This document shows positions 1-7,569 of a DNA stretch of 7,569 nt, piece after piece. The DNA lies in the IMG/VR virus record IMGVR_UViG_2657244940_000004; one strand, written 5' to 3'. The stretch comes from a virus (Duplodnaviria > Heunggongvirae > Uroviricota > Caudoviricetes). Both the position numbers and the translations under genes were made by a program. The notes beneath the pieces were generated by a model. That model was not told the origin of the DNA. It made no database searches and saw only the letters and a list, made by a program, of their open reading frames with translations. Positions within the stretch are counted from its first letter, which is position 1; the number at the start of each line of letters is the position of its first letter.

Positions 1-494
1 ATAAACATCCCGTAGGCATGGCCTGGTGACAGTGGAATAACTTTGAACATCTCTGTCGCCGGGATACCTTCCAGTACAGGCCAGAAAGAGCCATCATCAA
101 GCCCGAGATCGCGACGTTCGGTTGCCAGCATAATGAGATCGGCATATTTCACAGGCGTGCTCATAACAGGAGGTAACCCGTATTTCTCACGGATTACGGC
201 GTCTATTTTTTCTTCCATCCGTTTATAGTCAGGAAGAAGGCGTTTCAGTGGAGCTGGGATGTCCTGGCAATACGCTTCTGTTGCATCATGCATTAACGCT
301 TCAAAAGCAAATTCCTGCGGTACCAGCTGGCTGCAAAGCACCGCATGTTGGGCGACGCTGTAGAAGTGTGAAAGATGTCCTGCAAAGCGACAGATATTTG
401 AAAGGGAAACCGCGATATCGTTAATCACGATGTCGTCTTTATTTATCCTGTCATAATAAAAATGCTTCCCGGAAAAAGTTTTAATAAATGACAT
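1..494 (-). CDS. yfdR: HD-domain phosphohydrolase, YfdR-like (5'-deoxynucleotidase family); C-terminus lies outside the window
   Basis: Minus-strand translation from ATG (complement of 492-494) reads MSFIKTFSGKHFYYDRINKDDIVINDIAVSLSNICRFAGHLSHFYSVAQHAVLCSQLVPQEFAFEALMHDATEAYCQDIP... with no stop to position 1 (164 codons). It carries the H...HD metal-binding signature (GHLSH, LMHDATEAY) of the HD superfamily. GGAG lies 8 nt upstream of the ATG (rc of 503-506). Not in the ORF track because it runs off the edge. Symbol is from recall of the E. coli CPS-53 prophage protein, not a search. Confidence 0.8.
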   Translation of the reverse strand, partial: MSFIKTFSGKHFYYDRINKDDIVINDIAVSLSNICRFAGHLSHFYSVAQHAVLCSQLVPQEFAFEALMHDATEAYCQDIPAPLKRLLPDYKRMEEKIDAVIREKYGLPPVMSTPVKYADLIMLATERRDLGLDDGSFWPVLEGIPATEMFKVIPLSPGHAYGMF

Positions 495-588
495 TTTGTT
501 CTCCACTTTATATGCGCTGCACCGCGCTGAATTTTGGTTAAAGAAAACCCTCGCCATCAGGCGATTATTGAGTCAATTATGTTTCCAT

Positions 589-610
589 AAATGCCCCCGC
601 AGGGGCATTT
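589..610 (-). terminator. Perfect 9-bp stem hairpin (AAATGCCCC-CGCA-GGGGCATTT) between the yfdQ-like stop and the yfdR-like start; possible intrinsic terminator or attenuator
   Basis: Perfect inverted repeat 589-597 / 602-610 with a 4-nt loop, 13 nt downstream of the yfdQ-like stop on the minus strand. The following minus-strand sequence is only moderately U-rich (AUUUAUGGAAACAUAAUU), so this is not a canonical terminator. Confidence 0.35.
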
Positions 611-622
611 GCAGTAATGAAA

Positions 623-1447
623 TCAGGCGGTGAAAGTACCAATAAAGGTTTCTACTTTGCTGTCTTTAAATTTCTCAACAAGCAGATCACGAAATTCGTT
701 AGCCATTTCTTCCTGCACTGCTTCCAGCTGAATAATGCGCAGAACCAGTACAGGACGATCGCCAGTGATAATGCTGAGGCGTAATTTAAACGGACGTTCT
801 TTCAGGCCTTCAAACGGAACGCATTTAAATTCAAATACCACTGGCATAATGTCTTTGGTCTTCGCTTCGACAGACTCCATCAGGGAGCGTTTGCCGCTGA
901 AGTCATTATCTTCAAAATCAGCGGTCTGGTTTGCTTCAATCGTGATTTTACGGACTGCCGCAGCCGCTTTTGTTGCCTTAATAGCGTCACCATTAGCATC
1001 AAAGCCCACAAGATAGTCGGCCCAGTCTTCAATCCATTCTGCCAGTGACTTCTGGGAGTTACGCTCGCCGTTAACAGACAACAGAGCAGAGAACGGTGCT
1101 GTCTTTTTCAGTTTGAGTGTGGCGGTGTTATCTGCGTGACCTGGTTCACCAATAGTACCCAGGTTAAGCACACTGACGGCACGCATATTATCGGCATCGA
1201 TAAAGCAGCGGGTGCCTTCATCTGCAAGATCTTTAGAATAACGGGTAAAGTCATCGATGCTGGCAGTGGAAAGCGCACCACGGAAACGGAAGCGATTTAA
1301 ATTAAATTTTTCCAGATCATGAATGCGGAAATTCTCAGGCAATGCCACAGCATCGGCACCAATCTTACTGATAATTTCATTAACACCCTGAGCAGAAATA
1401 AGGGCATGGATTTGATTAATTGCGGTTGCGTCTAAGTTCTGAGACAT
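623..1447 (-). CDS. yfdQ: YfdQ-like prophage protein (DUF2303-type), 274 aa, function unknown
   Basis: 274-aa ORF with protein-like composition. GAGGA sits 6 nt upstream of the ATG (rc of 1448-1465). Length and N-terminus match my recollection of the E. coli CPS-53 YfdQ family. Sits between the yfdP-like and yfdR-like genes on the same strand. Confidence 0.85.
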
Positions 1448-1512
1448 AATAAGTCCTCACTATATTAAGATATTCAGTGATGAGATAAATAATCAGTTAA
1501 TTAAGAACGATA

Positions 1513-1875
1513 TTAATGACCTGCTGCGCGGAGTTTTCCGTCAGGTTCACCGGCAAGAGTCAGTAATTGTCCCTGGTCTTCCTGCAGAATAGTCAGGCGA
1601 CCACCTCGATTGACATACATCGGCGTTTCGGTGGTGTCTTCTTCGGAAATTTTCCCGCGGTTAGTCGGGCGAACATATGAGAGTTTGTGTTTGATTTTCA
1701 CACGGTTCTCATCAAACGGTTCGATGTCCAGATTGACCGAGACTTTACCTTTGTTTTTCGTGTTCATCACACCGGAAGCGACTTCACTGAGAACTGCGCC
1801 GAGTTTGGTTTCAAATACGCCGCCGTCCAGTTCTACGATAAATACCTGCACATCAGTACTGCGTACGCTAGCCAT
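1513..1875 (-). CDS. yfdP: YfdP-like small prophage protein, 120 aa; first gene of the leftward early operon
   Basis: The ORF track gives a 182-aa frame (1513..2061), but the N-terminal 62 codons are Cys/His/Arg-rich with no ribosome-binding site. The internal ATG at complement of 1873-1875 (MASVRSTDVQVFIVELDGG...) is preceded by GAGGAG 7-8 nt upstream (rc of 1879-1890) and gives a 120-aa product of normal composition. Confidence 0.7.
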   Translation of the reverse strand: MASVRSTDVQVFIVELDGGVFETKLGAVLSEVASGVMNTKNKGKVSVNLDIEPFDENRVKIKHKLSYVRPTNRGKISEEDTTETPMYVNRGGRLTILQEDQGQLLTLAGEPDGKLRAAGH

Positions 1876-2216
1876 TTTGCTGCTCCTCATCATATCGACC
1901 CTGCAAGGTCGGTTGGTTTCTCCACAAAACAGAGAAGAACACCTGCGGTGGCAGCCGCCCGGATGGATTGGGTTATGAGCCCGTCGTCCGGTGATGCTCT
2001 TCTCTGTTTTGTAAAAAGAGCGGTACCAGCCGGAAGCAAGTGTACAAACTGGTACCGCCAAAGCAGTGGCTGTTGTGGTGACCGGTGCTGATCTCCGGCT
2101 TGCGGTTATTTCAGACTCTCACGGGCGTTTAATTGCCCCGCCGAGCAGCTATTTTCCGCAATAGCTGCAATGTCTTTCGCGCATCAGCCTGCGCATTCAC
2201 CACAACTCTAAAAACA

Positions 2217-2269
2217 AATGTAGGATATCCAACATGTGAGTGTCAAGAGTTTATGTTGGTTATCCTACA
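2217..2269 (-). promoter_or_regulatory. PL-like leftward early promoter with OL-like operators
   Basis: Minus strand: -35 TTGACA (rc of 2241-2246), 18-nt spacer, -10 TACATT (rc of 2217-2222). 16-bp imperfect palindromes TGTAGGATATCCAACA (2219-2234, overlapping the -10) and TGTTGGTTATCCTACA (2254-2269, upstream of the -35). The 30-nt promoter core matches the PR core at 3021-3050 at 27 of 30 positions. Confidence 0.6.
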
Positions 2270-2286
2270 TAAAAAGATAGGCTCAT

Positions 2287-2312
2287 AAAAAAACCGGGGA
2301 TACCCCGGTTTT
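2287..2312 (-). terminator. Intrinsic terminator downstream of the repressor gene (analogous to lambda tIMM); flanked by A- and T-runs so possibly bidirectional
   Basis: GC-rich hairpin CCGGGG-ATA-CCCCGG (2294-2308) flanked by AAAAAAA (2287-2293) and TTTT (2309-2312). On the minus strand it reads CCGGGGUAUCCCCGG followed by UUUUUUU, about 20 nt past the repressor stop (2333). Confidence 0.6.
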
Positions 2313-2332
2313 GCGATAGTGAGGAAGATGTG

Positions 2333-2986
2333 TCAAAAATCCATTATTACTTGTTTGACAAGACCAACTATTCTGCAGTTCTCACCGCATTCAATAGTTT
2401 TATAGTTAGGATTTAGTGGGACGAGATACCTGTTCGGCCAGTCCTCAACAAATTTTTTGAGTGTCGCTTCTTGCCCACCATTGATATGGGCAACAACGAT
2501 TTTTCCGTTAATACACTCTGTATCAATAATATCTGGCTCTACGATAACGATAGAACCTTCTGGTATCGATGGTGAGCCGAGGGGATTGGTCATTGAATCA
2601 CCACGGACCCGTAGTGCAAATGCCATTTCTGATACAAGGGCGGTAGTATAAACCCACTCTTCAGCATCTTCTTTCCTGACACCAGGCTCCGTCATTGTCC
2701 ATGAACCCGCCTGAACCCACGAGATGAGGGGGACTTTTTTAACTGCGAATATTTCAGGTTTTAGATTTATCTTTGGTTCAGGCGAGCCTTTTCCGCTAAC
2801 AAGCCACAGAGGATCGCATTTAAGTGCGTTGGCTAGGGCTTGAAGGTTGGCTCCATTTGGTTGGTAGTCGTCCTTTTCCCATCCAGTAACCGTGACACGG
2901 TTCACACCAGTCAAATCAGCCAGTGCTTGTTGTGTCAGGTTCAGTTCTTTTCGCCTTTGGCGAATACGATCACTCATGTTCATCAT
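2333..2986 (-). CDS. cI: Prophage repressor, P22 c2 / lambda cI-like (N-terminal HTH_XRE plus C-terminal S24 LexA-type autopeptidase)
   Basis: N-terminal HTH (DRIRQRRKELNLTQQALADLTGVNRVTVTGWE). Ala-Gly cleavage motif VQAG in PLISWVQAGSW (lambda cI HVQAGMF, P22 c2 ISWVSAGQW). Catalytic Ser in RVRGDSM and Lys in GQEATLKKF. Aligns along its length with recalled P22 c2. Start chosen at the ATG of MMNMSDRIR (rc of 2984-2986), which has AGGA 8 nt upstream; the track's earlier ATG at 3010 would overlap the predicted PRM -10 and has no SD. Confidence 0.9.
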   Translation of the reverse strand: MMNMSDRIRQRRKELNLTQQALADLTGVNRVTVTGWEKDDYQPNGANLQALANALKCDPLWLVSGKGSPEPKINLKPEIFAVKKVPLISWVQAGSWTMTEPGVRKEDAEEWVYTTALVSEMAFALRVRGDSMTNPLGSPSIPEGSIVIVEPDIIDTECINGKIVVAHINGGQEATLKKFVEDWPNRYLVPLNPNYKTIECGENCRIVGLVKQVIMDF

Positions 2987-3050
2987 GTAGGCAATCCTAC
3001 CACATGCCAATGTAGGATTCTTGACATTGGCATGTTGGATATCCTACATT
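2986..3050. promoter_or_regulatory. OR-like tripartite operator with divergent PR (rightward, cro) and PRM (leftward, repressor)
   Basis: Three sites about 22-25 bp apart centre to centre: TGTAGGCAATCCTACC (2986-3001, overlapping the repressor SD and start), TGTAGGATTCTTGACA (3011-3026, half-site-like, contains the PR -35) and TGTTGGATATCCTACA (3033-3048, exact reverse complement of the OL site at 2219-2234, overlapping the PR -10). PR: -35 TTGACA 3021-3026, 18-nt spacer, -10 TACATT 3045-3050. Putative PRM on the minus strand: -10 TACATT (rc of 3009-3014) with a poor -35, as expected for an activator-dependent maintenance promoter. Confidence 0.65.
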
Positions 3051-3081
3051 TCTGCTTAACGTAATTTAACGGGAGACAGAA

Positions 3082-3279
3082 ATGCGGAAATCCGACGTGA
3101 TTAATTATTTCGGCGGAGTTTGTAAAACCGCCGAAGCCCTAGGTATTAAGCATCCGTCTGTTTCAGAGTGGCCTGAGATTATTCCTGAAGGCCGAGCGTA
3201 CCAGTTAGAAAAAATTACTAACGGGAAACTGAAAGTTGACGTGTCTTTATATCAAAAGACTAACAGTGCTGCGGCATAA
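3082..3279 (+). CDS. cro: Cro-like repressor, P22 Cro family (65 aa)
   Basis: MRKSDVINYFGGVCKTAEALGIKHPSVSEWPEIIPEGRAYQLEKITNGKLKV aligns with recalled P22 Cro (MYKKDVIDHFGTQRAVAKALGISDAAVSQWKEVIPEKDAYRLEIVTAGALKY). GGGAG sits 6 nt upstream of the ATG. The gene is divergent from the repressor and immediately downstream of PR. Confidence 0.85.
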   Translation: MRKSDVINYFGGVCKTAEALGIKHPSVSEWPEIIPEGRAYQLEKITNGKLKVDVSLYQKTNSAAA

Positions 3280-3306
3280 AAACACCACAGAAATGAGGAA
3301 TTAACC

Positions 3307-3885
3307 GTGGGTAAAGAACCTGAATGGAAAGTTGATAAACAACCAGCATGGCTGGTGGCAGCAATACGAAGAACGATTGCTGATTTACCTCATGGCTATG
3401 AGGAAGCAGCAGAAATTCTTGGTTTGTATAAATCTGATGATATCACCCCAGCAAAAGATCAATTGCATAACAGACTGCGTAGCGGTGGGGATCAAATTTT
3501 TCCACTTGAGTGGGCCATGGTTTTACAGGATGCCAGTGGTACCAGGCATGTAACAGATGCAATAGCCCGTCGTAGTAATGGGGTGTTTGTGCCGCTGGTG
3601 GTCATTGATGACATTGACAATGGTGACATTAATCAGCGGCTGATGGAGTCAATAGAATGGATTGGCAAGCATTCCCAGTACTTACGCAAGGCAACTGCTG
3701 ATGGAGTTATTGACCAAGCTGAACGCGAGCAGATCGAAGAGAACAGCTACCAAGTAATGGCGAAGTGGCAGGAGCATTTGACACTGTTATTTCGTGTTTT
3801 TTGTGCGCCGGAAAAGAGTAACGCCCGCGAGTGTGCAGCTCCGGGCGCCGTGGCGTGTCGTGACTGTGGAGAAACTAACGCATGA
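3307..3885 (+). CDS. Hypothetical early-right protein (192 aa); by position it could be a cII-type lysogeny regulator, unverified
   Basis: GTG start with GAGGA 8 nt upstream. Protein-like composition with acidic patches and a Cys-containing C-terminal tail (CAAPGAVACRDCGETNA). The stop overlaps the next ATG (ATGA at 3882-3885). I do not recognise a family from memory. Confidence 0.65.
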   Translation: MGKEPEWKVDKQPAWLVAAIRRTIADLPHGYEEAAEILGLYKSDDITPAKDQLHNRLRSGGDQIFPLEWAMVLQDASGTRHVTDAIARRSNGVFVPLVVIDDIDNGDINQRLMESIEWIGKHSQYLRKATADGVIDQAEREQIEENSYQVMAKWQEHLTLLFRVFCAPEKSNARECAAPGAVACRDCGETNA

Positions 3886-4484
3886 ACAGTTTAACGGCAA
3901 ATAACCGTTTGTCGCAACAGCTGGTGGTCAGTGTCGCTGCACACCTGTTGTTACGGCATGAATGCAGATTACCAAATCACCTGGCTGTAAGTAACCACAG
4001 AGAACTTTACCTGACTGTGGGGGGCGAGTTGTGCAGGAACTTAACCGCTGGTTTCGTGACGGAAGAGGACTTTATGTTCATGTTATTCGTTGGGAGCCAG
4101 AAACACAGCGCGTTATCTATCTTCGCAAAGACTACCAGCATGAGTGCTTTAGTCCTTTGTGGAAATTCAGGCGTGATTTTGTTGAGTGTGAAGGACCACC
4201 AGCATATTGATTCTGCAATTCCGGGACGTTACACTGCTCAGGCACCTTATAAAGCGGGTGCCGGGGGTCGCAGCCCGGAATTGTCAACGGCGATATATGA
4301 CGCGCCAGCGTCTTTTTTATCGTCCGCGCTCACGCACGCCAGAATTATGGTGGGCTGGGCAGGGGAGCCGAAAGGCTCGCCGGTCTCCGTTGACGCCGGT
4401 ACTGCGAACCCTGTTCAGTCTGCCACCAGTGAGTTTCGCAGCTCCGGTGGTGGAAGTTTTCCACAGTCAACGGAGGCTGCCATC

Positions 4485-5030
4485 ATGGCTACGATCCCAA
4501 CCCTCACTCAACCTGAAATTGCCATCGTTGATGGTCAGGCTGTTACTTCATCCCTGGCTGTTGCCAACTTCTTCTCCAAACGTCATGACGATGTACTGAA
4601 AAAGATCCGCACGCTTGAATGCTCTGCATCATTCACTTCCCGCAATTTTTCGGTGAGTGATTACACCGATTGCACAGGCCGCAAACTACCTTGCTATCAA
4701 ATAACCCGCGACGGCTTTGCGTTTCTTGCTATGGGTTTCACGGGTAAACGTGCTGCCCAGTTCAAAGAGGCATACATCAATGCCTTTAACCAGATGGAGA
4801 AACAGCTTTCAAATCCCTCTGTACTGAGCGACGTTGCACATAACGCCAGCGTTCTCTATTCCTACATTTCATCAATTCATCAGGTCTGGCTGCAGCAGCT
4901 TTATCCCATGTTGGCAAAAGCCGAATCCCCGCTGGCTGTAAGTCTGTATGACCGCATCAACGACGCGGCGCTACTGGCCAGTCTCATAAATTTGTCGCTG
5001 AACCCTTCAGAGGTAAGGGGGCGCAAATGA
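4485..5030 (+). CDS. rha: Rha-family phage regulatory protein (pRha domain), 181 aa from an internal start; the same frame is open upstream to 3882
   Basis: MATIPTLTQPEIAIVDGQAVTSSLAVANFFSKRHDDVLKKIRTLECSASF...YQITRDGFAFLAMGFTGKRAAQFKEAYINAFNQMEKQL matches the Rha signature (VTSS..VA..F.KRH..VL..I, TRDGF..L.MGFTGK.A..FKEAYI..FN.ME) recalled for this family. GGAGG sits 8 nt upstream of the ATG at 4485. The track ORF (3882..5030, 382 aa) would add 201 N-terminal codons of atypical composition. Confidence 0.85.
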   Translation: MATIPTLTQPEIAIVDGQAVTSSLAVANFFSKRHDDVLKKIRTLECSASFTSRNFSVSDYTDCTGRKLPCYQITRDGFAFLAMGFTGKRAAQFKEAYINAFNQMEKQLSNPSVLSDVAHNASVLYSYISSIHQVWLQQLYPMLAKAESPLAVSLYDRINDAALLASLINLSLNPSEVRGRK

Positions 5031-5251
5031 TCCGGAATATTTTCAAACGGTTTACCAATCATACTTTCCGTTGTCCTCGTCCGGGTCAGTGGTACACCAC
5101 GCCTGCAGGGCATGTTCTACGTGTTAGCCTGGTTGACCGTGAATGTCAGAAGGTGGTTTGTGAACCGCTGGGCCGTAATTACCGCGTCAGTATGCCGCTT
5201 ATAGCCTTTTGCTCCGGAAAAATGTTTAAGCGTCTGGGAGGTGTGGCGTGA
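5027..5251 (+). CDS. Small hypothetical protein (74 aa), start overlapping the rha stop
   Basis: The ATG at 5027-5029 overlaps the rha stop TGA at 5028-5030. A G-rich SD-like run (AAGGGGG) lies about 6 nt upstream. The product contains several Cys (FRCPRPG, CQKVVCEP, FCSG). No family recognised. Confidence 0.45.
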   Translation: MIRNIFKRFTNHTFRCPRPGQWYTTPAGHVLRVSLVDRECQKVVCEPLGRNYRVSMPLIAFCSGKMFKRLGGVA

Positions 5252-5472
5252 ACTGTTTTCAGGTTCGGTCATGAAAAAGTAACATATTCTATGCTGGAAC
5301 AGACCAATTTTGCATTCGCCGTCCAGGAGTTTGAGGGGAAAGTAGTCAGTGTTTACGCTCAGTCAGGGAAAGTGTGCAATGATAAACAACACGAAAGGAA
5401 TCGTAGTACATGGGCACCGCGATTCAATATTCAAGGAAAACACAATACAGCAATGTACTTGTACTGTTTCTA

Positions 5473-5754
5473 TTATTCTGGCGATTTCAATAAAGGCACT
5501 TGCTCGCGCTCTGTCATTTTCTGAAACTCTTCATGCTGCATTTCGATTTTCCTTCTAAGATCATAACTCGCATACCTGTTCTTTTTATGTATATCTATAT
5601 CTATTTTTGTGACGAGTTCAAACCACAATGTTCGCACTCCCCAGGCAGCGTTATGAAACATTTCCGCAACGGCTATAGAGTCTGTATTAACTGCTTCGGT
5701 CATGTAGTCGCTAATACGTTCAGCGGTAATTTTCGTTATTTCATCGTAATTCAT
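5473..5754 (-). CDS. Hypothetical protein (93 aa) in a low-GC segment; orphan cargo gene
   Basis: GGAGA sits 5 nt upstream of the ATG (rc of 5755-5770: GTAGGAGATAAA-ATG). Product has balanced composition ([47 protein letters not shown]...). The surrounding 5500-5860 is visibly AT-rich compared with the window. A 105-bp AT-rich gap separates it from the upstream toxin gene. Confidence 0.6.
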
Positions 5755-5859
5755 TTTATCTCCTACAAGATTATTTAATGGAATGAAAAATATCTGGCCT
5801 GATAATAATATTCCAGAATTAATATCTGCAGGCTATGTTAAGTTGTCCCCACACACAAT

Positions 5860-6135
5860 CTACCTGTTTTCTCGTGTGTGCCACAGGCGCAATACATAAA
5901 TAGTCTGGCCATTAAGTTCGTAACGGATTTCGTACTCGCCAGCAAAAATCCGTCTGACCTCCCTGGGTTCAAACTGAAACAACTGTTCTCCCATACGTGG
6001 ATGAGTTAACAGAATGACCGGTGCCTGTGTCAGGGATTGCACCGTTCTGGCGGCCGCAGGTTTACTGGCCAGCACCAGAAAATCATATAACCGCGCCAAA
6101 TCAGAAAGCGCCTTACTGGTCCACTTCAGTTCCAT
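5860..6135 (-). CDS. Type II toxin, ParE/RelE superfamily (91 aa)
   Basis: MELKWTSKALSDLARLYDFL...GEYEIRYELNGQTIYVLRLWHTRE follows the ParE/RelE fold pattern (N-terminal helices, C-terminal Y.I.Y......I.RV.H.R). Its ATG overlaps the stop of the upstream RHH gene (TGATG on the minus strand at 6133-6137). Confidence 0.85.
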   Translation of the reverse strand: MELKWTSKALSDLARLYDFLVLASKPAAARTVQSLTQAPVILLTHPRMGEQLFQFEPREVRRIFAGEYEIRYELNGQTIYVLRLWHTRENR

Positions 6136-6419
6136 CAGCGTGGCACCGGTAACGGATTGTCAGTACTGAGGCTGTCCGCCCAGGCCTGTACAGCCTGATG
6201 GTCGATAACCTGTCCGGATGTCACATCGTCCAGGGCTTCCAGCGTCAGGCGATTACGCTCCTCCTCCTGGGCAAGCCATGCAGAAAGCGCCTGTTTGATA
6301 ACCCAGCCCCGGGAGCGTTCCAGCCTGGCGGCCATCTGGTCGACTTTATCAGCCATAGGTAATGGCACATGCGCGGTAATGACTTTTGTTGCTTGTGCGG
6401 TATTGTTTTTCATTTGCAT
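6135..6419 (-). CDS. Type II antitoxin, ribbon-helix-helix (CopG/ParD-like), 94 aa
   Basis: Ribbon-helix-helix signature in VITAHVPLPMADKVDQMAARLERSRGWVIKQALSAWL, followed by an acidic C-terminal region typical of toxin-neutralising tails. Sits upstream of and overlapping the toxin. An alternative start at the third codon (ATG rc of 6411-6413) is possible. Confidence 0.8.
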   Translation of the reverse strand: MQMKNNTAQATKVITAHVPLPMADKVDQMAARLERSRGWVIKQALSAWLAQEEERNRLTLEALDDVTSGQVIDHQAVQAWADSLSTDNPLPVPR

Positions 6420-6432
6420 ATCCGATTAGTCG

Positions 6433-6474
6433 TTAATCATATTTAATCATAGTGATTACTTTCAGACGGAACAA
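6433..6474 (-). promoter_or_regulatory. Putative promoter and autoregulatory operator of the toxin-antitoxin operon
   Basis: Minus strand: -35 TTGTTC (rc of 6469-6474), 17-nt spacer, -10 TATGAT (rc of 6446-6451). A second TATGAT lies 10 bp downstream (rc of 6436-6441), forming a direct repeat TGATTAAATATGATTAA over the -10 region, the sort of site an RHH antitoxin would bind. Confidence 0.35.
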
Positions 6475-7321
6475 GGCAAATAATGCGCGTCAGCGCATGT
6501 AAGGCGGCATACGGTGGTTACATGTAGCACAGGTGTGAAACCGCCGAAGCCCGGCGTAAGCCGGTACATATTGATAGATTTCACCTTACCCATCCCCAGC
6601 CCTGCTAAGCCATACCCGCTTTCAGCCATGACAGAGCTTCTGTGCGCGGTCGGAGTGGTCCCGACGAGGGTTTACCCGAAGTCGGGGCGTATCTCCGCGT
6701 TAGCGGGCCGTCAGGGCCGCTTACGAGCGTGTACTCGATACGTCCAGCCAGAAGACTGGCAGCGATGACAATGTAGTTACAACATTCATAATTAAAAGCG
6801 ATGTTGTTCCCGCCCTTTGGGCGGGGGCGGCCTCGCTTTTCAGTTATGAGGGGTGGGCACGGTGCTGCGTTTGTGTGGTGTTTTTATTCCTGATGTCTTT
6901 TTGCTGTGGTTTCAGAACGGTGAGGTTCGGGGCCCGCGCGTCAGCGTGGGAGGTGCATATCAGTCTGTCCACAGGACAGGCATTGAACAGGTTTTCTTTT
7001 TAAATGGAAGTAATTAAGTAGTTTAAAGGAAATACAGTACTGGAGTTTAAAAGAAACATTGCACCCTGTAACGCCTGCGGCTGGCGCTTTATAGCATTAA
7101 CGGTTGTAACCTTATGGAGAAGTCCCTTGCAGTTAAATGTGGATAAACAGAATTACCCGTCTGTGAGACGTGTTTTGCGTGAAAAACAGGGGGAGCATGA
7201 TGAGCCGGAAGGCAGATGATGAGGCTGTTTTTTGTGTGCTGTGCTGCTTTTTTGTGCGTCGCCGGGCTTCAGACGTGCGGAAGCCTCCGGCGCAGGCCGG
7301 ATTATTCAGATGAGGTCAAAC

Positions 7322-7569
7322 TCAGGGTGAGGCAGTGGCCAGCCGTGTGTAGTTGTTGTTCCGCGACATTATCATTCGTTCCTTCACGCGACGGTCGATT
7401 TCGCGCTTCACGGCCTCCAGGCTTCCGCGGAAACGCCCTTCCGCGATTTCACGTGTCAGCTGCCGTTTCACCAGGGTGACAATGTCCTGACGGGTCCTGC
7501 CTGCATCGCGGCGCGCACGGGCACGTTTCATGCCGTGGGACTTAAGCTCTGCCTGATAACTGCGGAAAC
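7322..7569 (-). CDS. Basic protein of unknown function, partial; frame open to the window edge, N-terminus may lie outside
   Basis: Minus-strand frame is open from the window edge to the stop at 7322 (...FRSYQAELKSHGMKRARARRDAGRTRQDIVTLVKRQLTREIAEGRFRGSLEAVKREIDRRVKERMIMSRNNNYTRLATASP). The internal Met at 7531 has no SD. Arg/Lys-rich and helical-looking, suggesting nucleic-acid binding. A 5-bp hairpin (7287-7300) follows the stop. No family recognised. Confidence 0.45.
   Translation of the reverse strand, partial: FRSYQAELKSHGMKRARARRDAGRTRQDIVTLVKRQLTREIAEGRFRGSLEAVKREIDRRVKERMIMSRNNNYTRLATASP

Follow-up and report, generated by a model that had tools for sequence, protein, structure and literature searches.

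Small RNAs that are cut by RNase P from early-operon leaders are represented by the C4 antisense RNA of phages P1 and P7 and by the CI RNA of phage P4, and in phage lambda the hairpin of the N leader is sensitive to RNase III. The put RNA of phage HK022 is about 70 nt long and comprises two stem-loops together with a triplex (PMC9378689). The locus described here lies in a window of 7,569 nucleotides (the whole stretch of DNA that was analysed) from IMG/VR virus record IMGVR_UViG_2657244940_000004, assigned to the Caudoviricetes. It is the leader between the PL promoter and the first leftward gene, which is the position of lambda nutL and the N leader. As with HK022 put, a structured RNA lies directly downstream of PL in an N-less lambdoid phage, with terminators downstream; with the C4 and CI RNAs the leader shares its early position, closure by a long stem, a pair of GC hairpins that have similar stem sequences, and a terminator downstream.

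We propose that in this leader exchangeable cassettes of structured RNA are grouped around an attenuating terminator, with no protein-recruiting nut site, and would put the chances of this at about even. Judged from the sequences, tRNA-mimic RNA cassettes combined with an attenuator appear to be its best reading. In the direction of transcription the leader comprises module B (2206 to 2072), the terminator (2059 to 2013) and module A, and ends in a small hairpin followed by the ribosome binding site (Table 1).

Table 1. Features of the PL leader and its flanks, in the direction of leftward transcription; positions are those of the window
Feature	Position	Strand	Basis or remarks
OL operator pair	2218..2270 (2218-2235 + 2253-2270)	neutral	repeat search
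PL promoter, TTGACA-18-TACATT	2217..2246	(-)	sigma-70-like, 10/12; transcription start ~2210
Module B, 135-nt structured RNA domain	2072..2206	(-)	MFE -52.4 kcal/mol; covariation, ~100 IMG/VR homologues
P1 stem, 5' strand GUUGUGGUG, acceptor-like closing stem, 9 bp	2198..2206	(-)	inverted repeat
Junction AAU after P1 stem 5' strand	2195-2197	(-)	
P2 hairpin GCGCA-GGCUGA-UGCGC, D-arm position	2179..2194	(-)	5/5 pairs compensatory; 98% of cells paired (inflated by retrieval and filter)
P3a hairpin, 9 bp, within variable insert	2145..2168	(-)	inverted repeat, fold
P3b hairpin GGGC-AAUUAAAC-GCCC, variable insert	2123..2138	(-)	MFE only
P4 hairpin GCCGG-AGAUCAGCA-CCGGU, T-arm position, abuts P1 stem 3' strand	2081..2099	(-)	
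P1 stem, 3' strand CACCACAAC	2072..2080	(-)	same 3' strand in three different cassettes of the slot
Linker AGCCACUGCUUU	2060..2071	(-)	MFE fold pairs it with SD/AUG region 1870-1886
Predicted intrinsic terminator, stem GGCGGUACCAG/CUGGUACCGCU, 19-nt loop, U-tract CUUUUUAC (U's 2013-2017)	2013..2059	(-)	
Module A, 89 nt, 20-bp long stem around three-way core	1924..2012	(-)	MFE -45.5 kcal/mol
Arm CCGGA/UCCGG flanking the GGG-CUCAUAA-CCC hairpin	1987-1991 / 1959-1963	(-)	
Hairpin GGG-CUCAUAA-CCC	1970..1982	(-)	13/13 identical to E. coli initiator tRNA anticodon stem-loop
Variable hairpin of module A, GCGG-CUGCCA-CCGC	1945..1958	(-)	lengths vary in homologues; pairs covary
Small hairpin between module A and ribosome binding site	1894..1913	(-)	predicted fold
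Shine-Dalgarno GAGGAG (1883-1888) + ATG (1873-1875), first leftward gene	1873..1888	(-)	

The original prediction of a transcript that begins near 2210 and meets its first start codon at 1875 holds: the PL motif is in place, and the ATG lies behind a Shine-Dalgarno sequence. The first leftward gene (1513-1875) is YfdP-like, has no Pfam family and is followed by a DUF2303 gene. The 17-18-bp OL repeat recurs at OR (2984-3000 and 3031-3049). PR (3021-3050) is a mirror image of PL.

The structure of the leader exceeds chance expectation. Its minimum free energy is -148.1 kcal/mol, against -112.8 +/- 5.8 in shuffled sequences (z = -6.1; none of 100 shuffles as good), and its helices covary among homologues. 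Besides the two hairpins noticed originally, larger pairings that had been missed join 2072-2081 to 2197-2206 (10/10), 2020-2029 to 2049-2058 (10/10) and 1924-1948 to 1988-2012 (25 nt). The suggestion that the leader might hold an unannotated RNA was borne out by two covarying structured modules. Rfam 15 was searched at E values up to 10, both with the whole window and with only the leader; the matches were at chance level, the best on the leader being TLS-PK1 (16.6 bits, E = 0.62; gathering score 80), and searches of the other family members and their loci gave nothing above chance. The exact core sequences were not found in the literature, nor was anything relevant on tRNA-like phage RNA, ymfH or ST64B. 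The prophage sRNAs AgvB, AsxR and Pas were considered for the CACAAC motif and dropped, since AgvB and AsxR, which like STnc100 are Rfam families, do not match the window, and since Pas sRNAs belong to late regions. Of 5426 complete E. coli genomes, 2926 (over half) contain part of the leader; where any annotation covers it, this is mostly "hypothetical protein" among the records listed.

Module B begins about 4 nt past the transcription start. Both hairpins of the original prediction proved to be parts of it: the perfect 9-bp hairpin at 2145-2168 was recovered by inverted-repeat search, the 5-bp GC hairpin lies at 2179-2194 as proposed, and a check on their conservation placed both within a domain that is kept and covaries in homologues. 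The arm order and junctions of module B are tRNA-like. After the 9-bp acceptor-like stem and a junction of 3 nt comes a D-arm-like hairpin whose loop contains GG; a variable insert then takes the place of the anticodon and variable arms, and a T-arm-like hairpin is stacked on the 3' acceptor strand. The P2 loop GGCUGA is almost invariant among homologues, and its GCUGA (2184-2188) is complementary to UCAGC (2087-2091) in the P4 loop. The two loops are Watson-Crick complementary and would form a base-paired "elbow". These loop-loop pairs are invariant except for one compensatory A-U case and nine G-U cases and, being nearly invariant, lie beyond the reach of covariation. Within the insert, the P3a loop GCGG (2156-2159) can pair with CCGC (2102-2105) to form a predicted pseudoknot.

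Family members were retrieved with a pattern fixing P4 and L4 and then passed through a pairing filter, which kept 100 of 116 and gave about 100 distinct IMG/VR copies. Among 75 distinct sequences, compensatory changes occur at all 12 pairs of the P1 stem and at all five of P2, and 88.9% of cells are paired in the real structure against 28-43% in slid controls, the conservation of P4/L4 and the percentage paired both being inflated by the retrieval pattern and filter. The covariation score is 0.326 (0.107 shuffled), a value that none of 500 shuffles reached. On the strand transcribed from PL, G-U pairs number 39 and A-C pairs 18. The length of the P1 stem peaks at 7-9 bp, and NCCA or CCA directly follows it in 20 of 90 copies (about 22%), compared with a mean of 3.9 at control offsets; in the window copy the 9-bp stem is followed by AGCCA. 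The variable inserts range from 26 to 178 nt, and some carry T-loop hairpins.

Module B resembles canonical tRNA in its helix order, the GG of the D-position loop and the T-position hairpin on the 3' acceptor strand, and further in its 7-9 bp acceptor-like stem, in the CCA of about one-fifth of copies and in the real tRNA genes which, in several phages, adjoin it in the same orientation. It differs in having a junction of 3 nt instead of 2, a 5-bp D stem, a central arm turned into the long insert, and non-canonical T- and D-loops: the 9-nt "T loop" AGAUCAGCA replaces UUCRANY, and the putative elbow consists of five Watson-Crick pairs. Canonical tRNA tools are blind to it: ARAGORN finds neither a tRNA nor a tmRNA gene in the window, and on module B the Rfam tRNA model (RF00005) gives no match at E <= 10. 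In tmRNA and bacterial Y RNA (YrlA), too, the ends form an acceptor/T-arm-like unit around a large variable middle; module B, in contrast, is without a canonical T loop, G3-U70, a tag reading frame or a Ro-binding helix, and its Rfam scores are at chance level.

Copies abut tRNA genes, in the same orientation, in phages P1, IME207, KP591P1 and ZCKP8 and in several IMG/VR contigs; tRNA-adjacent copies occur in virulent Klebsiella/E. coli phages as well as in phage P1. In about a quarter of the loci (27-31 of 120) a cI-type repressor (HTH+S24) is encoded upstream in the same orientation; clustering of neighbouring proteins in search of a partner gave these upstream repressors only, and no enzyme. 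Copies 97% identical, with limits exactly at the P1 stem, were found in a lambdoid prophage, in phage P1 and its plasmids, and in the virulent phage IME207 (a Klebsiella-infecting phage whose record is named Salmonella phage IME207). The slot of module B is common to three different cassettes, and cassettes alternate in arrays with shared GUUGUG/CACAAC junctions. Terminators within 250 nt downstream of family members are not enriched (22 of 84, against 19-22 in controls). When genome contigs were scanned with a single 18-mer, almost all of the 120 matches listed were chance occurrences in GC-rich genomes and only one had the full two-part motif; these matches served as a negative control, from which no host range is derivable.

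Module A is a second covarying structure. RNAalifold, run on 24 sequences, returned 31 pairs and showed compensatory changes in 10, and on the strand transcribed from PL there are 40 G-U and 4 A-C pairs. The initiator tRNA gene sequence was verified for the 13-nt comparison in Table 1. Module A is always found some 50-60 nt ahead of the first early-left gene, be this yfdP-like or rdgC-like. Its long, near-perfect helix just before the first ribosome binding site recalls the RNase III-sensitive hairpin of the lambda N leader; it differs in enclosing a three-way core with a copy of the tRNA-fMet anticodon arm.

The GC-rich hairpin and directly following U-tract between the two modules, conserved in homologues, are what is expected of an intrinsic terminator. 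The stem is 11-13 bp (hairpin -19.1 kcal/mol) and the 19-nt loop unusually long; a simple terminator scanner made no call. Of 99 distinct homologous leaders, 95 retain hairpin and T-run, with different stem sequences, and across leaders the terminator is associated with module A, not with module B. Control by termination or processing is plausible because this predicted, conserved terminator lies between PL and the first gene. The same element accounts for the boxA-like string at 2011-2022, from which a nut-like site had been suggested. The string is present; its occurrence is at chance level, since CGCTCTTTWA with one mismatch finds at least one match in 118 of 200 window shuffles, and it consists of the terminator's 3' arm and U-tract (hairpin 2020-2058). 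A lambda-type nut site, at which boxA and a boxB hairpin would recruit N and Nus factors for antitermination, could point to the occurrence of CGCUCUUUUUAC and the 5-bp GC hairpin on the PL transcript, yet we consider it very improbable. The supposed boxB is not a free stem with a GNRA-like pentaloop: its 6-nt GGCUGA loop sits on one arm of a larger, conserved four-helix domain. BoxA (CGCUCUUA-like) is expected a few nucleotides 5' of boxB, whereas the string lies about 160 nt 3' of it, so that the earlier remark on an order unlike that of lambda nut was correct. Equally correct was the statement that the window has no N-like gene, as neither the list of open reading frames nor the Pfam search shows one. 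Compared with lambda, the window lacks both the boxA/boxB pair and N.

The other earlier suggestion, that the leader might hold one or more small protein genes, such as the "hypothetical proteins" of some phage records, is the least probable of those considered. Open reading frames of 32-134 aa do overlap the region, and some are annotated in mEp460, e14 (ymfH) and others. Nevertheless, no leader reading frame has a Pfam match or a ribosome binding site, the annotated ones vary in strand and frame from record to record, and homologues differ by frame-breaking indels (lengths of 1, 2, 3, 4, 9, 20, 22 and 26 nt occur) and by compensatory substitutions at paired positions. The TTG at 2061, in frame with the first gene, is not credible as an upstream start, because homologue indels are not multiples of three and the compensatory changes are of the RNA type.

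We suggest that some PL transcription would end at the terminator, yielding a structured RNA of about 200 nt, from which module B may be processed as a tRNA is, with RNase P cutting at the 5' end of the stem and 3' trimming leaving a stable tRNA-mimic RNA. Read-through transcripts would contain module A, whose long stem, before the first gene, is likely to serve as an insulator or as an RNase III element. Both modules would work by tRNA mimicry and be produced as soon as infection or induction begins. Our preferred guess sees them as decoys, or as competitors, for host factors which bind tRNAs or cut them. More tentatively, and rather doubtfully, module B may represent an undescribed, widespread class of phage RNA, namely tRNA-shaped scaffolds with a Watson-Crick "elbow" and variable cargo, which together with the mimic in module A would act as RNA-only decoys or counter-measures. 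Such cassettes would be exchanged among phages both temperate and virulent (lambdoid, P1, T1-like, N4-like and Vi1-like), with their RNAs produced either first of all from early promoters or along with tRNA arrays, and their targets could be, for example, anticodon nucleases such as the VapC-type enzymes that cut initiator tRNA.

Three other readings of module B as RNA were weighed against these. By analogy with HK022 put, it could be a cis-acting antiterminator, the nascent RNA replacing N protein and allowing polymerase to read through the terminator at 2013-2059 and later ones. Module B directly follows PL, as putL does in HK022 (PMC9378689), in a window without an N-like gene and with a conserved terminator 14 nt downstream, and further members of the family follow cI-type repressors or precede long untranslated tRNA arrays. 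On balance we think this unlikely: HK022 putL and putR share no sequence similarity with it, chance words of at most 10 nt being all that was found against the HK022 PL and PR regions, and its architecture is unlike the two stem-loops and triplex of put (PMC9378689). Moreover, put is present in two copies (L and R) while the module B core is single in the window, a putR-like partner being absent; family-wide, module B is not linked to terminators, the terminator here goes with module A, and the variable inserts and the enrichment of CCA are left unexplained. That the cassettes are selfish or neutral, i.e. mobile structured insertions merely tolerated in untranslated phage DNA such as leaders and tRNA clusters, we hold to be unlikely too. 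It would fit the near-identical copies in unrelated phages with limits at the P1 stem, the alternating arrays with their common junctions, the use of one slot by three cassette types and the highly variable inserts. It fits poorly with two loops strongly conserved across very divergent closing stems; this conservation and the maintenance of base pairing by compensation argue for selection on the RNA fold. The G-U strand asymmetry also speaks against it, and neither a transposase nor target duplications were found, nor were conserved termini outside the enterobacterial copies.

Less probable still is an immunity RNA of the C4/CI type, in which module B would be excised by RNase P and act as antisense on a transcript of the same or a superinfecting phage, controlling termination or translation as do C4 of phage P1 and CI of phage P4. 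In its favour are the embedding in a leader, the long closing stem, two GC hairpins with C4-like stems (GCGC.. and GCCGG..), the terminator just downstream and a true C4/isrK switch on the rightward side of the same window. However, models of the Rfam C4 clan (CL00128) have no match on 1880-2215 even at E = 10, module B arranges its 3'-strand hairpin and variable insert differently, its two conserved loops are complementary to each other with no convincing leader target found by eye, and the same core occurs in virulent phages without an immunity system.

If the modules are indeed functional RNAs, many "hypothetical protein" calls (ymfH in K-12 e14, ORFs of mEp460 and of SfV relatives) would be mis-annotations, and one common group of lambdoid phages, lacking N, would carry an RNA-rich early leader that includes its own terminator, offering a tractable system for the gating of early-left expression without N. 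A tRNA-shaped family found in temperate and virulent phages, often beside tRNA genes, would likewise be a new player in the questions of why phages carry tRNAs and how they handle tRNA-directed host defences, and its scaffold-plus-cargo design could serve as a natural RNA expression scaffold.

Some minor features of the window complete the description. Long-range pairing of the linker with the ribosome binding site and AUG was set aside, as it shows no covariation with the downstream gene. The true C4 lies at 4343-4430 and scores 78.8 bits with the Rfam model. At the position of the small hairpin (1894-1913), homologues carry another hairpin.

The window corresponds to a lambdoid prophage immunity region, with the gene layout given in the table. 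By BLAST its nearest records are Stx2c-converting phages and phage mEp460, which are 98-99% identical to it over the leader, the untranslated DNA between PL and the first leftward gene. Since PL and the ATG of the first gene were both located, the leader of the original prediction is real, at approximately 335 nt. The minimum free energy (MFE) of the whole leader is -148.1 kcal/mol, versus -112.8 +/- 5.8 kcal/mol in shuffled sequences (z = -6.1). Both hairpins previously described were found exactly where they had been placed, together with three further pairings.

Features located in the window
Feature	Position	Strand	Remarks
First leftward gene, YfdP-like	ATG at 1875		GAGGAG before ATG; followed by DUF2303 gene
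Pairing new to this analysis	1924-1948 with 1988-2012		
Pairing new to this analysis	2020-2029 with 2049-2058		10/10
Pairing new to this analysis	2072-2081 with 2197-2206		10/10
PL, sigma-70-like	2246..2217		Operator repeats on flanks same as those of PR
End of cI	2290-2312		10-bp GC hairpin and T-run
cI-type repressor	2333-3010	minus	HTH_3 and Peptidase_S24
cro	3082-3279		
CII-like gene	3307-3885		
isrK	4242-4318	plus	Rfam, 58.7 bits, above gathering score
C4 antisense RNA	4343-4430	plus	Rfam, 78.8 bits, above gathering score

The strand transcribed from PL carries two covarying RNA modules with a conserved terminator (2013-2059) between them, namely module B, a 135-nt structured domain (2072-2206, minus strand), and module A, an 89-nt long-stem module (1924-2012, minus strand). 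The unannotated RNA that had been offered as one reading of the leader is thereby borne out; the small protein gene and the nut-like antitermination site, its companions, are both rejected. BLAST analysis of phage and E. coli collections splits the leader into two units of differing distribution. The promoter-distal unit (terminator and module A, approximately 1876-2060) is found in E. coli prophages by the thousand, e14 of K-12 among them, as well as in SfV, cdtI, ST64B and phiNP. Part of the leader was matched in 2926 of 5426 complete E. coli genomes, and the full leader in 585. The promoter-proximal unit, module B, is 97% identical in phage P1, P1-like plasmids and phage IME207 (recorded host, Klebsiella), where its limits coincide exactly with the closing stem; its ends alone match in many virulent Klebsiella and E. 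coli phages (T1-like, N4-like and Vi1-like).

Alignment of module B copies revealed a constant frame comprising, on the 5' side, the closing stem (P1), junction AAU and hairpin GCGCA-GGCUGA-UGCGC (P2), and, on the 3' side, AA and hairpin GCCGG-AGAUCAGCA-CCGGC (P4), which abuts the 3' strand of P1. The insert between the two hairpins is very variable in length. Relatives were retrieved from IMG/VR with an 18-nt pattern for the second hairpin, giving at least 120 matches; 100 of 116 distinct instances among the matches listed had the first hairpin upstream and good P1 and P2 pairing. When the same 18-mer was applied to bacterial genomes as a negative control, the full two-part motif was present in 1 of 120 matches listed (a Stutzerimonas stutzeri contig). 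Among 75 distinct sequences, compensatory changes were seen at 12 of 12 P1 pairs and 5 of 5 pairs of P2, the GC hairpin of the original prediction, which is kept in relatives; this degree of covariation was reached by none of 500 shuffles. Paired cells amounted to 88.9%, a value inflated, like P4 conservation, because the pattern fixed P4 and its loop and members were filtered on pairing, versus 28-43% with partners slid by 1-3 columns; the P1 and P2 sequences lay outside the pattern. On the PL-transcribed strand there are 39 G-U pairs versus 18 A-C mismatches, an excess which fits module B being an RNA read leftward. Its two conserved loops complement each other (GCUGA/UCAGC), and the predicted loop-loop pairing is plausible; being invariant except for nine G-U cases and one compensatory A-U case, it is hardly put to the test by covariation. 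The insert of one copy (IMG/VR contig L016) contains a hammerhead-like core (CUGAUGAGGCC-AUAA-GGCCGAAAC...), for which Rfam gave no call at gathering score.

Clustering of neighbouring ORFs at 120 module B loci gave a sole recurrent neighbour, an HTH+S24 cI-type repressor lying upstream on the same strand at 27-31 loci, so that the order cI, PL, module B recurs in many temperate phages. These repressors differ greatly in sequence; Pfam confirmed eight of eight sampled.

Module B has a tRNA-like topology and tRNA-like contexts. As in tRNA, a 5' acceptor strand is followed by a short junction, a GG-loop hairpin, a central arm and a last hairpin that stacks directly on the 3' acceptor strand. The commonest P1 length is 7-9 bp, and CCA or N-CCA lies directly 3' of P1 in 20 of 90 copies, versus 3.9 on average for control offsets. 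In the shortest members the insert is 26-27 nt, one 5-6-bp hairpin with a 5-6-nt loop and a short tail in the computed MFE fold, and T-loop-type hairpins are present in some inserts. Module B adjoins real, co-oriented tRNA genes in P1, IME207, KP591P1, ZCKP8 and several IMG/VR contigs. A canonical tRNA is ruled out, module B being unseen by ARAGORN and the Rfam tRNA model, and no Rfam family scored above chance on it.

Downstream of module B, the hairpin at 2020-2058 (-19.1 kcal/mol) is followed by CUUUUUAC. A GC-rich hairpin and T-run are kept here in 95 of 99 distinct leaders, homologues collected by way of module A, despite at least 10 different stem sequences (e.g. GGCGGUACCAG.., GGCGGCAUCC.., GCCCAUC.. 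and GUCGGCGUC..), a pattern typical of conserved intrinsic terminators. A simple terminator scanner missed the hairpin because its loop in the window is unusually long (19 nt). The boxA-like CGCUCUUUUUAC (reverse complement of 2011-2022) on which the nut reading drew is present, but it is part of this terminator, and a boxA-type pattern, one mismatch allowed, would arise by chance (118 of 200 shuffles of the window); it was discarded as an antitermination motif.

Module A starts directly 3' of the U-tract with a 20-bp stem (2012-1993 with 1943-1924) enclosing an arm (CCGGA/UCCGG), a hairpin (GGG-CUCAUAA-CCC) and a variable hairpin. For 24 diverse sequences RNAalifold predicted 31 pairs, of which 10 show compensatory changes; G-U numbered 40 versus four A-C. 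Module A contains a copy of the initiator-tRNA anticodon arm, its 13-nt hairpin being identical to that stem-loop in E. coli. The gene sequence with this hairpin, that of the initiator tRNA, occurs in all 5426 E. coli genomes (median four copies); the hairpin's stem is absent from the phage tRNA-Met(CAU) genes of the loci analysed. Between the module and the first early-left gene, yfdP-like or rdgC-like, there are always approximately 50-60 nt. In e14 (L002) the terminator and module A are overlain by the annotated K-12 ymfH, which probably encodes no protein, and the tRNA-fMet-like loop has decayed from CUCAUAA to UUAAUAA. The SD/AUG region of the first gene (1870-1886; AGCAG...UGGCU) has a complementary sequence in the linker AGCCACUGCUUU (2060-2071, minus strand), which lies 3' of module B, and the MFE fold pairs the two; among homologues this pairing does not follow changes of the downstream gene.

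Relatives show that the leader slot is a site of cassette-like exchange. In SfV, e14, ST64B, phiNP, LLS and a Klebsiella prophage, 600-1000 nt of serial stem-closed elements separate cI from the first gene. The slot just upstream of the terminator is taken by three elements (module B, SfV-type and cdtI-type) having the P1 3' strand in common. Virulent phages and P1 carry a second cassette type in alternation with module B; the long stem of this second type (CACAAC-AGGUAAGAGCA...UGCUCUUACC-GUUGUG) resembles that of module A. Arrays upstream of module B in virulent Klebsiella and E. coli phages and P1 (L004, L005, L007-L010) adjoin tRNA genes and run CACAAC-AGGUAAGAGCA, cargo with T-loop hairpins, UGCUCUUACC-GUUGUG, module B, CACAAC; the GUUGUG is able to pair with either flanking CACAAC. 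Approximately 100 nt further upstream are also conserved between unrelated phages. The first ~70 nt after PL in SfV (L003), e14, ST64B (L133) and phiNP (L134) hold a stem-closed element (GCGAACAGGCAGGACGCCCACGAAGUAGCC...GAUGAUUCGC), absent from the window, whose inner hairpin covaries (CCGGU/ACCGG, CCCGG/CCGGG, CCUGG/CCAGG); its position is that of HK022 putL, without sequence similarity to put.

We infer that some PL transcripts end at 2013-2017, which would yield a structured RNA of ~200 nt. Module B may be processed like a tRNA, and the long helix of module A may be an RNase III or insulating element before the first ribosome binding site; both modules would act by tRNA mimicry early in infection. 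The tRNA-array contexts and the initiator anticodon arm prompt the guess that they are decoys. VapC-type toxins cut the initiator-tRNA anticodon arm.

The most serious rival is that module B is a cis antiterminator like put, the HK022 antiterminator RNA. Its position after PL, the terminator downstream and the absence of N would suit such a role, but module B has no similarity to put (PMC9378689), is single in the window and has no family-wide link to terminators, for which the 250 nt 3' of family members showed no enrichment (22 of 84, versus 19-22 in three controls); the CCA and tRNA features would also be left unexplained. An immunity RNA of the C4/CI type, as in P1 and P4, is possible, as are purely selfish cassettes. 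As to tRNA mimicry, tRNA mimics and leader-embedded processed RNAs are already known kinds. Neither the module B scaffold, with its spread across unrelated phages, nor the module A motif is in Rfam 15, and we found no description of them in the searchable literature; papers beyond it may hold one.

Elsewhere in the window, the isrK and C4 matches both fall within a long ORF (3882-5030), in a stretch that Pfam assigns to Phage_ASH (aa 117-212), before a Rha domain. The stretch 4242-4430 looks like a P1 immI-type RNA switch before an antirepressor, and the 5' half of the ORF as annotated may not be coding. Just downstream of the DUF2303 gene is a sub-threshold STnc100-like match (451-631, minus strand; 23.4 bits, E = 0.067); stronger matches, still sub-threshold, occur in P1 (L005, 1824-1944) and Klebsiella phage Magnus (L009, 19-151). 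The ORF-poor, GC-rich region 6460-6850, without an Rfam match, ends in a GC hairpin and T-run near 6806-6845. Two overlapping small ORFs of 91 and 94 aa (5860-6419, minus strand) look like a putative RelE/ParE-type toxin and CopG/RelB-type antitoxin.

What the first reader, a model, noticed from the sequence alone, without database searches (positions are those of the whole stretch)
2217..3050. Near-identical PL and PR promoter-operator cores flanking the repressor gene
The 30-nt core TTGACA-N18-TACATT with the embedded operator TGTTGGATATCCTACA occurs once on each strand: PR at 3021-3050 (plus) and PL at 2217-2246 (minus), 27 of 30 positions identical. The 16-bp operator at 3033-3048 is the exact reverse complement of that at 2219-2234. 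Together with sites at 2254-2269, 2986-3001 and 3011-3026 this defines an operator family TGT(A/T)GG(A/T)T ATCC(T/A)ACA, and with it a specific immunity type. It differs from the P22 and lambda operator sequences I recall, so the phage is probably heteroimmune to both.
Basis: seen in the sequence. Interest (0 to 1): 0.5.

Follow-up and report, generated by a model that had tools for sequence, protein, structure and literature searches.

The report
Operators of a P22-type prophage switch
These repeats are almost certainly the repressor-binding sites and the two early promoters of an ordinary lambda/P22-style prophage on/off switch, one whose DNA-recognition code has not been studied experimentally.

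Summary
The PR core (3021-3050, +) and the PL core (2217-2246, -) match at 27 of 30 positions. The palindromes at 2219-2234, 2254-2269 and 3033-3048 fit the proposed consensus exactly. 2986-3001 fits with 3 mismatches. 3011-3026 matches only in its left half.

The functional unit is an 18-mer, ATGTWGGAT.ATCCWACAT. The layout (OL1, 17 bp holding the PL -35, OL2, terminator, cI, OR3, OR2, OR1, cro) matches the phage 21/P22 immC region site for site.

The repressor has an HTH domain plus an S24 autopeptidase domain and is 44% identical to P22 C2. Cro belongs to the P22_Cro family.

Relatives sharing the recognition helix NRVTVTG (49-90% identical overall, eight genera) keep these operators. Relatives with other helices carry correspondingly different half-sites. 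In a diverged clade, operator diversity is about 20-fold below synonymous-site diversity.

Homology to phages of other immunity types stops at 2206 and resumes at 3284, so 2207-3283 is a swappable immunity cassette. It is present in 140 of 5426 complete E. coli genomes.

Verdict: a new, uncharacterised specificity within a well-known kind of switch. Binding and heteroimmunity are inferred, not tested.

One unexplained extra: the 3-4 bp gaps beside the operators are far more polymorphic than synonymous sites.

The parts
2207..3283 (.). Immunity cassette (PL/OL, cI, OR/PR, cro) that moves as one mosaic unit
   Evidence: Homology to phages with other repressors (mEp460, Stx2a_1447, P1-like and others) ends at window 2206 and resumes at 3284 (H7). 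IMG/VR copies with a different left flank join at 2192-2205.
2218..2235 (.). OL1, ATGTAGGATATCCAACAT. It lies in the PL spacer and overlaps the -10.
   Evidence: Conserved in all relatives with the same recognition helix.
2217..2246 (-). PL promoter core: -35 TTGACA (2246-2241), 18-bp spacer, -10 TACATT (2222-2217). Start predicted near 2210.
   Evidence: 10 of 12. The 18-bp spacing is kept in all relatives. The transcription start is inferred, not mapped.
2253..2270 (.). OL2, ATGTTGGTTATCCTACAT, 35 bp centre-to-centre from OL1
   Evidence: The 17-bp gap holding the -35 box is invariant in length in all relatives and in phage 21.
2284..2312 (-). Intrinsic terminator of the cI transcript: a 10-bp stem, 7 of them G/C-containing pairs (CCGGGG/CCCCGG core), then a U run
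   Evidence: -17 kcal/mol, z = -3.8. A different GC hairpin followed by a T run sits at the same place in relatives.
2333..2986 (-). cI-type repressor, 217 aa. HTH_3 domain with helix-3 VNRVTVTG (aa 28-35). Peptidase_S24 domain with Ala93-Gly94, Ser131 and Lys177.
   Evidence: RefSeq annotates the same ORF as a LexA family protein.
2985..3002 (.). OR3, ATGTAGGCAATCCTACCA. It abuts and overlaps the cI start codon.
   Evidence: 3 mismatches. Nearly invariant in 8 clades.
2982..3010 (-). Candidate PRM: -35 TTGGCA (3010-3005), 17 bp, -10 CATGAT (2987-2982)
   Evidence: 9 of 12. The -35 falls in the hypervariable gap and is not conserved. Inferred only.
3010..3027 (.). OR2, ATGTAGGATTCTTGACAT. The left half is operator-like and the right half is the PR -35.
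   Evidence: 5 mismatches to the 16-bp consensus. Its position is conserved, and its left half changes with specificity in L092.
3021..3050 (+). PR promoter core: -35 TTGACA (3021-3026), 18-bp spacer, -10 TACATT (3045-3050). Start predicted near 3057.
   Evidence: The cro Shine-Dalgarno GGGAGA (3071-3076) and ATG (3082) follow.
3032..3049 (.). OR1, ATGTTGGATATCCTACAT
   Evidence: Identical in 5 of the 8 other NRVTVTG clades tabulated (6 of 9 rows with the window).
3082..3279 (+). cro, 65 aa, P22_Cro family
   Evidence: E = 7.6e-22. Its recognition helix co-varies with operator type.
2237..2239 (.). Hypervariable gap between OL1 and the PL -35
3006..3009 (.). Hypervariable gap between OR3 and OR2
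3029..3031 (.). Hypervariable gap between the PR -35/OR2 and OR1

Best explanation
Window 2207-3283 is the immunity cassette of a lambdoid prophage of the P22 C2 / phage 21 (immC) type.

The proposed mechanism is as follows, and all binding steps are inferred. Dimers of the 217-aa repressor recognise 18-bp dyads, ATGTWGGAT.ATCCWACAT. G3, T4 and G7 of each half-site are invariant and the central 4 bp are AT-rich.

OR1 and OL1 lie between the -35 and -10 boxes of PR and PL, and their promoter-proximal half supplies the -10 hexamer TACATT. An occupied site would therefore exclude RNA polymerase from both early promoters.

OR2 is a half-consensus site fused to the PR -35. It would be filled cooperatively from OR1 and is placed to activate a weak leftward cI promoter (PRM). 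OR3 overlaps the cI start and would shut cI off at high repressor or Cro levels. OL2 lies 35 bp from OL1, just after the cI terminator.

Cro (P22_Cro family) would read the same sites to run the lytic programme. RecA-stimulated self-cleavage at Ala93-Gly94, using Ser131 and Lys177, would induce the prophage.

The near-identity of the PL and PR cores results from the double constraint of operator plus promoter, not from a recent duplication. Specificity differs from P22/21 at half-site positions 3 and 6, so the cassette should define its own immunity group.
For: Sequence statistics: (0 of 200 shuffles). Best sigma-70 matches in the region.

Proteins: HTH_3 plus Peptidase_S24 for the repressor, and P22_Cro for Cro. 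The C-terminal domain aligns to lambda cI with the Ala-Gly site and the Ser and Lys residues conserved. The N-terminal domain aligns to the P22 C2 structures.

Shared architecture with phage 21/P22: OR3 abuts the repressor ATG. OR spacings are 22 and 25 bp here against 23 and 25 bp in phage 21 (positions of P22 OR2 read by eye). OL1 plus a 17-bp gap plus OL2 is the same in both.

Phylogenetic footprint: relatives from Enterobacter, Pantoea, Erwinia, Morganella-like, Providencia and Salmonella sources, and phage mEp390, are 49-90% identical in cI. All carry helix NRVTVTG and keep all five sites in place while the gaps diverge.

Purifying selection: in a diverged clade of 13 sequences, operator pi is 0.018 against 0.35 at fourfold sites (5/90 versus 80/106 segregating, p = 2e-25).

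Covariation of cI helix and half-site: SRVSVTK goes with TGTAAC, SASAVTQ with xGTAAG, SKTSVSQ with GTTAAG, and P22/21 SNVAISQ with ATTTAAG.

Covariation of Cro: its helix changes in parallel.

Structural rationale: in the P22 co-crystal, Gln37 contacts the T opposite A6 and Val33 sits among the TTAA methyls (PMC5175364). Here Gln becomes Gly, A6 becomes G, and the Val is kept.

Indirect read-out: positions 8-11 are non-contacted and AT-rich centres bind P22 repressor best (PMC4267663). Here OR1 and OL1 have ATAT, while OR3 has CAAT and OR2 has ATTC. The Asn of the PNG motif is conserved.

Terminator after cI. Cassette borders.
Against: There are no binding, footprint or transcript-start data for this cassette. 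No paper in the searchable library holds the operator sequence.

OR2 matches the consensus in one half only. Only two OL sites are detectable, whereas P22 is described as having six sites in all. The 35-bp OL1-OL2 spacing is not a whole number of helical turns.

The 18-bp promoter spacer and the TACATT -10 are sub-optimal. PRM could not be placed with confidence, because its candidate -35 lies in a hypervariable patch.

No lambda/P22-type CII box (TTGC-N6-TTGC) was found, so the establishment promoter is unknown.
Confidence: 0.87

Rival explanations
1. OR works with two sites only. On this reading 3010-3027 is just the -35 region plus a chance half-site, and the repressor binds non-cooperatively, as reported for phage 933W.
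For: 3011-3026 has 5 mismatches to the 16-bp consensus. 933W repressor shows that lambdoid switches need not use OR1-OR2 cooperativity (PMC3317979).
Against: The left half (ATGTAGG or AGGTAAG) is kept at the same distance from OR1 in every clade. It changes to AGGTAAC in the relative whose operators are TGTAAC. Phage 21/P22 OR2 is similarly degenerate in one half and has the same ATTC centre.
Confidence: 0.15
2. The palindromes are read mainly by a protein other than cI. Candidates are host LexA, the YmfL/CII-like protein, or the second LexA-like protein found in related prophages.
For: The repressor is annotated as a LexA family protein. Related prophages carry another small LexA-like gene downstream.
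Against: The sites lack the CTG-N10-CAG SOS-box pattern. Operator half-sites co-vary with the helix-3 sequences of both the adjacent cI and the adjacent Cro across relatives. Cassette borders enclose only cI and cro.
Confidence: 0.03
3. The PL/PR similarity is a relic of a recent inverted duplication or gene conversion and has no regulatory meaning.
For: 27 of 30 positions are identical, in inverted orientation, about 800 bp apart.
Against: The same pair exists in lineages whose synonymous sites are near saturation (fourfold pi 0.35), yet the operators there have pi 0.018. The three differences lie exactly in the non-operator gap. The flanks outside the 30-mer are unrelated.
Confidence: 0.02

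Closest known systems
immC region of Salmonella phage P22 / imm region of coliphage 21 (C2 repressor, Cro, OL, OR)
   Same: Repressor is 44% identical over 207 aa and its N-terminal domain matches the P22 C2 structures. Cro is in the P22_Cro family. Sites are 18-bp dyads with an AT-rich non-contacted centre. OR3 abuts the repressor ATG. OR spacings are 22/25 bp here against 23/25 bp. OL1 plus a 17-bp gap holding the -35 plus OL2 is shared. A terminator follows the repressor gene.
   Different: The half-site is ATGTAGG instead of ATTTAAG (positions 3 and 6). Helix-3 is NRVTVTG instead of SNVAISQ. PR is shifted by about half a site: here OR1 fills the spacer and the -10, and the -35 is the right half of OR2. 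In P22/21 the -35 is the left half of OR2 and OR1 covers the -10 and the start. There is no N-like gene directly after PL; a long leader and then yfdP follow.
Phage lambda immunity region (cI, cro, OL, OR, PRM)
   Same: The repressor C-terminal domain is clearly homologous (E = 7e-25 to full-length lambda cI), with the Ala-Gly site and the Ser and Lys residues conserved. It has divergent cI and cro genes, a tripartite OR, and OL on the far side of cI.
   Different: Lambda uses 17-bp operators of unrelated sequence and a different N-terminal domain subfamily. Here OL and OR are about 0.8 kb apart with no rexAB between them, against about 2.4 kb in lambda (own knowledge).
Enterobacteria phage mEp390 (sequenced; switch not characterised, as far as the searchable literature shows)
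   Same: cI is 60.5% identical with the same helix-3. OR3 is identical. OR1, OR2, OL1 and OL2 are of the same type and at the same positions. It probably belongs to the same or a cross-reacting immunity specificity.
   Different: More half-sites read TGTAAG. The -10 of PR is TACTAT. The neighbouring genes differ.
Phage 933W switch
   Same: A lambdoid cI/OR/OL switch found in E. coli Stx prophages. The present cassette also occurs in Stx2c-converting phages.
   Different: 933W repressor is reported to bind non-cooperatively and has unrelated operators (PMC3317979). VT2-Sakai-type Stx-phage cI repressors are only ~34-36% identical; 933W's own cI was not compared.

Membership tests
Lambdoid cI/Cro immunity region | Repressor with an N-terminal HTH domain and a C-terminal S24 self-cleaving domain (Ala-Gly site, Ser/Lys dyad) | tested here: met
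   Pfam HTH_3 (E = 1e-15) and Peptidase_S24 (E = 4e-25). Alignment to lambda cI keeps VQAG, GDSM and the KK motif.
Lambdoid cI/Cro immunity region | Divergently transcribed cro gene directly across OR | tested here: met
   ORF 3082-3279 (+), P22_Cro, E = 7.6e-22.
Lambdoid cI/Cro immunity region | Multiple dyad-symmetric operators overlapping divergent promoters between cI and cro (OR), plus a second set with PL beyond cI (OL) | tested here: met
   OR has three sites, one of them half-consensus. OL has two detectable sites.
Lambdoid cI/Cro immunity region | Repressor and Cro physically bind these operators and repress PL and PR | not testable with these tools
   Only indirect support: operator conservation against synonymous sites, and covariation with the cI and Cro helices.
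Lambdoid cI/Cro immunity region | The region behaves as an exchangeable immunity module | tested here: met
   Homology to phages with other repressors breaks at 2206 and 3284. The same cassette sits in different flanks.
P22 C2 / phage 21 immC subtype | 18-bp operators with contacted positions 2-7 and 12-17 and an AT-rich non-contacted centre; OL1-OL2 35 bp apart; OR3 abutting the repressor start | tested here: met
   Format as described in PMC4267663 and PMC5175364.
P22 / phage 21 immunity specificity (homoimmune with P22 or 21) | Half-site ATTTAAG and recognition helix SNVAISQ | tested here: not met
   The half-site here is ATGTAGG, with G3 and G7 in 70 of 70 and G6 in 62 of 70 half-sites. 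The helix is NRVTVTG. Cross-immunity itself was not tested.
LexA SOS box | CTG-N10-CAG palindrome | tested here: not met
   None of the five sites carries CTG...CAG.

The most novel reading that the evidence does not exclude
The few bases that neither repressor nor polymerase needs to read are evolving much faster than synonymous sites within an otherwise near-clonal cassette. These are 2237-2239, 3006-3009 and 3029-3031, and to a lesser degree the operator centres.

The most interesting reading is recurrent positive or diversifying selection. These gaps would be the only free 'tuning knobs' for PL, PR and PRM strength and for operator affinity, letting each lineage reset its induction threshold without changing immunity specificity.

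The alternative is a localised mutation hot spot. The gaps lie beside permanently repressor-bound DNA, and they form the loops of the inverted repeats made by neighbouring half-sites.

A weaker version of the same excess is seen in the classical imm21/P22 cassette, so the effect may be general to these switches.
Probability: 0.3. Interest if true: 0.55.

Novelty: new member of a known kind. Interest (0 to 1): 0.27.

Why it matters
It defines, from sequence and comparison alone, the operator code (ATGTWGGAT.ATCCWACAT) and the cassette borders of an immunity group. That group is present in about 2.6% of complete E. coli genomes, in Stx2c-converting phages, and in prophages of at least seven other enterobacterial genera.

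This helps predict which prophages exclude one another and which share SOS-inducible control of toxin genes.

Together with its relatives it forms a graded natural series: TTTAAG, GTTAAG, TGTAAG, TGTAGG, TGTAAC. Each operator type is paired with changes in the repressor and Cro helices. The series is a ready-made test set for how P22 C2-type HTH domains change specificity.

The switch itself holds no conceptual surprise. The hypervariable gaps are the only feature a specialist might not expect.

Tried and rejected
- **Operator sequence in the literature.** A full-text search for the operator found only unrelated primer hits. Searches for Lys8385Vzw, mEp390 and hypervariable operator spacers found no description of this switch.
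- **Rfam.** There is no RNA family in 2100-3400 apart from a chance-level Termite-leu hit. The motif conserved downstream of PL in relatives has no hit.
- **Lambda/P22-type CII box (TTGC-N6-TTGC).** Fewer matches than chance, so no establishment promoter could be assigned.
- **A third OL site.** The 18 bp overlapping the PL -35 has no half-site. A TAGG-containing stretch at about 2275-2283 is not conserved in relatives. Rejected.
- **Leaderless cI mRNA and exact PRM placement.** Two registers are possible: CATGAT with a start near 2975-2977, or the TAGGAT half-site acting as the -10 with a start at 2986. Neither is supported by a conserved -35. Left open.
- **Sequencing artefact as the cause of gap variability.** Rejected. 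The variants are shared by many independent genomes, occur in finished genomes (H10407, Lys8385Vzw), and recur in an independent metagenome set.
- **PL/PR gene conversion as the cause of gap variability.** Rejected. The variants at the two promoters do not resemble each other.
- **Terminator scan.** The simple scan missed the cI terminator. Folding confirmed it.
Full report
**Observation**

The window was read at 2100-3400. The 30-mer TTGACA-N4-CATGTTGGATATCCTACATT occurs exactly twice, at 3021-3050 on the plus strand and 2217-2246 on the minus strand. No shuffle gave a match. The two copies differ only at three positions in the short stretch between the -35 box and the palindrome, so 27 of 30 positions are identical.

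The 16-bp consensus TGTWGGWTATCCWACA is matched exactly at 2219-2234, 2254-2269 and 3033-3048, and with three mismatches at 2986-3001. There were eight strand-matches against 0.26 expected, and 0 of 200 shuffles reached eight. Only its left half, TGTAGGAT, is operator-like, and its right half is the PR -35 box.

The flanking A and T are also kept, so the real unit is an 18-mer. I call the sites OL1 (2218-2235), OL2 (2253-2270), OR3 (2985-3002), OR2 (3010-3027) and OR1 (3032-3049). A consensus promoter scan independently gives the same two promoters as the best matches in the region: TTGACA, 18 bp, TACATT, 10 of 12.

**Genes**

ORF 2333-2986 (-) encodes a 217-aa protein with an HTH_3 domain and a Peptidase_S24 domain. 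ORF 3082-3279 (+) encodes a 65-aa protein of the P22_Cro family.

Among solved structures, the C-terminal two thirds of the repressor align with lambda cI (E = 7e-25). The self-cleavage site (VQAG: Ala93-Gly94) and the catalytic Ser131 and Lys177 are conserved. The N-terminal domain aligns with the P22 C2 DNA-binding domain. Overall identity to P22 C2 is 44% (tblastn gives 44-46% to P22-like and imm21 phages).

A hairpin with a CCGGGG/CCCCGG core followed by a U run lies just after the repressor stop on the minus strand. The cI transcript should therefore end before OL2 and PL.

**Where it occurs**

The 1.3-kb region is 99% or more identical in 140 of 5426 complete E. coli genomes. It is also found in Escherichia phage Lys8385Vzw, three Stx2c-converting phages, vB_EcoM-720R4 and SKA5. 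Those records annotate only 'LexA family protein', 'Cro/CI family regulator' and 'YmfL family protein'.

Homology to phages carrying other repressors (mEp460, Stx2a phages and others) runs up to window 2206 and stops, a few bases from the predicted PL start. It resumes at 3284, just after the cro stop. Some IMG/VR copies have a different left flank that joins at 2192-2205. So 2207-3283 behaves as an exchangeable immunity cassette containing only OL/PL, cI, OR/PR and cro.

**Comparison with the known switch**

The phage 21/P22 region (locus L004) has the same plan. OR3 (AGTTAAGACATCTTAAAT) directly abuts the repressor start codon. Next come OR2 (ACTTAAGATTCCTTTGGT) and OR1 (ATTTAAGTGTTCTTTAAT). 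Beyond the repressor gene and a terminator lie OL2, a 17-bp gap holding the PL -35, and OL1.

Centre-to-centre distances in the window are 22 bp (OR1-OR2), 25 bp (OR2-OR3) and 35 bp (OL1-OL2). Phage 21 has 23, 25 and 35 bp.

The literature describes P22 operators as 18-bp dyads with consensus ATTTAAGATATCTTAAAT. Positions 2-7 and 12-17 are contacted and the central four bases are not. Those central bases are read indirectly and bind best when AT-rich. Val33 packs against the TTAA methyl groups, and Gln37 touches the T opposite A6 (PMC4267663; PMC5175364).

Here the consensus is ATGTAGGATATCCTACAT. The format and the ATAT centre are the same, but G replaces T3 and A6. In the repressor, Val is kept, the Gln37 equivalent is Gly, and Asn32 becomes Arg (NRVTVTG against SNVAISQ). 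The Pro-Asn-Gly motif that sits at the central minor groove in P22 is conserved.

The strong sites OR1 and OL1 have ATAT centres. OR3 has CAAT and OR2 has ATTC, which by analogy with P22 should weaken them. That last step is inference.

Protein and locus searches recovered relatives from Enterobacter, Pantoea, Erwinia, Providencia, Salmonella, a Morganella-type contig and phage mEp390. Their repressors are only 49-90% identical overall, but all carry NRVTVTG.

All of them have OR3, OR2, OR1, OL1 and OL2 of the ATGTAGG type at the same positions. All have an 18-bp promoter spacer and a 17-bp OL gap, while the sequences between sites differ freely. In 70 half-sites from nine clades, G3, T4 and G7 are invariant.

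In a clade of 13 sequences whose fourfold-degenerate sites are nearly saturated (pi 0.35, 80 of 106 segregating), the 90 operator positions have pi 0.018 (5 segregating, p = 2e-25). The gaps vary at about the neutral rate. This is strong evidence of purifying selection on exactly these 18-mers.

Relatives with other helices have other half-sites at the same positions:

| cI helix-3 | Source | Half-site |
|---|---|---|
| NRVTVTG | this window and eight other clades | ATGTAGG |
| SRVTVTG | Yersinia (L091) | mixes TGTAGG with TGTCAG |
| SRVSVTK | Cronobacter (L092) | TGTAAC-N4-GTTACA |
| SASAVTQ | Yersinia (L094) | xGTAAG |
| SKTSVSQ | L095 | GTTAAG |
| SNVAISQ | P22/21 (L004) | ATTTAAG |

The left half of OR2 changes with the specificity while its right half remains the -35 box, which argues that OR2 is a genuine site. 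The Cro recognition helix changes in parallel: KHPSVSE/G-W in the ATGTAGG clades, SHPAVCRW in L092, and SDAAVSQW in phage 21.

**Why PL and PR look alike**

In every clade, the operator half next to the -35 box is ATGTTGGAT-like. The half over the -10 is ATCCTACAT, and its last bases give TACAT(T). An A at the W position there would spoil the first T of the -10. The orientation and near-identity of the two cores therefore follow from having to be both an operator and a promoter. The three differences fall in the only unconstrained bases.

**Mechanism, with status**

Shown by computation: the sites, their conservation, the domain content, the cassette borders and the covariation.

Inferred from the P22 and lambda paradigms:
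- Repressor dimers at OR1/OR2 and at OL1 block PR and PL.
- OR2-bound repressor activates a weak PRM.
- OR3 represses cI synthesis.
- Cro uses the same sites.
- RecA-dependent cleavage induces the prophage.

Not resolved:
- **The PRM position.** The scan's candidate (TTGGCA, 17 bp, CATGAT; 3010-2982) would put OR2 at about -41.5 from a start at 2977, which is lambda-like geometry. However, its -35 lies in a hypervariable patch and is TGGGCA in most copies.
- **The role of OL2.** Its 35-bp spacing from OL1 is not a whole number of helical turns.
- **The establishment promoter.** No CII-type box was found.

Heteroimmunity to lambda and to P22/21 is likely from the operator and helix differences but is untested. 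mEp390 may be homoimmune.

**An unexpected extra**

The data set was 65 near-identical E. coli copies of window 2100-3400 (62 IMG/VR loci, H10407, Lys8385Vzw and the window itself). Polymorphism concentrates in three tiny patches: 2237-2239, 3006-3009 and 3029-3031.

| Site class | Sites | Segregating | Mean pi |
|---|---|---|---|
| Inter-site gaps | 22 | 11 (5 tri-allelic) | 0.110 |
| Fourfold-degenerate | 151 | 16 | 0.0076 |
| Operator positions | 90 | 13 | 0.0067 |

For sites with pi above 0.1, gaps against fourfold sites give p = 8e-8. The 65 copies show 27 haplotypes (three gap strings plus fourfold site 2726).

Finished genomes differ at these same positions. An independent set of 13 metagenome contigs repeats the result: 10 of 22 gap sites against 2 of 151 fourfold sites segregating, p = 7e-9.

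A control on 51 near-identical copies of the imm21/P22 cassette shows the same trend more weakly. Gaps have 9 of 23 sites segregating against 8 of 98 at fourfold sites (p = 7e-4), and the non-contacted operator centres have 7 of 20.

Relaxed constraint alone cannot push diversity above the synonymous level. Either these positions are recurrently selected, as the only free bases through which promoter strength and operator affinity can be tuned, or they are mutation hot spots. I could not separate the two. The counts are not phylogeny-corrected, although tri-allelic sites and four-gamete violations point to repeated events.

**Comparison with the known, and novelty**

This is a member of the lambdoid cI/Cro switch family, P22 C2 / phage 21 architectural subtype. 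Every sequence-level defining feature tested was met. It fails the test for P22/21 specificity, so it is a distinct immunity type.

No paper in the searchable library contains the operator sequence or describes this switch. That library omits most subscription journals, so prior description cannot be excluded.

I rate it a new member of a known kind. Interest is low to moderate: the switch itself is textbook. The specificity series and the hypervariable gaps are the parts worth a follow-up.

Noticed in passing
window 2237-2239, 3006-3009, 3029-3031 (also 3051 and the operator centres 2260, 2992, 3041): The gaps between operators and -35 boxes are about 14-45 times more polymorphic than fourfold-degenerate sites among near-identical copies. 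This holds in two independent data sets. A weaker version appears in the imm21/P22 cassette. The cause is unknown: selection for tuning, or a mutation hot spot.
   Followed up: yes
window 4242-4430, within ORF 3882-5030: Rfam finds isrK (4242-4318, 58.7 bits) and C4 antisense RNA (4343-4430, 78.8 bits) on the plus strand. The Pfam 'Phage_ASH' match of the 382-aa ORF (aa 117-212, nt 4230-4517) coincides with these two RNA genes, and a Rha domain follows at aa 222-307. This looks like a P1 c4/ant- or Gifsy-1 isrK/anrP-type RNA-controlled antirepressor module downstream of cro-ymfL. Much of the annotated ORF ('peptidase' in Lys8385Vzw) may be RNA leader rather than protein.
   Followed up: partly
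window 5244-5257 (junction); 5257-7569: Prophage homology ends at 5243. From 5257 the window is 99% identical to the replicon region of about 85-kb IncK2/Z conjugative plasmids. That region carries an RHH/ParE toxin-antitoxin pair at 5860-6419 and an IncFII-family repA toward the window end. No complete E. coli genome or PLSDB plasmid spans the junction. The window is therefore a rare phage-plasmid recombinant or a chimeric contig.
   Followed up: partly
window 2145-2168: There is a hairpin in the PL leader (GCAGCTATT...AATAGCTGC). The window has G2145 and A2151 where 60 of 62 other copies have A and C. Both window-specific bases complete a perfect 9-bp stem.
   Followed up: no
loci L008/L072, L091, L092, L094, L070, just downstream of PL: Several relatives with different immunity specificities share a conserved motif of about 70 nt right after PL (GAATCATCC...GGCGGCTACTTCGTGGGCGTCCTGCCTGTTCGCTGTTGATG). 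It has no Rfam match and is absent from the window, whose PL leader is a different module. It could be a leader or antitermination RNA of the leftward operon.
   Followed up: partly
window 2726: This fourfold-degenerate site (cI Leu87, third position) is tri-allelic (G/T/A) at intermediate frequency in both data sets. It is the only synonymous site that behaves like the gap positions.
   Followed up: no
window 1450-2206 and 3307-3885: The yfdP-containing left module is 97% identical in phages of other immunity types. Its first ~107 nt next to the cassette, window 2100-2206, are also 97% identical in P1-like plasmid prophages. The gene after cro (YmfL family, 192 aa) has only a weak CII (Phage_CP76) match, and no lambda/P22-type CII box is present.
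   Followed up: partly

Follow-up and report, generated by a model that had tools for sequence, protein, structure and literature searches.

The window, a stretch of 7,569 nucleotides from a virus of the class Caudoviricetes, carries between positions 3307 and 5251 a series of genes, RNA elements and pairing sites, much of which lies beneath one long open reading frame:

3307 to 3885, forward strand: YmfL-family or CII-like early gene, 192 aa, with matches to PF06892 and phrog_101 and the PGAP name 'YmfL family'
3882 to 5030, forward strand: the long frame, an ORF of 382 aa, open throughout
3882 to 4030, forward strand: segment S1, 149 nt, which accompanies the 3′ end of ymfL; Shine–Dalgarno (SD) sequence GGAG at 3868–3871
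4031 to 4210, forward strand: DUF4222 gene, 59 aa, GTG start, G-run SD at 4019–4024, in a frame different from the long frame
4208 to 4236, forward strand: predicted sigma-70 promoter, with −35 TTGATT at 4208–4213, a 17-nt spacer and −10 TACACT at 4231–4236
4242 to 4318, forward strand: IsrK-type small RNA (Rfam RF01394, isrK Hfq-binding RNA, 58.7 bits against a gathering score of 50)
4268 to 4273 and 4283 to 4290, forward strand: IsrK decoy sites a1 and b1, second copies of the C4 targets, located 5′ of C4
4299 to 4312, forward strand: stem of the predicted intrinsic terminator of IsrK, followed by a T-run
4343 to 4430, forward strand: C4-type antisense RNA (Rfam RF01695, 78.8 bits against a gathering score of 45, full model 1–87)
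4347 to 4484, forward strand: orf45-like leader, 46 sense codons from the 5′ AUG of C4 to the rha ATG, in frame with rha and stop-free
4385 to 4394 and 4402 to 4408, forward strand: C4 specificity elements, the b′ loop and the a′ junction
4435 to 4441, forward strand: target a2, TTCGCAG, complementary to a′
4466 to 4475, forward strand: target b2, GTCAACGGAG, which overlaps the rha SD GGAGG (4472–4476) and ends 9 nt before ATG 4485
4485 to 5030, forward strand: rha, 181 aa, Rha family (PF09669, E = 4.5e-31)
5027 to 5251, forward strand: downstream gene, 74 aa (phrog_1153, E = 4e-44), a distant DUF4222-like paralogue

The long frame begins where the upstream gene ends. As the preliminary description had noted, its ATG (3882–3884) overlaps the TGA of the 192-aa ORF in an ATGA, 201 sense codons lie 5′ of the internal ATG at 4485, and this ATG is preceded by GGAGG. 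The translated stretch is rich in Ser, Ala, Gly and Leu (together 43%) and poor in charges (D+E+K+R 13.9%), in line with the same account, and the GC content of the stop-free stretch is 0.526. A stop-free frame of 603 nt exceeds random expectation, because first-order Markov resampling gave P = 6.5e-4, and the suspicion that it is no chance event was thereby upheld. The same resampling returned per-segment chances of openness of 0.11 for 3882–4030, 0.04–0.08 for the frame that shadows DUF4222 and 0.12 for 4212–4484. Nor is the long frame alone across the RNA genes, where a second of the three forward frames, 4207..4599, is open too. The improbability of the open frame is mostly inherited, in blocks common to relatives. 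A recent fusion, one of the origins first proposed, finds no support as stated: the open frame is old and is common to relatives at 81–100% identity. It crosses, in order, S1, the DUF4222 gene, the promoter, IsrK, C4 and the targets a2 and b2, and is a reading frame overlying these several independent elements, not a domain of Rha.

The DUF4222 ORF is a genuine gene, and its own frame is the constrained one. The 59-aa product matches PF13973 (E = 1.1e-13, 51 bits against a cut-off of 27) and, over its full length, phrog_1343 (E = 7e-36), and the CDS is included in the PGAP annotation. Over the gene, pN/pS was 0.16–0.32 in its own frame versus about 1–1.9 in the long frame, and variable sites cluster at its third codon position (7/15/6 and 9/23/9). 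A mosaic breakpoint coincides with its start. Residues 50–110 of the long frame are the out-of-frame shadow of this constrained sequence. The protein also matches, weakly, the phrog_1153 family of the downstream gene.

In S1, variable sites were distributed by codon position as 11/15/14 and 4/8/4, pN/pS was 0.5 (not significant), and no RNA structure signal was detected in 3882–4035 (z = +0.23). The start of ymfM in the prophage e14 matches ATG 3882 in position and local sequence, with the same ATGA overlap on a YmfL-family gene; nucleotide identity is 81% over the end of ymfL and the ATG, and the similarity is gone about 25 nt past the ATG. Like the long frame, e14 ymfM overlies a nested DUF4222 ORF. 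It ends at the window equivalent of 4188, and isrK, C4 and rha are absent 3′ of it. Its first 50 codons or so show coding periodicity (2/4/13), which is absent from the equivalent part of the window. A programmed frameshift from S1 into DUF4222 was set aside, since DUF4222 is equipped with an SD and a start codon of its own, the latter being GTG in the window and TTG in e14. YmfM of E. coli K-12 e14 is an SOS-inducible division inhibitor. As a separate observation, the DUF4222 ORF nested in e14 ymfM casts doubt on which product underlies the published filamentation phenotype.

A strict consensus scan of 3700–4600 made no promoter call, and the promoter at 4208–4236 was assigned via homology to P1 and other modules. 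It is kept in every homologous module and lines up with P1c4 (P51b), as annotated in P1, and with PLE in P4, which would place the transcription start at 4242. The sequence 5′ of the −35 differs between contexts, and the promoter is the left boundary of the module. The IsrK-type RNA that follows is a homologue of the P1 a1/b1 leader and of P4 seqA, and isrK and C4 were found at the same place in 13 of 13 homologous loci tested. Its decoy sites pair with the specificity elements of C4 in 100% (a1–a′) and 99.2% (b1–b′) of positions, with both sides changed in 4 of 6 and 7 of 8 pairs, respectively (11 of 14 in total). It had been suggested that the stop-free frame might be maintained over a separate element, either an RNA or a gene with a non-canonical start. 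This proved right twice over, with isrK and C4 both above their gathering scores and the DUF4222 gene starting at GTG.

The C4-type RNA carries the conserved UUAUGG 5′ context and CCACC(A) 3′ end, and by homology to P1 c4 its mature form would extend from about 4349 to 4425. Pairing and covariation were measured in an alignment of 50 distinct sequences (A1). All helices taken together were 96.6% paired, against 37–45% in slid controls. The long outer stem of C4, which encloses two hairpins, and hairpin A were 100% paired, and in each of them both partners had changed in 4 pairs. Target b2 has 10 nt of complementarity to the C4 loop; pairing reached 96.6% for b′–b2 and 98.6% for a′–a2, and both partners had changed in 7 of 10 and 4 of 7 pairs, respectively. 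The elements and their covariation are established directly. Folding of the leader gave z = −5.7, with the SD paired with the C4 loop. Among homologues we distinguished at least five 'a' and at least seven 'b' specificities, which have been recombined. A C4 pattern scan of genome contigs returned mostly chance matches in GC-rich genomes, and an outer-stem filter was added; a complement of the C4 loop lies 7–12 nt before an ATG in 101 modules from many genera.

ATG 4485 is the regulated start of rha, because the C4 target b2 covers its SD, and the true product is the 181-aa Rha protein. Both the SD and ATGGCTAC are invariant throughout alignment A1. The Rha domain, at aa 222–307 of the long frame, occupies aa 21–106 when counted from ATG 4485 and so lies near the N-terminus. 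In F004, which comes from a large Stx2 phage lineage, the annotated homologue starts at the equivalent ATG, and its Rha domain occupies an identical position. The position and family of Rha suggest that it acts as an antirepressor.

The long CDSs found in databases imply a different product, a genuine two-domain Rha with an N-terminal domain of about 200 residues, novel or of the 'Ash' type, starting at ATG 3882 or 4140 (PGAP annotation). Such CDSs are annotated in SfV, sal3, Stx1 phages and RefSeq, the stretch is included in PHROG families of long 'transcriptional regulators', and Pfam PF10554 (Phage_ASH) matches aa 117–212 with 64.6 bits against a cut-off of 26. This sole domain match, however, equals a translation of the RNA genes. 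Profile positions 1–48 map to isrK and 49–94 to C4 with a2 and b2, and the profile coincides in the same way with the RNA gene cI of P4, whose obsolete 'cI' ORF matches Pfam ASH over its C4 gene. Ash was accordingly ruled out as a real domain, and what the PF10554 family represents is most plausibly RNA genes in conceptual translation, or at most an orf45-type leader. A novel N-terminal domain, as raised in the preliminary description, fared no better. The long frame has neither codon periodicity nor a signature of purifying selection: over 4209–4484 pN/pS was 0.8–0.96 in all three frames, with no third-position excess, a direct demonstration that protein-level constraint is missing. Structure prediction of residues 1–201 (AlphaFold, single sequence) gave no confident fold, with a pLDDT of 32.5 and values below 50 throughout, and residues 50–110 belong to the DUF4222 shadow. 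Moreover, the same leader stands before unrelated cargo, namely a 77-aa protein in SfV, Bro-N in APSE, icd in P1 and kil in P4, and the annotated starts are mutually inconsistent. We regard a two-domain Rha as extremely improbable.

We conclude that the locus is probably an IsrK–C4 immunity module of the P1 immI, P4 and Gifsy-1 kind, which controls the 181-aa Rha beneath an overlaid open frame. Transcription, processing and the action of C4 and IsrK in trans are inferred from the characterised homologues in P1, P4 and Gifsy-1. On this model the sigma-70 promoter at 4208–4236 would drive transcription from about 4242, and most transcripts would end at the IsrK terminator, giving a short IsrK RNA (4242–4318). 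Read-through transcripts would contain C4 (4343–4430), a2, b2 and rha. The C4 loop b′ and junction a′ would then pair with b2 and a2, either in cis, within a transcript that is still unprocessed, or in trans once C4 has been excised. In P1, C4 is excised by RNase P. Because b2 covers the rha SD, this pairing would block translation from ATG 4485, and the untranslated RNA might then be liable to Rho termination, by analogy with P1 and P4. IsrK could titrate C4 and so turn rha on, because it carries the target copies a1 and b1, and there is precedent in Gifsy-1, where IsrK switches on anrP (PMC4825925).

The overlaid frame itself shows stop avoidance in one part only, 4347–4484. Between the C4 AUG and the cargo start, alignment positions with polymorphic stops numbered 0 in the leader phase against 9 and 6 in the other two (15 in total), and pN/pS of the orf45-like leader was 0.57–0.66. 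In the IsrK part the difference, 2 versus about 11 positions, was not significant. In Gifsy-1, orf45 is translated and is required for translation of anrP (PMC4825925). Here, 4347–4484 is likely the only part of the long frame that is translated at times, fused in frame to Rha. Across the family the phase of the C4 AUG relative to the cargo start varies (12/13/8).

A wider role for the frame can also be envisaged, in which the long frame, or part of it from the coupled start, is translated as a bridging cistron on early-operon (PR-type) read-through transcripts, its amino acids being irrelevant. Ribosomes arriving from the upstream gene would pass the IsrK terminator and C4 and suppress both intrinsic termination and Rho polarity within the operon, or would yield an N-terminally extended Rha independent of the C4 block. 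The first homologue set was seeded by tblastn, which favours intact frames, so the frame test was redone on loci collected with a frame-blind DNA pattern. In that sample, 39 of the 40 window-type sequences kept the frame open from 3882. From transcription start to cargo start, 49 of the 50 leaders had it open, and polymorphic stops occurred at 12–16 positions in the remaining two frames. Of 35 contexts, about 15 have the first start codon of the frame overlapping the stop of one or another upstream gene, as ATGA, GTGA, TTGA or TAATG, and a further five are in-frame fusions. In one locus (L034) a 598-aa ORF spans two tandem modules, and in another (L344) a complete upstream Rha gene continues without a stop into the module. 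Frame retention, these overlaps and the two loci together suggest that more than 4347–4484 may be translated. The C4-AUG phase is, in addition, stop-free on both sides in 19 clusters versus 9 and 6 for the other phases (85% clustering), and Gifsy-1 orf45 forms a part of this phase known to be translated (PMC4825925).

Set against this are the absence of amino-acid constraint over 4209–4484, noted above, and the restriction of significant stop avoidance to the interval from the C4 AUG to the start (0 versus 15). Stops or indels in homologous loci, to which the preliminary description had pointed as evidence against the frame, do occur: F004 has two in-phase stops inside isrK, and in L158 a 1-nt deletion at 4026 severs the link to ATG 3882. 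They are nevertheless confined to few loci, 49 of the 50 leaders being open. The frame is absent from P1 and APSE-7, where 33 and 30 nt, respectively, are open. The contexts are, moreover, non-independent, and some of the long upstream extensions resemble antisense translation of an opposite-strand gene. A bridging cistron seems to us rather unlikely. With the same reserve, the enterobacterial 'Ash' frame might be a selected and translated, sequence-unconstrained cistron, coupled upstream by ATGA and fused or coupled to the antirepressor gene. If true, this would be an unusual kind of selection, in which a protein-coding frame is maintained purely for the passage of ribosomes over two functional RNA genes.

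At the other extreme, the frame might be an accident of the recent in-frame joining of stop-free mosaic blocks, with no selection even on 4347–4484. Over the RNA genes a second of the three frames is open as well, any C4 phase can be open in some allele, and the segment probabilities of 0.04–0.12 are unremarkable. Mosaic breakpoints lie at 4032, 4204 and 4430, and in near indel-free alignments frames persist passively. But a Salmonella phage shares the frame at 81% identity, so the joining was not recent, and chance alone sits poorly with 0 versus 15 polymorphic stop positions from the C4 AUG to the start. The AUG phase also stays open in each of the enteric classes d=136, d=138 and d=128, regardless of its relation to the cargo start. 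We consider a pure accident quite improbable.

Control of a 181-aa Rha by an IsrK–C4 module would explain the long 'Rha/Ash' or 'Ant' proteins that gene callers, PGAP, PHROGs and Pfam report from many prophages of E. coli, Shigella and Salmonella, including Stx phages. In these, the annotated extension would be translated from a promoter, the genes of two regulatory RNAs and a small gene in a different frame, while the real start and the regulators are overlooked. The locus would extend the IsrK–C4 family of P1, P4 and Gifsy-1 to a Rha cargo and a lambdoid-embedded setting. The combinatorial RNA specificities, at least 5 × 7, are predicted to represent heteroimmunity types.

Among known systems, the immI operon of P1 and P7, which begins with the P51 promoters and includes icd and ant1/ant2, has the same order of promoter, a1, b1, C4, a2, b2 and start, with near-identical spacing. 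In P1, b2 ends 10 nt before the ATG, compared with 9 nt here, and in both cases it lies over the SD of the first cargo gene. P1 C4 matches the same Rfam model, and the P1 leader matches c4-a1b1 and isrK. The a and b specificity sequences of P1 differ, however, from those of the window, and its in-phase open frame covers 33 nt only, unlike the long frame here. Whereas P1 immI stands alone and contains icd followed by a KilAC-type Ant (PF03374; Icd has no Pfam match), the module described here is embedded in a lambdoid-type early operon, with a Rha-family gene as first cistron and no icd. The locus would function like immI, yet in the strict sense it is not the P1 operon, which is defined by icd between C4 and a KilAC-type ant gene and by a C1-controlled operator at the promoter.

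The immunity region of the satellite phage P4, in the order PLE, seqA, CI RNA/seqB, seqC and kil, contains Rfam isrK and C4 in the same order as the window, and was formerly annotated as a 137-aa protein, 'cI'. At the cargo start, P4 and the window have the leader sequence ...EAAIMAT... in common, and both are arranged in phase. Unlike the window, P4 has kil and eta as cargo, and there the system serves to terminate transcription of the replication operon. The equivalence of seqA with IsrK and of CI with C4 has been described, and an 'IsrK-C4 immunity system' recognized in P4, P1, P7, N15 and lambdoid prophages (PMC3632133). The isrK-orf45-anrP locus of Gifsy-1 (STnc1160) has, as predicted for the window, an IsrK RNA with a terminator, read-through to a C4-like processed RNA and an antirepressor-like gene (PMC4825925). 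In both, the AUG of the leader ORF lies about 106–107 nt from the transcription start, a predicted one in the window, and the RNA farther downstream is complementary to IsrK. In Gifsy-1 an AUGA overlap joins the end of orf45 to anrP, whereas the equivalent 46 codons here are in frame with rha and stop-free. Finally, the annotations of F004 and of APSE-7 include the same RNAs, and in both the cargo gene starts 3′ of b2, as rha does in the window.

The open frame that runs into Rha, 3882..5030 (+), spans 382 codons. It starts within the stop of the 192-aa ORF 3307..3885 (ATG/TGA overlap, ATGA), remains open upstream of the Rha homology for 201 sense codons, and reaches ATG 4485 behind a GGAGG at 4472-4476. 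These observations of the preliminary description were borne out, as was its claim that such a frame is unlikely by chance (6.5e-4 for a stop-free frame of 603 nt, by Markov resampling). The translated stretch upstream of ATG 4485 contains 43% Ser+Ala+Gly+Leu and 13.9% Asp+Glu+Lys+Arg. The Rha Pfam domain covers residues 222-307 of the long frame, or 21-106 counting from ATG 4485. Among the options offered earlier, a separate element beneath the frame was upheld: two RNA genes scoring above their Rfam gathering thresholds and a GTG-started DUF4222 gene were found there.

Features in and around the long frame
3307..3885 (+): YmfL-family/CII-like regulator, 192-aa gene upstream of the long frame
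4031..4210 (+): DUF4222 gene, GTG start, 59 aa, in another frame than the long one (PF13973, E = 1.1e-13)
4208-4236: promoter TTGATT-17-TACACT, kept in every module and aligned with the annotated P1 promoter
4242-4318: isrK (RF01394), inside the long frame, 58.7 bits versus gathering 50
4268-4273: a1, TCGCAG, complementary to a'
4283-4290: b1, GTCAACGG, complementary to b'
4299-4312 plus T-run: IsrK terminator, found by the same scan that missed the promoter
4343-4430: C4 antisense RNA (RF01695), inside the long frame, 78.8 bits versus gathering 45
4385-4394: b', C4 hairpin-2 loop CTCCGTTGAC, complementary to b1 and b2
4402-4408: a', junction CTGCGAA, complementary to a1 and a2
4435-4441: a2, TTCGCAG, complementary to a'
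4466-4475: b2, GTCAACGGAG, complementary to b' and spanning the rha Shine-Dalgarno (SD)
5027-5251 (+): 74-aa gene (phrog_1153), overlapping the rha stop as ATGA

The second gene beneath the long frame, DUF4222, is real. Its product matches phrog_1343 over the full length (E = 7e-36), PGAP annotates it as a CDS in a CPS-53/KpLE1-type E. coli prophage that is 99.7% identical, and a G-run Shine-Dalgarno lies 6 nt upstream of its GTG; in Stx1 phages, homology to the window starts exactly at this start codon. The 192-aa YmfL-family gene neighbours a Cro-like gene and a divergent LexA-family (S24) repressor. The 74-aa phrog_1153 gene is a distant DUF4222 relative, and the RNA module is therefore flanked by DUF4222-like genes on both sides.

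Codon-position counts were made on 40 distinct homologous sequences of 81-100% identity, ungapped save for one 6-nt deletion.

Variable sites at positions 1/2/3 of the long frame
3882-4030: 11/15/14
4031-4210: 7/15/6
isrK: 10/10/6
C4: 9/9/13
4431-4484: 9/8/7

The sole excess, at position 2 in 4031-4210, falls on the third positions of DUF4222 codons. Nei-Gojobori pN/pS was 0.16-0.32 in the DUF4222 frame versus about 1-1.9 in the long frame over the same bases, and 0.8-0.96 in all three frames over 4209-4484. Structure prediction, also proposed in the preliminary description, gave a pLDDT of 32.5 for residues 1-201 (AlphaFold2, single sequence), with no residue above 50. Given these counts, ratios and scores, protein-level constraint is absent from the long frame; the comparison across homologous prophages placed it in DUF4222 instead.

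ATG 3882, with its GGAG and ATGA overlap, is homologous to the start of ymfM in e14, a prophage element of E. coli K-12. The first ~50 ymfM codons of e14-type elements have coding periodicity (variable sites 2/4/13); in window-type sequences, 3882-4030 has no codon periodicity (4/8/4), a pN/pS of 0.5 that is not significant, and no RNA-structure signal in the search made there. Nested out of frame within the e14 gene itself (L086 3323-3661; NC_000913 1203822-1204160), a 'cell division inhibitor', is a DUF4222 ORF that starts with TTG behind AAGGAG. In this overlap (window 4031-4210) DUF4222 is the constrained frame (9/23/9), the ymfM frame being constrained only in its first ~50 codons. In the published filamentation work the complete ymfM ORF was cloned, with no controls specific to either frame, so the active product may be either YmfM or DUF4222.

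Pairing of the RNA sites was followed in an alignment of 50 distinct isrK-C4 leaders. All helices were 96.6% paired, versus 37-45% with partners slid, and both sides had changed in 7/10 pairs of b'-b2, 4/7 of a'-a2, 7/8 of b1-b' and 4/6 of a1-a'. At least 5 'a' and at least 7 'b' specificities occur in various combinations; their alleles (window 4266-4292, 4383-4410 and 4433-4477) are reassorted combinatorially among prophages, and this points to numerous heteroimmune RNA specificities among prophages of E. coli, Shigella and Salmonella. In a set of 101 distinct C4 modules of many bacterial origins, a complement of the loop lies 7-12 nt ahead of an ATG. For the leader 4242-4500 as a whole, folding gave z = -5.7, with the loop and junction of C4 paired in cis to b2 and a2, and the SD and MAT.P (the first five cargo codons) are part of the conserved module. 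A strict consensus scan did not call the promoter at 4208-4236. Sequence 5' of its -35 varies from context to context, placing the left edge of the module near 4204. Tandem isrK-C4-cargo modules of differing specificities occur in the homologous loci L034 (2861-3049, 3512-3697), L075, L386 and L387.

Residues 117-212 of the long frame match PF10554 (Phage_ASH), whose positions 1-48 correspond to isrK and 49-94 to C4 plus a2/b2 (window 4230-4517). The 'cI' ORF of P4 (L449 8168-8584 (-)) matches the same profile (E = 4e-16), and the Rfam C4 of P4, at 8420-8507 (minus), falls within the old 'cI gene product (137 aa)' CDS; the CI immunity factor of P4 is an RNA (PMC4825925, PMC3632133). PF10554 thus appears to have been built from conceptual translations of isrK, C4 and leader. 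We rejected Ash as a real protein domain, and the known-domain match envisaged upstream of Rha exists only as translated RNA genes. The records of the Stx2 phage homologue F004 and of APSE-7 have IsrK-C4 annotated. Annotation of isrK and C4 is absent from two E. coli records: in the RefSeq prophage L084 (4141-5031) PGAP starts Rha at the equivalent of window ATG 4140, inside DUF4222, and in a 97%-identical genome (L085 1797-2537, ~4290-5030 in the window) it calls Rha an N-terminally truncated pseudogene. The worth of the finding lies in correcting this annotation and in asking what keeps the leader phase free of stops.

The frame was intact in 40 tblastn-seeded homologues, a set biased to intact frames, and in 39 of 40 distinct window-type sequences from a DNA-pattern sample blind to reading frame. 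Stops or indels upstream of 4485, which the preliminary description had considered, were thus exceptional: a 1-nt deletion at 4026 in locus L158 disconnects ATG 3882 from the remaining frame, and F004 has two in-phase stops within isrK owing to its a1 allele, TTAGGA. The open stretch ahead of the cargo start measures 33 nt in P1 and 30 nt in APSE-7. From transcription start to start codon, the 50 leaders have 2 stop positions in phase (both F004), and 16 and 12 out of phase; between the conserved C4 5' AUG (4347) and the start codon the counts are 0 versus 9 and 6 (~0.002 if phases are equivalent), and in the IsrK part 2 versus ~11, which is not significant. From the equivalent AUG, Gifsy-1 translates an orf45 leader of non-conserved amino-acid sequence, on which translation of the antirepressor-like anrP depends (PMC4825925). 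By analogy, stop avoidance between the C4 AUG and the start fits such a leader. In enteric classes the phase of this AUG stays open however it is placed relative to the cargo start: it is in frame in the class of the window (28/28), ends in an AUGA overlap in a Gifsy-like class (5/6) and, in a third class (8/9), shares a few bases with the start. Family-wide, an in-frame position of this AUG is no commoner than chance (12/13/8). Mature c4 of P1 begins at the G of the AUG, so processing would destroy the start codon.

Of 35 distinct contexts upstream of the module, ~15 have the first start codon of the phase overlapping the stop of the preceding gene, which differs among them (ATGA and variants); 5 more are fused in frame over ~900 nt. 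One 598-aa ORF spans both tandem modules of L034, and a complete upstream Rha gene enters the module stop-free in L344. Such overlaps and fusions hint that ribosomes from an upstream early gene might travel on through the IsrK terminator and C4, a reading we consider rather unlikely. In loci L342, L350, L423 and L387 the Ash phase is open for ~300 codons, ~900-1000 nt upstream of isrK, seemingly antisense to an opposite-strand gene, through either coincidence or selection for openness.

The mechanism proposed here follows the C4-type control scheme of P1 and P4 and the experiments on Gifsy-1. Termination would yield short IsrK. Read-through RNA carrying C4 and rha would be translationally silent because C4 is proposed to occlude the rha SD; once excised, C4 would occlude it in trans too and set immunity specificity, and its titration by IsrK via a1/b1 would turn rha on. 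The P1/P4 control on which this is based is summarised in PMC4825925 and PMC3632133. Most probably, the locus produces the 181-aa Rha that starts at ATG 4485; a form extended in frame by 46 leader residues, from 4347, may occasionally be made too.

Near 5265 the homology shared with the closest E. coli prophages ends; those prophages continue with replication-type, PerC, methyltransferase and RusA genes. The right third of the window (~5266-7569) is a different mosaic, and the prophage may therefore be rearranged or defective. This part includes one gene pair:
5860-6135 (-) and 6135-6419 (-): overlapping type II toxin-antitoxin pair, ParE-family toxin (PF05016, E = 8e-17) and ribbon-helix-helix antitoxin (PF01402)
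Elsewhere, 451-631 (-), adjoining a yfdQ-like DUF2303 gene, has a weak sub-threshold STnc100 sRNA match (23.4 bits versus GA 47, E = 0.067).

Judged by sequence, the locus belongs to the Rfam families C4 and isrK and shows every defining feature that can be assessed in this way. It has the P1 order a1-b1-C4-a2-b2-ATG and the P1 spacings, the end of b2 lying 9 nt from the start codon (ATG 4485) versus 10 nt in P1.

Annotated P1 immI features (locus coordinates)
3218-3223: -10 of promoter P1c4
3255 and 3269: a1 and b1
3343-3419: c4
3423 and 3452-3459: a2 and b2
3470: icd ATG

The P1 leader has Rfam matches to C4, to c4-a1b1 and, below threshold, to isrK, making IsrK a homologue of the P1 a1/b1 leader; P4 seqA has likewise been equated with IsrK (PMC3632133, PMC4825925). 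Lambdoid prophages with IsrK-C4 systems are already in the literature (PMC3632133). Unlike the strict P1 operon, the window locus has neither icd nor a KilAC Ant.

Cargo downstream of b2
Window and Stx2 phage F004: Rha
SfV: 77-aa protein
APSE-7: Bro-N protein
P1: icd, then ant
P4: kil

In its predicted working, the window locus would resemble P1 immI, P4 immunity and the isrK-orf45-anrP system of Gifsy-1.

Follow-up and report, generated by a model that had tools for sequence, protein, structure and literature searches.

Organisation of the locus

The window, by which we mean the whole 7,569-base stretch of DNA analysed here, is a mosaic of a lambdoid-prophage part and a plasmid-backbone part (features are listed in Table 1). 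Positions 1-5243 (the best matches extending to 5262-5265) are 94-99% identical to the immunity region of lambdoid/Stx-type E. coli prophages, and this part encodes a YfdQ/DUF2303 protein, a cI-like LexA-family repressor, Cro, a CII/YmfL-like protein, an Ash+Rha regulator and a 74-aa ORF. Positions 5257-7569 are 99% identical to the backbone of p86 (NZ_CP023387), an E. coli plasmid, and match IncI-gamma/K plasmids, pRK1 among them, at 96-97% identity; the minus strand of this part carries the 3' end of repA, the origin region, a ribbon-helix-helix (RHH) antitoxin gene, a ParE-family toxin gene, a 105-bp gap and a 93-aa ORF. When complete E. coli genomes were searched with positions 5300-6500, this region was found at 2,225 places on plasmids versus only 25 on chromosomes. 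These alignments indicate that the window is a prophage/plasmid chimera, with the join at 5257-5262, ~210 bp past the stop codon of the 93-aa gene. No second copy of this junction was recovered from complete E. coli genomes, species-representative genomes, viral contigs or metagenome contigs, nor when the junction-spanning ORF was used as query.

Table 1. Positions of the features discussed in the text.
Feature	Position	Strand	Remarks
Prophage/plasmid junction	5257..5262	.	prophage DNA 1-5262, plasmid backbone 5257-7569; imperfect 6-bp overlap TTTC[A/G]G
93-aa gene, uncharacterised protein	5473..5754 (start 5754)	-	ORF, selection, homologs, AlphaFold
Quoted AT-rich run TATGTATATCTATATCTATTTTTGT	5586..5610	-	coding; TKIDIDIH; (GATATA)2 repeat inside
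105-bp AT-rich intergenic gap	5755..5859	-	GC 0.314; contains AGGAG at 5764-5760
ParE/RelE-family toxin gene, 91 aa, 'yacB' type of Shigella pINV and pO157	5860..6135 (6135->5860)	-	PF05016, E=7.7e-17
Ribbon-helix-helix (CopG/ParD-like) antitoxin gene, 94 aa	6135..6419 (6419->6135)	-	PF01402, E=1.2e-10

The antitoxin gene comes first and overlaps the start of the toxin gene on the same strand by 1 nt (6135), and together the two appear to form a type II toxin-antitoxin (TA) system of the ParDE kind. The pair has the same gene sizes as yacA-yacB of Shigella pINV, with 96.7% nucleotide identity, and lies at the same position after the repA/origin region as the yacAB locus in pRK1, p86 and pO157; yacA-yacB occurs downstream of repA/ori in IncI-complex and IncFII plasmids ('yacAB' in pINV, p69/p70 in pO157). 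The pINV copy has been described as an inactive TA locus (PMC9455713). The yacAB locus as described excludes the 93-aa gene; IS1 has destroyed the downstream copy of pINV, and that of pO157 is truncated. Another pair of this kind, ParDE^I (YacAB of ColIb-P9/pJIE512b), stabilises plasmids when cloned alone (Kamruzzaman and Iredell 2019, PMC6614396), so that such pairs can work as two-gene modules. ParDE^I resembles the pair of the window in joining an RHH antitoxin to a ParE-family toxin in the same slot after repZ/ori. The two systems are nevertheless different: the toxins share 22 of 92 residues (~24%) and the antitoxins 17 of 94 (~18%), and the published primers have perfect matches in ColIb-P9 (L010; 0 mismatches) but none in the window. 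The genes downstream in ColIb-P9 are a 3'-5' exonuclease gene (yacC) and yadA, in place of the 93-aa gene. The name yacC is likewise unsuited to the 93-aa gene: in ColIb-P9 and pS88 it designates this exonuclease of ~283 aa, another gene in the same slot.

The 93-aa gene is under purifying selection

The 93-aa ORF lies where the original prediction had placed it, downstream of the toxin and antitoxin genes and, like both of them, on the minus strand. The good Shine-Dalgarno sequence claimed for it corresponds to the AGGAG ribosome-binding site (Table 1), which is located 5 nt ahead of the ATG. A search of 5.8 billion proteins returned 202 homologs of the product, many of them exactly 93 aa long, down to ~60% identity, a range over which this length is kept across Salmonella, Citrobacter, Dickeya and E. 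coli. Among 1.84 billion representative proteins, a profile-based search yielded only 77 matches, every full-length one being a stand-alone protein of ~87-95 aa; for a remote branch of the family, the profile search gave only 7 proteins. The exact 93-aa protein is present on at least 1,000 public contigs, where it is always called hypothetical, and homologs of the gene are carried by ~2,600 PLSDB plasmids.

For DNA homologs whose products are 65%, 68% and 92% identical to the 93-aa protein, dN/dS was 0.25, 0.13 and 0.13, and the differences at codon positions 1/2/3 numbered 22/17/38, 18/14/40 and 4/3/12, respectively; dS against the distant homologs was 1.0-1.7, that is, with synonymous sites near saturation. 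These data demonstrate that the 93-aa ORF is a real gene under purifying selection. An ORF of 92 aa on the opposite strand (5500-5778, plus strand) was rejected as a true gene, as stops interrupt the antisense frame in homologs.

Damaged copies are nonetheless frequent. The pO157 copy is cut after about codon 66, the copies of pSRC27-I and of a Klebsiella cluster are frameshifted at an A5 run, after HKK, and only ~11 codons are left in pINV, beside IS1; many variants of 56-90 aa occur as well, together with truncations by IS elements or deletions. The A5 run (5582-5586) adjoins TATGTATATCTATATCTATTTTTGT and is a frameshift hot spot. The pRK1 copy has one extra in-frame ID unit, which stems from the GATATA repeat. 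As the 93-aa gene is so often damaged, it is dispensable in many hosts.

Low GC content is a trait of the gene family

Positions 5500-5860 had been described as markedly more AT-rich than the rest of the window. Their GC content is 0.371, compared with 0.478 for the whole window, and they fall in its lowest-GC stretch: the 361-bp window with the lowest value of the whole sequence is 5467-5827 (0.357), and only 1.5% of the 361-bp windows are as low in GC as 5500-5860. The contrast is therefore real, but the word 'markedly' goes too far, since three stretches of the prophage part (2195-2555, 359-719 and 1165-1525) reach 0.38-0.40. By feature, GC content is 0.390 in the 93-aa ORF (GC3 0.404; GC2 just 0.31), 0.314 in the gap, 0.496 in the ParE gene and 0.558 in the antitoxin gene. 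The AT-rich run that had been quoted, TATGTATATCTATATCTATTTTTGT, is present and is coding sequence, specifying T-K-I-D-I-D-I-H on the minus strand.

Composition had also been taken as a sign of acquisition. This part of the argument does not hold: the genes of the 93-aa family (GC 0.33-0.45) are lower in GC than their own ±2-kb flanks in 13 of the 13 other loci examined. Low GC is an intrinsic trait of the 93-aa gene family and hence no mark of recent acquisition in the window.

The 93-aa gene persists without the toxin-antitoxin pair

Co-occurrence of the gene with the TA pair across genomes, one of the checks proposed in the original prediction, proved not to be obligate. In PLSDB, a near-full-length 93-aa gene is found on ~2,100 plasmids and the complete TA in 1,452 records, and at most 1,096 records combine the complete TA with at least part of the 93-aa gene. 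The gene occurs without an intact TA on ~1,000 or more plasmids, and the TA occurs without the gene on at least 350.

The R100-like IncF lineage, which is very large (~92% identity, including roughly 500 Klebsiella plasmids), illustrates the first situation. Its homology to the window spans 5459-6099, comprising the 93-aa gene, the gap and a 5'-truncated parE; the antitoxin gene is absent. The parE stump bears a 1-nt insertion (frameshift) and nonsense changes, whereas the 93-aa gene, at the same nucleotide divergence, has accumulated mostly synonymous changes (dN/dS 0.13). Between the window and the IncF copy, the gap is 87.7% identical versus 93.3% for the gene. In this lineage the gene adjoins parM/parR, which accounts for the stray UniRef name, 'Stability (Stb) locus of IncFII plasmid NR1'. 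Two further cases are a ColV-type plasmid, in which an intact 93-aa gene is accompanied by only a 65-nt parE stump between the colicin immunity genes cvi and cbi, and an Apirhabdus plasmid, in which parE is frameshifted and the 93-aa gene intact. The 3' end of parE (at least 65 nt) is kept in every rearranged copy seen. The TA alone, or with IS1 or a truncated copy of the gene downstream, is found in pINV, pO157 and pO104_H7.

Distant plasmids (L002, L003/L004) align with the window at the nucleotide level over 5462-5763 alone, i.e., over the ORF, and the slot behind the pair is elsewhere occupied by the exonuclease gene, empty or disrupted by IS elements. The proposal of a separately acquired cargo gene is thus upheld as far as separability is concerned. 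Across these plasmids, the 93-aa gene evidently moves and persists independently of the adjacent RHH-ParE pair.

Genomic contexts and expression

The 93-aa family, hitherto undescribed, occurs mainly on Enterobacterales plasmids and is restricted to plasmids and other mobile elements. Eleven independent genomic contexts were found. Looking upstream on the same strand, the RHH-ParE pair is adjacent to the gene in the window, and a Phd-like antitoxin with a PF05016 toxin is adjacent in L020; a Phd/YefM antitoxin with a ParE-like toxin is separated from it by one gene in L002, HigB-HigA by two genes in L014/L016/L017 and MazE-PemK by two genes in L025. The other contexts have no TA: the upstream genes are a SprT-like gene in L003, parA and a small RHH-like gene in L021, and arrays of small genes in L018, L023, L024 and L026. 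TA modules of five unrelated families are therefore found upstream of the 93-aa family in 5 of the 11 contexts. As the toxins are unrelated by BLASTP, these cases represent independent juxtapositions and not one inherited synteny. This recurrence is suggestive, and a pure independent-passenger model leaves it unexplained.

In nine of the ten contexts other than the window, 9-63 nt separate the 93-aa gene from the preceding gene annotated on the same strand in the source assembly, the distance being 119 nt in L024; such tight same-strand spacing is seen in L020, L021, L016, L002, L018, L025 and L026. No conserved partner gene emerged: the small genes found upstream in L002, L003 and L014 show no relationship to one another, and a downstream ORF with an NPAF..W..GEKLPRG signature occurs in the L014/L016 lineage alone and is missing from the window.

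The gap ahead of the gene had been called promoter-like. It is AT-rich and exactly 105 bp long, as stated, but a scan of 5755-5859 detected neither a sigma-70 consensus promoter nor an intrinsic terminator, and weak hexamers only were seen by manual inspection. The sole promoter-like site that the scan returned between 5200 and 6520 is at 6465-6436, where it precedes the antitoxin gene on its own strand. No Rfam family was hit in or near the AT-rich segment, and the folding of the 224 nt downstream of it was no better than that of shuffled sequences (z = 0.04). Because no promoter of the gene's own was recognised and no terminator separates it from parE, read-through from parDE is the likeliest source of its expression in the window. 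Read-through from the parDE promoter is the simplest model here, and with moderate confidence we suggest that the 93-aa gene would be expressed as the distal cistron of an autoregulated parD-parE transcript, a passenger behind a maintenance operon. The IncF lineage lacks the parD promoter yet keeps the gene under purifying selection, so some other promoter must serve there; a weak non-consensus promoter may be located within the gap or near the end of parE, in its 3' part. In our reading, the 93-aa gene is a passenger without a promoter, which comes to lie preferentially at the 3' end of operons for plasmid maintenance, and a looser functional link between the family and TA/maintenance operons may exist.

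The predicted protein and its possible action

The 93-aa protein has a mass of 11.1 kDa and a pI of 5.4, and contains no Cys. Searches against Pfam-A, NCBIfam, PHROGs and PADLOC assigned it to no family at E <= 0.1, PDB sequences gave no match to the family profile at E <= 10, and 25 diverse members of the family pointed to no shared family; the statement that the protein has no recognisable family is thus borne out in all of these collections. Structure prediction, which had been recommended as a check, gave a confident result of little diagnostic value. The AlphaFold model, built from a 41-sequence alignment (pLDDT 95.6, pTM 0.84), is a three-helix bundle (helices 3-23, 27-58 and 60-80, then a short C-terminal tail), and its fold is generic: the structural matches are long three-helix bundles such as designed proteins, domain I of ribosome recycling factor (RRF), SNARE Habc domains and Legionella Lem22. 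The product is thus predicted to be a small (93 aa), mildly acidic, cytoplasmic three-helix-bundle protein.

The Xcc0516/BT_0352 four-helix 'S23 ribosomal protein' family is also among these generic matches. As the 'S23 ribosomal protein / 23S rRNA IVS protein' family supplied the top Foldseek hits (PDB 2gsc and 2rld), it was considered and rejected: E values were 0.41-2.8, TM scores 0.5-0.6 and identities 14-18%, the model has three helices and not four, and the Pfam model PF05635 (S23/IVS) had no hit in the 93-aa protein.

Within the family, G39 and W44 are invariant among members down to ~25% identity, and M1, T7, M18, A21, A30, A37, L43 and F77 are near-invariant, with a core-like spacing. 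The NAAWG motif (NAAWG..LW core, in helix 2) and a C-terminal [RQ]-x-[VI]-P-L-L-K tail (DR..VPLL) are widely kept. Since conservation falls mostly on the helix core, the NAAWG motif and the tail, and no enzyme-like or DNA-binding features are seen, a protein-binding role may be expected; the exclusively generic structural matches and the stand-alone nature of the ~90-aa members also underlie this view. Our best guess is a small binding protein that presents its conserved C-terminal VPLL tail. The 93-aa protein would bind a partner protein, and the rigid bundle would serve to display the tail peptide. We suggest, tentatively, that the conserved tail and the helix-2 motif may contact a host factor or a factor of an incoming element, and a target serving plasmid establishment or maintenance would be likelier than the neighbouring toxin. 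The tail also recalls a beta-clamp-binding motif (QVPLL compared with Q-hydrophobic-x-L-hydrophobic), a reading that was dropped because R replaces Q in most family members.

Taken as a whole, the best explanation, to which we give a probability of about 0.6, is that the 93-aa gene belongs to the accessory genes of plasmids and is autonomous; it would be a passenger of the maintenance operon in front of it, expressed by read-through, and its product would act by protein binding. The feature is of an ordinary kind, a small accessory passenger gene on a plasmid backbone, and its family is extremely common; if neutral, the gene is a plain passenger. The protein is one of the commonest unnamed gene products of clinically important IncI/IncF resistance and virulence plasmids, without family, name or literature; the gene is a tractable target, and it recurs behind maintenance operons.

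Alternative explanations

The most attractive version of the tail-binding mechanism, held with low confidence, is a role in establishment or anti-defence, because of the occasional SprT-like, Tad2-like/dUTPase, methylase and antirestriction neighbours. As an explanation in its own right, it states that a small acidic helical protein neutralises a host defence or stress-response protein after plasmid entry, in the manner of the small proteins reported in plasmid leading regions. Only mobile elements carry the gene, most of them conjugative plasmids (1,845 of 2,576 PLSDB records), and it lies within arrays of small same-strand genes; its neighbours include SprT-like genes (L003, L021) and genes for a dUTPase/Tad2-like protein and DUF7706 (L024, L018). 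In the IncF context, it lies next to parMR, where a methylase/antirestriction array has its distal edge, with a DNA methylase gene and an antirestriction gene within ~5 kb. The small size and acidity of the protein, the AT-richness of the gene and its frequent gain and loss fit this picture too. However, these neighbour associations are anecdotal, and neither homology nor a fold match to a known anti-defence protein was found for the 93-aa protein. In the IncI-type context, moreover, the gene is located beside the replicon and apparently not beside oriT, and is oriented opposite to the neighbouring ProQ/FinO-side genes. We therefore regard this explanation as rather unlikely.

A second alternative, raised in the original prediction as a third functional partner, is that the 93-aa protein modulates the upstream toxin or antitoxin, for instance by enhancing neutralisation or by tuning activation. 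A precedent would be PasC of plasmid pTF-FC2, where it forms the third part of the addiction system pasABC; it is reported to act with its own TA, by enhancing neutralisation or tuning activation. Like the 93-aa protein, PasC is small and plasmid-encoded, and its gene directly follows that of a RelE/ParE-type toxin. The position of the 93-aa gene, on the same strand and immediately behind the toxin gene with no terminator between, would suit this role, as would the fact that 5 of the 11 independent contexts have a same-strand TA module zero to two genes upstream, and the TA described as inactive is that of pINV, in which IS1 has destroyed the 93-aa gene. The distribution of the gene argues against it. 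PasC is reported to act with its TA, whereas the 93-aa gene widely persists without any, which sets the two apart: with ~2,100 plasmids carrying the gene and no more than 1,096 of them also the complete TA, ~1,000 or more plasmids keep it intact and under purifying selection with no functional TA, as the IncF lineage does beside its dead parE stump, and ~350 or more keep the TA without the gene. In six of the 11 contexts no TA lies nearby, and in three of the remaining five the TA is separated from the gene by one or two further genes. The toxins concerned show no relationship in BLASTP and represent families, MazF included, whose targets in the cell differ. A third TA component is thus improbable.

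A broader proposal, equally doubtful in our view, is that the gene encodes a broad-spectrum accessory factor recruited repeatedly behind unrelated TA modules (ParE, RelE/StbE-like, HigB, MazF), or else a new anti-defence/establishment protein, the VPLL peptide docking on a host protein in either case. An accessory factor would act on something that these TAs share, candidates being the turnover of antitoxins by host proteases and the response to toxin activation.

Finally, the idea that the AT-rich segment is a non-coding spacer or a pseudogene remnant, to which the PGAP flag on the p86 counterpart and the many truncated or frameshifted variants might lead, is already refuted by the selection analysis (dN/dS 0.13-0.25, with dS of 1.0-1.7 against distant homologs), by the side of which stand the 93-aa length conserved across genera, the confident structure prediction and the intact p86 ORF, and we give it next to no credence. 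The annotation itself can be corrected: the PGAP/RefSeq note on p86 ('incomplete; missing C-terminus') is an artefact, since the p86 ORF is intact and identical to that of the window. What RefSeq calls a pseudogene is here an intact copy of a real, selected and self-contained gene that, on the distribution described above, is most probably no TA component.

Retention and variation of the 93-aa gene

On the Apirhabdus apintestini plasmid CP138907 (locus L012, 5621-5917), parE is frameshifted and encodes a 98-aa product with an altered C-terminus; the adjoining 93-aa gene is intact. This is a further instance of the passenger gene surviving the toxin. The 93-aa gene itself contains two slippage-prone tracts (window 5582-5605). 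One, a run of five As on the minus strand, is the frameshift site in the variant copy of plasmid pSRC27-I and is likewise frameshifted in a 79-aa Klebsiella/E. coli cluster of the family; the other, a (GATATA)2 repeat, has undergone an in-frame expansion to IDIDID in pRK1. Annotation of the gene is uneven: it is left without annotation in many PLSDB records, and its counterpart on the E. coli plasmid p86 (L001, NZ_CP023387) is called a pseudogene by RefSeq/PGAP ('incomplete; missing C-terminus') despite an intact 93-codon ORF identical to that of the window.

Genes neighbouring the family in other plasmids

Two paralogs of the 93-aa family lie ~1.5 kb apart on one Citrobacter plasmid contig (L014), each followed by a small ORF, and these ORFs have in common the motif NPAF..W...GEKLPRG.[FY]F. 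This downstream ORF, which is not present in the window, is a possible partner of the family. In the Salmonella locus L016 (4001-4646), a 119-aa gene lies downstream of the homolog and overlaps its stop by 14 nt, an arrangement which suggests that the two may be translationally coupled. Between the Citrobacter paralogs lies a 178-aa gene (2198-2734) with 52% identity to yadA of ColIb-P9 (L010 3962-4417), where yadA comes after yacC in the slot behind the toxin-antitoxin (TA) pair; the 93-aa family and yadA-like genes therefore have common neighbourhoods in different plasmids. In addition, a 63-aa DUF7706 (PF24806) gene is found upstream of a family member in two unrelated remote contexts (L018 and L024).

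Coordinates of features in the window and in comparison loci
Feature	Locus	Position	Strand	Remarks
Family paralogs with following small ORFs	L014	1212-1776 and 2791-3273		
DUF7706 gene	L024	3689-3880	same as family member	immediately upstream
DUF7706 gene	L018	1843-2034	same as family member	~1.9 kb upstream
Pseudogene-annotated stretch	L001 (p86)	6252-6455		window 5551-5754
Prophage/plasmid junction	window	5257-5262 (within 5243-5265)		imperfect 6-bp overlap TTTC[A/G]G
Terminator-like hairpin	window	6498-6483	minus	
Promoter-like site	window	6465-6436	minus	just upstream of antitoxin gene, after hairpin
Ash+Rha ORF	window	3882-5030		one 382-aa ORF; Ash residues 117-212, Rha 222-307

Putative TA promoter, prophage junction and a probable contaminant contig

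Because a terminator-like hairpin and then the sole promoter-like site of the region precede the antitoxin gene, the layout is consistent with parDE having a self-contained, insulated promoter, placed between this TA pair and the origin region. The window is chimeric: bases 1-5262 are lambdoid-prophage DNA, and bases 5257-7569 are plasmid backbone. At the junction, a prophage gene is cut, with ~5 codons left, and a plasmid 88-aa gene is likewise truncated. The junction was absent from the complete E. coli genomes, species-representative genomes, viral contigs and metagenome contigs searched; it may have arisen by a rare illegitimate recombination or as a chimera of the assembly. On the prophage side, the Ash and Rha domains are encoded by a single ORF, whereas in the closely related prophage KY204 the annotation divides this region into a DUF4222 gene and, separately, a shorter gene for Rha. 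Finally, a 5-kb contig labelled Streptomyces morookaense (NZ_JABBXF010000140.1) has 92% identity to IncF plasmid DNA of enterobacteria, namely the 93-aa gene and parMR. A CTX-M-like beta-lactamase is encoded on it as well, and the contig is almost certainly a contamination of that genome assembly.

Follow-up and report, generated by a model that had tools for sequence, protein, structure and literature searches.

A hairpin-rich segment of a phage-plasmid mosaic reads as the origin region of an IncFII-family replicon

The 7,569-nucleotide stretch of DNA analyzed here (the window) contains near its right edge 0.7 kb that are rich in hairpins. We conclude with high confidence that positions 6483-7321 are the cis-acting origin region of a theta replicon from the IncFII family (R1/R100 type) and follow repA directly on the minus strand. 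The hairpin-rich 0.7 kb is a textbook origin region, of a kind already known from IncFII-type enterobacterial plasmids, and neither a novel RNA nor a prophage element. The reading is based on homology, the positions of motifs, the pattern of conservation, and fold statistics; beyond these, we infer which stem-loops serve as the priming site and that one hairpin terminates transcription. Among the candidates named in a preliminary description of the DNA, a replication or transfer origin-like element was the right one, and it corresponds to the oriR region of an IncFII-family replicon. For annotation, the value of the assignment is that a conserved stretch free of open reading frames (ORFs) can be read as replication signals acting at the DNA level: a DnaA box, an AT-rich origin, a Ter site, and priming stem-loops. 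The features of the region are as follows.

6483-6572, plus strand: candidate G4-type primase-dependent priming site (G site) with three stem-loops, 6483-6498, 6503-6545, and 6551-6564
6581-6958, minus strand: repA4-equivalent frame, a disrupted pseudo-ORF that overlaps the variable spacer, the GC-rich hairpin, Ter, and the invariant block
6640-6769, plus strand: near-invariant stem-loop cluster, delimited by conservation and fold
6770-6792, minus strand: predicted Tus-binding Ter site AATTATGAATGTTGTAACTACAT, with the core GAATGTTGTAACTA at 6774-6787
6794-6840, no strand assigned: GC-rich hairpin AAAAGCGA...CCCGCCC TTT GGGCGGG...TCGCTTTT, an inverted repeat shaped like an intrinsic terminator on either strand
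6845-6958, no strand assigned: variable spacer
6959-7146, minus strand: oriR equivalent, 188 bp, AT-rich
7138-7146, minus strand: DnaA box TTATCCACA, at the edge of the origin that faces repA
7147-7321, minus strand: 175-bp spacer between the repA stop codon and the DnaA box, located where R1 has its CIS element
7322-7569, minus strand: 3' end of repA, the IncFII-family replication initiator, with the stop codon at 7322-7324; the gene runs off the right edge

Homology and layout of the origin region

A 911-bp query covering positions 6420-7330 matched 6484 records, found in 4161 of 5426 complete E. coli genomes. The matches in E. coli occupy 7442 places, 7384 of them on plasmids and 58 on chromosomes, and an 'incFII family plasmid replication initiator RepA' is annotated beneath the match in all E. 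coli matches listed. In PLSDB, the region matches more than 5000 plasmids from Escherichia, Klebsiella, Shigella, and Salmonella, and positions 6483-7569 are 97-99% identical to hundreds of E. coli plasmids. A megablast search of the same query against 50,697 phage records gave zero matches, and a distant blastn search of positions 6500-6800 against phages returned chance matches only, none of them to a microvirus.

In a pairwise alignment, plasmid R100 is collinear with positions 6483-7569 of the window, from the C-terminus of repA through oriR to 'repA4', and the similarity ends at about 6483. This collinearity shows that the minus-strand ORF which runs off the window on the right is the 3' end of repA, and the hairpin-rich block therefore occupies the classical origin region that follows repA. 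R100 (NR1) and R1 share with the window the order of the repA stop codon, a spacer of about 175 bp, the DnaA box, and a 188-bp AT-rich origin, followed by a repA4 region that contains ter and by conserved stem-loops that extend up to the module boundary. The conserved parts of R100 and the window are 84-91% identical. On the far side of the boundary, however, the window carries a RelE/ParE-RHH pair, whereas R100 and R1 carry tir and pemIK. Homology between plasmids also breaks off abruptly at about 6483, which defines the module boundary. The preliminary description had considered an att remnant at a cargo junction; the boundary is there, but nothing points to an att site.

This layout agrees with published accounts of the replicon family. 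An origin with the DnaA box TTATCCACA downstream of repA1 is a trait of IncFII plasmids (PMC2762410). The ori has been placed between repA1 and repA4, the repA4 region of R100 holds the ter sites, and a transposon screen found the repA4 region to be required for stable maintenance (PMC4398462). The oriR of R1 is 188 bp long, and DnaA-box1 within it is TTATCCACA (PMC5883639).

The window holds only the 3' part of repA, and copA, tap, and the 5' part of repA fall outside it. The 3' end is about 80% identical to repA of R100, and the differences are distributed over codon positions 1:2:3 as 6:9:34, which is a coding-like pattern. The 175-bp spacer that follows the stop codon is 84% identical to that of R100, and it is conserved among IncFII-type plasmids but not in IncI1 and IncK plasmids. 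The CIS element, whose position the spacer occupies, is said to be a rho-dependent terminator needed for the action of RepA in cis. The DnaA box, 175 bp from the repA stop codon, is the sole match in a scan of the window for TTATNCACA, and it is invariant in 12 of 12 aligned plasmids, IncI1 and IncK replicons included.

The 188-bp size of the oriR equivalent was adopted from oriR of R1 (PMC5883639). The segment is 88.8% identical to the part of R100 that follows the DnaA box, and its GC content is 0.41-0.46. The sharp fall in GC content after 6960, pointed out in the preliminary description, was reproduced, with a change from about 0.57 to 0.41; the individual values are 0.55-0.58 for 6501-7000, 0.46 for 6901-7100, and 0.41 for 7001-7200. 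The oriR equivalent contains direct repeats of AGTTTAAA(G/A)GAAA with a spacing of 24 bp. Exact copies of TCNTTTAAA at 7046-7054 and 7022-7030 are the only two in the 7.5-kb window, and a copy with one mismatch is located at 6999-7007. Repeats of this kind in oriR are reportedly contact sites of RepA.

The spacer between the GC-rich hairpin and the oriR equivalent (6845-6958) is the variable part of the region. Identity to R100 drops to 62% here, whereas the sequence is essentially that of pCS14-1 and pC60-108, and the allele is common to IncI1/IncB-O/IncK-type plasmids and not to those of R100 type. In an alignment of 12 plasmids, the R100-type sequences carry a second, inverted Ter (TTTAGTTACAACAC) in this spacer, whereas the window is without TTTAGTTACAACAC. 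A scan of the window for Ter cores detected no second Ter, only the single site at 6770-6792.

Ter site, hairpins, and the repA4 frame

The core of the predicted Ter site matches GNRNGTTGTAACTA with zero mismatches, is the sole match in the window, and includes the conserved G-C pair at position 6. The AATTATGAATGTTGTAACTA of the site is invariant in 12 of 12 plasmids. An GTTGTAAC octamer at 7107-7114 on the plus strand was considered as a Ter site and rejected, because it violates the flanking consensus, position 6 included. The 12-nt core ATGTTGTAACTA is identical in the window Ter and in E. coli TerB, and both have the conserved G at position 6; the flanks differ, so that 18 of 23 positions are equal. 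TerB is part of the chromosomal fork trap, whereas the Ter of the window is a lone site beside a plasmid origin.

To calibrate the orientation of the site we used TerB, whose sequence on the MG1655 plus strand is AATAAGTATGTTGTAACTAAAGT. The forks blocked by TerB are the clockwise ones, and at TerB these run toward higher coordinates. The window Ter reads 5' to 3' on the minus strand, from 6792 to 6770, and by analogy with TerB it would thus block forks that come from the repA/oriR side and move toward lower coordinates. Such an orientation agrees with what has been published on R1, where the single unidirectional fork is halted at ter/Tus near oriR, and without this stop rolling-circle forms and instability arise (PMC4999828).

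The region was folded as single-stranded DNA, with 200 dinucleotide shuffles as the control. The plus strand beats the shuffles at 6480-6600 (z -2.6, 3 of 200 shuffles as good; minus strand z -1.3) and at 6630-6770 (z -3.2, 1 of 200 as good; minus strand z -1.7). The fold of 6793-6846 reaches z -4.9 on the plus strand and -4.2 on the minus strand, and none of the 200 shuffles is as good. The dense hairpins reported earlier are thereby upheld: their density modestly exceeds the chance level, and conservation of the stems extends across plasmids. Three of the individual hairpins were found exactly as described, namely ATGCGC-GTCA-GCGCAT at 6483-6498, CCGGC-GTAA-GCCGG at 6551-6564, and CCCGCCC-TTT-GGGCGGG at 6809-6825. 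The fourth, the GGCGG...CCGCC pair, is present and encloses TACATGTA (6519-6526), but its arms are at 6503-6507 and 6541-6545, slightly to the left of the end at 6548 given before.

The GC-rich hairpin at 6794-6840 gives a terminator-like match on the plus strand in a terminator scan. In the 12 plasmids, 96% of its alignment cells are paired, and at two of the pairs both partners differ in 4 plasmids, which have G-C in place of C-G. The probable role of the hairpin is to terminate transcription in both directions and insulate the origin. The stem-loop cluster at 6640-6769 consists of GTCCCGAC...GTCGGGGC, AGCGGGCC-GTCA-GGGCCGCT, and others. In the bins covering 6630-6719, the majority fraction is 0.97-1.0 among 12 plasmids of four replicon types, and helices 9-13 of the cluster are invariant throughout the 12 plasmids. 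The cluster may belong to the priming region or to a stability determinant. The near-invariant block of which it forms the right-hand part, 6483-6769, ends exactly at 6483.

Folds that beat their shuffled controls, together with a few compensatory changes, are also what would be expected if the block encoded a structured non-coding RNA, either a small RNA or a cis-regulatory element, with the hairpins as RNA helices. A promoter-like pair of hexamers at 6765-6792 on the plus strand and the terminator-like hairpins point the same way, but the counts of promoters and terminators are inside the expectation from shuffles, and most helices are invariant, which makes covariation uninformative. A covariance-model scan, as proposed in the preliminary description, identified no relevant family in the region: at the gathering score, Rfam has no match in 6400-7330, and at E ≤10 it yields only chance-level matches to snoRNA models, eukaryotic and archaeal, and to enterovirus models, the best being an archaeal snoRNA model with 17.3 bits against a threshold of 38. 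A search for tRNA and tmRNA genes detected none. Furthermore, the conserved landmarks are DNA sites, the DnaA box and Ter being known protein-binding sites and the AT-rich origin accompanying them, and a role of such DNA in origin function and maintenance is documented (PMC4398462, PMC5883639). The structured RNA suggested earlier is therefore highly improbable, and the block is better described as origin DNA.

No credible ORF had been seen in the region, and this holds: the ORFs of at least 40 aa in 6480-7200 are short (42-84 aa), and those that were scanned have no family match. An NCBIfam scan of six sequences, five ORFs and a 92-aa open stretch of the repA4 frame, identified no family, and a Pfam scan of three of these six gave no match. 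In R100, the repA4 ORF is intact and encodes 128 aa. In the window, the equivalent frame has in-frame stops at codons 6 and 25 and another one near the C-terminus, and among 12 plasmids the ORF is intact in three and broken in nine, the window's own frame being broken.

The intact 128-aa ORF of R100 could mean that the region is mainly a decayed repA4 gene in which the hairpins are incidental. Database annotation leans toward such a view, as the equivalent stretch of pOHT76-1_2 is labelled by PGAP as a frameshifted RepA4 pseudogene, and pEntH10407 is annotated with two truncated repA4 ORFs (PMC2762410). However, decay predicts divergence, and the block is near-invariant across IncFII, IncI1, and IncK replicons. 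Identity to R100 is 91% in 6490-6769, which is higher than the 80% in the essential repA gene, despite a frame that is broken in 9 of the 12 plasmids. The variable columns of repA4 are spread over codon positions 1:2:3 as 42:34:34, with no third-position bias, in contrast to the 6:9:34 of repA, and the scans against NCBIfam and Pfam provided no protein-family match. The broken frame, the absence of codon-position bias, and an identity above that of repA indicate conservation at the DNA level. The 'repA4' ORF is very likely a by-product of conserved DNA signals and not a gene, and we consider it extremely unlikely that gene decay is the main explanation. The decayed gene put forward in the preliminary description is thus matched by the annotation of a sister plasmid but not by any sign of protein-level selection on the repA4 ORF; similarly, the frameshifted homolog that had been named there as evidence against a structured element exists as the annotated RepA4 pseudogene, but the annotation fails to explain the region.

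Candidate priming site and proposed mechanism of replication

The three stem-loops at 6483-6572 probably form, on the plus strand, the G site for the start of the leading strand; we hold this assignment with moderate confidence, and it draws partly on the literature. The G site of R1 is reportedly located about 380-400 bp downstream of oriR and is said to be a primase-dependent start of the leading strand. Transferred to the window, this distance would presumably put the site at about 6567-6589, and the candidate is about 390-400 bp past the distal end of oriR. The array of three stem-loops is the consensus fold of 13 plasmids and includes one compensatory A-T/T-A pair. In the first hairpin (6483-6498), the symmetry is preserved across plasmids by paired one-base insertions and deletions, and the plus strand of the candidate site outfolds the minus strand.

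The array resembles oric of phage G4, the prototype of primase-dependent origins, which likewise has three stem-loops on the template strand, with (C)TACTG following 2-3 nt on, as it does in the relatives of the window. In G4 oric, the primer starts at CTACTG after the stem-loop GGCGAAAGCCGCC. A similar hairpin, GGCG-(T/A)AA-GCCG, is shared with G4 oric, and the distance from the ATG..GGCGG motif to CTG is 73 nt in R100 and 74 nt in G4. Short motifs collinear with G4 oric are present (ATGTGGGGCGG versus ATGTAAGGCGG; GGCGAAAGCCGCC..CTACTG versus GGCGTAAGCCGG.TACTG), while the local alignment score to G4 oric is 28, compared with a shuffle mean of 29.4, and the sequence similarity is therefore not statistically significant. 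The 365 G4-like matches are all at least 90% identical and provide no diversity for a covariance model. The two sites also differ in setting: G4 oric serves complementary-strand synthesis in a single-stranded phage, whereas the candidate site would start the leading strand of a duplex plasmid.

After the last stem-loop, the window reads TAC-ATA (GCCGGTACATATTG), whereas its relatives read TACTG (GCCGGTACTGATTG in 18 of 25 related loci). The CTG triplet at which primase would start is present in these 18 of 25 loci and absent from the window, which has CAT at 6567-6569. Among 5426 E. coli genomes, the CAT variant occurs in one other plasmid only, the complete 68-kb pABW_A19b. Since pABW_A19b is a complete replicon with CAT, the change from CTG to CAT is evidently tolerated. 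An alternative candidate for priming is provided by the invariant stem-loops at 6650-6725, which are followed by a conserved CTG at 6756-6758; this candidate fits if the 400 bp are counted from the DnaA box.

The steps of the proposed mechanism are drawn from the literature on R1 and R100. RepA, made in cis, would bind the AT-rich oriR equivalent (about 6959-7146), and host DnaA would bind the box at 7138-7146 and, together with RepA, open the origin and load DnaB. Unwinding would run toward lower window coordinates and expose the plus strand. The DnaG primase would then recognize the plus-strand stem-loop array, most likely that at 6483-6572, and the leading strand would begin. The single fork would circle the plasmid, re-enter through repA and oriR, and be stopped by Tus at Ter (6770-6792). 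Because the leading strand would start beyond Ter, the returning fork would be halted just before it displaces the 5' end of the nascent strand, and rolling-circle over-replication would be prevented. The hairpin at 6794-6840 would complete the arrangement as the two-way terminator insulating the origin.

A point against this mechanism is that Ter in this orientation, if occupied by Tus, should also impede DnaB when it first travels from oriR to the site of priming.

Mosaic of phage and plasmid DNA

The window is made up of two kinds of DNA as a mosaic. In positions 1-5243 it matches, at 95-98% identity, the early region of lambdoid/Stx phages, with the genes yfdR/yfdQ, an S24 repressor, cro, YmfL, and Rha, and with the Rfam isrK and C4 RNAs at 4242-4430. 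Positions 5257-7569 are 99% identical to a plasmid backbone in which a 77-aa ORF, a 93-aa ORF, a ParE-family toxin, an RHH antitoxin, the origin region, and repA follow one another; I-complex conjugative plasmids of the IncK2/Z and similar types carry this backbone. The prophage or lysogen context that the preliminary description had assumed does not apply to 5257-7569, as this segment is plasmid backbone, and the features to the right of about 5257 are best read in a plasmid context. The plasmid p3-S1-ZIM-01-A (typed IncK2/Z, with an I-complex backbone and a RepA of the 289-292-aa IncFII-family type) is 99% identical to the window over 5257-7569. Plasmids of this type have the same order as the window, with an 88-aa, a 77-aa, and a 93-aa ORF, the ParE toxin, the RHH antitoxin, the origin, and repA; their left neighbor, however, is a ProQ/FinO-yagA-parA backbone, in contrast to the lambdoid early region of the window.

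The crossover between phage and plasmid DNA is at about 5257-5262, within a 5-7 nt microhomology, TTTC(A/G)G. Searches of E. coli genomes, PLSDB, and INPHARED gave no record that spans the junction, and patterns of 37 and 23 nt across it had zero matches among contigs from viruses, GTDB genomes, and JGI metagenomes. The 51-aa ORF that crosses the junction was looked up as an exact sequence, with nothing on record, and a look-up of the 77-aa ORF gave ordinary plasmid contexts only. The junction may have arisen by a rare natural recombination or as a chimera of the assembly. The rare CAT variant, the second Ter missing from this allele, and the phage/plasmid junction, which is outside the hairpin region, are minor residual points.

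With lambdoid DNA next to plasmid backbone and a junction absent from all six collections searched, it is conceivable that the region is a genuine oriR by descent but inactive here, as a captured replicon fragment beside phage DNA, of the sort that might sit in a chromosome, cointegrate, or mis-assembled contig. The 58 chromosomal places among the 7442 E. coli matches and the change from CTG to CAT at the predicted primase start are consistent with such a capture. However, the segment is 99% identical to the resident replicons of complete plasmids, every landmark is intact, and the CAT variant is also present in the replicon of a complete 68-kb plasmid; we regard an inactive fragment as unlikely. 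If the junction is real and the replicon complete, a lambdoid phage or plasmid-prophage could have exchanged its replication module for a RepA-oriR replicon of the IncFII/I-complex kind. We consider this exchange improbable; if true, the region would serve as the origin in a phage-plasmid of a new kind.

The join falls where the downstream early genes of the phage itself would come next.

Junction between phage and plasmid DNA

The window is composed of two parts that meet at an abrupt junction:

5243-5262, phage/plasmid junction, inside a TTTC(A/G)G microhomology

The sequence to the left of the junction (window 1-5243) is the early region of a lambdoid phage, and that to the right (window 5257-7569) is an I-complex/IncFII-type plasmid backbone. 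No record containing the junction was found in the E. coli genome, PLSDB, or INPHARED collections, and a scan of viral, genome, and metagenome contigs for the junction patterns returned zero occurrences. The junction could be that of a natural recombinant or of an assembly chimera.

Both halves of the window are present in a single strain, E. coli OHT76-1, on separate plasmids (pOHT76-1_1, NZ_CP135245, and pOHT76-1_2). The lambdoid segment has a match with 95% identity on the 373-kb plasmid, and the origin segment has one with 97% identity on the 113-kb plasmid. The position of the lambdoid segment in OHT76-1 shows that such phage DNA resides on plasmids, where it could recombine with them.

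Modules of the plasmid origin

The origin region of the plasmid half includes a spacer that separates oriR from a conserved hairpin:

6845-6958, spacer, allele common to IncI1/IncK plasmids

In contrast to R100-type IncFII plasmids, the spacer allele of the window lacks the second inverted Ter (Tus-binding) site. The conserved block 6483-6956 is also located downstream of a 343-aa RepA, of unrelated length, in IncI1/IncK replicons, which indicates an exchange of modules. The predicted primase start triplet, CTG in 18 of 25 related loci, is replaced by CAT in the window (6567-6569). Among 5426 complete E. coli genomes, just one has this variant, on plasmid pABW_A19b.

Putative regulatory elements of the two halves

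The following repeats and Rfam RNAs lie in putative control regions:

2215-2275 and 2990-3050, recurring inverted motifs that resemble GTAGGATATCCAACAT
4242-4318, plus strand, isrK (Rfam, 58.7 bits)
4343-4430, plus strand, C4 antisense RNA (Rfam, 78.8 bits)
6433-6451, TTAATCATA in two tandem copies, 10 bp apart

The minus-strand RHH antitoxin gene (6135-6419) has the TTAATCATA pair directly upstream, adjoining a promoter-like site (6436-6465, also on the minus strand). This tandem repeat probably serves as the operator for the RHH/ParE toxin-antitoxin operon.

In the lambdoid module, isrK and C4 adjoin each other, upstream of and within the long open reading frame 3882-5030, which is the Rha/antirepressor region. 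Their joint position at this reading frame suggests that the antirepressor is under antisense control of the P1/P7 type. The GTAGGATATCCAACAT-like motifs, spotted only by eye, lie on either side of the divergent gene pair made up of the S24 repressor and cro, and are presumably the operators of the phage immunity region.
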